Assembly (NCBI GenBank): GCA_965262725.1
Contig: OZ253555.1
Coordinates: 1,152,001-1,216,000, forward strand
Direction of reading: 5' to 3'
Source of the DNA: Dehalococcoidia bacterium
GTDB taxonomy: Bacteria > Chloroflexota > Dehalococcoidia > UBA2979
Length of the DNA stretch: 64,000 nt
The position numbers were made by a program, and so were the translations under genes. Position 1 is the stretch's first letter. Each line of letters begins with the position of its first letter. Positions 1 through 64,000 of the stretch are shown piece by piece. The notes under the pieces were generated by a model. The model had not been told where the DNA came from. It saw only the letters and a list, made by a program, of their open reading frames with translations, and did not search any database.

Positions 1-355
1 AGATGAGCAGAGGCAACTCGACGTTCTCGGCTGCGGAGAGAACGGGGAGCAGGTTGTAGAACTGGAAGATGAAGCCCATGTGCCGGGCGCGGTAGCCCGT
101 GCGCGTGTCGTCGTCGAGAGTGGCGAGGTCGGTGCCATCGACGCGGACGACGCCGGCGGAGGGGTCGTCGATGCCCGAGAGGCAGTTGAGCAGCGTGGTC
201 TTCCCGCAGCCGGAGGGCCCCATCACCGCCAGCATCTCGCCGCGTTCGACGCGGAGGTCGACGCCTCGCAGAGCGTGCGTCTTCACATCGCCGCTGAGGT
301 AGACTTTCTTGAGGCCCTCGATCTCGATGATGGGCTCGCCCACGCCGGGCTCCAC
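1..355 (-). CDS. ABC transporter ATP-binding protein (LolD/MacB-like), truncated by window edge
   Basis: Manual minus-strand translation gives ...IIEIEGLKKVYLSGDVKTHALRGVDLRVERGEMLAVMGPSGCGKTTLLNCLSG...GFIFQFYNLLPVLSAAENVELPL, with a Walker A motif and Q-loop. Start is GTG at 355 or 343. Confidence 0.9.
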   Translation of the reverse strand, partial: MEPGVGEPIIEIEGLKKVYLSGDVKTHALRGVDLRVERGEMLAVMGPSGCGKTTLLNCLSGIDDPSAGVVRVDGTDLATLDDDTRTGYRARHMGFIFQFYNLLPVLSAAENVELPLLI

Positions 356-547
356 TCGCGTGCGTCCGCTCCCCGACCGGTGGGATCACACGATACCGCC
401 TGCTCCTCTCACGATCCCGTGGGGTGTGCCGCGTGCCCCGACGCCCCGGTCGCGCCGGGGTTGCCGCCGGTCCGACCCTCGATGTGGGCGGGCGTACACT
501 CGCGGCAGCGGGGACGCCGGGCCGGTCCGGCTGGCGAGGGGGTGGAA

Positions 548-709
548 ATGGCGCTCGGTGTCGCGCTCATCATCATGGGCGCGATCTTTCTCTTGGAGTC
601 GCTCGGCGTGACCGACGTCGGGATCGGGGAGCTGTGGCCTCTCATCCTGATCGGGATCGGCGGGGTGATCCTGTATAAGCGGCTGCGCCGTGCGCTCCGC
701 CACGGCTGA
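548..709 (+). CDS. small two-TM membrane protein (LiaI/LiaF-TM, DUF5668-like)
   Basis: MALGVALIIMGAIFLLESLGV...LWPLILIGIGGVIL carries a WPxxLI motif; purine-rich RBS before ATG 548. Confidence 0.7.
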   Translation: MALGVALIIMGAIFLLESLGVTDVGIGELWPLILIGIGGVILYKRLRRALRHG

Positions 710-730
710 GACGCCGGGAGTCGCACCGCC

Positions 731-1244
<514 letters not shown>

Positions 1245-1301
1245 TCGACGCGCCACGTCCCTCTGGTTGACCGCGGAACGCGGCGCGGGCGGTGCGAGCA
1301 C

Positions 1302-1984
1302 TCACCGCTTGTGGCGGGGGTCCTGCGCCGCGCCGGTTCGGGCCATCGGCGCGCTATCGCGTAGCGGGCAGGCGGAGCAGCGCTCAAGCGCGGGGGGATC
1401 CGACGCGACGCCCCCGATCGCGGCGAGCAGGCGCCGCGCGCTCCACAGCGGCAGGCCGATCACCGAACAGAGGCAGCCCTCGGCCTCCGCAGCCGGGGCG
1501 AACTCCGGATCCTGGATGGCGTAGCCGCCGGCCTTGTCGAAGGGCTCGCCTCGAGCGACATAACGCTCAATCTCGGCGTGCGAGTAGCTTCGCATGCGCA
1601 CAGCGGTCGAGGCGCACTCCGTGCCGATCCGGCCGCTCTGGACCGCGGCAACGCCGGTCACGACGCGGTGGCTTGGCCGCGCAGCGCCCACAGCATCGCG
1701 CGCGCCGACTCGATGTCGGGGGGCTTGCCGAGCAGCGCGCCATCGGGCGCGACGACGATCGTGTCGGCCCCGAGCGCGAGCGCCCCTCGGGTTCGCCGGC
1801 TCACTGCCCTCGCCTTCGCGAGCGCGAGCGTCGTCGCGCGACGGGCCGGATCGGGCTCGGCGCTCGACTCGTCGATCGCGGCGGGGTGAGCCACGAACTC
1901 CACACCGAGGGCGGCGAGCAGTTCGTATCGTCTCGGCGACTCCGACGCGAGCACGATCTCCAGACGGGCGCCGCCCTCCGTCAC
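1302..1984 (-). pseudogene. maf: Maf-family nucleotide pyrophosphatase with a 1-nt frameshift
   Basis: N-half (IVLASESPRR...GADTIVV...LGKP) and C-half (SHRVVTGV...DKAGGYAIQ...VIGLP) are in different frames; the break is at about 1672-1678. Confidence 0.85.
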
Positions 1985-3384
1985 GGCTCCGCGGAGAGCA
2001 CCCCGCTGGAGTTCGGGGCGCCGGTCCGGGGCCGATCGGGTGAGGGCGGCACCGCTGCCCGATCCAGCGTGGCGACACATTCCACGTGCTGCGTGTGCGG
2101 GAACATGTCGAGTGGGTGGACCGACGTCAGCGAGAAGCCGGCGCCTGCCGCGGCGTTGCCGTCGACGAGCAGACGGAGGTCGCGGGCGAGTGTGGCCGGG
2201 TCGCAGGAGACGTAGACGAGGCGGCGGCACGCCGAAACGAGCAGCGCGTCGACGATGCTTGCGGCGAGCCCCGTGCGCGGCGGGTCGACGATGACGACAT
2301 CGGGCGCAGGGTCGAGTCCGGGCAACAGACTCTCGACGCTTCCGACCAGACGCGTCACGTTGTCCACGCTGGCGAGATTCGTCTCCGCGTCGTCGCCGGC
2401 GGCTACCGATTCCTCGATCGTGATCACGCGCCAAGGTCCGTCGTCGGCGAGCAGGGCGGCGAACGTCCCGACGCCGGAGTAGGCGTCGACGACGACGTCC
2501 GGCCGCGCCTCGCGGACGCGATCGCGCACCATCCGAACCAGCTGCTGGGCCTGCCGGGTGTTGACCTGGAAGAACGCGGCGGCGGAGATGCGGAAGAGAC
2601 GGCCGCCCAGCCCCTCCTGGTAGTGCTCCTGTCCGGAGGCGAGCGGTCGGCGGCCGGGTCGCCAGCGAAGCGCCGGCTGGATCATCAACTCGCCGGTCGC
2701 CTCTCCCACCCGCACGGAGAGTTGCCGCGTTCCCGTCGTCTTCCGCTGCGCGCGCTTCAATACTCCGTTCACGGCGTCGTGCGCGATCAGGCAGCGGTCG
2801 ACGCGAAGGAAATGGTGCGTCCCGCGCCGCATGAAGCCGATGTCGCCGTTGCGGCGCACCGTGAAGCGCATGTGGTTGCGGTATCCCCAGGGATGCACCA
2901 TCCCCCGAGTCGGAGCGACGGGGGGATCGTCGAACCGCCCGATCCGTCGCAGTTGATCGCGCACGAGTCCCGTCTTCAGGGCGAGCTGCTCCTCGTAGTC
3001 GACGTGCTGGAGCTGGCAGCCGCCGCAGGTCCCGAAGTAAGTGCAGGGGGGCTCGACCCGCGCGGGCGAGGCCTCCAGGATCTCGATCGCACGGGCCTCG
3101 AGGTAGGAGGGAGACTCCGAGGTGATCTCGGCAAGCACGCGCTCTCCCGGTAGGGCGTACTCGACAAAGACGACGCGGCCGTCCGGGGCTCGGCCCACGC
3201 CCGTGCCGCCGGCCGCGAAGCTGTCGATGGTCAGCTCGAAGGGAGGCGGGAGCTCGCCGCGCGCGCGCCGCCGGCGCTTGCGACGCCGCTCCCGTTTGTC
3301 CTCGCGAGGTGGCCCGCCGACCGGGGCGATCTCTGGTGTCGGCGCTGGTGCGGTGTCGGGTTGCGTATCGTCGGGGTGGGGCAT
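1981..3384 (-). CDS. rlmD: 23S rRNA m5U methyltransferase (RlmD/TrmA family, TRAM domain)
   Basis: Fe-S motif CxxxxxCGGC, FFQVN, DAYSGVG, VDPPR, YVSC and DMFPHTQHVE. Confidence 0.92.
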   Translation of the reverse strand: MPHPDDTQPDTAPAPTPEIAPVGGPPREDKRERRRKRRRRARGELPPPFELTIDSFAAGGTGVGRAPDGRVVFVEYALPGERVLAEITSESPSYLEARAIEILEASPARVEPPCTYFGTCGGCQLQHVDYEEQLALKTGLVRDQLRRIGRFDDPPVAPTRGMVHPWGYRNHMRFTVRRNGDIGFMRRGTHHFLRVDRCLIAHDAVNGVLKRAQRKTTGTRQLSVRVGEATGELMIQPALRWRPGRRPLASGQEHYQEGLGGRLFRISAAAFFQVNTRQAQQLVRMVRDRVREARPDVVVDAYSGVGTFAALLADDGPWRVITIEESVAAGDDAETNLASVDNVTRLVGSVESLLPGLDPAPDVVIVDPPRTGLAASIVDALLVSACRRLVYVSCDPATLARDLRLLVDGNAAAGAGFSLTSVHPLDMFPHTQHVECVATLDRAAVPPSPDRPRTGAPNSSGVLSAEP

Positions 3385-3449
3385 GGCGCGATCGTAGCGC
3401 GTAACCTGCCTTGTGGCGTAGCCCGCCCAGGCTCGCGAGAGGAGCGGCG

Positions 3450-4703
3450 ATGCCGGCTGCGAAGAGGCCTCCGGCCGGGGCCTCACGGACACCCCGGCGG
3501 AGGGCGTCGCCCGCCCGTCGCGAGCCGACGCCGATCGAGGACATCGCGCGTCAGCTGCTACCGATTCCCACGGCCCCTTACCTCGAGCAGGACGTGCTCG
3601 CCTACGTCCGGCGCTTCGCGCAGGAGCGCGGCCTCGCCTTCGACGTCGACCGCTTCGGGAACGGCTACGTCCGTCACGTCGGGCGGCGCCGTCGGGGCGC
3701 CGGCTCGCGGCCGCTTGTGCTCAGCGCGCACGCCGACCACCCCGGCTTCGTGGTGACGGCCGTGCGGAACCGGCAGCTCGAGCTCGAGTTCCGCGGCGGT
3801 CTCTCCGCCTCGTACGGCCGCGGTGAGCGCCTGCGTCTCTTCGCAGCCCCCTCGGGCGAGGACACGACCGGCGGGCGCGCGGGGACCCTCGGCCTGGCCG
3901 TTATCGACTCCGTCCGCGCCGACGAGCGCGGGCGCCTCCGGTCGGCGCTCGCGACCGCCGCCGCCGACGCGTCGCCGCAGTCCGGCGATCTCGCGCTGTG
4001 GGACGTGGAGCCGGCGCGCGTGCGCGGACGGCGCCTCGTGGCGCGCGGCTGCGACGATCTCGTTGGCTGCGTCGCCGTGCTCGCCGCCCTCGACCGCGCG
4101 GCGGCGTCGCGAGCATCCGGCGAGCTCATCGGTCTCTTCACTCGCGCCGAGGAGGTGGGTCTGCTCGGCGCCTCGGCGGCCGCGCGCGCCCGGCTGCTCC
4201 CCGACGATGCGGTGGTGGTCGCGGTTGAGACCTCCTCGGCGGCAGGCGGCCGCGCGCGCCCGGGCGCGGGACCGATCGTGCGGGTCGGCGACGCGATGCA
4301 CCTCTTTTCTCCGGGGGTGGCCTTGTGGATGACCGGGGTCGCGCAGGGTCTCGCGCGCGAGGACGATGGCTTCCGATACCAGCGCAAGCTGATGGATGGC
4401 GGAGTGACGGAGGCCACGGCCTACGATCTCTACGGATACGAAACCGGGGCGCTCTGCGTTGCGCTCGCGAACTACCACAATGGAGGCCGAGGCGGACGGG
4501 TCGCCGCCGAGAGCGTCGACATGGGTGATCTCCAGGCGCTGGCCAGACTGATGTCGCTGCTGCTCGATGAACTGCCGCGGCTGCCGAGAGCGCGCCGGGA
4601 TCTGCTCGCCCGCTATGACGGTCTCGCCCGCGAGGCGGGGCCGCAGCTGCGGGCCCGGCGTGCGCGCACCGTCGCCCGTGGATCCCGCTCCCGAACGACG
4701 TAG
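3450..4703 (+). CDS. M20/M28/M42-family metallopeptidase
   Basis: SAHADHPGF, CDDLVG and RAEEVG metal-ligand motifs, plus a C-terminal NYH. Confidence 0.8.
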   Translation: MPAAKRPPAGASRTPRRRASPARREPTPIEDIARQLLPIPTAPYLEQDVLAYVRRFAQERGLAFDVDRFGNGYVRHVGRRRRGAGSRPLVLSAHADHPGFVVTAVRNRQLELEFRGGLSASYGRGERLRLFAAPSGEDTTGGRAGTLGLAVIDSVRADERGRLRSALATAAADASPQSGDLALWDVEPARVRGRRLVARGCDDLVGCVAVLAALDRAAASRASGELIGLFTRAEEVGLLGASAAARARLLPDDAVVVAVETSSAAGGRARPGAGPIVRVGDAMHLFSPGVALWMTGVAQGLAREDDGFRYQRKLMDGGVTEATAYDLYGYETGALCVALANYHNGGRGGRVAAESVDMGDLQALARLMSLLLDELPRLPRARRDLLARYDGLAREAGPQLRARRARTVARGSRSRTT

Positions 4704-4752
4704 GATCTCGCCGGCGGCGTCGGACGGGGAGGGGCGGGCAGACCCTCGTGTG

Positions 4753-5853
4753 TCAGGCCGCGAGCGCGGCCGGAACGTCGCGCAAGGAGGCGACCAGCGC
4801 CGCGAAGCGCTCGCGCTCATCGGCGTCGAGGGCGCGGTCGGGAAGCGGGAGCTCCAGCTGCGTCACCGCGCCCGCACAGCGGTCGGTCGCGATCGCCGGC
4901 AGCTCTTCCCAGGTGCCGGACACGCAGAACTCGTCGAGCATCTCGTCGCTCACTTCCGCCGACAGCTCGTTCCAACGCCCGCGGGCGGCGACCCGGCGCA
5001 TCCGCTCCGCGCGGTCTTCCCAGCCGTGGAGTTCGATGACGCCTGCGACCGCGCGGGTCACCAGAGCCCGCGCCAGATCGTTGCGGGCGCGCTCGCGTTC
5101 CGCGCCGACCGTGCGCTCATCGGGGCCGGTCGCGACGTAGCCGGCGCCCCGTAGTTCCAGGGGCAGAGGCCCGGTGTCCCTCCCGGTCGTGGCGCCCCGG
5201 CCCTCGTCCCGGGCCTCCCGCGCCCCGTCGACGAGCGCGGGGAGAAGCACATCGCGCGCGTAGCGGAAGCTCACCGCCTGAGGCACGATCGCGCCGTCGG
5301 CGATGCTCCCGGCGAGTCGCGCCGTGAACGGCGTGACCGCCGAGATGAGGATCGGGATGCGCGGGTGGGCGATGGGGCCGGGATTGAAGGCCGGAGCCGT
5401 CAGCCGGTACTGATAGAACTCGCCCGCGTACGCTGGCCGCGTGCCGTGCTGCCAGGAGTCCCAGATCGCGCGCAGGCAGCCGATGTAGTCGAGGATCCGC
5501 GGGCCGGGCGGAGCCCACGGCACGGAGAAGCGACGCTCGTTGTGGCCCTTCACCTGCGTCCCGAGACCGAGCACGAAGCGCCCGCCCGAGTAGCTGGCGA
5601 GGTCCCACGCGAGATTGGCCGTGATGTGCGGGGCGCGCGGGAACGCGATCGCCACCGCCGTGCCCAGCGTGATCGTGGTGGTGTGCTCTGCCGCGAGCGC
5701 CAAGGGGAGAAAGGGGTGGTGCTTGGTCTCCCCGACGGAGAGCGTATCGAAGCCCAGAGCCTCGGCCTCCCGTGCGCCCCGGGCGATTGTCGAGAGCTCC
5801 GCTGCGGCCGTGCCGCCGATGCGCATCGGCGGCGGATCGATGGGGAGCGACAT
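4753..5853 (-). CDS. LLM-class (probably F420-dependent) oxidoreductase
   Basis: ETKHHPF, LGTAVAIAFPR and GRFVLGLGTQVKGHNERRFS. Confidence 0.88.
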   Translation of the reverse strand: MSLPIDPPPMRIGGTAAAELSTIARGAREAEALGFDTLSVGETKHHPFLPLALAAEHTTTITLGTAVAIAFPRAPHITANLAWDLASYSGGRFVLGLGTQVKGHNERRFSVPWAPPGPRILDYIGCLRAIWDSWQHGTRPAYAGEFYQYRLTAPAFNPGPIAHPRIPILISAVTPFTARLAGSIADGAIVPQAVSFRYARDVLLPALVDGAREARDEGRGATTGRDTGPLPLELRGAGYVATGPDERTVGAERERARNDLARALVTRAVAGVIELHGWEDRAERMRRVAARGRWNELSAEVSDEMLDEFCVSGTWEELPAIATDRCAGAVTQLELPLPDRALDADERERFAALVASLRDVPAALAA

Positions 5854-5864
5854 GGGCCGTCGAC

Positions 5865-6536
5865 TTACCCGGGGTCCCCGGGTTCGGAGCCGGGATCGTC
5901 GCGGAGGGTCTCCGCATCGGGCGGCTGCCCATCGGCATCGGACGCCGGCCCGGCCTGCCCGGAACGGTCGGCCGGCGCCAGATTCGGCCGGCCGTTCTCG
6001 AGTAGCTGCCACACCGCTTCCTCGGTGGCGGTGTGCACGTGGCCCTCGCGGGCGAGCCGCGTGATCAGCCGCCCGTCCCAGCCGCTGGCTCGCAGGACAC
6101 GCGCGATCTCGGTCGCTCGGTCCGTGTTGTCGAGGACCACGGAGAGCAGGAGCTCCCACTCCAGGGGGGTGGCCATGACGGTCACGCCGTTGCACGGCAG
6201 GCGGACGCGGGCGTCCCAGAGCGCGGGGATGTCCCGTGGCCGTAGGACGTCGTAGCGGCCTTGGAACTGGGCGTCCCCGAAGACGAAAACTGGGACCGAG
6301 TCCCGCAGGAAGTGGAGGCGCTGCGCGGCGAGCCGCCGCCCGGCCAGCCAGCGTGCATCGAGGTCGAGCATCTCCGCGAGCTGCCCGGACGTCGTCGCGG
6401 TGGTGATGAACTCTAGGTTCGGTGACGGGGCGTCCGCCCCTTGTAGCCTCGCCGAGGCTGCCCCGATCAGCGCCCAGACATCGTCCCCGGCTGCCTCCTG
6501 GACGACGCGCACGAGTGCGCTGAGTACGGCGCCCAT
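5865..6536 (-). CDS. hypothetical protein, nucleotidyltransferase-like fold
   Basis: WALIGAASARLQG...PNLEF resembles the GS...DxD NTase motif but is degenerate. Start is uncertain. Confidence 0.55.
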   Translation of the reverse strand: MGAVLSALVRVVQEAAGDDVWALIGAASARLQGADAPSPNLEFITTATTSGQLAEMLDLDARWLAGRRLAAQRLHFLRDSVPVFVFGDAQFQGRYDVLRPRDIPALWDARVRLPCNGVTVMATPLEWELLLSVVLDNTDRATEIARVLRASGWDGRLITRLAREGHVHTATEEAVWQLLENGRPNLAPADRSGQAGPASDADGQPPDAETLRDDPGSEPGDPG

Positions 6537-6718
6537 GTCGGGCTGGGATGGTGAGGCGCTCTCGATGTGGACGGTTCGACCTCCGAAGCCTGTCGCGCCG
6601 AAAGCCGGATCATAACGCGCGTAGGCGACACGTGCCCCTCGGCGATCCCCGCACGATGCCGGGAAAGCGCGTTGCCCCACCGTCGCCGTGCGTGGGACGA
6701 TGCCGTGCAGGAGGCACA

Positions 6719-7381
6719 GTGCCGAAGCAGGTGACGAACGTCGCATCCGACGACGCCCTGACGACGATCTACCGGCTCGCCCACGACGAGCACGAGGAGG
6801 TGATCGCGGCGCGTGTAGCGGAGCGCCTCGGCATCCGGCCGGCCTCGGCGGCCGGGATGCTCTCGCGTCTGGCGCGCGACCGGCTGGTTGCGGTGGACGG
6901 TCGCAAGCGTATCTCGCTCACGGAAGCCGGATTCGCCCGCGCCGAGCACATGGTTCGACGCCACCGGCTCGCCGAGTGCCTGCTCGTCGAGACGCTTGGC
7001 CTTGAGTGGTGGCGTGCCTACGAGGAGGCGCATCTCATGGAGCACGCGATCTCCGACCACACCGAGGCCCTCATTGTCGATCGGCTTGGCGACCCTGCCG
7101 TCTCGCCGTTCGGGTACCCGGTTCCGGGTCACCCGCGTGCGCCGCAGCTCTCCGATCGACGCCTCTCGGATCTCGCGGCCGGCGACCGCGCCATCGTGCA
7201 GCGCGTCTACGAGGAAGACGAGCAGCTCTTGCGATTCTTCGACGGGGAGGGCATCCGACCCGGGGCGCGTCTGCTCCTCCGCGAGGTGGCGCCGTATCGC
7301 GGAACCGTGACCATCGCGTTGGGCGAGCGCGATCTCGTCCTCGGTCTCGAGGCGGCGAGACGTATCTGGGTCGAGCACTAG
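6719..7381 (+). CDS. DtxR/MntR-family metal-dependent regulator with FeoA domain
   Basis: HTH region, RRHRLAE, EAHLMEH, SPFGYPVP and a C-terminal FeoA-like domain. Confidence 0.9.
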   Translation: MPKQVTNVASDDALTTIYRLAHDEHEEVIAARVAERLGIRPASAAGMLSRLARDRLVAVDGRKRISLTEAGFARAEHMVRRHRLAECLLVETLGLEWWRAYEEAHLMEHAISDHTEALIVDRLGDPAVSPFGYPVPGHPRAPQLSDRRLSDLAAGDRAIVQRVYEEDEQLLRFFDGEGIRPGARLLLREVAPYRGTVTIALGERDLVLGLEAARRIWVEH

Positions 7382-8774
7382 CAGGGTCGGGAAAAAGGCC
7401 CCCTTTGGCGCGGCCACGGAGCGAATCACCGCCAAGAGGGCGTATGCGGCGTCATTTCGGGGCCGATTCTGGCCCCCTCCGGGGCTCTCTCAGCCCGTCC
7501 GGGCGCCCCGGGACCTACTCCGGGCGCACTACGCCCGTGACAGCGCGGCGTCGATATTGGCCACGCGCACCAGGTTGTACGCGGCAGCGCCCATCTCCAT
7601 CCAGAAACCGTTGACCTGTTCGCCGATGTAGCGGAGCTTGCGCCCGCCCCCCACGGTCTTCAGCCACCCGAAGCTCTCCTCCACCATCTTGCGCCGGCGC
7701 TGACTCACCTCGTAGCCGGGCGTCTGCGCCACCTCCTCGGGGATGGCGCTGTGCTTCGCTCGCCGTGCCACGTGCGGCACGACCCCGAGTTCGCACAGCC
7801 CCTCCACGAAGTGCTTCGCGTCGTATCCCTTGTCGGCGCCCAGCGTCGCCCCCGGTGTCAGGCTGCGCTCGGCCATGGCCAGCGCCGCATCCCGCTCCGC
7901 CCGCCCGTGCGCCGTCGTGAGCTCGACATCGACGATGAGCCCGTTGCGGTTCTCCGTCATCACATGCCCGATGTAGCTCGGGCGCGCCGCCTGCCCGTTC
8001 CCCTTCCGGTACAGGTGCGCGCCGGGATCGGTCGTGCTGACGTGGGTGTCCCGGTGCCGGCGCTCGCCGCGGAAGTCGACGTCCGGATTGCGGCCCGCAG
8101 GCTTGTCCCCGTCCTGCTCGTCGCGTGACCGGTAGCTCTTGTGCGACGCCCACGCCTCGAGCTGCGACCCGTCGACCGTGAAGTGCTCCTCGGACAGCAG
8201 GTTCCGCTCCCTCGCCTCCCTCACGACTTCCTCGAAGAACCCCCGGGCGATGTCGCCGTCAAGGAGCCGGGAGCGGTTCTTCGAGAACGTGGAGCGGTCG
8301 AAGGAACCGGGGTCTCCCGGGAGGTCGAGGAACCACTTGAACGCCATGTCGGACCGCAGCCGCTCGCAGAACTGGCTCTCGCTACGAATCGAGAAGAAGG
8401 CGATGAGGAGTGTCGACTTGAGCAGCGTCTCGGGCGGAATCGACGGTCGCCCGGACTCGCTGTAGAGACCGTCGAAGCGCGGGGAGAGATTGGCGAGCGC
8501 CCGGTCGACGATGGGCTTGATGCGTCGGAGCGGGTGGTCGCTGGGGACGAACATCTCCGGGCAGGTGAGAGTGGCGCGGCCCTGGTCCTCGCTCTGTCCT
8601 CGCATCGATATCCTCCCTCGTGGGGGTCCCTCTTGTATGATCGTTAGTATACTCGTCTTATCAGTTACAGTCGACCACTACCTGGGGCTTCTGACAGCTA
8701 CCGGGGGCGTTTGTTGCACCCGCGGGGCACCGCCGGCCATGCTCCGGGCACCCAGGGAGAAAATCACAACCCTG
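7382..8774 (-). mobile_element. IS5-family insertion sequence with CTAG target duplication
   Basis: Ends are CAGGGTCGGGA and rc CAGGGTTGTGA (imperfect IR). CTAG flanks it at 7378-7381 and 8775-8778. Confidence 0.85.
7529..8605 (-). CDS. IS5-family DDE transposase
   Basis: VPSDHPLR, GRPSIPPE, HFTVDGS, LGADKGYD and RKMVEESFGWLK. Confidence 0.93.
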   Translation of the reverse strand: MRGQSEDQGRATLTCPEMFVPSDHPLRRIKPIVDRALANLSPRFDGLYSESGRPSIPPETLLKSTLLIAFFSIRSESQFCERLRSDMAFKWFLDLPGDPGSFDRSTFSKNRSRLLDGDIARGFFEEVVREARERNLLSEEHFTVDGSQLEAWASHKSYRSRDEQDGDKPAGRNPDVDFRGERRHRDTHVSTTDPGAHLYRKGNGQAARPSYIGHVMTENRNGLIVDVELTTAHGRAERDAALAMAERSLTPGATLGADKGYDAKHFVEGLCELGVVPHVARRAKHSAIPEEVAQTPGYEVSQRRRKMVEESFGWLKTVGGGRKLRYIGEQVNGFWMEMGAAAYNLVRVANIDAALSRA

Positions 8775-8815
8775 CTAGGGCCGGCGATTCATCGCGCGGG
8801 CCCTGTATATCGGCC

Positions 8816-11152
8816 TCAGCGCGGAAGCGGGGGCACTTCCGGTGCTCCGCGCGCGCCCGCGAGCTCGGCGCGGACGACGCGGGCCGCCTCGACCATGTTC
8901 CTGAGGGCTGGTTCCGTCTCTTCGTAGCGGCGTGTCTTGAGCCCGCAGTCGGGGTTGACCCACAGCAGGGGCGCCCGTAGTGCCGCGGCCGCCTCGCGAA
9001 GCCGCTGTGCCATCTCACCGGTGGGCGGCACGCGCGGCGAGTGGATGTCGTATACGCCGGGGCCGATCCCCTTGTGATACGCGTGCTCCCGGAAGACTCG
9101 CAGTAGCTCCGCGCCGGAGCGCGCGTTCTCGATCGAGATCACGTCCGCGTCGAGATCGGAGATCGCCTCGATGATGTCGTTGAACTCGGCATAGCACATG
9201 TGCGTGTGTATCTGCGTCTCGTCGGCGACGCCGGACGTCGCGAGCCGGAAGCACGCGACGGCCCACGCTAGGTACGAGGTCCAGTCGTCGCGGCGCAGGG
9301 GCAACCCCTCGCGCAGGGCGGGTTCGTCGATCTGGATCACGGAGATGCCGGCCGCCTCCAGCGCCACTGTCTCGTCGCGAATCGCCAGGGCGATCTGGCG
9401 GCAGGTCTCGGAGCGCGGCTGGTCGTCGCGCACGAACGACCAGTTGAGAATAGTGACCGGCCCGGTCAGCATCCCCTTCACGGGCCGGTCGGTCAGAGAC
9501 TGCGCGTAGCGCGACCATCGAACGGTCATCGCTCCGGGGCGTGCGACGTCGCCGTAGATGATCGGCGGCTTGACGTAGCGCGAGCCGTAGGACTGCACCC
9601 AGCCGGATCGCGTGAACGCGAACCCCTCGAGCTCCCGTCCGAAGTGCTCGACCATGTCGCCGCGCTCGGGTTCGCCGTGGACGAGCACGTCGAGCCCGAT
9701 CTCCTCCTGTAACCGGATCACTCGCTCGATCGTGGACTCGATCACGCTCTCGTAGGCCGACTCGTCGAGGTCGCCGGCGTCGCGCTCCCGTCGAGCACGT
9801 CGGAGCTCCGGCGTCTGCGGGAAGGAACCGATGGTGGTGGTCGGGAGGAGGGGAAGCCCGAGGCGCTGCTGCTGAATGGCCCGGCGCTCGGCACCGGGCG
9901 TGGCGCGCCTGTACGCCGCATTCCCGGTCGCGGCGACTCGCTCGCGCACGGTCGATTCGCGTGCGCGGAGCGCGGCCCGCCGGGCGGCGGCGATGCGCTC
10001 GCTCTCGGCGAGTCGCGTCGCCACCTCCTCGTCGTCCGGGTCGTCGACGGCGCGGGCTAGCGTCGCGACCTCCTCGATCTTCTGATCGGCGAAGGCGAGC
10101 CACGGGCGCAGCTCCTCGTCGAGCCGATCCTCGCGCATCGCATCCATCGGGACGTGGAGCAGGGAGCACGAGCTCCCGACGATGAGCCGATCCTTCCCGA
10201 CCACGGCTCGGAGCTCGCGCAGCTCGGCGAGCGCCGCACGGAGGTCGGTGCGCCAGATGTTGCGCCCGTCGACGACGCCGGCGACGAGGTGCTTGCCTGC
10301 GAGCCCGTGGCGCCGCACCAGCTCGGTGTTGCGCCGGCCCCGCCTCAGGTCGAGGCCGATCGCCGCTACCGGAAGCCCGCGCAGTGTGTGGAAGGCCTCG
10401 CCCACGTCGCCGAAATACGTCTGCACCAGAAGGCCGGCGTCGCCGCTCGCGGGCGCGAGCGCCTGGTAGGCGTCGCCCAGTGCAGCGAGCTCGCGCGGGT
10501 CACGGTCCTGCACCAGAACCGGCTCGTCGAGCTGCACCCAGATGGCGCCCGCCGCGGTCAGCGCGCGCAGCACCTCGGCGTAGACCTCCGCGAGTGCCGG
10601 CAGCAGGGAAAGGCGGTCGAAGCCCGGATCGTCCGGCGATTTCGCCAACAGCAGGAAGGAGAGCGGACCCAGCAGGACTGGCACGGTCTCTATTCCGGCC
10701 TCGCGTGCCTCCCGGTACTCGTCGAGTGGCTTCTGCGAGGCGAGGGAAAAGCGCGTCTCCGGCCCGAGCTCGGGGACGATGTAGTGGTAGTTGGTGTCGA
10801 ACCACTTCGTCATCTCCATCGCTGTGACGTCGAGGCGGTCACGCTGCGCGCCGCGCGCCATCGCGAAGTAGGTGTCGATGTCGACGCGCTCGCCATCCCA
10901 TCGATAGCGCGGTGGCACCGCCCCGACCAGAGCGGCGGTGTCGAGGACGTGGTCGTAGAGCGAGAACGTGTTCGAGGGGATGAGGTCGATGCCGGCCTCC
11001 CGCATCCGCCGCCACGCGGCGAGCCGCAGATCGCGGCCGGTCGAGAGCAGCTCGTCCTCGCTGGCCTTTCCGGCCCAGTAGCGCTCGGTTGCGCGCTTGA
11101 GCTCCCGGTCTCGGCCGATGCGTGGATAGCCTTGGACGGCGGAGGCGGTCAC
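8816..11152 (-). CDS. metE: cobalamin-independent methionine synthase
   Basis: GYPRIG, KWFDTNYHY, TTTIGSFPQT, HTHMCY and WVNPDCGLKTR. Confidence 0.97.
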   Translation of the reverse strand: MTASAVQGYPRIGRDRELKRATERYWAGKASEDELLSTGRDLRLAAWRRMREAGIDLIPSNTFSLYDHVLDTAALVGAVPPRYRWDGERVDIDTYFAMARGAQRDRLDVTAMEMTKWFDTNYHYIVPELGPETRFSLASQKPLDEYREAREAGIETVPVLLGPLSFLLLAKSPDDPGFDRLSLLPALAEVYAEVLRALTAAGAIWVQLDEPVLVQDRDPRELAALGDAYQALAPASGDAGLLVQTYFGDVGEAFHTLRGLPVAAIGLDLRRGRRNTELVRRHGLAGKHLVAGVVDGRNIWRTDLRAALAELRELRAVVGKDRLIVGSSCSLLHVPMDAMREDRLDEELRPWLAFADQKIEEVATLARAVDDPDDEEVATRLAESERIAAARRAALRARESTVRERVAATGNAAYRRATPGAERRAIQQQRLGLPLLPTTTIGSFPQTPELRRARRERDAGDLDESAYESVIESTIERVIRLQEEIGLDVLVHGEPERGDMVEHFGRELEGFAFTRSGWVQSYGSRYVKPPIIYGDVARPGAMTVRWSRYAQSLTDRPVKGMLTGPVTILNWSFVRDDQPRSETCRQIALAIRDETVALEAAGISVIQIDEPALREGLPLRRDDWTSYLAWAVACFRLATSGVADETQIHTHMCYAEFNDIIEAISDLDADVISIENARSGAELLRVFREHAYHKGIGPGVYDIHSPRVPPTGEMAQRLREAAAALRAPLLWVNPDCGLKTRRYEETEPALRNMVEAARVVRAELAGARGAPEVPPLPR

Positions 11153-11538
11153 GGGCCCGACCCCAGGCTGTTGTGCGGACTCCCGTTCGGTGCCGCGGGT
11201 CGGTCGTGCGGCGCATCGGCTTCTCGGCGGGTGGGCGGTCTCCCCTCGTCGACCGGATAGCCGACTGCCAGCGCGGCTTGCGCGGGTCCGGGGCTCTCCC
11301 CCGGTTCCGCGGGCGGCGGAACGAGCAGCACGTCGCGCAGCTCGAAGCGCTCCCCAGCGCGCGTGGCGATGCGCATCCCGCCGAGGTGGGGCAAAGCCTC
11401 CGGGTCGCCGGTGAGGAAGATGCGCACGCGCCCCCTCGCGTCCCGGCGTTGCTCCCGCGCATGGACCAGGGTGCGACGGCCGTGGATGCGGGTGGTCAGC
11501 ACCTCGTCGACGCGCGGTCGGCCCGGGCACTCTCTCAT
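11149..11538 (-). CDS. hypothetical protein
   Basis: 129-aa ORF with 4-nt stop/start overlaps to both neighbours, suggesting translational coupling. Confidence 0.55.
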   Translation of the reverse strand: MRECPGRPRVDEVLTTRIHGRRTLVHAREQRRDARGRVRIFLTGDPEALPHLGGMRIATRAGERFELRDVLLVPPPAEPGESPGPAQAALAVGYPVDEGRPPTRREADAPHDRPAAPNGSPHNSLGSGP

Positions 11539-11846
11539 GAGAGGCGGCGCGTCAGCGCGACCGCGTGGTAGACGCGCTGCACCTCGTATCCCTGGTCGTC
11601 CTGGCCCACGAGCGGCTTGATCCAGCTGACGCGGAAGCGCCGCCCGTCCGAGGTGGCGAAGACGCCCCCCTCGAGACCGCTGAAGGCGTCGGGCTCGCCG
11701 ACGAGGCGGAACAGCGCCTCATCGGCGCGAAACTCGAAGGCCGCGAGCCGCGCGCGGCGCTCCTCGCGGGCGTGCAGCTCGCGACGGCGCGGCGGTCGCT
11801 CTGTCTCGACCGTGACGAACTCGTTGATCGCGACCGGCTCGCCCAT
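11535..11846 (-). CDS. hypothetical protein
   Basis: 103-aa ORF with protein-like composition; CACGAT -10-like box 6 nt before the ATG. Confidence 0.65.
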   Translation of the reverse strand: MGEPVAINEFVTVETERPPRRRELHAREERRARLAAFEFRADEALFRLVGEPDAFSGLEGGVFATSDGRRFRVSWIKPLVGQDDQGYEVQRVYHAVALTRRLS

Positions 11847-12016
11847 GCACCCATCGTGGATCAGAGGTCAGACCGAGCGCCAGTGGCCCGGCATCCGGCG
11901 CGGGTCGCTTCTGCGGCCGTGCAGGCGCGCCGTGACGATCGGTTTCGGATCCGGGCCGGGCACGGCGCCGGTCATCTTCCGCGAGTAGGTCGCCGCGACC
12001 CGGATGGGAGCGACGC

Positions 12017-15000
12017 CTAGCTGCATCCGCTTGTGGAGCCGCAACTCATGCACTTCAGGCACGTGCCGTTGCGCACCATCATCATCTGGCCGCACTCATC
12101 GCAGGGATCCCCCTCGAAACCCTGCTGCCGAGCCCGTGCGACCGCCTCGTAGCTCCCCTTGACGGCCTCCGCCACGGTGACGCGCGCGATCACGGGCGCG
12201 TTCACGTGCTCGCCGTCGCGACCCCGGGAGATGATCGCGGCCGCCGGGAGGCCTTCGCGGAGAGCCGGTTGATCGGCAATCGCTGCCGCCTCGACCCGAC
12301 CGGGCGGCATGGGCGAGGGCTCCTCCTCCACCTCGGCGGTCGAGCCCGAGTCGAGATCGATGGGGCCGAAGTGCGCGAGGTCGTCCCGTTCGAGGTAGCT
12401 GATGCCCAGCTCTCGGAAGACGTAGTCGATGATCGACGTTGCCATCTGGATCCGGTCGTGCCCGGTGACGATGCCGTTCGGCTCGAATTTCGTGAAGACG
12501 AACGAGTCGACGTAGGCGGACAGCGGCACGCCGTGCTGCAGCCCGATCGAGACCGCGATGGCGAAACAGTTCATCAGCGAGCGGAACGCCGCCCCGTCCT
12601 TCGACATGGAGATGAACAGCTCGCCGAGCCGGGGCCGTCCGGTGTCAGGATCGTTCGACTCGAAGTGGCCGGTGTGCAGGTAGATGGTGTGCCCGCCGAC
12701 CTTGGCCTTCTGTGCATAGCCGTTGCGCCGTGACGGGAGCGGTTCGCGGCTGCCGCGGCCGAGCGCCCGTTCGGTCGCGGGGGTGAGGCCGCGCTCGGCG
12801 CGGTGCGCGAGGTGGCCCGCCACCGCGAGCACCCGGTCTGGCGCACTCGCGGCCGCCAGCTCGTCGAGCATCTCGGCGATCACGTCTTCGGTCTCGGTGT
12901 CGAACGTGTCGGCGGCCTCGAAGAGCGCCGCGGCGAGCGGCTGCGACAGCTTCGAGCCGTCACGATAGAGCGCGATCGCCTTCAGCATCGACTCGGCGGA
13001 GGCCATATAGACCTGCTTCACGTCGTCGACGGTGGCCGAGTTCGGCATGTTGATCGTCTTGCTGATCGCCCCGGAAAGGAACGGTTGCGCCGCCGCCATG
13101 ATCCGGACGTGCGCCATTGGTTCGATGTAGCGCGTGCCGTAGCGCCCGCAGGTGGTCGCGCAATCGAAGACCGGGTAGTCCTTCTCGCGCAGATGCGGAG
13201 CTCCCTCGATCGTCATGCGGCCGAGGATGTGGTCGTTGGCGGCCTCGACCTGTCGCTCGTCGAAGCCCAGCGCCGTCAGCATGTCGAAGTCCGGGTCGTC
13301 GAGCTCTTCCTCCGGGATTCCCAGCACATCCGCGCAGAGCTGCTCACCCAGCGTGTACCGGTTGAAGACGAAGCGGATGTGGAAGGCCGTGCGGAGTGCC
13401 TCGTCGATGCGGTCGAGCGCGGGCTGCGTCAGCCCGGCCTGCGCCAGGGTGTGGCGGTTGATGAAGGGGGCACCCTCCAGCCGGCTCGTGCCGGCGCAGT
13501 AGTCGATAATCTCATCGATCTGCTCGCGCCGGTACCCGAGGCGGGCGAGCGCCCGCGGCACCGCGTGATTGATGATGCGGAAGTAGCCGCCGCCCGCGAG
13601 CTTCTTGAACTTCACGAGCGCGAAGTCCGGCTCGACTCCGGTCGTGTCGCAGTCCATCAGCAGGCCGATGGTCCCGGTGGGAGCGATCAACGTGGCCTGC
13701 GCGTTGCGGTAGCCGTGCGCCTCGCCGAGTCGAACCGCGCGGTCCCATGAACTGCGAGCCGCGGCCAGTAGATCGGGCGGGCACGTGCTCTCGTCGAGGG
13801 GAGCCGGCAAGACGGAGAGACCCTCGTATTCGTCGGCAGGAACGGCGTAGGCCGCGCGCCGGTGGTTGTGCACCACGCGCAGCATCGCGGCGCGGTTCTC
13901 GGCGAATCGCGCGAACGGGCCAAGGTCGGCCGCCAGCTCCGCCGACGCCGCGTAGGAGGTGCCGGTGAGGATCGCAGAGAGCGCCCCGGTCCACGCGAGT
14001 GCCTCCGGGGAGTCGTACGGGATGCCCTGCACCATCAGCAGCGCGCCAATGTTGGCGTAGCCGAGGCCCAGGGTGCGGTAGTCGTAGGAGCGCTGAGCGA
14101 TCTCGCGGCTGGGGAACTGCGCCATCAGGACGGAGATCTCAAGGACGATCGTCCACAGCCGCGCGGCGTGTTCGTACGCCTTGGTGTCGAAGACACCCGT
14201 CTCCTCGTCAAGGAACGGGAGGAGGTTGAGGGAGGCGAGGTTGCATGCCGTGTCGTCGAGGAACATGTACTCGGAGCAGGGGTTGGAGCCGTTGATGCGC
14301 CCCCCGGCCGGCGAGGTGTGCCACTCGTTGACCGTGGTGTCGAATTGGAGCCCGGGGTCGGCGCTCTGCCACGCGGCTCGAGCGACGCGCTCCCAGAGGC
14401 TGCTTGCGGGAAGCGTGCTGGACACCGATCCGTCGGTGCGGCGCCGGAGCGACCACTCTCGCCCATCGCGAACGGCGGCGAGGAACTGTTCTGTAACCCG
14501 CACTGAGTTGTTGGAGTTTTGCCCGGAGACGCTCTGGTAGGCCTCTCCCTGCCAGTCCGTATCGAAGGTGCGGAGATCCAGTTCCTGCTCGCCCTGTTTG
14601 GCGAGCTGCAACACGCGCTGCACGTAGAGCTCGGGCACTCCGTCCCGCCGCGCCCGCCGGATGGCGCGTCTCAGGGGTCGGTTCGTCGCCGGGTCGAGCA
14701 CCAGGCCGTCGTGCTCGGTGTCGCCGTGGCGCGCCGCGTCCAAGATTGCGGCGAGGTGGCGACGCAGCACGCGCGAGCCCGCAACCATGGTCGCGACCTT
14801 GTGCTCCTCGTCGACCTTCCAGTCGATGAACTTCTCCACATCGGGGTGGTCGGCGTTGACGATCACCATCTTCGCGGCGCGGCGCGTCGTGCCGCCGGAC
14901 TTGATCGCGCCGGCGGCGCGATCCCCGATCTTCAGGAACGACATCAGCCCGGACGATCGTCCCCCGCCGGAAAGCGGCTCTTCCTCGCCACGGATCGCCG

Positions 15001-15682
15001 AGAAGTTGGATCCCGTGCCGGAGCCGTACTTGAAGACGCGTGCCTCGCGCGTCCAGAGGTCCATGATGCCGCCGTCGTTAACGAGGTCGTCCGCCACGGA
15101 CTGAATGAAGCAGGCGTGCGGCTGCGGGCGCTCGTAGGCGCTGGTGGAGCGGGCGGGCTCCCCCGACTCCAGGTCGACGTAGTGGTGGCCCTGTGGAGGT
15201 CCGGTGATCCCGTATGCCCAGTGCAGGCCGGTGTTGAACCACTGCGGCGAGTTCGGCGCCGCGCGCTGCGTGGAGAGCATGTAGCAGAGCTCGTCGTAGA
15301 AGGCGCGCGCGTCGTCCTCAGCATCGAAGTAGCCGTGTTTCCAGCCCCAGTAGGCCCAGGTCCCGGCGAGGCGGTGAAACGCCTGGCGCGCGTCGCGCTC
15401 GGCCCCGAACGAGGCACCGGGCTCCGGCTCGGAGCGCCACAGCCACTTCGGGACGCCCTCTTCCGGGATGCGGCGCACCGACTCCGGCACGCCCGCCTTC
15501 CGGAAGTACTTCTGCGCGAGGATGTCTGTTGCGACCTGTGACCACTGCGAGGGCACGTGCAGATCCGTCGCTTGGAAGACGACGGAGCCGTCTGGGTTGA
15601 CGATGCGTGAGCCCCTGTCGTCGAAGGAGACGCCCTCGTAAGGGTCGTTTCCGGCGGTGGTGAAGTGGCGGTGAATATGCAT
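12017..15682 (-). CDS. nrdJ: class II (adenosylcobalamin-dependent) ribonucleotide reductase
   Basis: [39 protein letters not shown] and a C-terminal Cys-rich tail. Confidence 0.96.
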
Positions 15683-16037
15683 CGGGCGGTCCTTTGGGTG
15701 ATGCTGACTGCCGGGCCTCGCTGTGGGGTCTGCGGCATCCGCTTCGGATGGTAGTCCACCCATGCGGTCCGCTGACTAGACAGCGGGGGGGAAGGCAAGA
15801 TAGGCAGCCGGGATGGCGTTTGTCAAACGCGCCTATTCCCTTGATTCGAATCTCGTGTCTGCGCGAAATTATGTTCTGTTCTCTCACGCTATCGGATCTC
15901 GACACCGCTGCCAACGCCGGGTGTCGGCGAGGCCGACTGGGGAAGCCGGGCTCGCGCTGTGGGAGCGACGGCCCGTACCGGCTCGGCCTCTAGACGGCCT
16001 CGCGCTACGCTGTTCCGCGCGCTGAGCGAGGGTGACG

Positions 16038-16670
16038 ATGGCCGAGGTCTACTACACGTGGCGTCGGGATCCGGCGCTGCGCCACTTCGCCGAGGACTTC
16101 CGCACCATTCTTGCGGGCGGCACGCGGGGACGCGCGTTGCTCGATGCGCTGCGCGTTCCCCTCGAATGCCTGCTCGACTCGCGAGGGTGGCTCGAGGCGT
16201 CGTTCCTGCGCCCGGTTCCCGGCGATGTCGCGGCATGGGCGCTCTACCGCTCGCACGATCCCGACCTGTGCCTCTTTACGATGGTCGTGCCGCCCGGCAT
16301 GAGGACGCGTGTCCACAATCACCTGACCGATGGGTGGGTCGCTCTGCTGCAGGGTGGACAGGTGGAGCACATCTACCGCCGCACGGACGATGGCTCTCGT
16401 GCCGGCTTCGCCGAGTTGGAACGCGTCAGCGCCAACCCGGTTGCCGAGGGGGAACTGACGCCGCTGCTCCATCCTGACCTCGACATCCACGCGGTCGAAA
16501 CCACCTCCGTCGACGCGTCGGTCTCCTTACACGTGCTCGCCAACGACCTCGGGACGGTGGAACGCCAGAGCTTCGATCCCGAGGCGCACACGGTGGAGAG
16601 CTTCGTCTCGGGCTACAGCAACGTGGACGGCGGCTCCGCGATCGGGCGCACCGATCCGTCCCGGGAATAG
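16038..16670 (+). CDS. cysteine dioxygenase-family cupin
   Basis: VHNH...W, DIHAV and SVSLHV motifs. Confidence 0.8.
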   Translation: MAEVYYTWRRDPALRHFAEDFRTILAGGTRGRALLDALRVPLECLLDSRGWLEASFLRPVPGDVAAWALYRSHDPDLCLFTMVVPPGMRTRVHNHLTDGWVALLQGGQVEHIYRRTDDGSRAGFAELERVSANPVAEGELTPLLHPDLDIHAVETTSVDASVSLHVLANDLGTVERQSFDPEAHTVESFVSGYSNVDGGSAIGRTDPSRE

Positions 16671-16741
16671 CGGGGAGCGCGCCTCATGCTGATCCGCCAC
16701 CAGCCCGTCGGCCGGGCATTCGGAGGACGGGAGCGGCGCGG

Positions 16742-18118
16742 ATGACCGGCGCCACGGCCGAGGAGGGGCAAGTCGCGGGGGAGGCGAGGGCGCCGGCCCT
16801 CGACACCGCTCTGTTTGCGCAGCGGCGCGAGCGGCTGATGGCGATGCTGGGGGAGGGCGCGGCCGCCGTCTTTGTCGGTGCGAGCGAGGTGCGGCGCAAC
16901 GGCGATGTCGACTACGCGTTCCGCCAGACGTCGACCATCCACTACCTGACGGGCTTCGACGAGCCGTCCGCGGCCTGCGTGCTGCGCCCCGGCGCCGACA
17001 AGCCCTACACGCTCTTCGTGCGGCCGCGCGATGCCGACCAGGAGCTGTGGTCGGGCGCGCGTGCGGGCGTGGAGGGTGCGGTCGGCGACTTCGGAGCCGA
17101 CGCTGCGCTTCCCATCGACGAGATGGAGCACCTACTACCGGAGCTGCTCGAGGGCGCGGGTTCGCTCTACTACTCACTCGGCCCCGCGGCCGGTCTCGCC
17201 GGCCGCGTTCAGGAGTCGCTGCTCGGCGCGCTGGCTCATCGCCGCGCCGAGGCTGTGCGCGGAGAGCGCGCGATCGAGCGCGTGCTCGACCCGTTCCCGC
17301 TCGTATCGGAGCTGCGGCTCCGGAAAGACCCGGCCGAGGTGGAGGCGCTGCGGCGGGCCGTGGACATAACCGCTTTCGGTATCGCGCGAGCCATGCGCAT
17401 GGCTCGCGCGGGTGTACACGAGTACGAGGTCCAGGCGGATCTGGAGGCGGAGTACCGTCGGCGGGGATCGCCGCGGACCGCCTTCCCCTCCATCGTCGCG
17501 GCCGGCTCCAATGCGTGCACGCTCCACTATGTGGCGAACCGCGCGCGTATCGAAGATGGCGATCTCCTGCTCGTCGACACGGGCGCGGAGGTCGATTACT
17601 ACGCCGCCGACGTGACCCGGACCTTCCCTGTGGGGAGTCGGTTCTCCGCTCCCCAGCGTGCGGTCTACGAGCTGGTGCTCGCGGCTCAGCGGGCGGCGAT
17701 CGCCGCCGTCGCCCCGGGGGTGCGCTTCCAGGACGTGCACGCGGAGGCGCTGCGGACGCTCGCCGCGGGTCTTCGGGATCTGGGGCTGATCGAGGGGGAG
17801 CTCACCTCGGACGCGGGGGCCGATGCCGTGCGCGCGTACTACCCGCACGCGACATCGCATTGGCTCGGTCTGGACGTGCATGACGCCGGGCCCTACCGCG
17901 TCGGCGGGGAGTCTGTGGTGCTTGAGCCGGGCATGGTGCTGACCGTCGAGCCGGGACTCTACATGAGGCCGGATGCCGAAGACGTGCCCGCCGCGTACCG
18001 CGGGATCGGTGTTCGCATAGAGGACGACGTGCTCGTCACGGAGACGGGGCACGACGTGCTCTCCGCAGCCATCCCCTCCGACCCCGATGAGCTCGAGCGC
18101 ATGGTCGCCGGCTCGTAG
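16742..18118 (+). CDS. pepP: Xaa-Pro aminopeptidase P
   Basis: TLHY, DTGAE, DVTRTFP, HWLGLDVHD, TVEPGLY and GVRIEDD. Confidence 0.93.
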   Translation: MTGATAEEGQVAGEARAPALDTALFAQRRERLMAMLGEGAAAVFVGASEVRRNGDVDYAFRQTSTIHYLTGFDEPSAACVLRPGADKPYTLFVRPRDADQELWSGARAGVEGAVGDFGADAALPIDEMEHLLPELLEGAGSLYYSLGPAAGLAGRVQESLLGALAHRRAEAVRGERAIERVLDPFPLVSELRLRKDPAEVEALRRAVDITAFGIARAMRMARAGVHEYEVQADLEAEYRRRGSPRTAFPSIVAAGSNACTLHYVANRARIEDGDLLLVDTGAEVDYYAADVTRTFPVGSRFSAPQRAVYELVLAAQRAAIAAVAPGVRFQDVHAEALRTLAAGLRDLGLIEGELTSDAGADAVRAYYPHATSHWLGLDVHDAGPYRVGGESVVLEPGMVLTVEPGLYMRPDAEDVPAAYRGIGVRIEDDVLVTETGHDVLSAAIPSDPDELERMVAGS

Positions 18119-18126
18119 CGACGCGG

Positions 18127-18705
18127 TCAGACAGCGCGCAGCCCGTCGACGACGAGTCCGGCGCCGACGATGACCAGCAGCGCCGCGAGGAGCCTGGCGG
18201 CGGCCTCAAGCCAGAGCTCGAGCCGCCGCGGCAACGGCGCCGGAACCGCGGCCGAGGCGATCGCGGCGGCGCCGAGCGCGATCGCCGCGCCGACCAGCGT
18301 CGCGCCGGCACCGGAGCGCTCGCCGTAGGCGATCGCGGCGGCGATCACCGCGGGGCCGGCTAGGGCGGGGAAGGCGAGCGCAGAGGCGTACGCGGCCCCC
18401 GAGCGGGTGGCGAGAAGCCCCGCCTCCACCGCGCGGCCGCGCACGAGCGTGACGACGCCTGCCGCGAGCATCACGATTCCGGCGGCCAGAGCGAAGCTCG
18501 CGGCCGAGACGTCGAGCAGATCGCGCCAGCGCTCGTTGAGCAGCGCGCTGCCACCGACCAGTACGCCTGCGAGCGCCAGGGCGGGCAGCGCGAGCCTCCG
18601 TCGCCGCTCGAGGTCGGGCGCCTCGCCGCGGGTGGCCGCCAGTGTCACCGCCGGCGGGTTCACCACCGCGAGCATCGAGAGCACGAGGAGCGGCAGCGCA
18701 CTCAT
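18127..18705 (-). CDS. MarC-family membrane protein
   Basis: LAVVNP..., SFALAAGIV and LAFPALAGPA; hydrophobic throughout. Confidence 0.8.
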   Translation of the reverse strand: MSALPLLVLSMLAVVNPPAVTLAATRGEAPDLERRRRLALPALALAGVLVGGSALLNERWRDLLDVSAASFALAAGIVMLAAGVVTLVRGRAVEAGLLATRSGAAYASALAFPALAGPAVIAAAIAYGERSGAGATLVGAAIALGAAAIASAAVPAPLPRRLELWLEAAARLLAALLVIVGAGLVVDGLRAV

Positions 18706-19937
18706 CGACCGAACCGCGGGAGAGCGGCTGACACGGCCGCGAGCTGACGATCGGGCTCCCGGTGCGTGCGCCCCTCGAGCGCGTCGCCCGCGTAGAGGAG
18801 CCCGGAAAACGCGTGCTGCTGGTCGTCCATGCGTGTCTCGCCGTCGTAGAACCACGCCCCCTCCGTGAGCGCCGGGCGGGCGGCGGCGGCCGCCTCCCCT
18901 GCACCCGCCTGCCGGCGCGCGAGGATCGCTGCACCGCAGGCCAGCCGCTCCTTGATCGCCGGCTGCATGTCGGCCAGTCGCGGGTCGGCCGCAGCGAGCC
19001 GCCAGATCGCGGCCAGCCCCTCCACCAGCACGCCGAGGGAGCCGCCGGAGAGTCGGGCCGGCTTGCCGAGCACGGGTCTGAGCCCGCCCTCTTGCGCCTC
19101 CGTCCGGATCAACAGCCCGAAGCGTCCGCCAAGCGCACGCACGAAGGCCTCGTCGGCCGGTGGGGCCCACTCTGCCATCTCGGCGAGGCCGTAGGCCAGC
19201 CAGTGGTCGGGAAGTGGCGGGAAGGGGATCGCTTCGTCCTCGTCGCGCTGTTCGACGAGGTAGCGCGCCGCATCCAATGCACGCCGATCCCACCCCTCGC
19301 CCGGGAACGCCTCGTGTAGCAGGGTCAGAGCCCACAGCGCCTCGCCGGGATAGAACCTCGATGTGGCGGTTGTGTCGACCGAGTCGCCATCGAAGAGCCA
19401 GATCGCATGGAAGCCTCCATCGGGCCGCTGCATCGCGGCGATGAAGGCGCCCAGCTCACGCATCAGCGCGTCGTAGCGGTCCTCGCCGGTCGCTGCACGA
19501 CGCTCGGCCAGTGCCACCACGGCGAGACTGGTCGAACCGAGCTTGGCACGTCGCCCGTCCGGCGTCGGCAGCGCGGCCCAGCCGTTGCGATGCTTGAGGC
19601 GATCCTCAATCCACGTGACGCCCGCGTCGGCCGCGACCAGGGCGGCGGTGTGATCCAGTCGTCCGGCAGCCTGGTAGAGCGCCATCGTCACTCCGGCGTG
19701 GCGCACCTCGTTGTAGCCGGAGGAGACGAGGTCCGACTCGCGGTCGTAGCCGTAGACGTACTTCCCCCCGGGTTGCGCGGCCCGCGTCATCCATTCCGCT
19801 GCGGAGGTGGCCGCCTGCCGGATGCGCGGCAGGGCGGCGTTGCCGCACGTCTCGGCAGGCGCGATCAAGACGCGTGTCGCGACGAGCACGATGGCCCAGA
19901 AGCAGGCGACGACGATTGTCGAGCGCAGGGCGATCAT
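18702..19937 (-). CDS. membrane-anchored alpha/alpha-toroid-like hypothetical protein
   Basis: N-terminal TM, then YNEVRHAG, QRPDGGF, FYPGEALWAL and RMDDQQH. Confidence 0.7.
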   Translation of the reverse strand: MIALRSTIVVACFWAIVLVATRVLIAPAETCGNAALPRIRQAATSAAEWMTRAAQPGGKYVYGYDRESDLVSSGYNEVRHAGVTMALYQAAGRLDHTAALVAADAGVTWIEDRLKHRNGWAALPTPDGRRAKLGSTSLAVVALAERRAATGEDRYDALMRELGAFIAAMQRPDGGFHAIWLFDGDSVDTTATSRFYPGEALWALTLLHEAFPGEGWDRRALDAARYLVEQRDEDEAIPFPPLPDHWLAYGLAEMAEWAPPADEAFVRALGGRFGLLIRTEAQEGGLRPVLGKPARLSGGSLGVLVEGLAAIWRLAAADPRLADMQPAIKERLACGAAILARRQAGAGEAAAAARPALTEGAWFYDGETRMDDQQHAFSGLLYAGDALEGRTHREPDRQLAAVSAALPRFGR

Positions 19938-19999
19938 CTCGTGCACAGTGCCGACGCACGCCCGAGCGCGCAACGAGCGCCCTCCCGCGGGGCTGGGCA

Positions 20000-20723
20000 C
20001 TACCGCACGGGGTGCACGTACCAGCCCCTCCAGAACGCTTTCCGGCGTCGGAGCAACGCGATGAGGGAGGGATTGGTCCAGATCAGGATCTTCCACACCG
20101 GCCAGTCGTCGAAGCGGCGGCAGGACGGCCAAACGCGCGGATCCCGCATGAGCCGGCTCGATCGGCCCGTGTCCCGCGCGAGTCGCCTGAGGCTTGAGAA
20201 GAAGTTGACGTCCTCGCCCATCCAGACGCTCTCGTCGTAGCCCCCGATGTGTTCGAAGGCGTGTCTGCGGCAGAACTGTGTGGCGCCCTGCGCCATCCCC
20301 GTGAGGCGGGACAGCAGCCGCCACGCGCGGAGGTAGAGTCCGATCGCGAAGTGGCGGGGCCGGTACTCGATGTCGACGGCGCCCCCGACGGACGCCGGAT
20401 CCTGCATCGCCGCGTGGATCGCGCCGAGGAGCGTGCGCGGCACGGTCACGTCGGCATCGACGAACACGAGCACGTCTCCCGCCGCCCGTCGGGCCCCGGT
20501 GTTGCGCGCGCGCAATGCCCTGGACCGGCTCGCGCACGACCGTCGCGCCCCTGCTCCGGGCGACCGCAGCGGTCTCGTCGGAGCTGTTGTTGCCGACGAC
20601 GATGGTCTCGACCTCGACTCCGGAGGACGCATGTAGATGTGCCGCGGACGCCGCGATCGAATCCAGCGTAGACGCGAGGTACGCTTGCTCGTTGAAGGCG
20701 GGAACGATGACGGAGAGCCTCAC
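20000..20723 (-). pseudogene. GT2-family glycosyltransferase with a frameshift in a (CG)n run
   Basis: LSVIVPAFNE...GIARA is in one frame and RNTGA...FVDAD...MGED in another; the break is at about 20504-20513. Confidence 0.85.
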
Positions 20724-20746
20724 GGACCGCAGACCTTGGCTGAGAT

Positions 20747-20821
20747 TGGTACCCCCGGGAGGACTCGAACCTCCGCACGCGGTTTAGGAAACCGCTGCTC
20801 TATCCCCTGAGCTACGGGGGC
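20747..20821 (-). tRNA. tRNA-Arg(CCT)
   Basis: Reverse complement reads GCCCCCGTAGCTCAG...GCGGT-TTCCTAA-ACCGC...GGTTCGAGTCC...ACCA. Confidence 0.95.
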
Positions 20822-20968
20822 ACTTGCCAGCTTCAAGGTTCGCACGGCGGAGACGTGAGCGGGGTGCCTCGATACGTTCCGGCTCAGGCCACCGCAGGGC
20901 GGCCCACCCGCCCAAGCCCCGGACTCCCGTCCGCGATGGGCGTCTTCACACGCGCCCCGTCCCGGCGC

Positions 20969-22903
20969 TTACGGGGGCGAGCCCAGCGCCTCCAGATCGG
21001 CCGATGCACGTTCCCACTCCACCATGAGCGCGTCGAGTTGGCCCCGGAGCGTGCGCTGGCGGCGGGTGTCGTCGTCGACCTGATCGCGGGGCGTGCTCGC
21101 GTAGTAGTCACGGGAGATGAATCGGGTCTCCAGTTCGCGGATCTTCCGTTCGAGGTCGGCGACCGCGAGCTCGTGTCCCTCCACGGCGCGCGTCAGCCGC
21201 GACACTGCGGACGCGCGCTCGCGCTCTCTCGTGCGCGTGGGCGCCTCTGTCGCTCTCGCGCGGCGCGCCGTGCTCCGGCGTGGCAGGGAGCCCTCTCCTG
21301 CGAGGTAGTCGGCACCTAGGCGCTCGAGATACTCCTCGTAGGTGCCAGCGAAATCCTCCACGATCCCGCCCGGCGCGATCGCCAGCACGCGCGTGCCGAC
21401 ACTCGAGACGAAGTGCCGATCGTGGCTCACGAAGAGGACAGTCCCGTCGTACGCGCGCAGCGCCCGCATCAGGGCGTCCCGCGCTTCGAGGTCGAGGTGG
21501 TTGGTGGGCTCATCGACGATCATCAGGTTCGGGCGGCGCACCATCAATCCGGCGAGCAGCAGCCTGGCCGCCTCCCCGCCGCTGAGGTGCGAGCAGCGCT
21601 TCTCCGCCTCGTCGCCGCCGAGCAGCACCGCGCCCAGTGCACCGCGCACGGTCGCGACGTCCGGCGCCGACTCCGGGTCCGCGCCGGAGAGCCACGCGAG
21701 CACGCTCTGCTCTCCGCCGAGCAGCTCGCGGTGGTTCTGCGCGAAGTACCCGGCACTCACCGCGTGCCCGAACTCAACGCTCCCGGCGTCGGGCGCGAGC
21801 ACGCCCGCCACCGTCTTGAGCAGCGTCGACTTGCCCACGCCGTTCGGTCCCACTACCGCCACGCGTTCGCCGCGTCTCACGGAAAGGCTCACGCCGCGGA
21901 ACACGGGGGCCCCGCCGTATCCGCGAGCAAGCTCGCGGACGCGCAGCACGTCGCGCCCCGGGCGGCGCTTCGAGTGGAAGCGGAAGCTCGGCGCGCGGCG
22001 CGACGACCGCGTCACCTCCGGCAGCACGATGCGCTCGATCTGCTTCTTACGCGCCGAGGCCTGGCGCGCCTTTGTGGCCTTGGCGCGGAAGCGCTCGACG
22101 AAGCGCTGCAACTCCTGCACGCGCGCCTCGGTGCGGGCGATCTCCGCCTCCTTCTGTCGCACGGCCAGTGCCTTCCCGTCCTCGAAGGCGTCGTAGCGGC
22201 CGGGGTAGAGCCGCAGCTCTCCGTAGTCCAAATCGGCGATGGTGTCGGCGATCGCGTTGAGGAAATGCCGATCGTGGGAGACGACGACGAAAGTCCCGCG
22301 GAAGGCGCGGAGATAGCCTTCGAGCCATGCGATCGAGGGTATGTCGAGGTGGTTTGTCGGCTCATCGAGTAGCAGCAGTTCGGGATCGGCGAAGAGCGTC
22401 TGCGCCAGCAACACGCGCAGCCGGAGGCCGCTCGATAGCTCGCGCATCGGCCGAGCGTGACGCCGGTGCTCGATGCCGAGTCCCGCGAGCAGCCCTGCCG
22501 CGTGGGACTCCAATGCGTAGCCGTCGAGGTCGCCGATCGTGACCTCGAGCTCGGCGAGCCGTTCGCCCGTCTCCGCGGTCTCGTTCTGCTCCGCGAGCAG
22601 GCGCTCACGTTCGGCGAGCGCGGACCCGAGCGCCGGCCTCCCCATCAGCACGACGTCCAGTGCCCGGGCATCGTCGTAGTCGAAATGATCCTGGATGAGC
22701 GTGCCGATGCGCAGGGCCCCTGGCCGCGATACCTGGCCCTCCTCCGGCGTCAGCTCGCCCGCGAGCACCCGGAGGAGCGTTGACTTGCCGGAGCCGTTGG
22801 CGCCGACCAGTCCGTAATGGCCGCCCGTGCGCAGCTGCCAGCTCACGCCCGTGTAGAGCAGCTGAGCGCCGAAGCGCACGGTGACGTCGGAGAGGCCGAT
22901 CAT
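20969..22903 (-). CDS. ABC-F family ATPase
   Basis: Two ABC domains (GANGSGKS/LDEPTNHLD and GPNGVGKS/DEPTNHLD), no TM segments, C-terminal coiled coil. Confidence 0.93.
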   Translation of the reverse strand: MIGLSDVTVRFGAQLLYTGVSWQLRTGGHYGLVGANGSGKSTLLRVLAGELTPEEGQVSRPGALRIGTLIQDHFDYDDARALDVVLMGRPALGSALAERERLLAEQNETAETGERLAELEVTIGDLDGYALESHAAGLLAGLGIEHRRHARPMRELSSGLRLRVLLAQTLFADPELLLLDEPTNHLDIPSIAWLEGYLRAFRGTFVVVSHDRHFLNAIADTIADLDYGELRLYPGRYDAFEDGKALAVRQKEAEIARTEARVQELQRFVERFRAKATKARQASARKKQIERIVLPEVTRSSRRAPSFRFHSKRRPGRDVLRVRELARGYGGAPVFRGVSLSVRRGERVAVVGPNGVGKSTLLKTVAGVLAPDAGSVEFGHAVSAGYFAQNHRELLGGEQSVLAWLSGADPESAPDVATVRGALGAVLLGGDEAEKRCSHLSGGEAARLLLAGLMVRRPNLMIVDEPTNHLDLEARDALMRALRAYDGTVLFVSHDRHFVSSVGTRVLAIAPGGIVEDFAGTYEEYLERLGADYLAGEGSLPRRSTARRARATEAPTRTRERERASAVSRLTRAVEGHELAVADLERKIRELETRFISRDYYASTPRDQVDDDTRRQRTLRGQLDALMVEWERASADLEALGSPP

Positions 22904-23206
22904 GGGTGAAGCGCTCTCGGCTGCCCGCGGGAATCTCCGCCGGGGGTGCCGCTCACCTTAGCCCGGCCGGAGCCCGTGATCGATCTAGGACCGATGGTGG
23001 GAATGCTCTCTGCCCGCGGTCGAGGCGCGGGTGCCAAGGGGCATCTCCCGCGCCTCGCGCCGGTGATCGGCGGGACGGCATCACGAACTCGGAGCGCCAG
23101 CTACCGCTGCGAGGAGCATTGCGCCCCCTGCGGGAATGGCTTAGCCGCCCTCAGCCCTCACGAGAGGCGAGGACTGTCTTCCCCGTGAGAGTCCCGTGCG
23201 CGGGCT

Positions 23207-23407
23207 CTACCAGAGCCGGCCCTCGGCGAGCCACACCTTCACGGTAGCCGCCTTCTCCTGCGCCTGCTCCAGCCTCGGGTACTTCCAGACTGTGCGCGGC
23301 TCGCCGTCCCAGCCGAGGATGCACGCTTCGTGCCAGGCGCCACGCGTCCGCACGACGACCTCCTCGACGCGTCCGTCGATCTTCTCGCGACTGACTTCGA
23401 CCACCAT
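23207..23407 (-). CDS. small hypothetical protein (66 aa)
   Basis: GAGAGGG RBS and protein-like composition; lies downstream of an ACAD gene. Confidence 0.55.
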   Translation of the reverse strand: MVVEVSREKIDGRVEEVVVRTRGAWHEACILGWDGEPRTVWKYPRLEQAQEKAATVKVWLAEGRLW

Positions 23408-23456
23408 CGATAGGGTGCCCTCTCTCGCTCGCTCGTCTCGCTCGTGTGCGCGCGGC

Positions 23457-24638
23457 CTAGCGCGGCAGGCCGAGCACGCGCAGCGCGACCGTGTTGAGAA
23501 TGTTCTCCGGCGTCCCGCCGTTGTGCGCTCCGGCGATCGCTCCCATGTAGCGGCGCTCCCAGCGCGCCAGCATCGGCGCGTGCTCGGGCGAGTACTTCCC
23601 GACCTGCCCCGCCATCCCCATCACCTCGTTCGCGAACTTGACGTGCTTTTGGCCGTAGACCTTGGTCCACACGCCGCGCACCGATGTCTCCTTGTCCGGA
23701 GCCGGGCCGCCGCTCTCGAGCATCGACGCGACGCGGTAGGCCAGGAGCCGCGAGATGCGCACGTAGGTGGCGAAGTCGGCGATTCCGTCGGCGATCCAGG
23801 AGTCCTCGATGAGCGGCGTGCCGTTCTCGGTTGTCTCCATGGCGTAGCGGACGAGGTCGTCGAGGTCGCCCTGGCTCTCAGTCCATGCGCCGAGACCAGA
23901 GGAGCGCATCGTGTTGAGCGTCATCGCGAGGTGGTAGAAGCCGCGATTCTCCTCGCCGATCAGCGCGTCGCCCGGGACGCGAACGTCCTCGAAGAAGACT
24001 TGGTTGACGCGGTAGCCGTCCATCGTCCACAGCGGGACGAGGATGATTCCAGGGGTTCTCGGGTCCACCACGATGATGGAGACACCGCGGTGCTTCGGGG
24101 CCTCGACGTCAGTGCGCGTGATCAGGAAGTAGTGGTCGGCGTCCTGTACGTGCTCGGTGAACATCTTGGAGCCGTTGAGCACCCAGTCGTCGCCGTCGCG
24201 GACGGCACGCAACTCGACGGAGGCGAGGTCCGTACCGGCGTTCGGCTCCGTGAGACCGATGCCCCACGTGCTCTCGCCACGGGTGATCGGCGGGAGCAGC
24301 TTCTGCTTCTGCTCGTCAGTGGCGAAGTGGACGACCGCGGGGCCGGCGAAGTTCGCCGAGACCTGATGCGCGGCGATCGGACAGTGGTGCGCGGCCATCT
24401 CCTCGTCGAAGACGACGCGCTCCCAGACCGAGGCGTCTTTGCCGCCGACCTCCTTGGGCCAGGTGAGCGTCAGCCAGCCGCGCTCGCCGAGCTTCTTGGT
24501 GATCGCCTTGTTGAAGCCGTGCGGATAGTCCGTGCAGTGTTCGTACTCGTCCCGGATCTCCGGAGTGAGCTCGCGCTCCATGAACTCCCGGACTTCCTTG
24601 CGGAATTCCTCGACCTCTGGCGGGAAGGTGAAGTCCAT
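23457..24638 (-). CDS. acyl-CoA dehydrogenase
   Basis: GLTEPNAGTDLAS, WVLNGSKMF, NQVFFEDVRVP and GGTPENI. Confidence 0.93.
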   Translation of the reverse strand: MDFTFPPEVEEFRKEVREFMERELTPEIRDEYEHCTDYPHGFNKAITKKLGERGWLTLTWPKEVGGKDASVWERVVFDEEMAAHHCPIAAHQVSANFAGPAVVHFATDEQKQKLLPPITRGESTWGIGLTEPNAGTDLASVELRAVRDGDDWVLNGSKMFTEHVQDADHYFLITRTDVEAPKHRGVSIIVVDPRTPGIILVPLWTMDGYRVNQVFFEDVRVPGDALIGEENRGFYHLAMTLNTMRSSGLGAWTESQGDLDDLVRYAMETTENGTPLIEDSWIADGIADFATYVRISRLLAYRVASMLESGGPAPDKETSVRGVWTKVYGQKHVKFANEVMGMAGQVGKYSPEHAPMLARWERRYMGAIAGAHNGGTPENILNTVALRVLGLPR

Positions 24639-24702
24639 CGTGCCGTCCTTTCGTGGTCTCCTCGGCGGCCGCCGTGCGGGCGGATGCGTTCGCTAGGTCC
24701 CG

Positions 24703-25854
24703 CTAGTGGCTGGCCGGCACCGAGCGTTCGGCGAGCAGCCGCGTGACGCGCTTGCGGTGCCAGCGCGGATCGCCCATGAGCACCTCGGCTCCTTTTGCCC
24801 GGCGGAAGTGGAGCTGGATTTCCGCCTCCCTCATGAAGCCGGCTCCACCGAAGATGTGCGTCCCTTCGATCGAGCACGTGGAGTATGCCCCGCTGGCGGC
24901 GGCCTTTGCCATCGGCACCTCGAGGCTCGCATCCAGCCCCGCTGCGAGGCGCCACGCCGCTTCGTACACGAGCAGCTGCGCGCCGGTCACCTCGGTCACC
25001 ATGCGAGCCATCTTGTGCTGCAACGCCTGGAAGGATCCGATCGGGCGCCCGAATTGGACGCGCTCCTTCGAGTAGTCGACGGCGAGCTCCAGCGAGCGCT
25101 CGGCACCGCCGATCGACTCGGCGGCGACGACGACCGCCGCGCGATCCAGCACCTCCTGGATCGTCGGCCACCCCCCGCCGACCGCTCCGAGCACTTGGTC
25201 GGCGTTCACCGAGACGTCGTTGAGCACGACCTCGAACTGGTGGTCCTGGAAGATCGTGTCGAGGATGGTCAGCGTGACGCCGGCGGCGCCGGTGTCGACG
25301 AGGAAGAGCGTGACCCCCTCGGGTCCGGTACCCGCCTCTGTGCGAGCCGCCACGATCAGCGTGTTGGCCGAGTCGGCATACGGGACGTAGAGCTTGGTGC
25401 CGTTCAGCTTCCATCCGGTGCCATCCGGCGTGGCCGCGGTCTGCACACCCCACGGCTCGTAGGTGCCGGAGGACTCGTTGAGCGCGAGCGTGACGATCGA
25501 CGTGCCACTCGCGATGCTCGGCAGCAGGCGTTGCTTTTGATCGTCGCTACCCGCCGCCATCACGGTGAGCGCGCCGACCACGCTGCTCGCGAAGAGCGGG
25601 CTCGGGAGCAGCACGCGCCCGATCTCTTCGGCGAGCACGGCCATGTCGGTCATGTCGCCGCCGAAGCCGCCGTACTCTTCGGGGATGAGCATCCCCGCCC
25701 ACCCGAAGTCGGAGACCTGCGCCCAGATGGCCGGGTCGAACCCCGCCGCGTCCTCCTCCATCGCCCGCACGTGCTCAGTTGGGCAGGCATCCTCCAGGAA
25801 CTGACGTGCGTTGGTCTTGATGATTTGCTGGGCTTCGTTGGGTCCGAGATCCAT
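24703..25854 (-). CDS. acyl-CoA dehydrogenase (probable heteromeric partner subunit)
   Basis: LNGTKLYV, RVQFGRPIGSFQALQH and HIFGGAGF; adjacent to a second ACAD. Confidence 0.92.
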   Translation of the reverse strand: MDLGPNEAQQIIKTNARQFLEDACPTEHVRAMEEDAAGFDPAIWAQVSDFGWAGMLIPEEYGGFGGDMTDMAVLAEEIGRVLLPSPLFASSVVGALTVMAAGSDDQKQRLLPSIASGTSIVTLALNESSGTYEPWGVQTAATPDGTGWKLNGTKLYVPYADSANTLIVAARTEAGTGPEGVTLFLVDTGAAGVTLTILDTIFQDHQFEVVLNDVSVNADQVLGAVGGGWPTIQEVLDRAAVVVAAESIGGAERSLELAVDYSKERVQFGRPIGSFQALQHKMARMVTEVTGAQLLVYEAAWRLAAGLDASLEVPMAKAAASGAYSTCSIEGTHIFGGAGFMREAEIQLHFRRAKGAEVLMGDPRWHRKRVTRLLAERSVPASH

Positions 25855-26046
25855 ACGCTGCTCTCCTTCGGCCTCGCAGGCGATCTGACGGGCCGGCATC
25901 ACGCGGCGGCGCGATGTTTGCCCTCGGCTGGGGGAGGGACGCTCGACTGAAGGAACGCAGCCCCGCCCTGCCCCCTAGCGGCGCATCATGTTCCGTGTCG
26001 GCTCGTGAAGGCAACCGGGAACGGACATGCCGACCGGAGAGCGGGG

Positions 26047-27060
26047 TCATTGTGTGCGCCGCCGCGACGCGGCGGCGCTGCGGACAGCGCGCCGGAGCGC
26101 CGGTTGTGCCAGCTCCAGTGCCGGAAGCCGGGCATCGACGGACTGGCGGACGGTGGGCGGCACGCCTGCGCTCGCTGCGCGCCCGTCGGCGAGAGCGAGC
26201 GCGAGGGGGATCACGGTGTTCCAGATCTCGCTTGCGATCATGAGCGACGCCAGCAGATTGATCTCGGCCGTGTCGAGCGGGGGCTCGGCGTGCGCGGCGT
26301 ATCCCCCCAGCCAGCGCTGGATTCTCTCGCCATCGGTGCCGCACTCGATGACGAGGCTGCGCGCGATGTCGGCGGCGCGGGCGTCGCGGTGCGCGAAGTC
26401 GAAATCGAGGATTCCTGTCACCTCGTCGTTCTTGAAGAGGACGTTGGCGCCCAGGCACTCGTAGTGCACCACGGCGTCGGGGAGCGCGTTGTACCCGAGG
26501 AAGTCGAGGGCCGCGACGTTTCGCTCGCGGATGCCTTTGAGCGAATCGGCGCGCGCCGCATCGTCCCGGGCGAAGCGGTCGATGAGCTCGTCGACCGTCG
26601 TCCGACCGCGCGTCGTCAGGTAGAGGTCGAGGTCGGTGACGCGGCCGAACGTGGGGCGTTGCTCGGCCGCGCCCGGCCACGCGGCGAGATCGGCGTGCAG
26701 GAGCGCGAGCAGTGCCCCCATACGCTGCAGCGCCCGGGGCGAGTCGGCAAGGGGCGAGCCGGGAAGGAACGGGAACAGCGACCAGCGCCCGTCGTCTGTC
26801 TCCGCGAGGGTCTCGCCGGGGGGCGTCGCGAGTGGGGCGGCGACGGGCCAGCCGTTGCCATCGAGGTAGCGCAGCAGGGCATGCTCGTACGGTGTCGCCT
26901 CGGCCGCATGCGCCGGGTGGTAGCGGCGTAGCACGAGCGAACCCGCGGACGCCTCGACCCGCCAGTGCTCGTTGACGGCGCCGCCGGAGAGGGGCGCGAT
27001 CGCGCGCGGCTCGATGCCCCAGGCGTCGAGTGCCGCGAGCGTTGCCTGCTCCATATGCAT
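26047..27060 (-). CDS. APH/homoserine-kinase-II-like phosphotransferase
   Basis: GGAVN, VLRRY, VHYECLGANVL and ILDFD. Confidence 0.8.
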   Translation of the reverse strand: MHMEQATLAALDAWGIEPRAIAPLSGGAVNEHWRVEASAGSLVLRRYHPAHAAEATPYEHALLRYLDGNGWPVAAPLATPPGETLAETDDGRWSLFPFLPGSPLADSPRALQRMGALLALLHADLAAWPGAAEQRPTFGRVTDLDLYLTTRGRTTVDELIDRFARDDAARADSLKGIRERNVAALDFLGYNALPDAVVHYECLGANVLFKNDEVTGILDFDFAHRDARAADIARSLVIECGTDGERIQRWLGGYAAHAEPPLDTAEINLLASLMIASEIWNTVIPLALALADGRAASAGVPPTVRQSVDARLPALELAQPALRRAVRSAAASRRRTQ

Positions 27061-27170
27061 CTCCAGGCGCCTCGGCCGGGGGGACGGCCCATGGTAGACG
27101 GGTCCCCGGCCGGGGCGCCGACCGCCGCGCGTGGCCGTGCGCTAAGCTAAGCGCTCTGTGCGGGTGCGTG

Positions 27171-28436
27171 ATGGTGACGGACGGAGCGGGCCAATTGGAC
27201 TGGGCTGACACGGCGGACCAGGCGTCTTTCCGAGACGCGGTGCGGCGCTTCGTGCGGGAGCGGGCACCCGCCCGCTACCGCGACCAGGCGGACGAGGAGT
27301 GGGCGCCCTCGCCGCGATATGAGAGCTGGCAGTTCGATCTGGTGTGTGGCGACGCCGAGGCCAGCGGGGCCGCGCGCGAGTGGGCGGAGGCGCTCGCCGA
27401 GCGCGGCTGGGGCGCGCCGCACTGGCCGCCCGAGTACGGCGGCGCGGGGCTCACGCCTGTCGAACAGTTCATCCTCAACCAGGAGCTCGCGCTCGCCGGG
27501 CTCCCCGTGGTCGGGGGCCCCGGCGTACAGATGCTCGGTCCGACGATCATGGTGCACGGCACGGAGGAGCAGAAGCGGCGTTTCCTCCCGCCGACGCTCG
27601 CCGGCGAGATGGCTTGGGCGCAGGGCTACTCGGAGCCCGGAGCGGGATCGGACCTCGCATCGCTCTCGACGCGCGCCGTCCGCGACGCCGACGACTACGT
27701 GATCACGGGACAGAAGATCTGGACCTCCATGGGGCACATGGCGAACTGGCTCTTCATGCTCGTTCGCACCGACACCGAGGCGCCGAAGCACCGCGGGATC
27801 TCCTTCGTGCTGCTGCCGCTCGATTCGCCCGGCGTCGATATCCGGCCCCTGATCTCTGCGGGCTGGGAGCACCGCACCAACGAGTCGTTCTACGACGCGG
27901 TGCGCGTCCCCGTGTCACACCGGATCGGCGAGGAGAACCGTGGCTGGTACGTGGCGATGACGCTCCTCGACCACGAGCGCTCCAACGTCGGGGGAGCGGT
28001 GGCGCAGCGCAAGAACGTGGAGCAACTCGTCCGCTACGTCGGGAGCGACGAGGGGCGCCTCCGATCGCGCGTGGCGGAATTCGACTCGGTGCGTCAGAAG
28101 ATCGTGCAGCACTACGTGGAGACCGAGGTGATGGCGCAGTTCTCCTTCCGCATCATCTCGCTCCAGATCGCCGGGCAGATCCCCAACTACGAGGCGTCGA
28201 TGGCATCGGCGTTCGGCTCGACTTTCTCACAGGAGTTCCAGCAGACGGGCATCAAGGCCTTCGGTCTCTACGGGACGATCTGGTCGAATCCTGACGGGGC
28301 ACCGGCGTACGCTCCGCTGGATGGCCGCTTCACGCAGAACTCGGTCGACATGATCTCGGCTTCGATCGCCGGCGGCACGCGAGAGATCCAGCGCAACATC
28401 GTGGCCACGAGGGGGCTCGGCCTCCCGCGCGGCTAG
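27171..28436 (+). CDS. acyl-CoA dehydrogenase
   Basis: WAQGYSEPGAGSDLASL, GQKIWTS and GGTREIQRNI. Confidence 0.93.
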   Translation: MVTDGAGQLDWADTADQASFRDAVRRFVRERAPARYRDQADEEWAPSPRYESWQFDLVCGDAEASGAAREWAEALAERGWGAPHWPPEYGGAGLTPVEQFILNQELALAGLPVVGGPGVQMLGPTIMVHGTEEQKRRFLPPTLAGEMAWAQGYSEPGAGSDLASLSTRAVRDADDYVITGQKIWTSMGHMANWLFMLVRTDTEAPKHRGISFVLLPLDSPGVDIRPLISAGWEHRTNESFYDAVRVPVSHRIGEENRGWYVAMTLLDHERSNVGGAVAQRKNVEQLVRYVGSDEGRLRSRVAEFDSVRQKIVQHYVETEVMAQFSFRIISLQIAGQIPNYEASMASAFGSTFSQEFQQTGIKAFGLYGTIWSNPDGAPAYAPLDGRFTQNSVDMISASIAGGTREIQRNIVATRGLGLPRG

Positions 28437-28479
28437 ATCCCGCTCCGAGTGCCGGCCACACCGGCCGCGGGCCATCCGG

Positions 28480-28555
28480 TGGTGGAGACGGGGGGATTCG
28501 AACCCCCGGCCTCCGCATTGCGAACGCGGCGCTCTACCAGCTGAGCTACGTCCCC
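28480..28555 (-). tRNA. tRNA-Ala(CGC)
   Basis: Reverse complement reads GGGGACGTAGCTCAG...CCGCG-TTCGCAA-TGCGG...GGTTCGAATCC...CCA, with the G3:U70 Ala identity pair. Confidence 0.95.
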
Positions 28556-28707
28556 ACCGGGGTGCCGTGCGATGCGGATGCCGAGTATAGGGATCGCCGT
28601 CCGCGAGCGGCAATCAGGGCCCCGTCGGCGGGGAGGCCCCCGCCGGCCTTGACCCTGAGCGCGTGCACGTCGGGTTCTCGGCGATCGGGTGGCTCGGCCC
28701 CGCCACG

Positions 28708-29286
28708 CTAGCCATCGAGCAGGCCGGGGAGCGGCTCGATCAGGAGGCGGCGGCCGGCGAGGTCGACGTCGCGGACGATTTCGGCGGTGGCGGGGATGAG
28801 TGCCTCGCGGCCCTCCTCGTCGCGGACGACGTAGACGTCGTTCGCTCCCGTGCCCAGCACGTCAACCAGCTCGCCGACGTGCACGCCCGCGACCGTCATC
28901 ACTGAGAGCCCGATCATGTCGTGGACGTAGTGCCGGCCCTCGGGCGGCGGGGGCAGTTCGTCCCCCTCGATCTCGATCGCCGCGCCGCGCAGCGCCTCGG
29001 CGCCCTCGCGCCCATCGACGCCGGAGAAACGCACCACCGGGTGGCCACGCCGCGTGATCAGCGCCTCCACGCGGCGGGTCACGCCGGCCACCAGGAGCTC
29101 CGCGCCGACCCGGAAGCGCTCGGGATTCGAGCTGAGCGTGATGATGTTCACGTGCCCGGCGAGGCCCCAAGGCGCGCCAACGCGCCCCACCGTGACGCGC
29201 TCGGCGCGAGTCTGGCCCGGTATCGTGGCCGTCTCCGGTTCTCGGTGCTCTGAGTTCGTGCCGCGTTCGGGGGACGGCGTAGGCAC
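28708..29286 (-). CDS. rimM: ribosome maturation factor RimM
   Basis: VGRVGAPWGLAG, DMIGLSV and TGANDVYVV; lies in the rpsP operon. Confidence 0.92.
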   Translation of the reverse strand: MPTPSPERGTNSEHREPETATIPGQTRAERVTVGRVGAPWGLAGHVNIITLSSNPERFRVGAELLVAGVTRRVEALITRRGHPVVRFSGVDGREGAEALRGAAIEIEGDELPPPPEGRHYVHDMIGLSVMTVAGVHVGELVDVLGTGANDVYVVRDEEGREALIPATAEIVRDVDLAGRRLLIEPLPGLLDG

Positions 29287-29301
29287 GGCCCCTCCGCTGG
29301 G

Positions 29302-29529
29302 TCAGTCGATCGAGAGAGTGGCGTCGACGCCAGCGCGCATCGACGCGACGTGCAGCAGTGAGCGCATCGCATTGGCGACGCGGCCGTCTCGACCGATGAT
29401 CCGGCCCTTGTCCTCGTCCGAGACGTGGAGGTAGATGACGACCCGGTCGCCCTCGACGACTTCCTCGACCTGGACCTCGTCGGGTTCCTCCGCGATCGTG
29501 CGGGCGAGGTACGCGATCAGATCGCCCAC
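29302..29529 (-). CDS. khpA: KH-domain RNA-binding protein
   Basis: DKGRIIGRDGR (GxxG); between rpsP and rimM. Confidence 0.9.
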   Translation of the reverse strand: MGDLIAYLARTIAEEPDEVQVEEVVEGDRVVIYLHVSDEDKGRIIGRDGRVANAMRSLLHVASMRAGVDATLSID

Positions 29530-29532
29530 CGT

Positions 29533-29850
29533 CTAGGCCTCCGCCTCGGCGGCGCTCGCGTCAGTCCCCGCGTCGGCTCCGGCGGCAGTCGCCCGTCTCC
29601 GCGGCGGCTTCTCGATCAGTCCGCGAGCATGCAGCAGGCGGTGCACCGTCTCCGAGGGTGTCGCCCCGACGGAGAGCCAATGCCGGATCCGCTCCTCCTT
29701 CAGCTCCAGCGTCTTCGGCGAGGCCGCGGGGTTGTAGTGCCCGACGATCTCGACGAAGTCGCCGTCTCGCGGGTCACGACCGTCAGCGACCACGACCCTG
29801 TACGACGGCGCCTTGCGCCGCCCGGTCCGACGGAGCCGAATTCGGAGCAC
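29533..29850 (-). CDS. rpsP: 30S ribosomal protein S16
   Basis: LRIRLRRTG...YRVVVAD..RDG..GHYNP..GATPSETV; GGAGG RBS. Confidence 0.95.
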   Translation of the reverse strand: MLRIRLRRTGRRKAPSYRVVVADGRDPRDGDFVEIVGHYNPAASPKTLELKEERIRHWLSVGATPSETVHRLLHARGLIEKPPRRRATAAGADAGTDASAAEAEA

Positions 29851-29938
29851 GTGACCCTCCCATCGCGCCGCGCGTCGATCAGGCAGCGCCTGCCCGGGAA
29901 CGAGGTTCCCGAGACACCCGGCGCGCCGACCGGAGCAA

Positions 29939-31264
29939 CTACATACCCATGAGTTCGCGGAGAGCGCTGCCGCCACCGCGGCCGCCACCGGCCATAGCCT
30001 GCATGAGTTTCCTAGCTTTCGCGAACTGATTCAAGAGCCTGTTCACATCGGCGGGCGCTGTGCCGGAGCCCGCAGCGACGCGTCGGCGGCGGGATCCGTT
30101 GAGGATCTGGGGCCGCCTCCGCTCCTCCGGTGTCATCGAGCGGATGATCGCCTCGCTCCTCACGAGCTCGCGGTCGTCGACTTGGCTCTGCATCCCGGAC
30201 ATACCCGGCATCATCTCGAGGAGTCCGGCGAGCGAGCCCATCTGCTTCAGGTTCTGCATCTGGTCCAGGAAGTCCTGCAGGTCAAAGTCACCGCTGGCGA
30301 CGCGCTTGGCCACCGCCTTCGCGTCGCTCGCGCCGACCGTCTCCTTGGCGCGCTCGACGAGCGTGACCACGTCGCCCATGCCGAGCACGCGCGAGGCGAA
30401 TCGCTCCGGATGGAACTGCTCCAGCGCCTCCAGCCGTTCGCCGGTCGTGATGAACTTCACCGGGAGGCCCGTCACCGTTCGGACCGAGAGCACGGCGCCA
30501 CCCCGGGTGTCCGAGTCGACCTTCGTGACGACGATGCCCGTCCCTTCCAGCACCTCGTGGAACTCGCTGGCGAGCTCGACGGCGGATTGTCCGGTCATGG
30601 CATCGACGACGATCAAGACCTCGGTCGGGTCGATCGCGTCGGCGAGATCGATCAGGTCGTCGGCGAGGTCGTCGTCGAGGTCGACGCCGCCGCGCGTGTC
30701 GAAGACGACGGCGGTCGCTCCCGAGCGTCTCGCCTCCGCGAGCGCCCGCGTCCCGATCTCGGCGGTGGGCGCCTCCCGCTCCTCGGCGTAGACGGAGAGA
30801 CCGCTCGGTGCGCTCAGGGCCCGGAGCTGTTCGATCGCGGCGACGCGCTCGAAGTCGGTGGCGACCAGCAGCGGCTTCTCGCCGCGCTTCGCGAGATAGA
30901 GGCCGAGCCTCGCAGCGAGCGTGGTCTTCCCCGAGCCCTTGCTGCCGACGAGGAGGTAGACGGACGGGCCCTTCTCGGCGCTCCGGAGCTCGTGGGCGTC
31001 GCCGCCGAGCACCGCGGTCAGCTCCTCGTGCACGATGCCGACCACCTGCTGGCCCGGTGTCAGTGAACGGAGAACCTCTTGCCCGAGCGCGCGCTCGCGC
31101 ACGTGGGACATGAACTCGCGCACGACCTGAAAGTGGACGTCGGCCTCCAGCAGGGCGACGCGCACGTCGCGCAGAGCCTCGTCCAGCTGCGCCTCGGTGA
31201 TGCGGCCGCCCCTCCGCAAGCGCGAAAACGTTCGCGTGAGCCGCTCCGACAGCGCGTCTAGCAT
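29939..31264 (-). CDS. ffh: signal recognition particle protein
   Basis: ALLEADV, GSGKTT, DAMTGQ, RGGAVLS, RVLGMGD and the M-domain SRRRRVAAGSG. Confidence 0.95.
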   Translation of the reverse strand: MLDALSERLTRTFSRLRRGGRITEAQLDEALRDVRVALLEADVHFQVVREFMSHVRERALGQEVLRSLTPGQQVVGIVHEELTAVLGGDAHELRSAEKGPSVYLLVGSKGSGKTTLAARLGLYLAKRGEKPLLVATDFERVAAIEQLRALSAPSGLSVYAEEREAPTAEIGTRALAEARRSGATAVVFDTRGGVDLDDDLADDLIDLADAIDPTEVLIVVDAMTGQSAVELASEFHEVLEGTGIVVTKVDSDTRGGAVLSVRTVTGLPVKFITTGERLEALEQFHPERFASRVLGMGDVVTLVERAKETVGASDAKAVAKRVASGDFDLQDFLDQMQNLKQMGSLAGLLEMMPGMSGMQSQVDDRELVRSEAIIRSMTPEERRRPQILNGSRRRRVAAGSGTAPADVNRLLNQFAKARKLMQAMAGGGRGGGSALRELMGM

Positions 31265-32006
31265 CAGGCGAGTCTATCCGCCGGGCGCGCTACGGACCGC
31301 GGCGTCGCGCGCGCGGGGCCGACGGAGTCCGCGCTCCGAGCGCTGCCGCCGCCCACGCGCGCGGGTGATGCCGCGGCGCACATGGCCCCTAGTGTCCTGA
31401 ATTGGAAATGCGATTGAGATATCCGGTGAGGTTGGTGTGTCCCGAAGTCGAAGGGCGGGTGACGTGATGACGTAACCGGTCTGGAGACATGCTCGTCGTT
31501 GCCAGCCGGTGCGAGTCCGGCACGGGTAACTGTCAGGAGGCCCGTTAGCAGGTCGGCGGCGCGGACGGGAAACGGTCCACGTCGAAGCCCGACGTCAAGA
31601 GCCCTATCAGGGGGAGCAACCAAGCGGTCCGCAGCATCAAGCGAAGCCTGCCGCGTCGTTAACGGATAGTGGAGGAGCCGAGCCCGGCAATTCAGGGCGA
31701 AGGCCATGGACGAGGTGAAGATCCTGAATGCGCGTTGCGCTGCAGCCTCAAGGAACCTCCCGGCGTAAGGGGCGTGGAACGTTTGGAAGGTAGCGACGGG
31801 AACGGGAGAAGCCCTCCCCGGCCCGGCACCCTGCGAGATGGTGTCGGAGCGAGGTGCCCTATAACCGGTCAAAGCCGGGAAGTGGGCAGCTAGCCGGAAG
31901 GGTGACGGAGGGGGTCGTAGTACCGCTTGAGCCGGACGGACAACACAACCGCCGGTGATGGGAAGGACCCCTGCTTTGCTCACGCGTGGGGAGTAGGGAT
32001 GAATCG

Positions 32007-34206
32007 GTGAGTGCCCAAGCGGCTAACTCCATCCAAGACAAGGTCCGAACACTACAACGCACGCTTTACCGGGCGGCCAAGGCCGACCCCAATAGACGCT
32101 TTCATGCGCTCTACGACAAGGTTTATCGCAGAGACATTCTGGAGCGCGCGTGGGAGCAGGTGCGTCGCAATCGCGGCGCAGCCGGTATCGACGGCGTCAC
32201 GCTCGCCGAGGTCGAGCGCTACGGCGTGGAGCGCCTGCTGGATGAACTGGCCACGGAACTGAAGGAGGGAAGATACCGGGTGCAGCCGAGCCGCCGGGTC
32301 TGGATACCCAAGCCCGGTCGGTCGGAAGAGCGCCCGCTCTCGATTCCTTCGGTCCGCGACCGCATCGTGCAGGCGTCGCTGAAGCTCGTGACGGAGCCGG
32401 TCTTCGAGGCCGACTTCCTGCCATGCAGCTTCGGCTTCCGCCCGAAGCGTTCGGCCCATGACGCCCTGCAGGTCCTCATTGACGAGGCGTGGCGGGGCAG
32501 GCGGTGGGTAGTGGAGACGGACATCGCCTCGTGTTTCGAGTCGATACCGCGTGCGTCCGGAAGTCGAAGGGGTGGTGACGTGATGACGTGACCGGTCCGG
32601 AGACATGCTCGTTGCTGCCAGCCGGTGAGAGTCCGGCACGGGTAACTGTCAGGAGGCCCGTTAGCAGGTCGGCGGCGTGGACGGGAAACGGTCTGCGTCG
32701 AAGCCCGACGTCAAGAGCCCTATGAGGGGGAGCAAACGTGCGGTCCGCAGCATGACGCGAAGTCTGCCGCGCCGTGAGACTCGCCTGTCTATTGACAGGA
32801 CCAAGGAGGAGCCGAGCCCGGGTGGTCAGGGCGAAGGCCATGGACGAGGTGAAGATCCTGGAATGCAGCCTCAAGAAACCTCCCGGCGTATGGGACGTGG
32901 AACGTACGGAAGGTAGCGACGGGAACCGGAGAAGCCCTCCCCGGCCCGGCACCCTGTGAGAGGGCGTCGGAGCGAGGCGTCCTATAACCGGTCAGAGCCG
33001 GGAAGTGGACAGCCAGCCGGAAGGGTGGCGGAGGGGGTCGTAGTACCGCTGGAGCCGGACGGACAACATAACCGCCGGTGATGGGAAGGACCCCTACTTT
33101 GTCCGTGCATGTTGCTGGGGGTGTGGACTGGTGAGTGCCCCTCGGGGCTAGCAACCACTTGGTAGGGTTCGAGGCTCTCCGCACATGCTGTACCGGCTGG
33201 CCAAGGCACGACCCACGTTGTGGGGAGCGCTGCATGCCATCTGGTGAAGGGCATCGGTGAGCCGGATGAGGGAGAACCTCACGTCCGGTTCGATGTGGCA
33301 GGGGCTGGAGACGGACGCTGCTATGGCCGTGGAGTTGGGCACCACCGGGAAACCGGCTTGGAACTGATGCGCCACCGCCTACGGCTCGCACCGCGCCAGC
33401 CCCTGACCCTACACGACCGTCTGATGACGGCCGTCGAGGAACGGATATGCGACCGCAATCTCCTGAAGCTGGTACGGGCGATGCTGCGTGCCGGTGTGAT
33501 GGAGTCGGGGGTCGTGCAGCACAGCGCGACGGGTACGCCGCAGGGCGGGGTGATGTCCCCGCTGCTGGCCAATGTCTACCTGCACCGGTTGGACCGGGAC
33601 TGGGAGGCGAAGGGTGATGGCGTGCTGGTGCGCTATGCGGATGACCTCGTGGTGCTCTGCCGGAGCCGGGAGGAAGCGGAGCGGGCGTTGGCCCTGCTGC
33701 GTGACCTGCTGGGTGAGCTCGGACTGGAGCTCAAGGCGGAGAAGACGCGCATCGTGCACCTGCGGGAGGGAGGCGAGGGGCTGGAGTTCCTCGGCTTCGA
33801 GCATCGCTGGGTACGTGCGAAGCGCAACAAGAATATCCAGTTCCTCGCACGCTGGCCCTCACGGCGAGCGATGCAGCGGGCGCGGGACCGCATCCGTGAA
33901 ATCACGGCGCGGTTGCGTCTGCTGCTGAGTCCCCGGCAGGTCGTGGAGGAAGTCAATCGCTACCTCCGCGGCTGGATGAGCTACTTCCGCTACGGCAACT
34001 CGGCGAGGGCGTTCGACGTCCTGCACTGGTTTGCCATGTGGAGACTCAAACTCTGGCTGGGGAAGCGGTTGCGTTGGCGGCGACGCCATCGCGGGCACCC
34101 GTTTCCCGTCGCCGACCGTCTGGGGCTCATCTCGCTAGCTGGACAGCGCGTCGTGGCACCACGGCCATATCGACCGTGGCGGGGCACCCCGCATGCCGCC
34201 CGGTGA
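32007..34206 (+). CDS. ltrA: group II intron reverse transcriptase/maturase, split: join(32007..32550,33413..34206), 445 aa, no obvious endonuclease domain
   Basis: RPLSIPSVRDRIVQ and SFGFRP in exon 1; DIASCFESIP/HDRL across the junction; GTPQGGVMSPLLANVYL, RYADD, FLGF and GWMSYF in exon 2. Confidence 0.92.
32551..33412 (+). mobile_element. inner ORF-less group II intron inserted in the RT gene
   Basis: 5' end GTGCG. Domains I-III are near-copies of the outer intron. Domain V is at about 33259-33291 and the 3' end is CCCTAC. Removing it restores the RT frame exactly. Confidence 0.93.
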
Positions 34207-34511
34207 AGGGCATCGGTGAGCCGGATGAGGGAAAACCTCACGTCCGGTTCGAGGCGGCAGGGGCTGGAGACGGACGATGCTACGGCTGTGGAGATGGGCG
34301 CCACCGGGAAACCGGCCTGGCAATATGCGCCACCGCCTACGGCTCGCACCGCGCCAGCCCCTGACCCTACTCAAAGATCTGGTCCGCGGACTTGTGCCAG
34401 ATGAAGCGCCTCCGGTGCTCGTTTCCAGTTGCGACCCAAGCCTCCACTGAGCGGACCAGGCCTGCGAGGCTCGGTGCGATTGTTTTCAGCATTTGCAACT
34501 CGGGACACTAG

Positions 34512-36430
34512 GACGCTGGTGCCAAACTCGAGTCACGGCGGCCGCGGTCCGTGTGAGAGGGAGGTGTAGCGTCGGGTGGGCGCGGGCCGGGAGTTGCGCC
34601 GCCAGGGGGTGAGCGGGGCCGGCATCGACCCGGGATCGGGACCCCCGGACGCAGGCTCTCCCGCAGTGGCCCCCGCCTCCGTCTCCCCTACGAGGGCGCC
34701 GCGACCGCCCACCGGGTTGGTGTGTAGTGCAGCCCCAGCGTCGCCAGCCGCGCCAGGTTGACTGAGGCGGCGAGCAGGTTGTGGTCGGCATCGACCTTGA
34801 GACGGCCCCGGACACGGGCGACGCGGCCCCCGTGTCTGCGACGGGTCGTATGCGCCACCTTGCGTTCGACTATCGAGCGGACCGTGCGGTAGCCGGAGAG
34901 CCACCCGGGAGTCTGCTGGCGTGCCCGGGCGGCCGCGAGACTGGCCTCGTGGATCCCGACCTCGACGGTGCGGCCCGCAGGCGATGTGGTGCACTGGGCG
35001 CGAAGCGGACAGGGGCTGCAGGCGCCCCGGAAGTGGGCGGTCCCCGGGCCGTCGGAGGCGCGGCGAATCGGCACGGTCACCTCCGCGGGACAGGTGACGG
35101 TCCCCCTCTCCAGGTCGACGGTGAATCGCTCCTTGCTGAAACGGTGATGCGGTGCGGTCGCTCTCTGAGTGCGGCAGCGGGACTCGACCCCGTGCTCCTC
35201 CAGCAGCGACTGGAACGCGCCCGAGCCGTAGGCCGAATCGCCGTAGACGGTCGCCGTCCCGGTGCTCGCCTCCGCAGCCGGGTCGTCGGCATCGTCGTGT
35301 TCGCCTGCGTCCTCCAGCAGGTCCGTGATCAACTCCTCCGCGATATCCCCGTCCGCCACGTTGCCTGCGGTCACCGTGGTGTGGGTGATGAGCTCCGACT
35401 CCGGGTCGATCGCCAGGTGCCCCTTGTAGCCATCGAAGCCGTGCGCAGAGCTCTTGCGCCCGTGGCGGGCGTCGGGGTCCACGGTCGAGATGATGCGGTC
35501 CCTCGCCACCCGCCGCGCAATCACGAAGCGGCCGCCTTCGTCCTGCTCGAGGTCCTGCCCCACCACGGCCGCACACAGCTCGCCTGCCCGCGCAACGCGC
35601 TCGTCGAGCTCCCGTCCCTCCAGCACCCGGAGGCAGCTGGAGACATCGGTCGCCAGTTCGTCGATGAGCGCCCGCGCAGCCTCGCGGTCCTCCCAGTCAC
35701 ACGGAGGCTTGCCGGGAGCTCGATAGTCGTCATCGCGCCTCAGCACCGCCCGCAGCTCGGCCTCGAGCCCGGACTCACCGAGGCGCTCCGCCTCCCGCAG
35801 CAGCCCGCGGAGCGACGACCGGAGCAATGTCACCGTGTCCTGCGTCGCGACCGCGTCGTAGAGCGGCGTCGAGTCCAGCACTCGCTGCGCAGAGAGCAGC
35901 TTCGCCTCGCGCGCCACCACAAGCGTGGCCTCGAAGATGCGCCGGGGGCGCTCGGAGCGGGCGAGGCGCGCCCGCATCGAGACCAGGACCGTGTGCACGA
36001 AGCCCGGCGCGTCGTAGTCGAGTCCGCCGCAGGCGAACTTCCAGCGGGCGTCCCACTCGAAGGCCGCCACCGCCTCACGGTCGGACAGGCCGTGGAGACG
36101 CTGCAGCACCATGACCGTGGCGACCACCCGCGGGGGAACGCTCCGGCGGCCGCGAGCGGAGAAGAGGTCGGCGAACATCTCGTCGGGGAAGAGGCGTTCG
36201 CCGTGGCGGGCAAGGAGGGTCCAGATGGAGTTCCCGGGGAGCCTCTCAGCGACGTAGGCGGTGCTCTTGAAGAAGGTAAGGGGCTGCCTGGAGGTCTCTC
36301 CCTGTGTCATGAGCGAGACTTTCACTGCGAACAGAACTGATCACCAACATGATCGCATTCCGTGACTCAGTTCGCAACGATGCCCCGCCTCCAGAAGGCA
36401 CCCACCGCCCTACAAAAAAACACCAGGCTC
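34512..36430 (-). mobile_element. IS1182-like insertion sequence flanked by CTAG
   Basis: Ends GACGCTGGTG and rc GAGCCTGGTG match 8/10. CTAG at 34508-34511 and 36431-36434. Confidence 0.75.
34688..36310 (-). CDS. IS1182-family (IS5-related) DDE transposase
   Basis: GRRSVPP, LSDREA, VLDST, DPDARHG.K, GYKGH, YGDSAYG, CxxCPLRxxC and RSIVERK. Confidence 0.9.
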   Translation of the reverse strand: MTQGETSRQPLTFFKSTAYVAERLPGNSIWTLLARHGERLFPDEMFADLFSARGRRSVPPRVVATVMVLQRLHGLSDREAVAAFEWDARWKFACGGLDYDAPGFVHTVLVSMRARLARSERPRRIFEATLVVAREAKLLSAQRVLDSTPLYDAVATQDTVTLLRSSLRGLLREAERLGESGLEAELRAVLRRDDDYRAPGKPPCDWEDREAARALIDELATDVSSCLRVLEGRELDERVARAGELCAAVVGQDLEQDEGGRFVIARRVARDRIISTVDPDARHGRKSSAHGFDGYKGHLAIDPESELITHTTVTAGNVADGDIAEELITDLLEDAGEHDDADDPAAEASTGTATVYGDSAYGSGAFQSLLEEHGVESRCRTQRATAPHHRFSKERFTVDLERGTVTCPAEVTVPIRRASDGPGTAHFRGACSPCPLRAQCTTSPAGRTVEVGIHEASLAAARARQQTPGWLSGYRTVRSIVERKVAHTTRRRHGGRVARVRGRLKVDADHNLLAASVNLARLATLGLHYTPTRWAVAAPS

Positions 36431-37450
36431 CTAGGAGATGCCGCGCTCCGCGAAGAGTGCGCAGAGGTCGGCGATGCGGCAGGCGTAGCCCCACTCGTTG
36501 TCGTACCAGCCGATCGTCTTCGCCATTCTCCCGTCCACGATCATCGTCGCCGGCGCGTCGAAGATCGCGGAGGCCGGGTGCTCGCGGAAGTCGGAGGAGA
36601 CGAGCTCGTCGCGCTCGTAGTAGAGGTAGCCTTTCATCGGCCCCTCGGCGGCCGCGAGGAACGCCTCATTGATAGCTCCCTCGGAGACGCTCTGCTCCAG
36701 GTCGGCGACGAGGTCCACGACGGAGACCGTCGCGGTCGGGACCCGGAAGGCGACGCCGTTGATCTTTCCGGTGAGCTCCGGGATCACCTTCCCCACGGCG
36801 CTCGCCGCTCCCGTTGAGGTCGGGATGATGTTGTTGGCCGCGGCCCTCGCCCGACGGAAATCCTTGTGCTTCGCGTCCACGAGATTCTGATCGCGCGTGT
36901 AGGAGTGGATCGTGGACAGGAAGGCGCGCTCGATGCCGAACCCGTCGTGCAGCACCTTCACCATCGGTACAACGCAGTTCGTCGTGCACGAGCCCGCCGA
37001 GACGACGTGGTGGCGGGCCGGGTCGTACTCGTCGTGGTTGACGCCGACGATGACCGTCCAGTCCTCGTTCCTCGCCGGGGCGGTGATCAGCACCTTCTTC
37101 ACCGAATCGCGGATGTGGACCGCCGCCTTCGGGCCGTCCCGGAACGCCCCCGTCGACTCCACGACGACGTCCACACCAAGCTCGCCCCACGGTATCTGCG
37201 CGGGATCCTCCTGTTGCAGCACCCGGACCTCATGCGCCCCGTCGATCACGAAGCGATCGGCAGAGTCCTCGATCGGCGCAGGGAAGCGGCCATAGACGCT
37301 GTCGTAGCGCAGCAGGTGGGCGTGCATGTCGGCCGGTGTGCGCCCGTTGATCGCTACGACCTGAAAGTCGTCCCGGTGGTGGATATACCAGGAGCGCAGC
37401 GCGAGCCGCCCGATGCGTCCGAAGCCGTTAATGCCGACCCTCATCGTCAC
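36431..37450 (-). CDS. gap: type I glyceraldehyde-3-phosphate dehydrogenase
   Basis: INGFGRIGR, SAGSCTTNC, NIIPTSTGAA and WYDNEWGY. Confidence 0.97.
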   Translation of the reverse strand: MTMRVGINGFGRIGRLALRSWYIHHRDDFQVVAINGRTPADMHAHLLRYDSVYGRFPAPIEDSADRFVIDGAHEVRVLQQEDPAQIPWGELGVDVVVESTGAFRDGPKAAVHIRDSVKKVLITAPARNEDWTVIVGVNHDEYDPARHHVVSAGSCTTNCVVPMVKVLHDGFGIERAFLSTIHSYTRDQNLVDAKHKDFRRARAAANNIIPTSTGAASAVGKVIPELTGKINGVAFRVPTATVSVVDLVADLEQSVSEGAINEAFLAAAEGPMKGYLYYERDELVSSDFREHPASAIFDAPATMIVDGRMAKTIGWYDNEWGYACRIADLCALFAERGIS

Positions 37451-37622
37451 CCTCTCCGTGGCCCTGCGCCCCGGGTGCGTGTCGATTCTACCGCCGGGGC
37501 GGCGGATGCACGCGCACGCGGCCCCGGCCGCCAGTGTCTCCGCTCCCGCCCGGCTCGACCCCCGGTGCGCGAGCCCGGCGTGCCGGTGCCCTGGCCGGAC
37601 GGGGAGGCCGTGGGCCGCGACG

Positions 37623-40976
<3,354 letters not shown>

Positions 40977-41116
40977 GCCGTCCCCCTCTGCACCGGACAC
41001 GTAGACGGGCACGCCGCCGAGGTGCGGGGAGTATACACATGCCGCACTCAGCCCTGCGCCCGCCCGATCCGCCCGCGTCGTCCGGCGGTCGCGGCGCATC
41101 CGGGCGATGGCCGGGG

Positions 41117-41842
41117 TCACAGCGGGGGCTCGCTGGCGTCGCGGTCGTAGCCGCCGCGCCCGTAGCCGCCCCGCCCGAGGAGAGGCACGAAGCGCACGCC
41201 GCCGAGGCTGCGGCGCTCGATCGCGTCCCGCCGGCGGGTGAGCAGCCAGAGCTCTTGCCCTCCGAGGGGGCCGACCGGGATGACCAGTCGTCCCCCGTCG
41301 GCAAGCTGGTCGATGAGCGGCGGCGGAACGGCGGGCGCGGCGGCCGCGACGAGGATGGCGTCGAACGGCGCGAGCGCCGGCGCGCCGGGCTCCTCGCCAG
41401 CCGCCAGCACGCCGACATGATCCAGGCCGAGGTGCTCGAGCGTCGCCGCGGCCCGCCGGCGCAGCGCATCGACGATCTCAACGGTGACGACATCGCGCGC
41501 GAGCCGGGCGACGACGGCCGCCTGGTAACCCGATCCGGTGCCGACCTCGAGCACGCGGTCGGAGGGCTTCAGCGCGAGCGCCTCGGTCATCACCCCGACG
41601 ATCAGCGGCTGCGAGATGGTCTGCCTGTGGCCGATCGCGAGTGCCCGATCGGCGTAGGCGTTGCGGCGGACCTCTTGGGGGACGAACTCGTGCCGTGGCA
41701 CCGACCGCATCGCCGCCAGCACGCGCGAGTCGCGCACGACCTCGGCGACGCGCGCAACCATGCGCGCGCGCCGCTCGGCGAACGCCGGCTCCTCGTCGCC
41801 GTTCGCCGGGACTGTCCGGTCGTCGGATCTCCGCCCGCTCAC
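41117..41842 (-). CDS. pcm: protein-L-isoaspartate O-methyltransferase
   Basis: VPRHEFV, QTISQP, VLEVGTGSGYQAA and VRFVPL. Confidence 0.93.
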   Translation of the reverse strand: MSGRRSDDRTVPANGDEEPAFAERRARMVARVAEVVRDSRVLAAMRSVPRHEFVPQEVRRNAYADRALAIGHRQTISQPLIVGVMTEALALKPSDRVLEVGTGSGYQAAVVARLARDVVTVEIVDALRRRAAATLEHLGLDHVGVLAAGEEPGAPALAPFDAILVAAAAPAVPPPLIDQLADGGRLVIPVGPLGGQELWLLTRRRDAIERRSLGGVRFVPLLGRGGYGRGGYDRDASEPPL

Positions 41843-41881
41843 GCTCCCATTGTGCGCCGACGCCGGGCCCTTGGCTGCGTC

Positions 41882-43768
41882 CTACAGCGAGCGCTTGACC
41901 GCCTCGGCGAGCCTGCGCGTGAATCCGACGGTGGCCGCGATCTCGTCGACCGAGGCGTCGCGCACGCCGCGCACGGTCCCGAAGCGGCGCAGCAGCGCCC
42001 GCTTCCGCTTCGGCCCGACGCCGAGGATCGAGTCGAGGGCGGAGCGCGTCTGCGAGCGGCCGCGCAGCGAGCGGTGATAGGTGACGGCGAAGCGGTGGGC
42101 CTCGTCGCGCACGCGCTGGACGAGGTAGAGCGCCTCCGAGTTCCGCGGGAGGCGGATCGGTTCGTCGAGGTCGGCGACGTAGATCTCCTCCTCGCGCTTG
42201 GCGAGGCCGCAGACGGGAATCGAGCCGAGCCCGAGGTCGCGCAGCAGGTCGAGCGCGGCCCCGAGTTGCCCCTTTCCACCGTCGATGATGACGAGGTCGG
42301 GGACTGCATCCCACGGTGAGCCCTCGCCGGGCGCGGTCGCGGTCGGCCGTGTAGGGCGACCCGCGCGCTCCCGGATGGCGATGGCATCGGGGGTGGCGAG
42401 GTGGCGGAAACGCCGCTCGATCACCTCGCGCATGGAGGCGAAGTCGTCTTGCCCGGCAACGGTGCGGATCCGGAAGCGCCGGTACTGCTGTGGGCGGGCG
42501 CTCCCCTCCTCGAACACGACCATGGACGCGACCGTGTTCGTGCCCTGGATCGTCGATATGTCGTAGCACTCGATGCGTTGCGGCCGGGCGGGGAGGTCGA
42601 GCTCCTCCTCGAGCAGCGAGAGCGCCTGCTCGGTCTTGTCGCGGTCGGCGAGCCAGCGCGCGTGGTGCATCGAGAGCGCCTGCCGAGCGTTCTCCTCGGT
42701 TGTCTCTACGAGGCGGCGGCGCTCACCCCGCACCGGAACCACCAGTTCGACGGCCCCGCCGCGGCGCTCGCGGAGCGCAGCCACCAGTCCCTCCTGGTCG
42801 GCTGGCTCGGTCGAGAGCAGCACCGTGCGGGGCACGTAGGTGGCGGACTCGTAGTACTGCGCGAGGAACGCTCCGAGCACCTCCGGGTCGCCCGCCTCGC
42901 TGGTGCCGTCGAGCGTGAAGGAGTCCGTGTCGGCGACCACAGTGCCCCGCGCGAAGAAGACCTGGACGCAAGCCTCGTCGCCTTCCCGGGCCAGTGCGAA
43001 GACATCCGCGTCGAGGGCGGTCGTGGTCGCCATTTGGCGTCGCTCCCCGGTCACGCGCTCGATCGACTCGATCTGGTCGCGGACGCGCGCGGCGCGCTCG
43101 AACTGGAGCCCCTCCGCTGCCTCCGCCATCTCCTCGCGGAGCCGCGCCACCACCTCGGAGGAGCGCCCCTCCAGGAAGAGCACGGTCTGGCGGATGACCT
43201 CGTGGTACTCGTCGGCGCTGCAGTAGCCGGTGCACGGCGCGACGCAGCGCTTGATGTAGTAGTCGAGGCAGGGCCGCGGATCGGAGCCGGTGATGGTCTT
43301 CGTGCACGAGCGCCACGGGAAGAGCTTCTTCACGACATCGAGCGTCCGGCGGACGGATCCGGCGGAAGCGTAGGGGCCGAAGTAGCGCGCCCCGTCATTC
43401 TCGACGCGGCGCGTGATCGTCACCCGCGGCCAGGGACTCCCGACGTCGACCTTGAGGTAGGGGTAGCGCTTGTCGTCCTTGAGCCGAACGTTGTACGGCG
43501 GCTGGTGCCGCTTGATCAGCGTGGCTTCGAGCAGCAACGCCTCGGCCTCGGAGCGAGTCACGACGTGATCGATGGTGAGCACCTGCTCGGCGAGCGTCCG
43601 CATCCTCGGTTCGAGGCTGCGCGACGACCCGAAGTAGGAGCGGACCCGCGTGCGCAGCTGCTTCGCCTTGCCGACGTAGATCACCTCGCCAGAGGCGTCA
43701 CGCATGAGGTAGACGCCCGGGCTCGTCGGGAGCGTTCGCACCTGCGAAAGGACGCCCGCGTCGGTCAT
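41882..43768 (-). CDS. uvrC: excinuclease ABC subunit C
   Basis: GIY-YIG motif PGVY..IYVGKA, RIECYDIS, IDGGKGQ, RDEAHRFA and an HhH tail. Confidence 0.96.
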   Translation of the reverse strand: MTDAGVLSQVRTLPTSPGVYLMRDASGEVIYVGKAKQLRTRVRSYFGSSRSLEPRMRTLAEQVLTIDHVVTRSEAEALLLEATLIKRHQPPYNVRLKDDKRYPYLKVDVGSPWPRVTITRRVENDGARYFGPYASAGSVRRTLDVVKKLFPWRSCTKTITGSDPRPCLDYYIKRCVAPCTGYCSADEYHEVIRQTVLFLEGRSSEVVARLREEMAEAAEGLQFERAARVRDQIESIERVTGERRQMATTTALDADVFALAREGDEACVQVFFARGTVVADTDSFTLDGTSEAGDPEVLGAFLAQYYESATYVPRTVLLSTEPADQEGLVAALRERRGGAVELVVPVRGERRRLVETTEENARQALSMHHARWLADRDKTEQALSLLEEELDLPARPQRIECYDISTIQGTNTVASMVVFEEGSARPQQYRRFRIRTVAGQDDFASMREVIERRFRHLATPDAIAIRERAGRPTRPTATAPGEGSPWDAVPDLVIIDGGKGQLGAALDLLRDLGLGSIPVCGLAKREEEIYVADLDEPIRLPRNSEALYLVQRVRDEAHRFAVTYHRSLRGRSQTRSALDSILGVGPKRKRALLRRFGTVRGVRDASVDEIAATVGFTRRLAEAVKRSL

Positions 43769-43924
43769 GGGCGGATCGTAGCGTCTTTCACCCGCGGGAG
43801 GCGCTCGGGAGCGCCGGGCCCGTGTGCCGGCCGGGATCGGCTGCATGGGGACGGCAATTCGCGGGGACGCGCCCCCCGCCTGCGGCCCCTCCCGGCGCGG
43901 GCGTTGTGCCCGGAGGTGGAGGAT

Positions 43925-43988
43925 CGGCCTCACGGCCTCACGGCCTCACGGCCTCACGGCCTCACGGCCTCACGTCCCCACGTCCCCG
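43925..43988 (+). repeat. intergenic octamer tandem repeat (CGGCCTCA)x6 + 2 degenerate copies
   Basis: Directly visible in the sequence. Confidence 0.95.
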
Positions 43989-44002
43989 CGCGTCGCGCGG
44001 CG

Positions 44003-44032
44003 TTGAACGCGCGGCGCGGCGGGGTCTACGAT
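44003..44032 (+). promoter_or_regulatory. putative sigma70 promoter of the tRNA cluster
   Basis: TTGAAC-18 nt-TACGAT, 30 nt before tRNA-Val. Confidence 0.5.
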
Positions 44033-44062
44033 GGTCGGACGCTGGGCCCGAGTCGGTCCGAT

Positions 44063-44139
44063 GGGCGGTTAGCTCAGTTGGTACGAGCGCTCGCTTCACA
44101 CGCGAGAGGTCACTGGTTCAAGTCCAGTACCGCCCACCA
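44063..44139 (+). tRNA. tRNA-Val(CAC)
   Basis: Anticodon arm CTCGC-TTCACAC-GCGAG; GGTTCAA; CCA end. Confidence 0.95.
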
Positions 44140-44177
44140 TCGAGGCTCAATCGAAGCGGGGGTGGCTGGTCGGACGT

Positions 44178-44265
44178 GCCGAAGTGGCGGAATCGGTAGA
44201 CGCGCTACGTTCAGGGCGTAGTGAGCCTTGCGCTCGTGTGAGTTCGAGTCTCACCTTCGGCACCA
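44178..44265 (+). tRNA. tRNA-Leu(CAG)
   Basis: Anticodon arm CTACG-TTCAGGG-CGTAG; long variable arm; CCA end. Confidence 0.95.
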
Positions 44266-44299
44266 TCGCCACCGCGCCTGCGAGTCGGGATAGGTACGA

Positions 44300-44375
44300 G
44301 CGCCCGTAGCTCAGTGGATAGAGCGCAGCCCTGCGGAGGCTGAGGCCGAAGGTTCGAATCCTTCCGGGCGTACCA
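44300..44375 (+). tRNA. tRNA-Arg(GCG)
   Basis: Anticodon arm CAGCC-CTGCGGA-GGCTG; D-loop GGATA; CCA end. Confidence 0.92.
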
Positions 44376-44430
44376 CCTTCACCGTCACACGCCGCCACCG
44401 CCCGCTCCGCTACGATGGCGCGGGGACGAG

Positions 44431-47139
44431 ATGGACGGAGAGGGGCGCGCGATGGGTGTCGAGGCTGGAGGTCAAGCCGACCGCTTCGATGTCCGAGGCA
44501 TGATCACTGCCGCCGGCGCCGATCTCACCGTGCATCGCATCGAGGCGATCTGCGGGGCGCTGGGCGCCTCCGTGGACCGGCTGCCGTTCACGCTGCGGAT
44601 CCTGCTCGAGAACCTGCTCCGCAACGAGGACGGTCGCTCCGTCACGAGAGAGCAGATCGAGGCGCTCGTCCGCTGGGATCCCGCCGCGACGCCGGATACC
44701 GAGATCGCGTTCCGGCCCGCACGCGTCCTTCTGCAGGACTTCACCGGTGTTCCCTGCATCGTGGATCTCGCTGCGATGCGTGATGCGATCGCAGAGATGG
44801 GCGGCGACCCGCGCCGCATTAACCCCCTGCAGCCCGTCGATCTCGTCATCGATCACTCAGTGCAGGTCGATGAGTACGGGAGCAGCGCCGCGTTCCTGCT
44901 AAACGTACGCCGAGAGTTCGAGCGCAATCGCGAGCGCTACCAGTTCCTGCGCTGGGGTCAGGGGGAGCTCGACGGTTTCCGCGTCGTGCCGCCGGGAACG
45001 GGCATCGTGCATCAGGTGAACCTGGAATACCTCGCCTCGGGCGTGGTGGCGATGAACGGCGTCGCCTACCCTGACACGCTGGTCGGCACTGACTCGCACA
45101 CGACGATGATCAATGGGCTCGGCGTGCTGGGCTGGGGCGTCGGCGGCATTGAGGCCGAGGCCGCGATGTTGGGGCAGCCGGTCTCGATGCTGATCCCGCA
45201 GGTCGTCGGGGTGCGCCTCAGCGGCCGTCTGCCGGAGGGCGCCACCGGGACCGACCTCGTGCTGCGAGTGACGGAGTTGCTCAGGGAGCGTCGCGTCGTC
45301 GGAAAGTTCGTCGAGTACTTCGGCGAGGGGCTCGCCGAGCTTCCGCTCGCGGCCCGCGCGACCGTCGCCAACATGTGTCCCGAGTACGGCGCGACGGTGG
45401 GCTTTTTCCCTGTCGATGCCGAGACCCTCTCCTACCTGCGCTTTACTGGGCGCACCGACGCGGAGGTGGAACTGGTCGAGAGCTACTGTCGCGCGCAGCG
45501 GCTCTTCCGCACGCCGGAGACGCCGGATCCCGAGTACTCCGAGGTGTTGGAGGTCGATCTCGGGAGCATCGAGCCGAGTCTCGCCGGTCCGAAGCGGCCA
45601 CAGGACCGGATCCCGCTCGCGTCGGCCGCCGACTCCTCGCGAGCGACGATCGCAGAGGAGGTGGCCGCCGGCGCTGGGTCGGGACCCGTGCCTGTCGGGG
45701 ATGGCCCGGAGGCGTACGAGCTCTCGAGCGGCTCGGTGGTGATCGCGGCGATCACGAGCTGCACCAACACGTCCAACCCCGAGGTGATGGTCGGAGCGGG
45801 GTTGCTCGCGAAGAACGCGGTCGAACGTGGGCTCTCCACGCCGCCGTGGGTGAAGACGAGTCTCGCACCCGGCTCGAAGGTGGTCACGGACTACCTGCGC
45901 GACGCGGGGCTGATGGAACCCCTCGAGCAGCTCGGCTTCAACTTGGTGGGCTACGGCTGCACGACCTGCATCGGGAACTCCGGGCCGCTGCTCCCTCCGG
46001 TGGCCGACGCCATCGATGACGGGAAGCTCGCCGTCGCGGCGGTGCTCTCCGGCAACCGGAACTTCGAGGCGCGCGTCCACAACCGCGTGCGCTCCAACTA
46101 CCTCGCCTCGCCTCCGCTTGTCGTCGCCTATGCGCTCGCTGGTCACATGAACGTCGATCTAACGCGCGACCCGCTCGGGACCGACAGGGCGGGCCGTTCG
46201 GTCTACCTCCGCGATATCTGGCCCCGGGCGCAGGATGTGCAGGAGACGCTGAATCGCTCCGTGCGCGCCGAGATGTTCCGCAGCGAGTACGCGGATGTCT
46301 TCTCCGGCGATGAGGAGTGGCGCGATTTGCCGGTCCCCACCGGCGAGCGCTTCGCCTGGGACGGGTGGTCGACCTATGTCCGACGCCCACCCTTCTTCGA
46401 CGGGATGGCGCGCGAGCCGACGGCGCCCGGTGACATCGTCGGAGGGCGGGTTCTAGCGCTGCTCGGCGACTCAGTGACCACGGACCACATCTCGCCCGCC
46501 GGCGCGATCGCCGACGGCTCGCCCGCGGGGCGTTACCTGCAGGAGCACGAGGTGCCGGTGCGCGAGTTCAACAGCTACGGCGCGCGCCGGGGGAACCACG
46601 AGGTGATGATGCGGGGCACGTTCGCCAACGTGCGCCTGCGCAACGCCCTCGTCGAGCGCGAGGGCGGGTGGACGCGTCACTTCCCCTCCGGCGAGGAGAT
46701 GCTGATCTTCGATGCAGCGCAGCGCTACCAGACGGAGCGCGTGGCGCTTCTTATCGTCGCCGGTCGTGAGTACGGATCGGGGAGCTCACGCGACTGGGCT
46801 GCGAAGGGTCCGGCGCTGCTCGGCGTGCGCGCGGTGATCGCGCAGAGCTACGAACGCATCCACCGCTCGAATCTCATCGGCATGGGCATCCTGCCGCTCG
46901 AGTTTCTGCCTGGCGAGTCGCTGGCGACGCACGGCCTCAGCGGCACCGAGCGCATCGACGTACGCGGCATTGAGGGCGGCGTTACGCCCGGACAGTCGGT
47001 GACGGTGTATGGCCACACCGAGGCCGGACGGGAGGTGAGCTTCCCGGTGCGCTGCCGCGTCGACACGCCTGTGGAGGCGGAGTACTACCGCCACGGCGGG
47101 ATCCTCCAGTATGTGCTACGGGGTCTGCTCGCGTCATAG
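44431..47139 (+). CDS. acnA: aconitate hydratase A
   Basis: [33 protein letters not shown] and [12 protein letters not shown]. Confidence 0.97.
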
Positions 47140-47267
47140 GGGGCGCTCGGCGAAGCGCGGCGAGGTATCCCCGGGCGGGGTGTCGCTCCCGACGCGGTCA
47201 TGCTCGTCAGCTGCTCCCGGCAGGCCGCGCCTGGGGGAGAGCGCTCCCGCCGAGGCGAGAGGCCCAG

Positions 47268-48707
47268 CTACGGTCGGTCCCGCCCGTGTCCGGCTGACGA
47301 CGCGGGCGGCCGGCGGTGCCGAGCTGGGGGTTCAGGGCGCTTCGCGAGGATGAAGAAGATCGATCCCAGCCCCCCCGCCAGCGCGAGCACGGTGAAGCCC
47401 ACCTCGTAGTTCCCGGTGCGGTCGGCGAGGAAGCCGGCGAGGAGGGGACCGCCCATCATTCCTGTCATCACGATGATCGAGGAGAAGCCCATGATGGTGC
47501 CGTAGGAACTGCGACCGAAGTAGTCGGCGCGGATCGCCATCATCAGGGGGCCGCGCGTTCCCCACGCCAATCCGTGCAAGACCGTGAACGCGACGACCAT
47601 CCAGAGCGAGTCGGCGAAGGCGAGCAGCAGCAGCCCCACCATGTGCATCACCATGCACGTCACGATGATGACGCGCTTCTCGAAGCGGTCGCCGAGGGAG
47701 GCGCCGCCGAGCTGTCCGGCCATCTGCATCGCGGTGAGGAGAGAGACAAAAAGCGCGGCCTCGCCGAGCGAGTAGTGGAGCCTTTCCGTGAGTTGCAGCA
47801 CGAGGTGCACCATCACGGCCGAGACCACGAGCAGCGCCGAGCCGTGCCCGAGGGAGACCATCCAGAAGGCGCGCGTGTGCATCGCCTCGCGCGCGGTGAA
47901 GTCGGAGTCCCCGCCCGGGAGCGCGGCCGCAGCGTTCGCGCCGACGCTGTCGTGCATCTCCTCGCGCGGGCGGCCGTCGACTGTATGGCCGTAGGGCTCC
48001 GGCCGATGACGGATGACGAACGAGAGCGGTATGCCGGCGGCGATGATCAGCACGCCCGAACCGAAGGCCGTCCAGCGCCAGCCCCACGTCTCCATCGCGA
48101 GCACGGTGAGAGGAACGAGCAGGCCGCCGATCGCGAATCCGACCTGTGACATGCCCAGCGCGGTGGCGCGTCGGCGCTCGAACCAGTTCACGATCGCAAC
48201 CGTGATCGCGAGCGGCCCCCCGAGGGAGGAACCGATCGCGATCAGGAAGAATGTCGCGTAGAAGGTCGCCGGCGAGTTGAGTTGGCTGAACAGCATGAAG
48301 CCCACGCCGAAGAGGACAAGGCCCACGCGCATGATCGCGGGCGGCCCGAACCGATCGAGCATCCAGCCCTGCAGCGGTCCGAGCACGCCGCTCTCGGCGC
48401 GCGCGAGGGCGAAGGCGCCGGAGACTAGCGCGCGGCTCCACCCGAATTCCTCGCGCAGCACCGCGGCATACGCCCCGAAGGCCTGCATCAGGAGGCCGGC
48501 GAACATGATCTGGATGCCGGCGCCCGCCGCGACGATCCACCAGCCGTAGAAGGGGCGCCGGAGCCTGAGCGGACCGCCGCGACGCCCGCGGTCGCCCTCC
48601 GCCGAGCGTGACCGCACGGGCGAACCCGGCGCGCCGTCGGTGGGGGCGGTCGGTCTCACCGTCACGCCGCCCGGGGAGGGCGTCGCGGAGGGCGGCGTTC
48701 GTGCCAC
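47268..48707 (-). CDS. MFS transporter
   Basis: FYGWWIV, G.MLDRFG, WFERRRATALG and ADYFG; about 12 TM segments. Confidence 0.9.
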   Translation of the reverse strand: MARTPPSATPSPGGVTVRPTAPTDGAPGSPVRSRSAEGDRGRRGGPLRLRRPFYGWWIVAAGAGIQIMFAGLLMQAFGAYAAVLREEFGWSRALVSGAFALARAESGVLGPLQGWMLDRFGPPAIMRVGLVLFGVGFMLFSQLNSPATFYATFFLIAIGSSLGGPLAITVAIVNWFERRRATALGMSQVGFAIGGLLVPLTVLAMETWGWRWTAFGSGVLIIAAGIPLSFVIRHRPEPYGHTVDGRPREEMHDSVGANAAAALPGGDSDFTAREAMHTRAFWMVSLGHGSALLVVSAVMVHLVLQLTERLHYSLGEAALFVSLLTAMQMAGQLGGASLGDRFEKRVIIVTCMVMHMVGLLLLAFADSLWMVVAFTVLHGLAWGTRGPLMMAIRADYFGRSSYGTIMGFSSIIVMTGMMGGPLLAGFLADRTGNYEVGFTVLALAGGLGSIFFILAKRPEPPARHRRPPASSAGHGRDRP

Positions 48708-48711
48708 AGCC

Positions 48712-51342
48712 CTACTCCCGGCTCCGAGCGAAGTCGCGGCATCGGATCGCGCGCTCGAGATCGTCGTTCGCCTCGCGCAGGAGCCGCGAGAGGAGCGGCT
48801 CCCCTTCGACCGTGGTGAGAACGGAGCGCGAGAGCTCCAGCAGTTCGGGTTCGACGCGGTCGTCGGGGAAGAGCTGCCCGAAGAAGGCCTGCGTGAACTC
48901 GTGGTCGCGCTCGCGGGCGACCCGGGGGAGCAGGTCGAAGAAGCGCTCCACGTACGGGGCGAGCAAGTCGCGCTGCGCCGGCCAGTGGAAACCGCTCATC
49001 GCCGCGACCGTGAGATGAAGGGACCCGTAGCCTTCTCCGAGGAAACGCTCCCACGCAGCGGCCTTGACGGCGGGATGAGGAACAGACGTCTCGATGCGGA
49101 GCGCCGCCCGCTGGCCGCGGTCGGAGGGATCGCGTTCGCGTTGCGCGTCGGCGCGCGCTTCGGCGCCGGCGAGACCGTGGGCGGCGTAGCGCGCCGCGAT
49201 CTCCCAGCGCATCTGCTGATCGACCTCGAGCCCCGGAATCCTCGTGGCGCCGTCGGCGAGCTGGGCCGTGCGCTCAATGTCGCCGGGCGTGAGGGCGACC
49301 TGGATCAGCGTGCGCGTCCAGAGGATCTGCAGGTCGCCCGCGGGCAGCGCGGGGAGCAAGTCCCACGCCTGCTCGAAGAACGAGTGGGCGGCGGCCGGCT
49401 GGCGGTCCTGGGGCACGTAGCGCATGAGCGCGCCCTGCGCCGTGGCGAGCAGAGTCTCGACCAGCTCGACATCGCGCTCCACGGCGAGGTGGCGCGAGAG
49501 GGCCTCAAGGTAGTCCAGCGACGAGAGCTGCTGGTCGCGCACCATGTCCCAGAGCGCACGCCAGCAGAGTTGCCGTGCGAGCGGATCGGCGACATCGGGG
49601 AGCCGCTCCCTGGCGAAGGCGAGCGACCTCTCGTCGAGCGCGAGCTTGGCGTAGGCGTGGTCGCCGTGGTTGGGGAGCACGAAGAGGGGCACAGGTCGGC
49701 CGGCGGCGGCGGGAACGTCGGCCGCGGAGCCGTCGATGGAGGCGGGCAGCTCCTCGACGACTGCGTCGCCCGGGTGCTCCCCCTCGCGCCAGAGCCCGAG
49801 CGTGACGTGGTGCGGCCGAAGCGTGGGATGCTCGCCGGGCGCGCTCTGGGAGAGCCACAGCCGGCCGATGACCCCGCCGTCGGCCTCCCAGCCCGCGGCG
49901 ATCGTGTTAACGGACGGCGTCTCCAGCCAGAGCGCCGCCCAGGCGTGCAGGTCGCGCTCGCCGCCCGCCTCCCGGATCCCGGCCTCGAGGGCGTCGAGGA
50001 ACTCGCGCAGCGTGGTGTTGCCGAAGGCGTGCCGACGGAAGTAGAGGCGCATCCCGGCGCGGAAGCCCTCGATGCCCATTGCGGCGACGAGCTGCTTGAT
50101 GACGGCCGCGCCCTTGCCGTAGGTGATGCCGTCGAAGTTGAGGAAGGTCTCCTCGGTGCTCGCCACCTCGCCGGCGATCGGATGCGTGGTCGGCAGCTGA
50201 TCCTGCCGGTAGGCCCACGCCTTCATCCCGGAATTGAATGATTGCCACGCCGTCGTGAAGCGGGTGGCCGTGGTCAGCGCGAGGTAGGCCATGTAGGTGG
50301 CGAAGCTCTCGTTGAGCCACAGGTCGTTCCACCATCTCATTGTCACGAGGTTCCCGAACCACATGTGGGCCATCTCGTGGAGGATCACCTCGGCACGGGT
50401 GAGGCGCTGGTTCTCGGTGGGCGGGTCGCGGAAGATCAGCCGCTCCGAGTGTGTGACCGCGGCGACGTTCTCCATCGCTCCGGCGTTGAATTCCGGGACG
50501 AAGACCTGGTCGTATTTCCCGAATGGGTAGAGGTAGTCGAAGAACTCGACGAAGAAGTCGAGACCCTGGCGAGTGATCTCGAGGACCTCCTCCTCGTCGA
50601 GATGGCGCACGAGCGAGCGCCGGCAGTAGAGCGCCAGCGGGATGCCCGCGTGCTCGGAGCGGATCGCGTGGTAGGGGCCGGCGATGAGCGCGAAGAGGTA
50701 GGGTGCGATCGGCGGCGTCGGCTCGAAGCGCACGAACTGGCGCTCGTCGGCGATGTCGTCGCGGTGTTCCGCCGCCCCGTTCGCGATCAGCGCCCACGCC
50801 GCTGGAGCCGCGACCGAGAGCGAGAGTCGCGCCTTCAGGTCAGGCTGGTCGAAGCACGGTAGCAGGCGGTGCGCGGCGTAGGGCTCGAAGTTGGTGTAGA
50901 GGTACTCCTCGCCGTCCTCGGGGTCGATGAACTGGTGGAATCCGTCGCCAGTGTGGTCGTAGTCGCTCTCGTAGCGCGCCCGCACGACGTGCCCGCCGCT
51001 CGCCGTGAGCGCCGCGGCCGGCAGGGCGAGGCGGTAGCCGGTCCACGACGGGACGACGATGGCTCCGTCGATCTCCAGAGACTCGATCGCTCCGCCCCGG
51101 AAGTCGAGGAAGGTGTCGCCCTCGCCAGCGAGCCGGAAGCGAATCGTGACGTCGCCGCGGTAGCGCTCGGCACCGCCGGTGAGATCGAGCGCAAGTTCGT
51201 AGGAGACGTCGGAGAGGCGCGCGGCGCGTACCTGGGCCTCGATCTGCGTGAGCTCGTCGCGAGCGCTGCCGGCCGCCGCGACACTCTGCACGGCCGTCTC
51301 GGGTGGACCACTCGGCCGGGCAGACGGTGGCGGACTCGGCAC
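48712..51342 (-). CDS. pepN: aminopeptidase N (M1 family)
   Basis: GAMEN, HEMAHMWFGN...WLNESFA and ITYGKG. Start is uncertain. Confidence 0.93.
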   Translation of the reverse strand: MPSPPPSARPSGPPETAVQSVAAAGSARDELTQIEAQVRAARLSDVSYELALDLTGGAERYRGDVTIRFRLAGEGDTFLDFRGGAIESLEIDGAIVVPSWTGYRLALPAAALTASGGHVVRARYESDYDHTGDGFHQFIDPEDGEEYLYTNFEPYAAHRLLPCFDQPDLKARLSLSVAAPAAWALIANGAAEHRDDIADERQFVRFEPTPPIAPYLFALIAGPYHAIRSEHAGIPLALYCRRSLVRHLDEEEVLEITRQGLDFFVEFFDYLYPFGKYDQVFVPEFNAGAMENVAAVTHSERLIFRDPPTENQRLTRAEVILHEMAHMWFGNLVTMRWWNDLWLNESFATYMAYLALTTATRFTTAWQSFNSGMKAWAYRQDQLPTTHPIAGEVASTEETFLNFDGITYGKGAAVIKQLVAAMGIEGFRAGMRLYFRRHAFGNTTLREFLDALEAGIREAGGERDLHAWAALWLETPSVNTIAAGWEADGGVIGRLWLSQSAPGEHPTLRPHHVTLGLWREGEHPGDAVVEELPASIDGSAADVPAAAGRPVPLFVLPNHGDHAYAKLALDERSLAFARERLPDVADPLARQLCWRALWDMVRDQQLSSLDYLEALSRHLAVERDVELVETLLATAQGALMRYVPQDRQPAAAHSFFEQAWDLLPALPAGDLQILWTRTLIQVALTPGDIERTAQLADGATRIPGLEVDQQMRWEIAARYAAHGLAGAEARADAQRERDPSDRGQRAALRIETSVPHPAVKAAAWERFLGEGYGSLHLTVAAMSGFHWPAQRDLLAPYVERFFDLLPRVARERDHEFTQAFFGQLFPDDRVEPELLELSRSVLTTVEGEPLLSRLLREANDDLERAIRCRDFARSRE

Positions 51343-51489
51343 GCGATGGCCTCTCGTCGGGGCTCGGCGAGCATCGATGATAGCGAACGACGTTTCCAGT
51401 GGCAGTGTGGCCGGTCCTCGGGACCCGTACTCGTCACGCACGCGTTCGGTGTTAGGCTTCGGCGTCCGGTCGAGGGGGAGGAGGGGGCG

Positions 51490-51933
51490 ATGGTGGGCGC
51501 AGATGAACTGCGGCAGGCGATCCGGGGGGCGCTGCCCCCTCTGCGAGTCGCGATCGAGGGGGCCGGTGCGGATTGGGAGCGCGCCCCGGCGCCGAGCGAC
51601 GGATCGCGCGAGTCCGGCGAGGAGGACTGGTCGGCGCGCCAGGCCGCCGAACACGTGATCGGCGCCGAATACGCCTTCGCGCGAGCGATCGACGGCGCGC
51701 TTGGGCGAGAGTCGCTCGAGCGCCCCGAGATCGAGCTCCCCTCGGCCGCCGAGGCCCTCGCGGCGCTGGAGGCTTCATCCGCAGCTCTCGACGCGGCTGT
51801 GGCGACGCTCTCGGACGAGCAGCTCAAGGTCGAGACGCGCTTCGGACGCACCGTGGAGTGGGTGGCCGAGCTTGCTGCGAGCCACCGCTCGGAGCACGCT
51901 GCGCAGATCGAGGCGCTGGGCACCGGTGGCTAG
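51490..51933 (+). CDS. DinB-family protein
   Basis: WSARQAAEHV...HRSEHAAQI His triad; strong RBS. Confidence 0.8.
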   Translation: MVGADELRQAIRGALPPLRVAIEGAGADWERAPAPSDGSRESGEEDWSARQAAEHVIGAEYAFARAIDGALGRESLERPEIELPSAAEALAALEASSAALDAAVATLSDEQLKVETRFGRTVEWVAELAASHRSEHAAQIEALGTGG

Positions 51934-52703
51934 GGTTCGCCCGGCGGTGGGCCGGCCGCGGTGCCGCCGGACGACGCCGTCCGTCGGCGCGGGACGACCC
52001 AGAGGCGCACGGTCGCGACGGACGCGAGCGTAGCTGCGAGCCCCCACCACGTGAGGGCGTACTCGAGGTGCGGGATCGTGTTGCGGTACGGCACGTAGCC
52101 CGTCTGCGGCAGCTCGCTTGGGCTCGGCGGCATGAGGGCGTCCGTGTCGAGCGGCGCATCGCCTTCGATCAGGCCCCAGGCGACCACCGGGTACGGGAGC
52201 GTCCCTGCCATCGAGGCGGGATGAAAGGATGTCCACCCCGCGTTCGCCACGAGCCGCGCTCCGCCCTCCTCGAGGTACCGGGCCATCCCCAGAGCCTCCC
52301 CGGCGGGCTCCGCGGCGAGGCGCATCCGCACCTCGCCACGGAGTTCCAGCGGGTACCACCCCCGGTCGACGAGCACGGCGGGCCCGCCGCCGGAGGGACG
52401 GAGCGGCACGATTACCTCCTCGCCCCGCGTGCCGAAGCGCACGCGGTTTGTGACGATGAGCGAGCGATCGAGGTCCCAGCTCCCAGTGATGCGCACCAGT
52501 CGGAAGTCGAGATCTCGGCCCGGCGGCGCCGCGTCGGCGCGCTGCAGCGCGATCGGCGCCGCCTCCGTCCGATCGCCGAGGCGATCGCCGAGGCGCTGCT
52601 TCTCCTGGTGGCGAGCAAACTGCCACGTGCCGAGCGCGATCAGCACGGCGAGGGAGGCGAGCAGCAGGATGAGCAGTGCCGGCGTACGGAGGCGCATCGT
52701 CAC
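51930..52703 (-). CDS. SURF1-family protein
   Basis: LGTWQFAR, VLVDRGW and HLEYALTWW. Confidence 0.9.
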   Translation of the reverse strand: MTMRLRTPALLILLLASLAVLIALGTWQFARHQEKQRLGDRLGDRTEAAPIALQRADAAPPGRDLDFRLVRITGSWDLDRSLIVTNRVRFGTRGEEVIVPLRPSGGGPAVLVDRGWYPLELRGEVRMRLAAEPAGEALGMARYLEEGGARLVANAGWTSFHPASMAGTLPYPVVAWGLIEGDAPLDTDALMPPSPSELPQTGYVPYRNTIPHLEYALTWWGLAATLASVATVRLWVVPRRRTASSGGTAAGPPPGEP

Positions 52704-53078
52704 GTGGACCTCTCGGCGTTGCCGCCGGGCCGCGTGCCCGAGCGGCCGGGGCGCTGCCCCAGTGTCGGAGTCTGCTCGACCGCGGGCAACGCGACTTCGC
52801 TTGCCGGCGCGGGGTTCGTTCGTTGCCGATCGCGCGCGGCGGCGCTGGCGGCCCTGCGGGACGAGCGATCCCGTCGATCCGGTGGTGATCGCGGGCGGGC
52901 GCGCTCACCCGATTCGATGCTGGACAGGTCACCGCGCGCTCGCTACAGTCCCCCGATAGGCGGCTCGCGGGAGGTGTCTCCCGTGAGCCGCGTGGTGATG
53001 TGGGGCTCATCGGCACGACGAGCGAGGCGCTCCGACCGCCAATGCACGGACCCCGGGGTCAGGCGAGGGGTGTGACAC

Positions 53079-53999
53079 ATGGTAGGTGCGGTTCTTGCCC
53101 GTCGAGCGATTCAGGCGTTCTTCGTCCTCTTCCTGCTGGTATCGACACTCTTCTTCGTCTCACGTATGTCGGGAGACCCGGTCGTCATGCTCACCGAGGG
53201 TGCGATCGATCCGGAAGACGTGGAGGCACTGCGGGAGGCCTACGGATTCAACGACCCGATCGTCGTGCAGTACGTTCGCTTCCTCGGCGAGATCTCAAGG
53301 GGGGACTTCGGCGACTCGGTGCGGACCTTCCAGCCCGCCCGCGATCTCGTGATCCAGCGCATTCAGGTCAGCCTGCAGCTGGTCATCCCGGCCAAGATCC
53401 TCGTCATCGCCATAGCGCTACCGCTGGGGGCGGTCGCAGCCGTCAAGCGCGGCGCGATCGGCGCGTTCGCCATGATCATGGCCGTCGTCTTCCAGTCGGT
53501 GCCTTCGTTCTTCCTCGGGGTCCTCTACATCTTCCTCTTCGGGGTCACGCTGGGCTGGTTGCCGGTGTTCGGGACCGGAGGTGTCGAACACTTCATTCTT
53601 CCGGTCGCGACGCTGATGGGCTACCCGCTCGCGCGCTACACGCGGCTGATGCGGGCGCAGGTCTCCGAGACGTTGACGCAGGAGTACGTGCGCACCGCCC
53701 GCGCGAAGGGCCTCGCCGAGACGAAGGTGATCCGCAAGCACGTGATGCGTAACTCGCTGCTCCCGATCATCACGGTGATGGGCGTCGACATTGGGACGCT
53801 CGTCGGCAGCGCGATCATCGTCGAGGCGGTTTTCGCGTGGCCCGGGTTCGGCACGCTGGTCGTCGAGGCGGCGAAGACGCGCGACTACCCTGTGATCCAG
53901 GCGGCGGGCTTCACGATCGGTCTGCTGGTGCTCACCGGCAGCTTGGTGGCGGACTTCGCGTACGGTCTCATCGACCCGCGTATTCGCCGGAAGAGCTAG
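53079..53999 (+). CDS. peptide/nickel ABC permease (DppB-like)
   Basis: GDFGDS, EYVRTARAKGL, EAVFAWPG and DPRIR. Confidence 0.92.
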   Translation: MVGAVLARRAIQAFFVLFLLVSTLFFVSRMSGDPVVMLTEGAIDPEDVEALREAYGFNDPIVVQYVRFLGEISRGDFGDSVRTFQPARDLVIQRIQVSLQLVIPAKILVIAIALPLGAVAAVKRGAIGAFAMIMAVVFQSVPSFFLGVLYIFLFGVTLGWLPVFGTGGVEHFILPVATLMGYPLARYTRLMRAQVSETLTQEYVRTARAKGLAETKVIRKHVMRNSLLPIITVMGVDIGTLVGSAIIVEAVFAWPGFGTLVVEAAKTRDYPVIQAAGFTIGLLVLTGSLVADFAYGLIDPRIRRKS

Positions 54000-54058
54000 G
54001 AGCGAGAGCGCGCGGCAGCGGGCAATCGCCTGGGCCGCAGACGGGCAGGATGTGCTGA

Positions 54059-55048
54059 ATGGCTAACTCACCAATGGACATGGGCGGCATCGGTGGCGGT
54101 AGCGTTCCCGGTCCCGATGCCGGTGGCGCGGCCGCGCTCGGAGCCGCGCCCGAGGCGTTCCAGATCGCGGCGGCTCGATCGCGGTGGGACCGGCTCTGGA
54201 ACCACCGCATGGTGGTCGGCTTCGTCCGTTACCCACCGGCTGCCTTCGCGGTCGTTATCGTCTTCTTCTTCGTCTCGATGGCGATGCTCGGCCCATACGT
54301 GATCAGCTGGGATCCGGATAAGCCGGACCTGCGCAGCGCGCTGCAGCCGCCCGACTTCAGCCTCGCCGTGAACTCTCATCATCTGCTGGGCACCGACTCG
54401 GTGGGTCGCGATGTCTTCACGCGCATCCTCGTGGGCGGGCGCGTCTCGATCCTGCTGGGGATCGTCGGGGCGTCCGGCGCGGCCACCATCGGCGTGGCCC
54501 TCGGGATGACCGCGGGCTGGAACCGCGGTATCACCGGTGCGATCATCATGCGCTGGGCCGACCTGCAGATCGCGCTGCCTCTCCTCCTGATGGCGCTGAC
54601 CATCGCGGCCGTGTTCGGCCCAGGACTCCACATCTTGCTCATCCTCTTCGCCGTCTGGTTCTGGGGGCCCTACGCCCGAATCTCGGAGGGCTTGACTCTT
54701 TCGGTGAAGAACCGCGAGTTCGTCGAAGCGGCCCGGACGATCGGGGCGGCGCCGCCGCGCATCGTGGCGCGGCATGTCTTCCCGCACCTGATCTCGCCGC
54801 TGCTCGTGCTGTGGTCGTTCTCGGCGGCGATCCTGATCATCATCGAGGCGTCGCTCTCCTTCCTCGGCGTGGGCATCCCACCGCCCACAGCCAGCTGGGG
54901 ATCGATGCTCTCGGAGGGCCGGCAGTTCCTGCACCGCGCGTCGTGGCTGGCGATCTACCCCGGTCTGGCGATCTCGCTGACCGTGTGGTCGATCAACACG
55001 CTCGGCGACCGCCTGCGCGACGTGGTCGACCGCCGGCAGTACCTCTAG
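54059..55048 (+). CDS. peptide/nickel ABC permease (DppC-like)
   Basis: LLGTDSVGRD, EFVEAARTIGA, EASLSFLG and LGDRLRD. Confidence 0.92.
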   Translation: MANSPMDMGGIGGGSVPGPDAGGAAALGAAPEAFQIAAARSRWDRLWNHRMVVGFVRYPPAAFAVVIVFFFVSMAMLGPYVISWDPDKPDLRSALQPPDFSLAVNSHHLLGTDSVGRDVFTRILVGGRVSILLGIVGASGAATIGVALGMTAGWNRGITGAIIMRWADLQIALPLLLMALTIAAVFGPGLHILLILFAVWFWGPYARISEGLTLSVKNREFVEAARTIGAAPPRIVARHVFPHLISPLLVLWSFSAAILIIIEASLSFLGVGIPPPTASWGSMLSEGRQFLHRASWLAIYPGLAISLTVWSINTLGDRLRDVVDRRQYL

Positions 55049-55088
55049 GAGAGACCAGCTGGCGAGGGGCCCATCGGGGCACCGAGGG

Positions 55089-55120
55089 GAAGCGCCGCCT
55101 CGAGGCGGCGCTTCTCTTTC
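55089..55120 (+). terminator. putative intrinsic terminator
   Basis: Perfect palindrome GAAGCGCCGCCTCGAGGCGGCGCTTC followed by TCTTTC. Confidence 0.6.
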
Positions 55121-55316
55121 TCCGCCCGGGGCGGGTGCCCGGACCATCCCCCTCTGCCGCTGTTGCGGCGCTACCGCGTTTCGCGTTTACTGACGCGGCT
55201 CACGGCCAGAGGCCGCTCCCGAGGTCGAGCAGGCTGGACGACGGGCGCAGCGTCGGCTCGCGCGCCGGCAGTCCGACGCGGCCGCCGGGGTCGCGGACAA
55301 GGCGAGGAGTTGCGTG

Positions 55317-56147
55317 ATGACGTCGGTGACCGGGCAGTTCGTCTCGTACGAGACCGGCCAGCCCTACGAGACCTTGCTCGTGGAGGTGGTGGATCGCGTG
55401 GCGACCGTCACACTGAACCGTCCGGAGAGCGGCAACGCGCTGAACGCGCAGCTCCACGCCGAACTCGCCGACTTCTGGCAGGGGGCCCGCGACGACGATG
55501 ACGTGTGGGTCGTGATCCTCACGGGGGCCGGCCAGCGGCACTTCTGCACCGGCGCCGACATGCGCGAGGCGGCGTCGGGCTCCGAGGGGAGGCTGGGGAG
55601 CCGCCGCGTGATGGGGCTGCCGTGGCCGTACCGCTTCTTCAAGCCGATCATCTGCGCCCTCAACGGGACCACGGCGGGCGGGGGCCTCATCTTCGCGTGG
55701 GAGGCGCACATCACCATCGCCGCTGACCACGTCACGTTCCTCGAGCCGCACCTCTCCGTCGGACAGGTGCCGGCGAGCGAGATCTACGGCCTCGCCAACG
55801 GCGGGCTCCCCTGGAGCATTGGTCACCGCATGGCACTCATGGGGACTACGGGCGAGCGCGTCTCCGCCCAGCGCATGTACGAGCTCGGCGTCGTGTCGGA
55901 GCTGGTACCGGGCGAGCGGCTTCTCGAGCGGGCCCGCGAGCTGGCGGACAACGTGATGCAGATGTCGCCGCTCGCGACGCGTGCCTACCTCGAGGGCGCC
56001 TGGCAGATGCGGGAGGACGGCGCCGGCGTATCCGCCGGCAGCGCGTACGGCCACGAGCTCGGGCACGCGCTCCGCGCGACCGAGGACTACTCCGAGGGGC
56101 CGCGCTCCTTCGTGGAAAAGCGCCGCCCTGTCTGGAAGGCGCGCTAG
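55317..56147 (+). CDS. enoyl-CoA hydratase/isomerase family protein
   Basis: TLNRPE..NAL, FCTGAD, KPIICALNG and EGPRSFVEKR. Confidence 0.9.
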   Translation: MTSVTGQFVSYETGQPYETLLVEVVDRVATVTLNRPESGNALNAQLHAELADFWQGARDDDDVWVVILTGAGQRHFCTGADMREAASGSEGRLGSRRVMGLPWPYRFFKPIICALNGTTAGGGLIFAWEAHITIAADHVTFLEPHLSVGQVPASEIYGLANGGLPWSIGHRMALMGTTGERVSAQRMYELGVVSELVPGERLLERARELADNVMQMSPLATRAYLEGAWQMREDGAGVSAGSAYGHELGHALRATEDYSEGPRSFVEKRRPVWKAR

Positions 56148-56157
56148 GGCAGCCGCT

Positions 56158-58590
56158 GTGATTGCCGATCTCGTCGTTCAACTCGGACAGGGCCTGGCGT
56201 CGGCGCAGGCGGCGTTGCTGCTCGCCCGCTTCGGGGCGCGGACCGTCCGCATCGTCGGGCAGGGCGGGGCTCCCGATCGGTGGGACCGCTCCGAGGTCCT
56301 GCGCGAGGCGTATGCCTACGGTGCCGAGAGCTTCCACGCGGAGGGCGAGCTCGATGCGGAGGCCCTCGCCGTTCTGCTGGATCGCGCTGACGTTGTGATC
56401 GACGATCGCCCGCTCTCCTACTGGAGCGCGCGCGGGGTCGACCTGCGGGCGCTCTACGAAGGCGACAAGCCCCCTCACGCGATCTGGTGCGGTATCACGC
56501 CGTACGGCCTCTTTGGCATCGGCGCCGAGTGGGAGGGGACGGAGCTCACGGAGCAGGCGAGCGGGCCGATGCTGCTGCGTATCGGCGAGCCCGGGCGACC
56601 CCCGCTGCCGATGAAGGGTCCGCAGGCGGAGGTAGGCGCAGGCTGGCACGCCGTGGTCGCGATCGCCGCTCTCCGATTCTCTCGAGAGCGCGGCGGCCCC
56701 GGTGCGCTCCTAGACGTCTCCATCCAGGAGTGCCTCTACATGCACTCCGAGCTTGGTGCCGTGAACTGGTTCTACAACGGCCTCGAGATCTCACACTGGC
56801 TCAATGCGAAGCCCACGGCCGCCGCCAGCGGCTATCCCAGCAGGGATGGACGGACTGTCCACATGCTCTTCCACGACCGCGAGTGGCCGCGCGTGGCCCG
56901 CATGATCGGCCGCACCGACCTCGAGCGCGATGAGCGCTTCATGGCGCGATACAACCGCATGCAGCACATGGAGGAGATGGACGCACTCCTGATCCCGTGG
57001 TTCCTCGAGCGCACAGCGATGGAGGCGGTGGAGGCCGCGCAGGAGGCCGGCATGCCGATGTCGGTGGTGCGCTCGCCCGACGAGGTTCTGGACGATCCCC
57101 AGCTGCTGGCGCGCGGCAATTTCGAAGTGATCGAAGCCGGCGGGACGCGTGTCCGCTTCCCCGTCGGCACCGGCCGTCTCTCCGGCCACGACGAGGCGCC
57201 GGTGCGGCGGCTGAGCGCGCCGGCCACCCGCTCGCTCGGCGAGTTGCTCCGCGAGCTGTCCGAGCGGGCGCTGCCCGACCGCGTCGTCCCGGCCGGAGGT
57301 CGAGCAGGGCGCGACCCGCTCCTCCCGCTTGCCGGCGTGCGCGTGCTCGATCTCACCAATACCTGGGCGGCGCCAAAGGGCGCGACGATGCTCGGCGATC
57401 TCGGGGCCGAGGTGATCAAGCTTGAGGGCCTCGAGTGGATGGACATGCTGCGGGGATTCACCGCCCCGCCGCGTCCGCACCCGAGCTACCCGGGGCACGA
57501 GCCCGGCGAGAAGCCCTGGGATCGCTACGTCATGTGGCTGGGGCTCGCCCGCAACAAACTCTCCGCCGGCGTCGAGCTGACGCGGCCCGAGGGTCAGCGC
57601 CTCCTTGAGGAGCTGGTCGCTCGTTGCGACGTCGTGGTGACGAACATGTCGCAGGGGACGCGCGCGCGGCAGAACATCTCCTTCGAGCGACTGCGCGCCC
57701 TCAATCCCGGGATCGTCTTCGCGACGCTCTCGGGCTACGGCGAGGACGGGCCCCGTGGAGGCTGGCGGCTCTTCGGCGACGGTCAGGCGGCCTTCGCGGG
57801 GCTCTTCGTCGGGACAGGCTACGAGGGCGAGGGCTCGGCCCCGCTCGGTGCCTACGGCGATCCGGTGAACGGCATCGCCTTCGCGTTCCACGTTGTGCAG
57901 GGCCTGCGCGCGCGAGAGCGTACAGGGACGGCCACCCACGTCGATGTCTCCTGCGTCGAGACGTGCACGTCCTACTCGGCGGAGACATTGGTCGAGTCGC
58001 AGCTCGGCGTCCCGACCGAGTCTGGCGTCGGCTTCGACGCGCGGGGCGTGCCGGGCCGCTGGCCTCACGCTATCTACCGCTGCGCCGGCGAAAACGCATG
58101 GGTCGCCATCTCGTGCGGCACCGATACTCAGCGCGAGGCGCTCGCGGCCGGACTCGCGGCGCTCGGCGCGGAGGACGCCGCGGACGCGACCGGCCTGGAG
58201 GCTCTCGACGCGCTCCTCGCTGGCGTCTGCGCGGAGCGTGAGCCGTCATCGCTCGAGCAGCAGCTTCGCCCCCGGGGCGTTCCGTGCCAGCGCGTGACGC
58301 GCGCCCGGGACATCGACGCCGATCCGGTGCTTGCGGCTCGCGACTTTCTGACGTGGCTCTATCGTGATGATCTCGGAACCTACCCCGTGTACAGTGCGCC
58401 CTGGCTCGTGAACGGTCGGCGCCCCCCGATCACACACGCGCCGGCCGAGATGGGCGAGGACAACGGGTACGTATTCGCGGAGCTGCTCGGGAAGAACGAG
58501 GCGGAGATCGCCGAACTGGAGCGTGCCGGCGCGATCGGCGACAGGCCGCTCGTCGGCGCGGAGCTCGGCTTCCGTCCGACTCGCTCCTAG
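56158..58590 (+). CDS. two-domain CaiB/BaiF (family III) CoA-transferase
   Basis: Two CaiB-like halves; the second has LAGVRVLDL...LGDLGAEVIK..RNK and SGYG..GP. Confidence 0.88.
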   Translation: MIADLVVQLGQGLASAQAALLLARFGARTVRIVGQGGAPDRWDRSEVLREAYAYGAESFHAEGELDAEALAVLLDRADVVIDDRPLSYWSARGVDLRALYEGDKPPHAIWCGITPYGLFGIGAEWEGTELTEQASGPMLLRIGEPGRPPLPMKGPQAEVGAGWHAVVAIAALRFSRERGGPGALLDVSIQECLYMHSELGAVNWFYNGLEISHWLNAKPTAAASGYPSRDGRTVHMLFHDREWPRVARMIGRTDLERDERFMARYNRMQHMEEMDALLIPWFLERTAMEAVEAAQEAGMPMSVVRSPDEVLDDPQLLARGNFEVIEAGGTRVRFPVGTGRLSGHDEAPVRRLSAPATRSLGELLRELSERALPDRVVPAGGRAGRDPLLPLAGVRVLDLTNTWAAPKGATMLGDLGAEVIKLEGLEWMDMLRGFTAPPRPHPSYPGHEPGEKPWDRYVMWLGLARNKLSAGVELTRPEGQRLLEELVARCDVVVTNMSQGTRARQNISFERLRALNPGIVFATLSGYGEDGPRGGWRLFGDGQAAFAGLFVGTGYEGEGSAPLGAYGDPVNGIAFAFHVVQGLRARERTGTATHVDVSCVETCTSYSAETLVESQLGVPTESGVGFDARGVPGRWPHAIYRCAGENAWVAISCGTDTQREALAAGLAALGAEDAADATGLEALDALLAGVCAEREPSSLEQQLRPRGVPCQRVTRARDIDADPVLAARDFLTWLYRDDLGTYPVYSAPWLVNGRRPPITHAPAEMGEDNGYVFAELLGKNEAEIAELERAGAIGDRPLVGAELGFRPTRS

Positions 58591-58684
58591 CGGTGCCGAC
58601 GCCCGCGTATCGAGAGTGGTGGTCAGCGCCGCGTGAGGGACGGCCGCGTCCGTCGTCGTTGTGGAGCGGGGTGAGGAGAGCGAT

Positions 58685-59707
58685 ATGAAGTACGGGGTGA
58701 CGCTTGCGGCCGTGCCGGGCTCGAAGATGCGCGGCGTCTACGCCAAGAAGGCACAGGACGCGGGGTTCGATTCCGCCTGGACGGACGATAACCCCGCCTC
58801 GGATGGCATCGTGCATATGTCGGCAATGGCCGCCGGCGCCCCGGGGATCCGCGTCGGCTCCGGCATCCTGCGCGCGTTCCTGCGCAATCCGGTCACGGTC
58901 GCGTCGTCCTATCTGACGATGAACGCTCTCACCGAGCGGGGCGTCATCCTCGGCATAGCGACCGGCACCAAGCTCCAGAACATGTACCAGTACGGAATCG
59001 ACGTGCCGCGGCCGATTCACCGGTTGCGCTCCGTGATCGACATAGTGCGCGCCTTCTGGGCGTCGGTGGAGGCGGGTGAGACCTTCCGCTGGGATGACGA
59101 GTACTACAAGATCCGTGGTATCCGCGCCGTCCGCTCCGACCGTGCCGTGATCCGGCCGATCCCGATCTGGATAGCGGCCGTCAACGAGAACATGCAGCGC
59201 TTTGCCGGCGAGGTGGCCGACGGGCTCTGTGGCCATCCGACCGTCGGTGCCGACTATCTGCGCGAGGTCGTGAGGCCCAACATCGAGGCTGGCCGCGCGA
59301 AGAGCGGCTACGAGGCTCCGTTCGAATTCGGCGTCTGGGCGACGACGGTCGTCCACCCGGACAAGGACAAGGCCCGCCACCTGGCAGGCCAGACCATCGC
59401 GAACTACCTCTCGACGAAGAGCTACCAGGGCATCTTGCAGTACTACGGCATCGGCGATCGCTACGAGGCGATCCGCCAGGCGGTGCAGGTTGATCGCGAC
59501 ATGGATCGCGCCTCGCAGCTCATCGGAAGCGACGTTATCGAGCGCATCGCCATCACTGGCCCCGCGGACGAGGTGCGCGAGGAGCTGACCAAGCGGTACG
59601 TGGGCGTGGCGGACCAGGTCATCGTCGCCTCCGCCGGCAGCTTCGGCGACTCGCTGGAGGATCGACTTCGGACGATCGATGCCGTGGTGAGAGCCCCGCT
59701 CGAGTGA
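58685..59707 (+). CDS. LLM-class flavin/F420-dependent oxidoreductase
   Basis: IRVGSGI, VILGIATG, IPIWIAAV and AGEVADG. Confidence 0.85.
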   Translation: MKYGVTLAAVPGSKMRGVYAKKAQDAGFDSAWTDDNPASDGIVHMSAMAAGAPGIRVGSGILRAFLRNPVTVASSYLTMNALTERGVILGIATGTKLQNMYQYGIDVPRPIHRLRSVIDIVRAFWASVEAGETFRWDDEYYKIRGIRAVRSDRAVIRPIPIWIAAVNENMQRFAGEVADGLCGHPTVGADYLREVVRPNIEAGRAKSGYEAPFEFGVWATTVVHPDKDKARHLAGQTIANYLSTKSYQGILQYYGIGDRYEAIRQAVQVDRDMDRASQLIGSDVIERIAITGPADEVREELTKRYVGVADQVIVASAGSFGDSLEDRLRTIDAVVRAPLE

Positions 59708-59866
59708 TAGTATTCGGCCATCCGGGGCTCGGCGGGGGGGTGCCGTCCGCAGGCGAGCGACGCCAGCTCCCTCTAGGTCTCGGTCGAGGGAAGCGTCGAC
59801 CCCGGCGTCCGGGTGTGGCGCGCGAGTAGCAAGAGAGGGCCCGACTCGGGCCGAAAAGGGGGACAC

Positions 59867-60715
59867 ATGGCATTGTACGGCGTCGATCTCAGCAATATGG
59901 AATCCGGCATCTTCGAACTGCGTGGCACCACCGCCGTGGTCACGCTGAACCGTCCGGAGGCGCTCAACTCGCTGAACACCGCGATCCACCGCGACATAGT
60001 GGCGTGCTGGGACGAAATCAACCGCAACGACGAGATCCGCGCGGCGGTCGTCATCGGCTCCGGTCGCTTCTTCTGCGCCGGCCGCGACATCAAGGAGTTC
60101 GTCGGTACCTACGGTGCCGGCGAGGCGCAGGCACTCCGCCCGATCGACGACCCGGACCACGAGATGTTCGGGGTGCTCGCCAACCACTACCATGTTCGCA
60201 AGCCGCTGATCGGCGCGCTCAACGGCTCCGCGGTCGGCGGCGGCCTCGAGATCGCGATCATGTGCGACATGATCGTGATGGCGGATGACGCCTACATCGC
60301 GGACCTGCACGCGAAGATCAACGTGGGTGGCATGAACTCGATGAACACGTTCCTGCCGCCGATGATCGCGCGTGAGCTCACGATGACGGACCGGCGCCTC
60401 ACGGCGCAGGAGTGCCACATGTGGGGGTTCGCCAACTACGTGGAGCCGAAGGACCAGGTGCTCGACAGGGCGATCGAGATCGCCGAGGCGACCGCGCGGA
60501 TGGGCCCGGACTCGATCCAGCGCCTGAAGCAGGGCTCGATCGATGTCCAGCTCGCCTCGGGGAACATCCAACACCCGGAGTTCCGCGAGGAGCGACGGAA
60601 GATGGTCCGCCAGCAGATGTCGGAGACTGCCTCGGACCACGACCGTATGGAGGGCATGAAGGCGTTCGTCGAGAAGCGCGAGTCGCAGTACGATCGCCCC
60701 GTGAAGGCCGAGTAA
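59867..60715 (+). CDS. enoyl-CoA hydratase/isomerase family protein
   Basis: TLNRPEALN, FCAGRD, GGGLE and EGMKAFVEKR. Confidence 0.9.
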   Translation: MALYGVDLSNMESGIFELRGTTAVVTLNRPEALNSLNTAIHRDIVACWDEINRNDEIRAAVVIGSGRFFCAGRDIKEFVGTYGAGEAQALRPIDDPDHEMFGVLANHYHVRKPLIGALNGSAVGGGLEIAIMCDMIVMADDAYIADLHAKINVGGMNSMNTFLPPMIARELTMTDRRLTAQECHMWGFANYVEPKDQVLDRAIEIAEATARMGPDSIQRLKQGSIDVQLASGNIQHPEFREERRKMVRQQMSETASDHDRMEGMKAFVEKRESQYDRPVKAE

Positions 60716-60739
60716 CCGCCTCCACGAGCAGGTCACCGC

Positions 60740-60772
60740 AAGCGGGCCGGGGCACGACGCCCCGGCCCGCTT
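60740..60772 (+). terminator. 14-bp GC hairpin (terminator or processing stem)
   Basis: AAGCGGGCCGGGGC-ACGAC-GCCCCGGCCCGCTT. Confidence 0.6.
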
Positions 60773-60877
60773 CGTATCGTCCGGCGTCCGGGAAGTGGCA
60801 ACGCCGCCCGGACGCTTCGGCTATGATGCGGGCGACGCGCTGGCCGGGAGCTCGCGCGATGGTGCCGAGGGGGGAAC

Positions 60878-61765
60878 ATGCAGTTCGGCAAGGATCTGGT
60901 CCGCGAACTCGGGCTCGACCTGAACAATCTCGAGGCCGCGACGTTCGAACGGCGCGGCGAGGTCGCCATCGTCACGATGAATCGGCCCGAGGCGGCCAAT
61001 TCGCTTAACACGGCGATGCACCGCGATGTCGTCGCGTGCTGGGACGAGATCAACAACAACGACGAGATCCGGGCCGCCGTGGTCACGGGCAGCGGACGCT
61101 TCTTCTGCGCAGGTCGTGACATCAAGGAGTTTGTCTCGACGTACGGCGAGAAGGACTCCGACGCCCTGCGCCCGATCGATGACCCGAACCACATCATGTT
61201 CGCGACGCAGTGCAACCACTACGATATCTTCAAGCCCCTGATCGTCGCGCTCAACGGCGCCGCGGTGGGCGGCGGTCTTGAGGTCGCGATCATGGCGGAC
61301 ATGGTCGTGATGGCCGACGACACCTATATCGCCGACCTGCACGCGAAGATCAACGTGGGCGGCATGAACTCGATGAACACCTTCCTCCCCCCCATGATCG
61401 CGCGCGAGTTGACGATGACGGACCGCCGCCTGACGGCGGAGGAGTGTCGCCGCTGGGGCTTCGCGAACTACGTGGTGCCGAAGGAGGATGTGCTGGAGAA
61501 GGCGATCGAGGTCGCCCAGGCATCGGCGCGAATGGGCCCGGACTCGATCCGCCATCTCAAGCGGGGTTCCGTGGAGCTGCAGCGTCGCTCCGGCAACCTC
61601 CGGCCTGAGGGCTACTACGAGCGGCGTCGCGAGAACCAGCTCAAGACGGTCGCTCTGGTGAAGTCCGAGAGCGACCGCATGGAGGGGATGCAGGCCTTCG
61701 TCGAGAAGCGCGAGGCCGAGTACACGGGTCCCGTCAAGAACGAGGCGCCCGAGCGTCTCTACTAG
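60878..61765 (+). CDS. enoyl-CoA hydratase/isomerase family protein (close paralog of the previous gene)
   Basis: Shares long identical blocks with it, e.g. IADLHAKINVGGMNSMNTFLPPMIARELTMTDRRLTA. Confidence 0.9.
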   Translation: MQFGKDLVRELGLDLNNLEAATFERRGEVAIVTMNRPEAANSLNTAMHRDVVACWDEINNNDEIRAAVVTGSGRFFCAGRDIKEFVSTYGEKDSDALRPIDDPNHIMFATQCNHYDIFKPLIVALNGAAVGGGLEVAIMADMVVMADDTYIADLHAKINVGGMNSMNTFLPPMIARELTMTDRRLTAEECRRWGFANYVVPKEDVLEKAIEVAQASARMGPDSIRHLKRGSVELQRRSGNLRPEGYYERRRENQLKTVALVKSESDRMEGMQAFVEKREAEYTGPVKNEAPERLY

Positions 61766-62028
61766 CGCGGCGTCCCGGCGGTTCCCGGGGGGTGGTTGGC
61801 GTGCCGCAAGGGGGCCGCGTAGGGCCGCGTCGCCGAGAGCGGCGCGGCCTCATGCTGTGGGCCGGCCCCGGCTTCGGTGCTCTTCGGTGCCCCGGTCCGA
61901 GCATCACCGCGAACCGGCCGCCGGCTCGTTGCGTGCTCTCGGCCGCCCCGCCTAAGCTCCCGTGGTCGCGGAACTCGAGACGGCCGGCGTCCGGCGGTCC
62001 ACCTGCCTAGACGGAGAGGGAGCAGCGC

Positions 62029-63006
62029 ATGGGTACGAAGCTAATCGATGTCCACCGGCACCTCTGGGGTTACGACTGGTTTCCCCCGAGTCACCTCCCC
62101 AAGTTCAGCGCCGAGGGCATTGCGCGCCGCACCAACCGCACCCTCGGCGAGGTCCTGGAGCGGATCAAGCAGTCGCCCACGATGGACCCGACTGGACGGG
62201 TCGCGATCGAGGAGATGGACTACTACGGCATCGATGCCTCGATCATCATGGTGCTCGACTGGGGCCTCGCCTACGGGCCCGAGGAGGACAACCAGCTGCC
62301 GGCCGAGGAGTTCAACCGCCTCGCTCAGGAGGTGGTCCAGCAACACGCCGGGAAGCTGTGGGCGATGGCGAGCTACGACCCGCGACGCCCGCGTGCCGTC
62401 TCGCTCTTCGAGCAGGCGGTGAAGGAGTGGGGTGCCGTCGGGCTCAAGGTCTATCCGCCGAACGGCTACCAGGCGAACGACGAGCGGTGCTTCCCGCTCT
62501 ACGAGAAGGCGATCGAACTCGACGTACCGGTGCTGATCCACACCGGAGGCAACGTCTGGGCCTGGCCGGAGTGGGTCGAGCTGGTCGCGCGGCGCTATCC
62601 GGACCTGCGGATCATCATGGGCCACACGAATCTGCAGGCGCCGTTCGAGACGCAGGCGTACTGGCAGGGGCTGATGTCCGGCTCGCGCCATCGCAACATC
62701 TGGCTCGACCTCTGCGACTGGCAGGCCCTGGGCGCGGTGAAGGAGGAGAATCTCCCCGAGCTGGCCCGCGTAATTCGCGTATTCCTCGACTCGGTCGGAC
62801 CAGAGCGCATCGTGTGGGGCACGGACCTGCCGCAGGCCGGCGTTGGGAGCCGTGCACGCGCGCAGACGATGGCCTGGGCCGACTTCTTCCGGAATCTCCC
62901 GGAGTCCGGCGCCAAGTACGGCGTCCGCTTCACCGAGGAGGAGCGCGACGGAATCTGCCACGGCGCGGCGAAGGCGGCCTTCAGCAACATCGATTTCGGC
63001 TGGTAG
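62029..63006 (+). CDS. amidohydrolase_2-family protein
   Basis: IDVHRH, GLKVYP, VLIHTG, IIMGH and VWGTD.P. Confidence 0.9.
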   Translation: MGTKLIDVHRHLWGYDWFPPSHLPKFSAEGIARRTNRTLGEVLERIKQSPTMDPTGRVAIEEMDYYGIDASIIMVLDWGLAYGPEEDNQLPAEEFNRLAQEVVQQHAGKLWAMASYDPRRPRAVSLFEQAVKEWGAVGLKVYPPNGYQANDERCFPLYEKAIELDVPVLIHTGGNVWAWPEWVELVARRYPDLRIIMGHTNLQAPFETQAYWQGLMSGSRHRNIWLDLCDWQALGAVKEENLPELARVIRVFLDSVGPERIVWGTDLPQAGVGSRARAQTMAWADFFRNLPESGAKYGVRFTEEERDGICHGAAKAAFSNIDFGW

Positions 63007-63193
63007 GCGCGCCGAACCGGGTGCCCGGCGGGCAGGCGGGCGCCCGACCTTCTCGCCGAAGGGTCGTCCCGATCCGCTCGTGCGCGGGGCTGTGGACAGG
63101 GGAGGCGGGCGGTGCCTAGGATGCCGCTGCTGCGCCCGGAGGATCCTGCGGGCCCGTTCGCGATATGAGAGAGCCGAGGAGGGAAGCGAGTCG

Positions 63194-64000
63194 ATGGTCA
63201 AGCTGATCGATGTGCACCGCCACCTGTGGGGTTTCGAGTGGTTCCCGCCGAGCCACCTCGGGAACAATGCAGCCGAACTCGCGCGCCGCACCGGCCGCTC
63301 GAAGGATCAGGTGCTGGAGCGGATCAAGCAGTCGCCCACGATGGAGGAATCCGGCTCCGGCGCCGTCGCCGAAATGGAGCACTACGGGATCGATCACTCG
63401 ATCATTCTCTGTCTCGATTGGGGGATGGCCTACGGGCCCACCGAGGATAACCAGCTCGACGTCGAGGAGTTCCATCTGAAGACGGCCGAGGCTGCTGCAC
63501 GCTACCCCGGCAAGCTGTGGTGGTTTGCCGGCGTCGACCCGCGGCGGCCGCGGGCGACCGCGATCTTCGATGACATGGTGAAGAACCACGGCGCGGTCGG
63601 CCTGAAGGTCTACCCGCCGAACGGCTACCAGGCGAACGACGAGCGATGCTTCCCGATGTATGAGAAGGCGATCGAGCTCGACGTTCCGGTGCTCATCCAC
63701 ACGGGAGGCAACATCTGGGCCTGGCCGGAGTGGGTCGAGCTGGTCGCGCGGCGCTACCCGGACCTTCGCATCATGATGGGCCACACGAACCTGCAGTTCC
63801 CGTGGGAGACGGGCGCCTACTGGCGCGGTCTCATCGCGGGTCGCGGCAAGCGGAACGTCTGGCTCGACATCTGCGACTGGCAGGCCCTGGGCGCACTCAA
63901 GGAGGAGAACCAGCCAGAACTCGCCAAGGTGCTGCGCGTCTTCATCGATTCGGTGGGGGCGGAGCGCGTGGTGTGGGGCACCGATCTCCCCCAGGCGGGC
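63194..64000 (+). CDS. amidohydrolase_2-family protein, paralog, truncated by window edge
   Basis: Manual translation MVKLIDVHRHLWGFEWFPPSHL...GLKVYPPNGYQANDERCFP...WGTDLPQAG. Confidence 0.9.
   Translation, partial: MVKLIDVHRHLWGFEWFPPSHLGNNAAELARRTGRSKDQVLERIKQSPTMEESGSGAVAEMEHYGIDHSIILCLDWGMAYGPTEDNQLDVEEFHLKTAEAAARYPGKLWWFAGVDPRRPRATAIFDDMVKNHGAVGLKVYPPNGYQANDERCFPMYEKAIELDVPVLIHTGGNIWAWPEWVELVARRYPDLRIMMGHTNLQFPWETGAYWRGLIAGRGKRNVWLDICDWQALGALKEENQPELAKVLRVFIDSVGAERVVWGTDLPQAG

Follow-up and report, generated by a model that had tools for sequence, protein, structure and literature searches.

An ORF-less group II intron occupies the reverse transcriptase gene of a related outer intron in a Dehalococcoidia bacterium

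The window analysed here is a stretch of 64,000 nucleotides from a Dehalococcoidia bacterium (GenBank assembly GCA_965262725.1, contig OZ253555.1, positions 1,152,001 to 1,216,000 of the forward strand). It contains a composite of two group II introns, in which an ORF-less inner intron lies inside the reverse transcriptase (RT)/maturase gene of an outer intron, 'A', while the outer intron is itself inserted in a MITE. The features, numbered by position in the window, are these:

31387 to 31434, minus strand: left part of the MITE, forming the outer 5' exon, with IBS2 (TATCCG) and IBS1 (GGTTG)
31435 to 34370, plus strand: composite twintron, i.e. the outer RT-encoding group II intron 'A' including the inner intron; Rfam D1D4-4 at 31503-31639, Intron_gpII at 34216-34283
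31663 to 31668, plus strand: putative outer EBS2 (CGGATA), complementary to -15..-10 of its 5' exon
31688 to 31692, plus strand: putative outer EBS1 (CAATT), pairing with GGTTG at -5..-1 (3 Watson-Crick and 2 G-U pairs)
32007 to 32550, plus strand: RT ORF part 1, 181 codons plus one base; RT motifs up to motif 2; Pfam RVT_1 positions 1-83, TIGR04416 positions 2-137
32551 to 33412, plus strand: inner ORF-less group II intron, 862 nt; Rfam D1D4-4; D5 and D6 present
32589 to 32591, plus strand: stop codon closing the RT frame in unspliced RNA, from frame translation
32778 to 32783, plus strand: putative inner EBS2 (GACTCG), fully complementary to CGAGTC (RT site, -14..-9)
32822 to 32826, plus strand: putative inner EBS1 (GTGGT), pairing with ACCGC at -5..-1
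33259 to 33291, plus strand: inner domain V, from Rfam domain V matches; predicted hairpin of -21.5 kcal/mol, z-score -4.6
33297 to 33408, plus strand: inner domain VI, predicted long hairpin with bulged A at 33406; -60.7 kcal/mol, z-score -4.55
33413 to 34206, plus strand: RT ORF part 2, RT motifs 3-7 with YADD, and maturase/X domain; RVT_1 positions 90-204, GIIM, TIGR04416 positions 140-352
34218 to 34250, plus strand: outer domain V, from Rfam matches and fold
34256 to 34366, plus strand: outer domain VI, predicted long hairpin with bulged A at 34364; -62.2 kcal/mol, z-score -4.03
34371 to 34512, minus strand: right part of the MITE, forming the outer 3' exon, from comparison with empty copies

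The RT/maturase ORF of the outer intron, which measures 2074 nt without its insert, is split at 32550|33413 by the inner intron, after RT codon 181 of 445 and between TIGR04416 positions 137 and 140. The frame that opens with GTG at 32007 enters the inner intron and ends there after 194 codons, as a sequence-only reading of this DNA had proposed, and in-silico excision of 32551-33412 yields a single 1338-nt ORF of 445 aa with one terminal stop; the junction codon C|AC encodes H, the spliced protein reads ...ETDIASCFESIP-H-DRLMTAVEERIC, and YADD lies at residue 256. That precise removal restores an RT with intact YADD and maturase regions had likewise been claimed, and is confirmed by an uninterrupted RT from the same genus (G003, L031:710-2044, minus strand), which is 444 aa long, reads ...CFESIPHDRLM... 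at the junction and shares 87.9% identity with the spliced RT over 445 columns with one gap. The two RT halves match RVT_1 and TIGR04416 (353 positions) over the segments listed above, together with GIIM at 53.3 bits. Scored separately on TIGR04416 the halves reach 172.4 and 214.5 bits, the cut-off for a full-length match being 300 and the score of the uninterrupted G003 orthologue 396.6 bits, and since the first matched segment ends at 137 and the second begins at 140 nothing has been lost or gained at the joint. A Pfam profile search found no endonuclease domain in the RT. The uninterrupted form of the outer intron occurs in G003 and also in G008 and G018.

Here a complete intron lies within a complete intron in the same orientation, and removal of the inner restores the outer exactly, which makes the composite a twintron; the nested arrangement is far beyond chance. 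Because the insert sits in the middle of the polymerase domain, the full RT/maturase can come only from RNA freed of the inner intron, and a product begun downstream of the insert would be without RT motifs 0-2. Lying as it does in the ORF loop of domain IV, the insert should leave the folding of the outer ribozyme undisturbed.

Both elements are, to judge from Rfam matches and predicted folds, complete group II ribozymes. Rfam group-II-D1D4-4 scores 102.8 bits on the inner and 95.3 bits on the outer intron (cut-off 49), Intron_gpII scores 41.5 bits on the outer (cut-off 40) and 37.5 bits, below cut-off with an E-value of 5.8e-05, on the inner, and plastid D5 models match at 34218-34250 and 33259-33291, both domain V hairpins having the AGC triad and a two-base bulge. 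Intron ends were fixed by comparison with empty sites for the outer targets and with the restored ORF; they read GTGTG...CTAC in the outer and GTGCG...CTAC in the inner intron, both of the GUGYG 5' / CUAC 3' type, with the 3' end two to four bases past domain VI. In each domain VI the single bulged A of the predicted hairpin lies 7 nt from the 3' end, and in the basal stem of the inner it is followed by CC and then CUAC. The inner intron forms 156 of the 158 consensus pairs of its lineage, the outer the same number, and compensatory changes occur at 27 of the 158 among seven relatives. The 69 substitutions between inner and outer fall in paired columns in only 25 cases, although such columns make up 56% of the total, and 14 of the 18 base pairs that they touch remain standard pairs.

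The two introns share 86% identity over 562 aligned columns that span D1 up to where D4 begins, and 89% over 197 columns of D5-D6; similarity breaks off just past the RT start codon and is found again from about 30 nt ahead of the RT stop. The inner intron is a relative of the outer lineage that has diverged, lost the ORF and retained the RT start-codon region, and for this reason the RT of the outer intron is its most plausible helper.

Most of what separates the inner from the outer intron lies in two short segments, each complementary to the 5' exon of the intron concerned. The two EBS1 elements occupy the same alignment columns, the EBS columns covary with the 5' exon in five related introns, and the inner EBS2 segment is replaced in the outer intron. 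Across 13 distinct insertion sites of the inner intron, CGAG is shared at -14..-11 and C-Y-R-C at -4..-1, and an EBS1 at 32822-32826 explains the R at -2 and the Y at -3 in all 13. The inner intron is, by these complementarities, a retargeted relative of the outer, with the codons of RT motif 2 (...F-E-S-I-P|H-D...) as the pairing partner of its predicted EBS1 and EBS2. A candidate inner EBS1 in the loop at nt 183-194 (GCGGT) was ruled out by the five-intron covariation, which lies at nt 272-276, and failed also to explain the A at -2 in three of the 13 targets; a single-base EBS3 in the same loop did not hold for the B intron, a diverged relative of A.

An IS630-family element gave rise, from its right end, to the MITE of about 190 bp that serves as target of the outer intron. 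An empty copy shows a 25-nt terminal inverted repeat, the NCBIfam IS630 transposase model gives 206 bits with a full-length relative, and the outer target site lies antisense to the C-terminal codons of the transposase. Within the genome, which was searched as a single 3.67-Mb contig, 12 copies of the target are occupied and 14 empty.

The same contig holds 15 RT genes of the A/B lineage (12 A and three diverged B), and the inner intron stands at the same site in every one. All Pfam RVT_1 (46) and GIIM (17) matches were accounted for, and none is an uninterrupted A/B RT; the whole RT of this lineage is not translatable from unspliced RNA, as the earlier reading held. Removal of the inner intron leaves an intact 445-aa ORF in nine of the 12 A copies, the remaining three being broken by IS elements, and one of 444 aa in B3, the single B copy tested. 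All six pairs give an RT dN/dS of 0.24-0.29, which is also what two uninterrupted relatives show when compared, but neither this ratio nor the intact ORFs say much about the time since invasion, because the copies are nearly identical: the 12 A twintrons share 99.8-100% identity, and their outer introns show six differences in the aligned first 1116 nt and none in the last 958 nt. Silencing of the entire family may date from very recently.

Altogether 28 inner copies are present, 24 of them full-length and identical, an identity that assembly polishing can exaggerate between repeats; the single 3'-truncated copy has one terminal mismatch. Outside the A/B RT genes the inner intron occupies 12 further sites, with weaker EBS matches, and one A copy carries two inner introns in tandem. 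So many identical copies at distinct EBS-matching sites mark the inner element as a probable non-autonomous mobile intron. Nesting reaches four levels at one locus, where a D1D4-6 intron lies in an inner copy, within a B intron, within the target. Among 400 genomes of the same class, with the two best candidates per genome scored, no full-length match to the inner intron with its RT flanks was found, and the 32-nt junction had no exact match in a species-representative genome collection. A 911-nt ORF-less relative in genome G360 is not inside an RT gene.

Several features of these copies bear on how they spread. The targets in which A copies sit have differing flanks (82-100% identity). The sense strand follows fork direction, as given by GC skew, in 11 of the 12 solo inner copies, the 12th lying about 26 kb past the skew maximum, and in 10 of the 12 A copies, compared with five of the 14 empty targets (Fisher p = 0.021). 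The pattern indicates probable retromobility rather than passive copying.

We consider it probable that this is a group II twintron made by a gene-less rider intron, which uses the gene of its own helper as a home. The inner intron would rely on the RT of the outer, supplied in trans, for efficient splicing and mobility, and insertion at replication forks dependent on that RT would be very recent. If the inner intron indeed depends on the same RT, then RT supply would be self-licensing, a little spliced mRNA giving RT and RT giving more splicing, in a loop that may be started by basal protein-independent splicing or by carried-over protein. That young copies are so numerous, and biased in strand, suggests a gate that is leaky enough for mobility, and not blocking. 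A feedback loop or switch, which we infer, is a logical possibility. Its strongest form is unlikely, namely that RT supply is an obligate autocatalytic loop, the sole maturase genes being those broken by the rider that depends on them, in which a cell is either ON or OFF, its state is inherited via the cytoplasm, and it is the whole twintron rather than the outer intron alone that retrohomes; were it true, an ON cell would have enough RT to splice its own mRNA and both introns would be mobile, while an OFF cell would have neither RT nor splicing.

It is doubtful, though less so than the other alternatives, that the rider swept every RT gene at a time when some were still intact and that its last invasion ended the RT supply, leaving the inner intron not productively spliced today and its copies as very young relics yet to decay. 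An ending of this kind would agree with the absence of any uninterrupted gene among the 15, with the IS elements or other intron already inserted in six of the 15 outer and two of the 12 solo inner copies, and with copies too similar for a lack of decay to count as evidence. It would also agree with two sequencing runs in which a joint across the inner intron was not seen, X1 (a metatranscriptome) and X2 (possibly RNA), both offering short contigs only, with DNA carry-over possible. In X1 there are short contigs from domain V and one of 263 nt that is identical to 32702-32964, within the inner intron; X2 has domain V contigs too, along with one from an empty target and one of 179 nt that is identical to 33014-33192. 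In a further run, X8 (DNA or RNA, under another organism label), two contigs with a depth of 20 join 32549 to 33412 and one joins 32548 to 33411, so that an uninterrupted or spliced form exists there, perhaps from a diverged copy. The inner ribozyme, however, looks fully competent, most A RT ORFs are intact once it is removed, and an occupied site has been invaded again to give the tandem pair. As ribozymes, group II introns have some activity without protein, and complete shut-off is therefore not expected.

The preferred reading, of a rider dependent on its helper, has also to be set against the second RT class in the genome, which comprises 12 uninterrupted RT/maturase ORFs of about 499 aa belonging to Rfam D1D4-6 group II introns. 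The sequence-only reading had named abundant intact RT copies elsewhere as something that would refute it; none exists in the A/B lineage (0/15), but 'no other RT' is not literally true, because these 12 genes of another class are uninterrupted. The gate might then be moot, the inner intron being spliced and mobilised by a D1D4-6 RT or self-splicing efficiently, and the interrupted RT being lost cargo or constitutive. The two families do meet, one inner copy lying inside a D1D4-6 RT gene and one D1D4-6 intron inside an inner copy. We nevertheless judge this improbable: the A/B and D1D4-6 RTs share only 38-42% amino acid identity, the D4 region of the inner intron is still of the outer type as far as the RT start codon, and the identical inner target site is occupied in just one of 10 D1D4-6 RT genes, as against all 15 in the A/B lineage. 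Moreover, intron-encoded proteins (IEPs) of Thermosynechococcus elongatus that are 87% identical already differ in which introns they mobilise (PMC2882425, in part).

A regulatory role, in which the nested intron evolved or was kept as a throttle on the mobility of both introns, seems very unlikely, despite the logic of the layout and despite a nested group II intron in a fungal homing-endonuclease ORF that has been explored as an expression regulator (PMC4801052, in part). The throttle suggested by the sequence-only reading sits badly with 28 inner copies and with 12 near-identical twintrons in diverged targets, numbers and identities which show no effective restraint, and the same pattern would arise, without benefit to host or helper, from a rider that is merely selfish and has a safe site to home to. 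Collapsed or mis-joined repeats, which a repeat-rich genome with perfectly identical copies might invite, can be dismissed almost entirely as the source of the nesting or of the uniform occupancy, given that within one contig every copy is flanked by unique sequence of its own and that independent public runs hold 86-95% of the composite's words, with contigs reaching both junctions.

The layout as such is already known, from the Thermosynechococcus twintrons and the Methanosarcina nested introns. What is new is the lack of a bypass start codon together with complete occupancy, as measured against Thermosynechococcus, the Methanosarcina case being known to us via a review. In T. elongatus, according to those parts of the published account on which we draw (PMC2882425), the F3 intron TeI3 within the IEP ORF of the F1 intron TeI4 is likewise an ORF-less derivative of the same family at one conserved RT-ORF site; there too the inner copies are identical, extra ORF-less copies lie elsewhere and some introns home into insertion sequences. 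In that system mobilisation of ORF-less introns in trans by a related IEP, and the formation of twintrons, were shown experimentally (PMC2882425, in part). The T. elongatus insert, however, stands between the first two ATGs, and the IEP can be made from the second ATG without splicing (PMC2882425, in part), whereas here the insert is in RT motif 2 and there is no bypass. Continuous ORFs are found in two of eight cases in that species and in none of 15 here, and the outer introns are diverged there (PMC2882425, in part), while the 12 outer copies here are near-identical, which makes movement of the composite a live option. The ribozyme class may differ as well, being IIB1/CL in T. elongatus (PMC2882425, in part) while our RT, among solved structures, scores best with IIC-type RTs, which are weak grounds for assigning a ribozyme class.

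Methanosarcina acetivorans offers a second parallel, its ORF-less and RT-encoding introns homing into the ORFs of related introns (PMC4424553 and PMC2882425, each in part). Its multi-level nests, described in part of PMC4424553 as having no coding exons around them and as a perpetual homing site, also resemble those found here; they are archaeal and reach up to five levels through repeated insertion, balanced by recombinational deletion (PMC4424553, in part), compared with up to four levels in our genome. The twintron of Trichodesmium erythraeum (PMC4649490, in part), for which RT-PCR and northern blots showed that splicing is sequential, and those of Euglena plastids (PMC4424553, in part) are also introns within introns. 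As those sources describe them in part (PMC4649490, PMC4424553), the inner intron breaks a ribozyme domain and blocks folding of the outer until it is removed, and a host gene is dependent on the outcome; here, by contrast, the inner intron is housed in the domain IV ORF loop, what it gates is a protein and not the outer ribozyme, and a MITE supplies the exons. Similar in its order of events is a group IIA1 intron in a group I homing-endonuclease ORF of Chaetomium thermophilum, where removal likewise precedes production of the outer intron's mobility protein, although the intron types and the protein are different and the inner intron is independent of the protein that it gates (PMC4801052, in part).

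The questions opened by this locus are whether RT expression is limited by nested splicing or only delayed by it, whether the composite can retrohome as a unit, and how specific a maturase is to its own lineage in a cell that holds a second class. Its practical interest is modest, in that a nested intron could act as a self-limiting gate for targetron RT expression. For the biology of mobile introns, the genome is a clean natural case of a non-autonomous retroelement living with its helper. Because its home is the most conserved coding sequence of that helper, the rider's target lasts as long as the helper does; and because the rider fills every RT copy, the helper protein depends on the rider's removal.

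The reverse transcriptase/maturase (RT) gene of a group II intron at 31435-34370, the outer intron, is interrupted by a second, ORF-less group II intron at 32551-33412, the inner intron. The region is flanked by ffh and a transposase gene, and its features are as follows.

29939-31264, minus strand: ffh, with Pfam SRP54 domains
31435 and 34370: ends of the outer intron (GTGTG and ...CCCTAC), read from the sequence
31503-31639: outer intron, Rfam group-II-D1D4-4 match, 95.3 bits
32551 and 33412: ends of the inner intron (GTGCG and ...CCCTAC), read from the sequence
32619-32755: inner intron, Rfam group-II-D1D4-4 match, 102.8 bits
32778-32783: inner exon-binding site EBS2, GACTCG, pairing with CGAGTC at -14..-9 of the RT site
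32822-32826: inner exon-binding site EBS1, GTGGT, pairing with ACCGC at -5..-1 of the RT site
33259-33291: inner domain V, Rfam match slightly under gathering level
33297-33408: inner domain VI, long, about 113 nt
34216-34283: outer domains V-VI, Rfam Intron_gpII match at gathering level
34256-34366: outer domain VI, long, about 113 nt
34688-36325, minus strand: DDE transposase gene, directly adjacent to the twintron's host MITE, 545 aa; Pfam DDE_Tnp_1_6, DUF772, DDE_Tnp_1

Unspliced, the RT frame runs from the GTG at 32007 for 194 codons to a stop inside the inner intron (32589-32591), and removal of 32551-33412 by script yields a single 445-aa ORF with YADD; the sequence-only reading had described both, and its boundaries proved right to the base. 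The junction codon C/AC gives ...CFESIP-H-DRLMT... in the joined RT, the halves of which cover positions 1-83 and 90-204 of Pfam RVT_1, together with GIIM, and positions 2-137 and 140-352 of TIGR04416. A congeneric genome (G003) carries the outer intron without the insert; its 444-aa RT reads CFESIPHDRLM at the junction and is 87.9% identical, with one gap, to the RT spliced in silico. Uninterrupted relatives with a near-identical target sequence are also present in two other genomes (G008 and G018). Because the insert lies within the RT ORF, translation of the full RT requires RNA lacking the inner intron, and no downstream start retains RT motifs 0-2. A 328-aa open frame (33220-34206) begins at a GTG within the inner intron and passes through inner domains V-VI into the C-terminal half of the RT; its product would lack RT motifs 0-2, and the frame may have arisen by chance in DNA of 65-70% G+C.

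The domain V hairpin is present in inner and outer introns alike, and the basal stem of domain VI has in both a single bulged A, seven bases before the 3' end. Domain VI is roughly three times the usual size; across the lineage its basal stem is conserved and its extended arm ends in a GAAA-type tip. As the insert occupies the domain IV ORF loop, folding of the outer ribozyme should be unaffected. The inner intron has no ORF of note and is 86% identical to the outer from D1 to the start of D4 and 89% over D5-D6; similarity ends eight bases past the RT start codon and restarts some 30 bases ahead of the RT stop, and since it skips the RT ORF the inner intron is an ORF-deletion relative of the outer, but not one recently derived from the outer copies resident here. 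In an alignment of seven sequences from the lineage it forms 156 of 158 consensus pairs, equal to the outer, and its 69 substitutions relative to the outer avoid pairing: 25 fall in paired columns, which make up 56% of columns, and of the 18 pairs that they affect 14 remain standard. Divergence is greatest in two short segments, EBS2 and EBS1; in the same alignment columns the outer has CGGATA and CAATT, which pair with its own 5' exon, and the same exon covariation is seen in the diverged B intron, the G018 intron and an ORF-less relative in G360. As these segments pair with the RT site, the RT coding sequence is the matched homing site of the inner intron.

A census of the genome (a single 3.67-Mb contig, G000:C1), by blastn with three parts and inspection of flanks, found 12 near-identical outer introns (A copies, 99.8-100% identity) and three diverged ones (B copies, 75-81% nucleotide identity, RT 77% identical), with the inner intron at the same site in 12/12 and 3/3. 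Six A copies are clean composites of 2935-2936 nt, one has two inner introns and five carry further inserts of 1.2-2.6 kb; the inserts are IS21-, IS256- and IS5-type elements. With 12 solo copies (11 whole, one interrupted), inner introns total 28, of which the 24 full-length ones are 100% identical, as are the aligned segments of three interrupted copies; in B2 the copy is 3'-truncated and has 99.9% identity over 857 nt. Once the inner intron is removed in silico, nine of the 12 A copies give an intact 445-aa ORF; IS elements disrupt the other three, in one case via an IS within the inner intron itself. All six RT pairs, twintron pairs included, have dN/dS of 0.24-0.29, which shows that the RT genes were constrained until recently and is uninformative for the period since invasion. 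In the tandem pair at G000:C1:549500-551223 two inner introns lie head to tail, with zero bases between, within a single A copy. The best explanation is that a second intron inserted at the 5' exon which an occupied site retains; the pair shows that such a site, keeping IBS1 and IBS2, can be re-invaded. Judged from translated flanks, four solo inner introns (G000:C1:537614, 1018206, 380701 and 291159) apparently lie antisense within genes (phosphotriesterase-like, histidine-kinase-like, an IS630-like transposase gene and one unnamed ORF), a placement in which splicing cannot rescue the host gene; on the same basis, some five more are in sense orientation in plausible genes.

In every case the outer intron is hosted by one and the same kind of ~190-bp element, bounded by 25-nt terminal inverted repeats. 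It is a MITE derived from the terminal part of an IS630-family element, and the intron in it is antisense to the transposase C-terminus. Twelve MITE copies are occupied and 14 empty; the occupied copies have differing flanks, 82-100% identical to those in the window, so the outer intron entered these copies separately rather than being copied along with the MITE. Cumulative GC skew places the origin at ~0.40 Mb and the terminus at ~2.51 Mb. Sense strand and fork movement agree in direction in 11 of 12 solo inner introns, the twelfth lying ~26 kb beyond the flat skew maximum, and in 10/12 A copies against 5/14 empty targets (Fisher p = 0.021). The RT of the outer intron lacks an endonuclease domain, and a strand bias of this kind is described as expected of endonuclease-less introns using replication-fork primers (PMC4424553); a bias is also reported in PMC8919778, where the naming of strands may not match ours. 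The genome thus demonstrates recent mobility of the RT type.

The sequence-only reading had allowed for intact RT copies elsewhere. A genome search (17 Pfam GIIM and 46 RVT_1 matches) found no A/B-lineage RT that is uninterrupted; intact RTs of another Rfam class, D1D4-6, are abundant, with 12 uninterrupted ORFs of ~499 aa (open frames 475-500 aa; e.g. C1:1850549-1851247) in introns of ~1.9 kb, 38-42% identical to the A RT and co-oriented with replication in 9/12. A weak RVT_1 match at G000:C1:314319-314723 (32.6 bits, 468-aa open frame) is unrelated to both families. One inner copy (G000:C1:1524130-1524991, L043) lies in a D1D4-6 RT ORF (...NPIYESGY/YGFSHGFRPG...) at a site fully paired with inner EBS1 and EBS2; the identical 24-nt site is occupied in one of ten D1D4-6 RT genes, nine being empty, against 15/15 for the A/B site. 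Elsewhere, a four-level nest (G000:C1:732582-737446) comprises target, B intron, inner intron and a 1.9-kb D1D4-6 intron with intact 499-aa RT, inserted at inner nt 722/723 inside the domain V hairpin. A heap at G000:C1:1874000-1879000 holds 340 nt of the 5' part of an inner-like intron (79% identity), then a D1D4-6 intron; a 1336-nt insert splits the RT of the latter at the RT position that is also interrupted in L043.

The twintron is real, has precise boundaries and belongs to a known kind. The closest case described is in T. elongatus, where five of eight TeI4 introns carry ORF-less TeI3 in the IEP (RT/maturase) ORF, inner copies are likewise identical and one IEP mobilises both partners (PMC2882425). 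There the insert falls between the first and the second ATG, so that IEP can be produced without splicing, and two of the ORFs are continuous; here there is no bypass, and 15/15 RT genes are occupied. In Methanosarcina acetivorans, ORF-less and RT-encoding introns are described as homing into related intron ORFs, in nests up to five deep (PMC4424553). In the Trichodesmium and Euglena twintrons the inner intron keeps the outer ribozyme from folding, which is not expected of the insert here, in the domain IV ORF loop. Among 400 other genomes of the class, with the two best candidates per genome scored, none had a full-length inner intron with RT flanks, and the 32-nt junction had zero exact matches in the species-representative collection. 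Public runs under three organism labels contain 86-95% of the composite's words, and one of these (X8, under another organism label), which may be DNA or RNA, also contains the joined form. In the same run one contig skips 161 nt in the RT C-terminal region (window 34013-34175), a deletion variant. G360, from another genus of the family, has two copies of a 911-nt ORF-less relative, 73% identical to the inner intron (C1:1972909-1973819 and 1859038-1859948 of that genome), with flanks containing no RT gene.

We infer that the inner intron depends on A/B RT supplied in trans, because it retains the outer-type D4 region to the start codon and because T. elongatus IEPs at 87% identity already differ in specificity (PMC2882425). 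RT supply would then be self-licensing and would need a seed, and new twintrons could form either via a composite lariat or by the inner intron re-invading a bare outer copy. The proposal that such a loop throttles the mobility of both introns fits poorly: intact RTs of another class are abundant, and the number of young copies is unlike a throttled system. It is possible that we see a recent dead end, in which the last invasion silenced all helpers; the feedback loop itself is a plausible hypothesis. What distinguishes this twintron is an insert position that allows no bypass, combined with the occupation of every helper gene.

Follow-up and report, generated by a model that had tools for sequence, protein, structure and literature searches.

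Two closely similar group II ribozymes follow one another in the window, by which we mean the whole 64,000-nt stretch of DNA that was analysed and to whose positions all coordinates below refer, and the second of them lies inside the RT/maturase gene of the first. How did an intron with no ORF of its own come to sit within the RT gene of a close relative, and what does this mean for the gene that it splits? An earlier note on this DNA had proposed that the inner element was retargeted into the RT gene of its own sibling. We consider it highly probable that the locus at 31435-34370 is a genuine group II twintron that arose by retrohoming, which as a full explanation accounts best for the evidence. 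The features to which the text refers are as follows.

31388-31434, minus strand: outer 5' exon, the left end of an IS630-family remnant of ~190 nt
31435-34370, plus strand: outer group II intron A, with a GUGUG start and a CUAC end
31663-31668, plus strand: outer EBS2 CGGATA, in an internal loop, on its unpaired 5' strand (columns 225-254 of alignment A5)
31688-31692, plus strand: outer EBS1 CAATT, in the terminal loop of a hairpin (A5 columns 266-269/279-282)
31768, plus strand: outer EBS3 A, in an internal loop of 3 nt (columns 351-353 of A5)
31986-32550, plus strand: first part of the RT/maturase ORF, 188 codons plus 1 base
32537-32550, plus strand: site within the RT gene targeted by the inner intron, with IBS2 CGAGTC at 32537-42 and IBS1 ACCGC at 32546-50
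32551-33412, plus strand: inner ORF-less group II intron, 862 nt, with a GTGCG start and a CTAC end
32778-32783, plus strand: inner EBS2 GACTCG, pairing with CGAGTC at 32537-42
32822-32826, plus strand: inner EBS1 GTGGT, in a terminal loop, pairing with ACCGC at 32546-50
32891, plus strand: inner EBS3 T, in the alignment column of the outer A, matching the 3' exon A at 33413
33095-33232, plus strand: inner domain IV, a degenerate remnant of the 5' end of an RT ORF
33259-33291, plus strand: inner domain V, placed by covariance model alignment and fold
33297-33408, plus strand: inner domain VI, unusually long at ~112 nt
33413-34206, plus strand: second part of the RT/maturase ORF, completing a His codon and continuing D-R-L-M..., with a YADD motif and the maturase domain
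34218-34366, plus strand: outer domain V (34218-34250), followed by the long domain VI, whose branch A is at 34364
34371-34512, minus strand: outer 3' exon, the right part of the IS630-family remnant

Outer intron A measures 2936 nt with the inner intron and 2074 nt without it, and is IIB-like, RT-encoding and endonuclease-less. The Rfam model group-II-D1D4-4 matched it at 31503-31639 with 95.3 bits (gathering score 49), and Intron_gpII (RF00029) at 34216-34283 with 41.5 bits. Its 3' end, for which the earlier note named no position, falls at 34370. A short domain VI ending at 34283, as given by the Rfam model and once taken for a 3' extension, was rejected on account of compensatory changes in the long domain VI helix, the supporting fold and the agreeing copy ends. 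The genome contains 12 copies of intron A, which are 99.9-100% identical. Both exons of the copy in the window belong to an IS630-family element, in whose antisense strand the intron resides; an inverted repeat, CCTAGTGTCC, lies at 31388-97 within the 5' exon, and an inverted repeat, GGACACTAGG, closes the 3' exon at 34503-12. A full-length copy of the IS elsewhere in the genome encodes a DDE_3/HTH transposase, and the intron site maps near its 3' end, on the opposite strand. The target flanks are identical at the 12 occupied and 14 empty IS sites, and the twintron is present in two sequence variants of the IS.

The inner intron was likewise matched by D1D4-4 (32619-32755, 102.8 bits, gathering score 49). 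Intron_gpII aligned with it at 33257-33412 with 37.5 bits, under the gathering score of 40, and domains V and VI were accordingly missed at the gathering threshold and recovered only at an E-value threshold. Its boundaries are exact, as similarity between copies stops at 32551 and 33412, removal of the sequence between them restores the RT frame, and the Rfam model of domains V and VI ends at 33412. In domain VI the branch A at 33406 is bulged and lies seven bases from the 3' end, and the MFE fold of the domain has a z score of -4.9; the basal helix carries two compensatory changes in a second family of RT-encoding introns in this genome, family B. Both introns of the locus possess the hallmarks of group II, namely 5' GUGYG, 3' AY, domains V and VI, and the domain I architecture.

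Identity between the two ribozymes is 87% across the 5' 550 nt and 92% across the 3' 180 nt, and the differences cluster in the EBS segments, in agreement with the earlier description of near-copies whose differing targeting sequences each match their own flanks. The compensatory change described for the basal stem of domain I was also found as reported, with TCCCG (31440-44) and CGGGA (31803-07) in the outer intron versus TCCGG (32556-60) and CCGGA (32926-30) in the inner one. Directly after its EBS2, the inner intron bears an 18-nt hairpin insertion that is absent from the outer intron. Aligned with the ORF starts in outer A and B and in the homologous intron of a same-genus genome (G003), the inner domain IV conserves the start-codon region, GGTGAGTGCC, followed by an in-frame stop; an RT ORF is absent from this domain. 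Degenerate remnants are kept of the first ~30 RT codons and, judged by eye, of the last few. Since remnants of both the 5' and the 3' codons persist without an ORF, the inner intron is a deletion derivative. In common with the TeI3-type ORF-less introns, it has no IEP ORF, has an ORF-containing ancestry and shares its genome with related IEP-encoding introns.

The RT/maturase gene that it splits likely starts at GTG 32007, a codon chosen by eye. The first part of the gene covers RVT_1 positions 1-83 and TIGR04416 positions 2-137 (172 bits), and the second part covers RVT_1 positions 90-204, GIIM, and TIGR04416 positions 140-352 (214.5 bits); the best solved-structure relatives of the second part are group II RTs. 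Only RVT_1 and GIIM were detected with Pfam, the endonuclease domain being absent, and 38 residues follow GIIM. Excision of the inner intron restores a complete RT/maturase through a phase 1 junction in which C|AC encodes His, and the inner intron thus lies wholly within the outer one, its exact removal restoring an outer intron with the full TIGR04416 profile. The insertion site lies within the codons F-E-S-I-P|H, at about position 84-89 of the 205 positions of Pfam RVT_1. As this is the core of the RT, a full RT cannot be obtained from an alternative start. In G003, the site of the homologous RT-encoding intron is uninterrupted (...TTCGAGTCGATTCCGC|ACGACCG...); the RT reads ...SCFESIPHDRLM..., in a continuous 472-aa frame that runs through ...FESIPHDRLM.... 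In contrast, all 15 RT genes of the two families in the assembly (12 of family A and 3 of family B) are occupied by the inner intron and none is empty, and a search of the genome with the 40-nt empty-site junction gave no match, even when up to 6 mismatches were allowed. The ribozyme of family B is about 80% identical to that of outer intron A, and the same RT codon is occupied in it, which fits the targeting of conserved codons.

We found 28 inner-intron copies in the genome, 26 of them exact and 2 with one difference. The earlier note had suggested looking for such copies and asking which sites they occupy: 15 sit at the RT codon (12 in family-A genes, 3 in family-B genes), 1 is in tandem, and 12 are ectopic, with matches to the IBS sequences and the same intron ends. 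Together with the discrete 862-nt unit and the empty site in G003, the number of copies upholds its contention that the layout is not a tandem duplication. Ectopic host genes were called by codon-position G+C and Pfam; choosing the longest open frame was dropped as uninformative in a genome of 70% G+C, and an insertion supposed to lie in an NAD kinase gene was rejected because the site precedes the gene's probable start by about 20 nt. The ectopic copies occur in both sense and antisense orientation relative to genes. At one locus the nesting is three deep, with a family-C group II intron inside an inner intron inside outer B.

The 12 ectopic sites provide an independent test of the pairing between the inner intron and its targets. 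EBS1 GTGG paired with positions -4..-1 at 4/4 positions in 12/12 ectopic sites (0.066 at random genome positions; p = 6e-15), and EBS2 paired at 5 or more of 6 positions in 10/12 (random 0.14; p = 1e-7). The +1 base was A at 7/12 ectopic sites (background 0.147, p = 6e-4) and at 15/15 RT sites. Between sites of the inner intron, the spacing of EBS2 varied by 1-2 bases. From these sites we infer that the intron selects its targets at -14..-9, -4..-1 and +1, and it may indeed be programmed to home into its helper, as the earlier note worded it.

Since all sites of the outer intron copy one IS sequence, support for its EBS/IBS pairing comes only from covariation across lineages. The outer EBS1 (31688-92) pairs with GGTTG at 31430-34, EBS2 (31663-68) is complementary to TATCCG at 31420-25 (IBS2), and the EBS3 A at 31768 matches the 3' exon T at 34371, a T in 12/12 copies. 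Across 7 intron lineages the EBS1 columns vary, and in 7/7 they form pairs with 4 or more of the last 5 exon bases; the fifth EBS1 position is an invariant U, which pairs in some lineages only. The EBS2 columns pair clearly in 5/7 lineages, the two G008 copies giving no support to the EBS2 register as they form only 4/6 pairs with their exons. EBS2 columns 228-233 carry other letters in families B, G003 and G018: those of B and G003 form pairs at positions -14/-13..-9 of their respective 5' exons, while that of G018, two bases further out, pairs with -15..-11. Outer A, B and G003 all have A as EBS3, and T as the first base of the 3' exon. Taken together, EBS1 pairs with IBS1 and EBS2 with IBS2 in the 5' exon, and EBS3 with the first base of the 3' exon. 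All EBS coordinates given earlier for the two introns agree with the sequence. The two registers, which had been called equivalent, are so for EBS3, which occupies one shared column; IBS2 is off by one base, at -15..-10 for the outer and -14..-9 for the inner intron.

The location of EBS1 rests on the fold, since GTGG occurs 8 times in the inner intron and complementarity to the flanks is therefore insufficient; a scan of the whole intron for complementarity to the ectopic flanks was rejected as a means of locating it. In an RNAalifold consensus of the 7 lineages, to which the EBS positions were not supplied, EBS1, EBS2 and EBS3 all fell in loops, where the earlier note had expected them. Double changes were seen at 18 of the 117 pairs in the consensus fold of domain I, a number reached by 0/500 shuffles, and 97.7% of the cells were paired versus 33-48% when the partners were slid.

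The insertions are also biased with respect to the replication fork. The sense strand runs along the fork in 11/12 ectopic copies (p = 0.006), and co-directionality with the fork is commoner at occupied than at empty IS sites (10/12 vs 5/14, Fisher p = 0.02). Origin and terminus, located by means of GC skew and dnaA, are approximate, the skew being flat over 0-0.45 Mb and 1.8-2.55 Mb. Because ectopic copies are found in either orientation relative to their host genes, gene orientation alone fails to explain the bias, which is as expected for endonuclease-less retrotransposition that uses the lagging-strand template. An IEP without an endonuclease domain and an insertion bias towards that template are both features of RmInt1/IIC-style mobility.

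Contigs from other public runs bear on the same layout. Short-read contigs bridge both junctions with 0 differences, that of run X7 covering 32523-32658 and that of run X1 covering 33390-33700. X7 is a metagenome, probably of DNA, and 2 of its contigs pass from 32549 to 33412 without the 862 nt (matched at 90% likeness, the shorter side counting 39 letters). These two contigs indicate that uninterrupted RT genes exist in the X7 community, in relatives or subpopulations, so that the statement that no intact helper RT is present holds for this assembly only. Two runs carry an RNA label, transcription not being established for either: X19 yielded a single 263-nt contig that matches 32702-32964 without a difference, along with small domain V pieces, and X20 one 179-nt contig (33014-33192). 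The exon-exon joint was not seen in these contigs, which are small and intron-internal, from runs that are RNA by label only.

We propose the following cycle. The inner intron originated from a related intron by a deletion that removed the RT and kept a complete ribozyme together with the start-codon (DIVa-like) region, and its EBS2, EBS1 and EBS3 diverged to pair with the RT codons F-E-S-I-P|H. Following transcription of the twintron, splicing of the inner intron is predicted to re-create the RT reading frame, and the RT/maturase translated from it would bind both ribozymes. Lariat RNPs of the inner intron would then reverse-splice into DNA that pairs at -14..-9, -4..-1 and +1 with EBS2, EBS1 and EBS3, preferentially on the lagging-strand template at forks, where the nascent strand presumably primes cDNA synthesis. 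Such a cycle would end in what is seen in the genome, with 15/15 RT genes of two helper families filled, 12 ectopic insertions and one tandem copy.

Which protein acts on the inner intron bears on the most serious alternative, in our view an unlikely one, in which another RT, either from family C or from intact helpers in co-resident relatives, serves the inner intron independently of its own host gene. The genome does contain about a dozen RT genes of family C, an unrelated group II family (about 40% identical), the assembly lacks an uninterrupted A or B RT, and uninterrupted forms were found in a metagenome. Against a family-C supplier, the ribozyme of that family is of a different type (Rfam D1D4-6), whereas the inner ribozyme is 87% identical to that of family A and keeps the start-codon region of domain IV, which is the usual RT-binding site. 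Maturases are, moreover, usually specific for their own intron. In the account of PMC2882425, maturase cross-activity is graded and found only among close relatives.

It is less probable still that the nested unit is an inert passenger, multiplied at the DNA level by IS630-family transposition or by recombination, in which the inner intron has lost the ability to move on its own. The 12 family-A twintrons do lie in one repeated IS context, sharing at least 40 nt of 5' flank and at least 25 nt of 3' flank, and their outer and inner parts are equally near-identical. Because they are nearly identical inside and out, a separate invasion by the inner intron cannot be distinguished from travel with the composite; SNP counts (3 variable sites in the 2074 nt of the outer part vs 0 in the 862 nt of the inner) gave no discrimination between composite mobility and separate invasion, and some twintron copies could have spread along with the IS element. 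An inert passenger is nevertheless at odds with the 12 standalone inner copies, located at unrelated sites that match EBS1, EBS2 and EBS3 in their flanks, with the presence of the inner intron in 3 diverged family-B RT genes that have other flanks, and with the tandem copy. In addition, two IS variants are occupied, and occupancy follows replication orientation, a pattern that would not result from DNA transposition. Two similar ribozymes in succession in a repeat-rich genome might suggest that the layout is an artefact of assembly or that the ribozyme was simply duplicated in tandem, but both can be set aside with near certainty in view of ribozymes that differ at 13% of positions in a structured pattern, exact boundaries with a restored reading frame, the empty site in G003, the contigs of other runs across both junctions, and ectopic copies with identical ends.

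We raise as a tentative idea, with perhaps a modest chance of being right, that every helper gene in this genome is held hostage by its parasite, such that families A and B would obtain full RT only from RNA from which the inner intron has been spliced. The supply of RT would then act as an autocatalytic on/off switch, splicing of the inner intron itself probably needing the maturase, and the composite might retrohome as one unit with its passenger unspliced. Were this so, the switch would lead to mobility in bursts, with which the 28 near-identical copies agree, and the helper would be throttled: just 12 of the 26 identical IS targets are filled, and 5 of the empty ones are in the favoured orientation.

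The homing of ORF-less introns into the ORFs of related introns is already published, for Thermosynechococcus and Methanosarcina (PMC2882425, PMC4424553). In Thermosynechococcus elongatus, the ORF-less introns TeI3a-e (F3) lie inside the RT ORF of TeI4a-e (F1) (Mohr, Ghanem and Lambowitz 2010, PMC2882425). As described there, and as in our genome, ORF-less introns derived by deletion from RT-encoding ones multiplied within one genome, their EBS diverged, and they home to a conserved site in a sibling RT ORF; the inner copies are identical, EBS/IBS pairing at insertions is mostly good, and an insertion sequence is the home of other members of the family. The same account also brings out differences. 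The T. elongatus site lies between two close start codons, the second ATG giving an RT without splicing, whereas the site here is in the RT core; two T. elongatus introns have continuous ORFs, whereas 15/15 helper RT genes are occupied here; and the outer introns, diverged in T. elongatus, are nearly identical here. The T. elongatus RT is of an endonuclease-type lineage (CL/IIB1) and the RT here is without an endonuclease domain, and mobility was demonstrated by experiment in T. elongatus but is predicted here.

Nested group II introns of Methanosarcina acetivorans (Dai and Zimmerly 2003, as related in PMC4424553 and PMC2882425), to which the three-deep locus here is comparable, are archaeal, reach up to five levels and have no coding exons. 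Sequential splicing, as ours would need, is required by the Trichodesmium erythraeum twintron T.e.I7/T.e.I8, a group II twintron of a bacterium (Pfreundt and Hess 2015, PMC4649490). Its two introns each have their own IEP ORF and are distantly related, in contrast to the ORF-less inner intron here and its close relative; it interrupts a host protein gene and its splicing was shown in vivo, whereas the gene interrupted here is the outer RT and its splicing is predicted. RmInt1 of Sinorhizobium meliloti has an IEP that, according to PMC4615759 and PMC4075523, lacks an endonuclease domain. Our outer intron resembles RmInt1 in being endonuclease-less and IIB-like, with a high copy number, IS homing and a replication-linked strand bias. 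The home of RmInt1 is an IS630-family element, and its insertions show a lagging-strand-template bias; we know of no twintron or RT-gene targeting described for it.

The locus leaves the known working of group II introns unchanged. Its 12 independent ectopic insertions reveal the targeting code of an uncharacterised intron with no experiment needed, and the target rules deduced from them, together with an endonuclease-less RT, could serve retargeting work. Insertion in the RT core together with complete occupancy of the helper genes in the assembly is, within the available text of PMC2882425 and PMC4424553, not reported for the classic examples. Set beside them, the locus represents a clean natural case of intron-on-intron parasitism, one in which, given insertion in the RT core, expression of the helper must pass through splicing of its parasite.

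Positions 31388-34512 of the window, as read from the sequence, constitute a three-layer nest:

31388-34512: IS630-family remnant (~190 nt), the outermost layer, bounded by inverted repeats CCTAGTGTCC (31388-97) and GGACACTAGG (34503-12)
31435-34370, + strand: outer A, an RT-encoding group II intron within the IS remnant, starting GUGUG and ending CUAC
32551-33412: inner intron, ORF-less, 862 nt, nested within outer A (Rfam D1D4-4, 102.8 bits)

A full-length relative at another place in the genome codes for an HTH and DDE_3 transposase, and in this relative the outer A target lies ~14 codons from the transposase stop, on the opposite strand. Outer A matches the Rfam models D1D4-4 (domain I-IV, 95.3 bits) and DV/DVI (41.5 bits), and its domain IV comprises an RT/maturase ORF that the inner intron interrupts after 32550. 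The two RT pieces cover TIGR04416 positions 2-137 and 140-352 and RVT_1 positions 1-83 and 90-204, followed by GIIM. The YADD motif is present and there is no endonuclease domain, RVT_1 and GIIM being the only Pfam matches. The cut is in phase 1, following ...F-E-S-I-P and splitting the His codon (C/AC) ahead of D-R-L-M... Just 3' of the IS remnant, positions 34688-36325 (- strand) contain a 545-aa ORF that appears transposase-like.

The inner and outer A ribozymes are 87% identical over their first 550 nt and 92% over their last 180 nt, and their 3'-end similarity halts exactly at ...CCCTAC (33412 and 34370, respectively). Differences cluster in the intron targeting segments, namely the EBS1 loop (4/5 bases), the EBS2 segment, where the inner intron also bears an 18-nt hairpin insertion, and the single EBS3 base, together with a compensatory pair in the basal stem. 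The earlier note had described near-copy ribozymes with differing targeting sequences and a compensatory change in the domain I basal stem, and both descriptions, as well as every coordinate it assigned to an EBS or its exon partner (IBS), proved correct. Its view that the registers are equivalent did not strictly hold, since IBS2 spans -15 to -10 of the 5' exon for outer A and -14 to -9 for the inner intron, one base off.

Domain I was aligned across seven lineages: outer A, the inner intron, outer B (a second RT-encoding family of the same genome, whose ribozyme is ~80% identical to outer A), and introns from the same-genus genome G003 and the further relatives G008 (two copies) and G018. 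RNAalifold, run blind to the EBS proposal, returned a standard-looking domain I in which all three segments fall in loops, as the earlier note had supposed:

columns 225-254: EBS2, unpaired 5' strand of the internal loop preceding the EBS1 hairpin
columns 270-278: EBS1, terminal hairpin loop
columns 351-353: EBS3, 3-nt internal loop

Both-side changes were present in 18/117 pairs, a value reached by 0/500 shuffles, which ignore relatedness. Because of this, and because the structure derives from the same sequences, slid controls and pair-type counts are the fairer measures: 97.7% of cells pair, compared to 33-48% with partners slid 1-3 columns, and one basal stem position displays four pair types. 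The EBS1 columns read CAAU, GUGG, ACCC, GGAA, GGGA (twice) and UCCC, and in 7/7 lineages these columns, taken with the invariant fifth U, pair with four or more of the last 5 exon bases. The fifth base itself pairs in some lineages only. EBS2 pairs clearly with the -15 to -9 zone of its own exon in five of the seven (outer A, inner, B, G003 and G018, the last in a register shifted by two bases), and that of the two G008 copies pairs at only 4/6 positions. EBS3 is A where the 3' exon begins with T (A, B and G003) and U where it begins with A (inner).

In the genome (G000), a single contig (C1) of 3.67 Mb, the inner intron occurs 28 times; 26 of these copies are exact and the other 2 each carry a single difference, and later IS insertions have split some of them:

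12 copies: at the FESIP/H codon of outer A, in 12 outer A copies
3 copies: at the same codon of outer B, in 3 outer B copies, with differing flanks
1 copy: the second of a head-to-tail pair within one twintron (549500-550361 and 550362-551223)
12 copies: stand-alone

The search for further copies proposed in the earlier note thus recovered 15 at the same RT codon in families A and B. In this assembly the RT genes of both families are occupied (15/15), and the 40-nt empty-site junction had no match in G000 with up to 6 mismatches allowed. By contrast, of the outer A target sites 12 are filled, while 14 with identical or near-identical sequence are empty. Homologous RT genes in G003, G008 and G018 are uninterrupted at the site, that of G003 (...TTCGAGTCGATTCCGC/ACGACCG...) forming a 472-aa open frame, and the inner intron was found only in G000 among 41 genomes searched. 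In a public sequencing run, X7, probably a DNA metagenome, two contigs omit exactly the 862 nt, joining 32549 to 33412 (summed depth 254), and another crosses the filled 5' junction (depth 136). That community must therefore include helper RTs without the insert, which limits full occupancy to this assembly; filled and empty forms coexist there, in one organism or in different ones.

The 12 twintrons are near-identical, with three variable sites in the outer part and none in the inner part, and could have arisen by composite retrohoming, by separate inner-intron invasions, or partly by IS transposition. All four combinations of two variable sites of outer A (31623 and 32273 in the window) are represented in the 12 copies, which suggests recombination or gene conversion between them. 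In the tandem (L032 1301-3024; G000:C1:549500-551223), the RT 5' exon precedes the first copy and the RT 3' exon trails the second. Reverse splicing into the 5' exon-intron junction of a site that already held an inner intron would account most simply for the tandem copy, as IBS2 and IBS1 are still present there and the +1 base is a G, able to wobble-pair with the EBS3 U. A further locus is a three-deep nest (L031 2023-3947; G000:C1:734422-736346), in which a 1.9-kb group II intron (Rfam D1D4-6, 152.6 bits; RT ~40% identical) lies at position 722/723 of an inner copy that itself sits in an outer B RT gene. Several twintron or inner copies are interrupted by a ~2.6-kb element with an IstB-like ATPase (weak DnaA-family matches), probably of the IS21 family (e.g., G000:C1 1591544-1594170, 2558516-2561136, 291405-294032 and 3121222-3123847), and others by 1.2- and 1.4-kb elements.

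Each of the 12 stand-alone copies marks a separate insertion event, and the sequences they entered are unrelated. Only positions -15 to -11 (TCGAG), -4 to -1 (C-Y-R-C) and +1 of the flanks carry information (n=12). EBS1 GUGG pairs with -4 to -1 at 12/12 of these ectopic sites (0.066 at random genome positions), while EBS2 GACUCG, with offsets of up to two bases from the RT-site register allowed, pairs at 5/6 or more positions at 10/12 (random 0.14). Position +1 is A at 7/12 sites (background 0.147, p = 6e-4) and G at 2/12; pairing does not explain the conserved T at -15. The earlier note would have counted copies at unrelated sites with no IBS match against its reading; copies do occupy unrelated sites, but the sites carry IBS matches. 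Taken together, these findings confirm the observation that each ribozyme carries targeting segments matched to its own flanks, and support its interpretation as a satellite intron homing into the RT gene of its putative helper. One 'ectopic' copy (G000:C1:1524130-1524991) is located within an RT gene that belongs to a different group II intron, at ...N-P-I-Y-E-S-G-Y/Y-G-F-S-H-G-F-R-P-G-R-S..., which is ~45 residues N-terminal to the FESIPH position and where the local Y-E-S codons resemble F-E-S.

As established for RmInt1, IIC introns and Ll.LtrB retrotransposition, introns whose RT lacks an endonuclease domain reverse-splice into transiently single-stranded DNA at replication forks, where a nascent strand serves as primer; an intron inserted in this way ends up in the lagging-strand template, oriented so that its sense strand follows the direction of the fork. 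We scored co-directionality on a map from cumulative GC skew (minimum ~0.4 Mb, maximum ~2.5 Mb) and dnaA (0.478 Mb), on which origin and terminus are approximate. Eleven of the 12 ectopic copies were co-directional with the fork (p = 0.006), the sole exception lying 20 kb beyond the flat skew maximum. The 26 outer A sites, which are antisense near the 3' end of IS630-family transposase genes or in short remnants, were co-directional in 10/12 filled compared to 5/14 empty cases (Fisher p = 0.02); five are favourably oriented yet empty. Ectopic copies are sense to a 1550-aa LRR/cadherin-repeat ORF, an RNase_T exonuclease and the RT of a different group II intron (at a non-homologous position), and antisense to a HisKA kinase, a phosphotriesterase and an IS630-family transposase, so gene orientation does not explain the bias. 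Host genes are affected by four of the copies (G000:C1:1302815-1303676, 1822597-1823458, 1018206-1019067 and 537614-538475): one precedes the sole NAD kinase gene by ~20 nt, in sense, one is the sense copy within the LRR/cadherin-repeat ORF, and two are those antisense within the histidine kinase and phosphotriesterase genes, from which splicing cannot remove them.

In the inner intron, domain IV (33095-33232) can be aligned to the beginning of the RT ORF in A, B and G003; it retains the GGTGAGTGCC start region and recognisable codons of ...L-Y-R-A-A-K-A-D-P..., with an in-frame stop; the last RT codons, read by eye, also persist immediately 5' of domain V. These remnants identify the inner intron as an internal-deletion derivative of an RT-encoding intron. 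Its 3' domains are as follows:

33259-33291: domain V
33297-33408: domain VI, ~112 nt, far beyond the Rfam consensus length

The basal helix of domain VI (CAGGGGCUGG/CCAGCCCCUG) shows two compensatory changes in family B, and A33406 is bulged, seven bases from the 3' end. Domain VI is likewise ~112 nt in outer A (34256-34366) and outer B. The Rfam DV/DVI model either aligned the long domain with a large insertion or chose a false short one ending at 34283.

Anatomy and family relationships point to a cycle in which the twintron would be transcribed, the inner intron spliced and the restored RT translated; the RT would then form RNPs with both ribozymes via the retained start-codon region, and these would reverse-splice into the target. 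Contigs of two runs that carry an RNA label, and may or may not derive from transcripts, contained no spliced RNA. Family C, unrelated group II introns present in about a dozen copies in the genome (Rfam D1D4-6, RT ~40% identical), could conceivably act as helper instead. An open frame (33220-34206, + strand, 328 aa) begins at a GTG in inner domain IV, continues through domains V and VI and, past the 3' splice site, shares its frame with the C-terminal half of the RT. Translated from unspliced RNA, it could give a protein that lacks the RT N terminus but includes RT motifs 4-7 and the maturase domain; the frame has no evident ribosome-binding site and may reflect chance in DNA of 70% G+C.

A literature search, conducted other than by organism name, returned no paper on the introns of this organism. 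PMC2882425 describes twintrons of T. elongatus that form when ORF-less introns home into the RT ORF of their siblings, and a review (PMC4424553) describes ORF-less introns as rare in bacteria and nearly always found alongside related IEP-encoding introns. An ORF-less intron in a sibling RT ORF is therefore an already known arrangement, of which the present case is another instance, and its main value is in the saturation of the helper genes and a ready-made natural read-out of targeting rules. In contrast to the ORF-less and nested cases described there, the target here lies in the RT core, every helper gene in the assembly is occupied, the RT is endonuclease-less with a clear replication-strand signature, and domain VI is very long.
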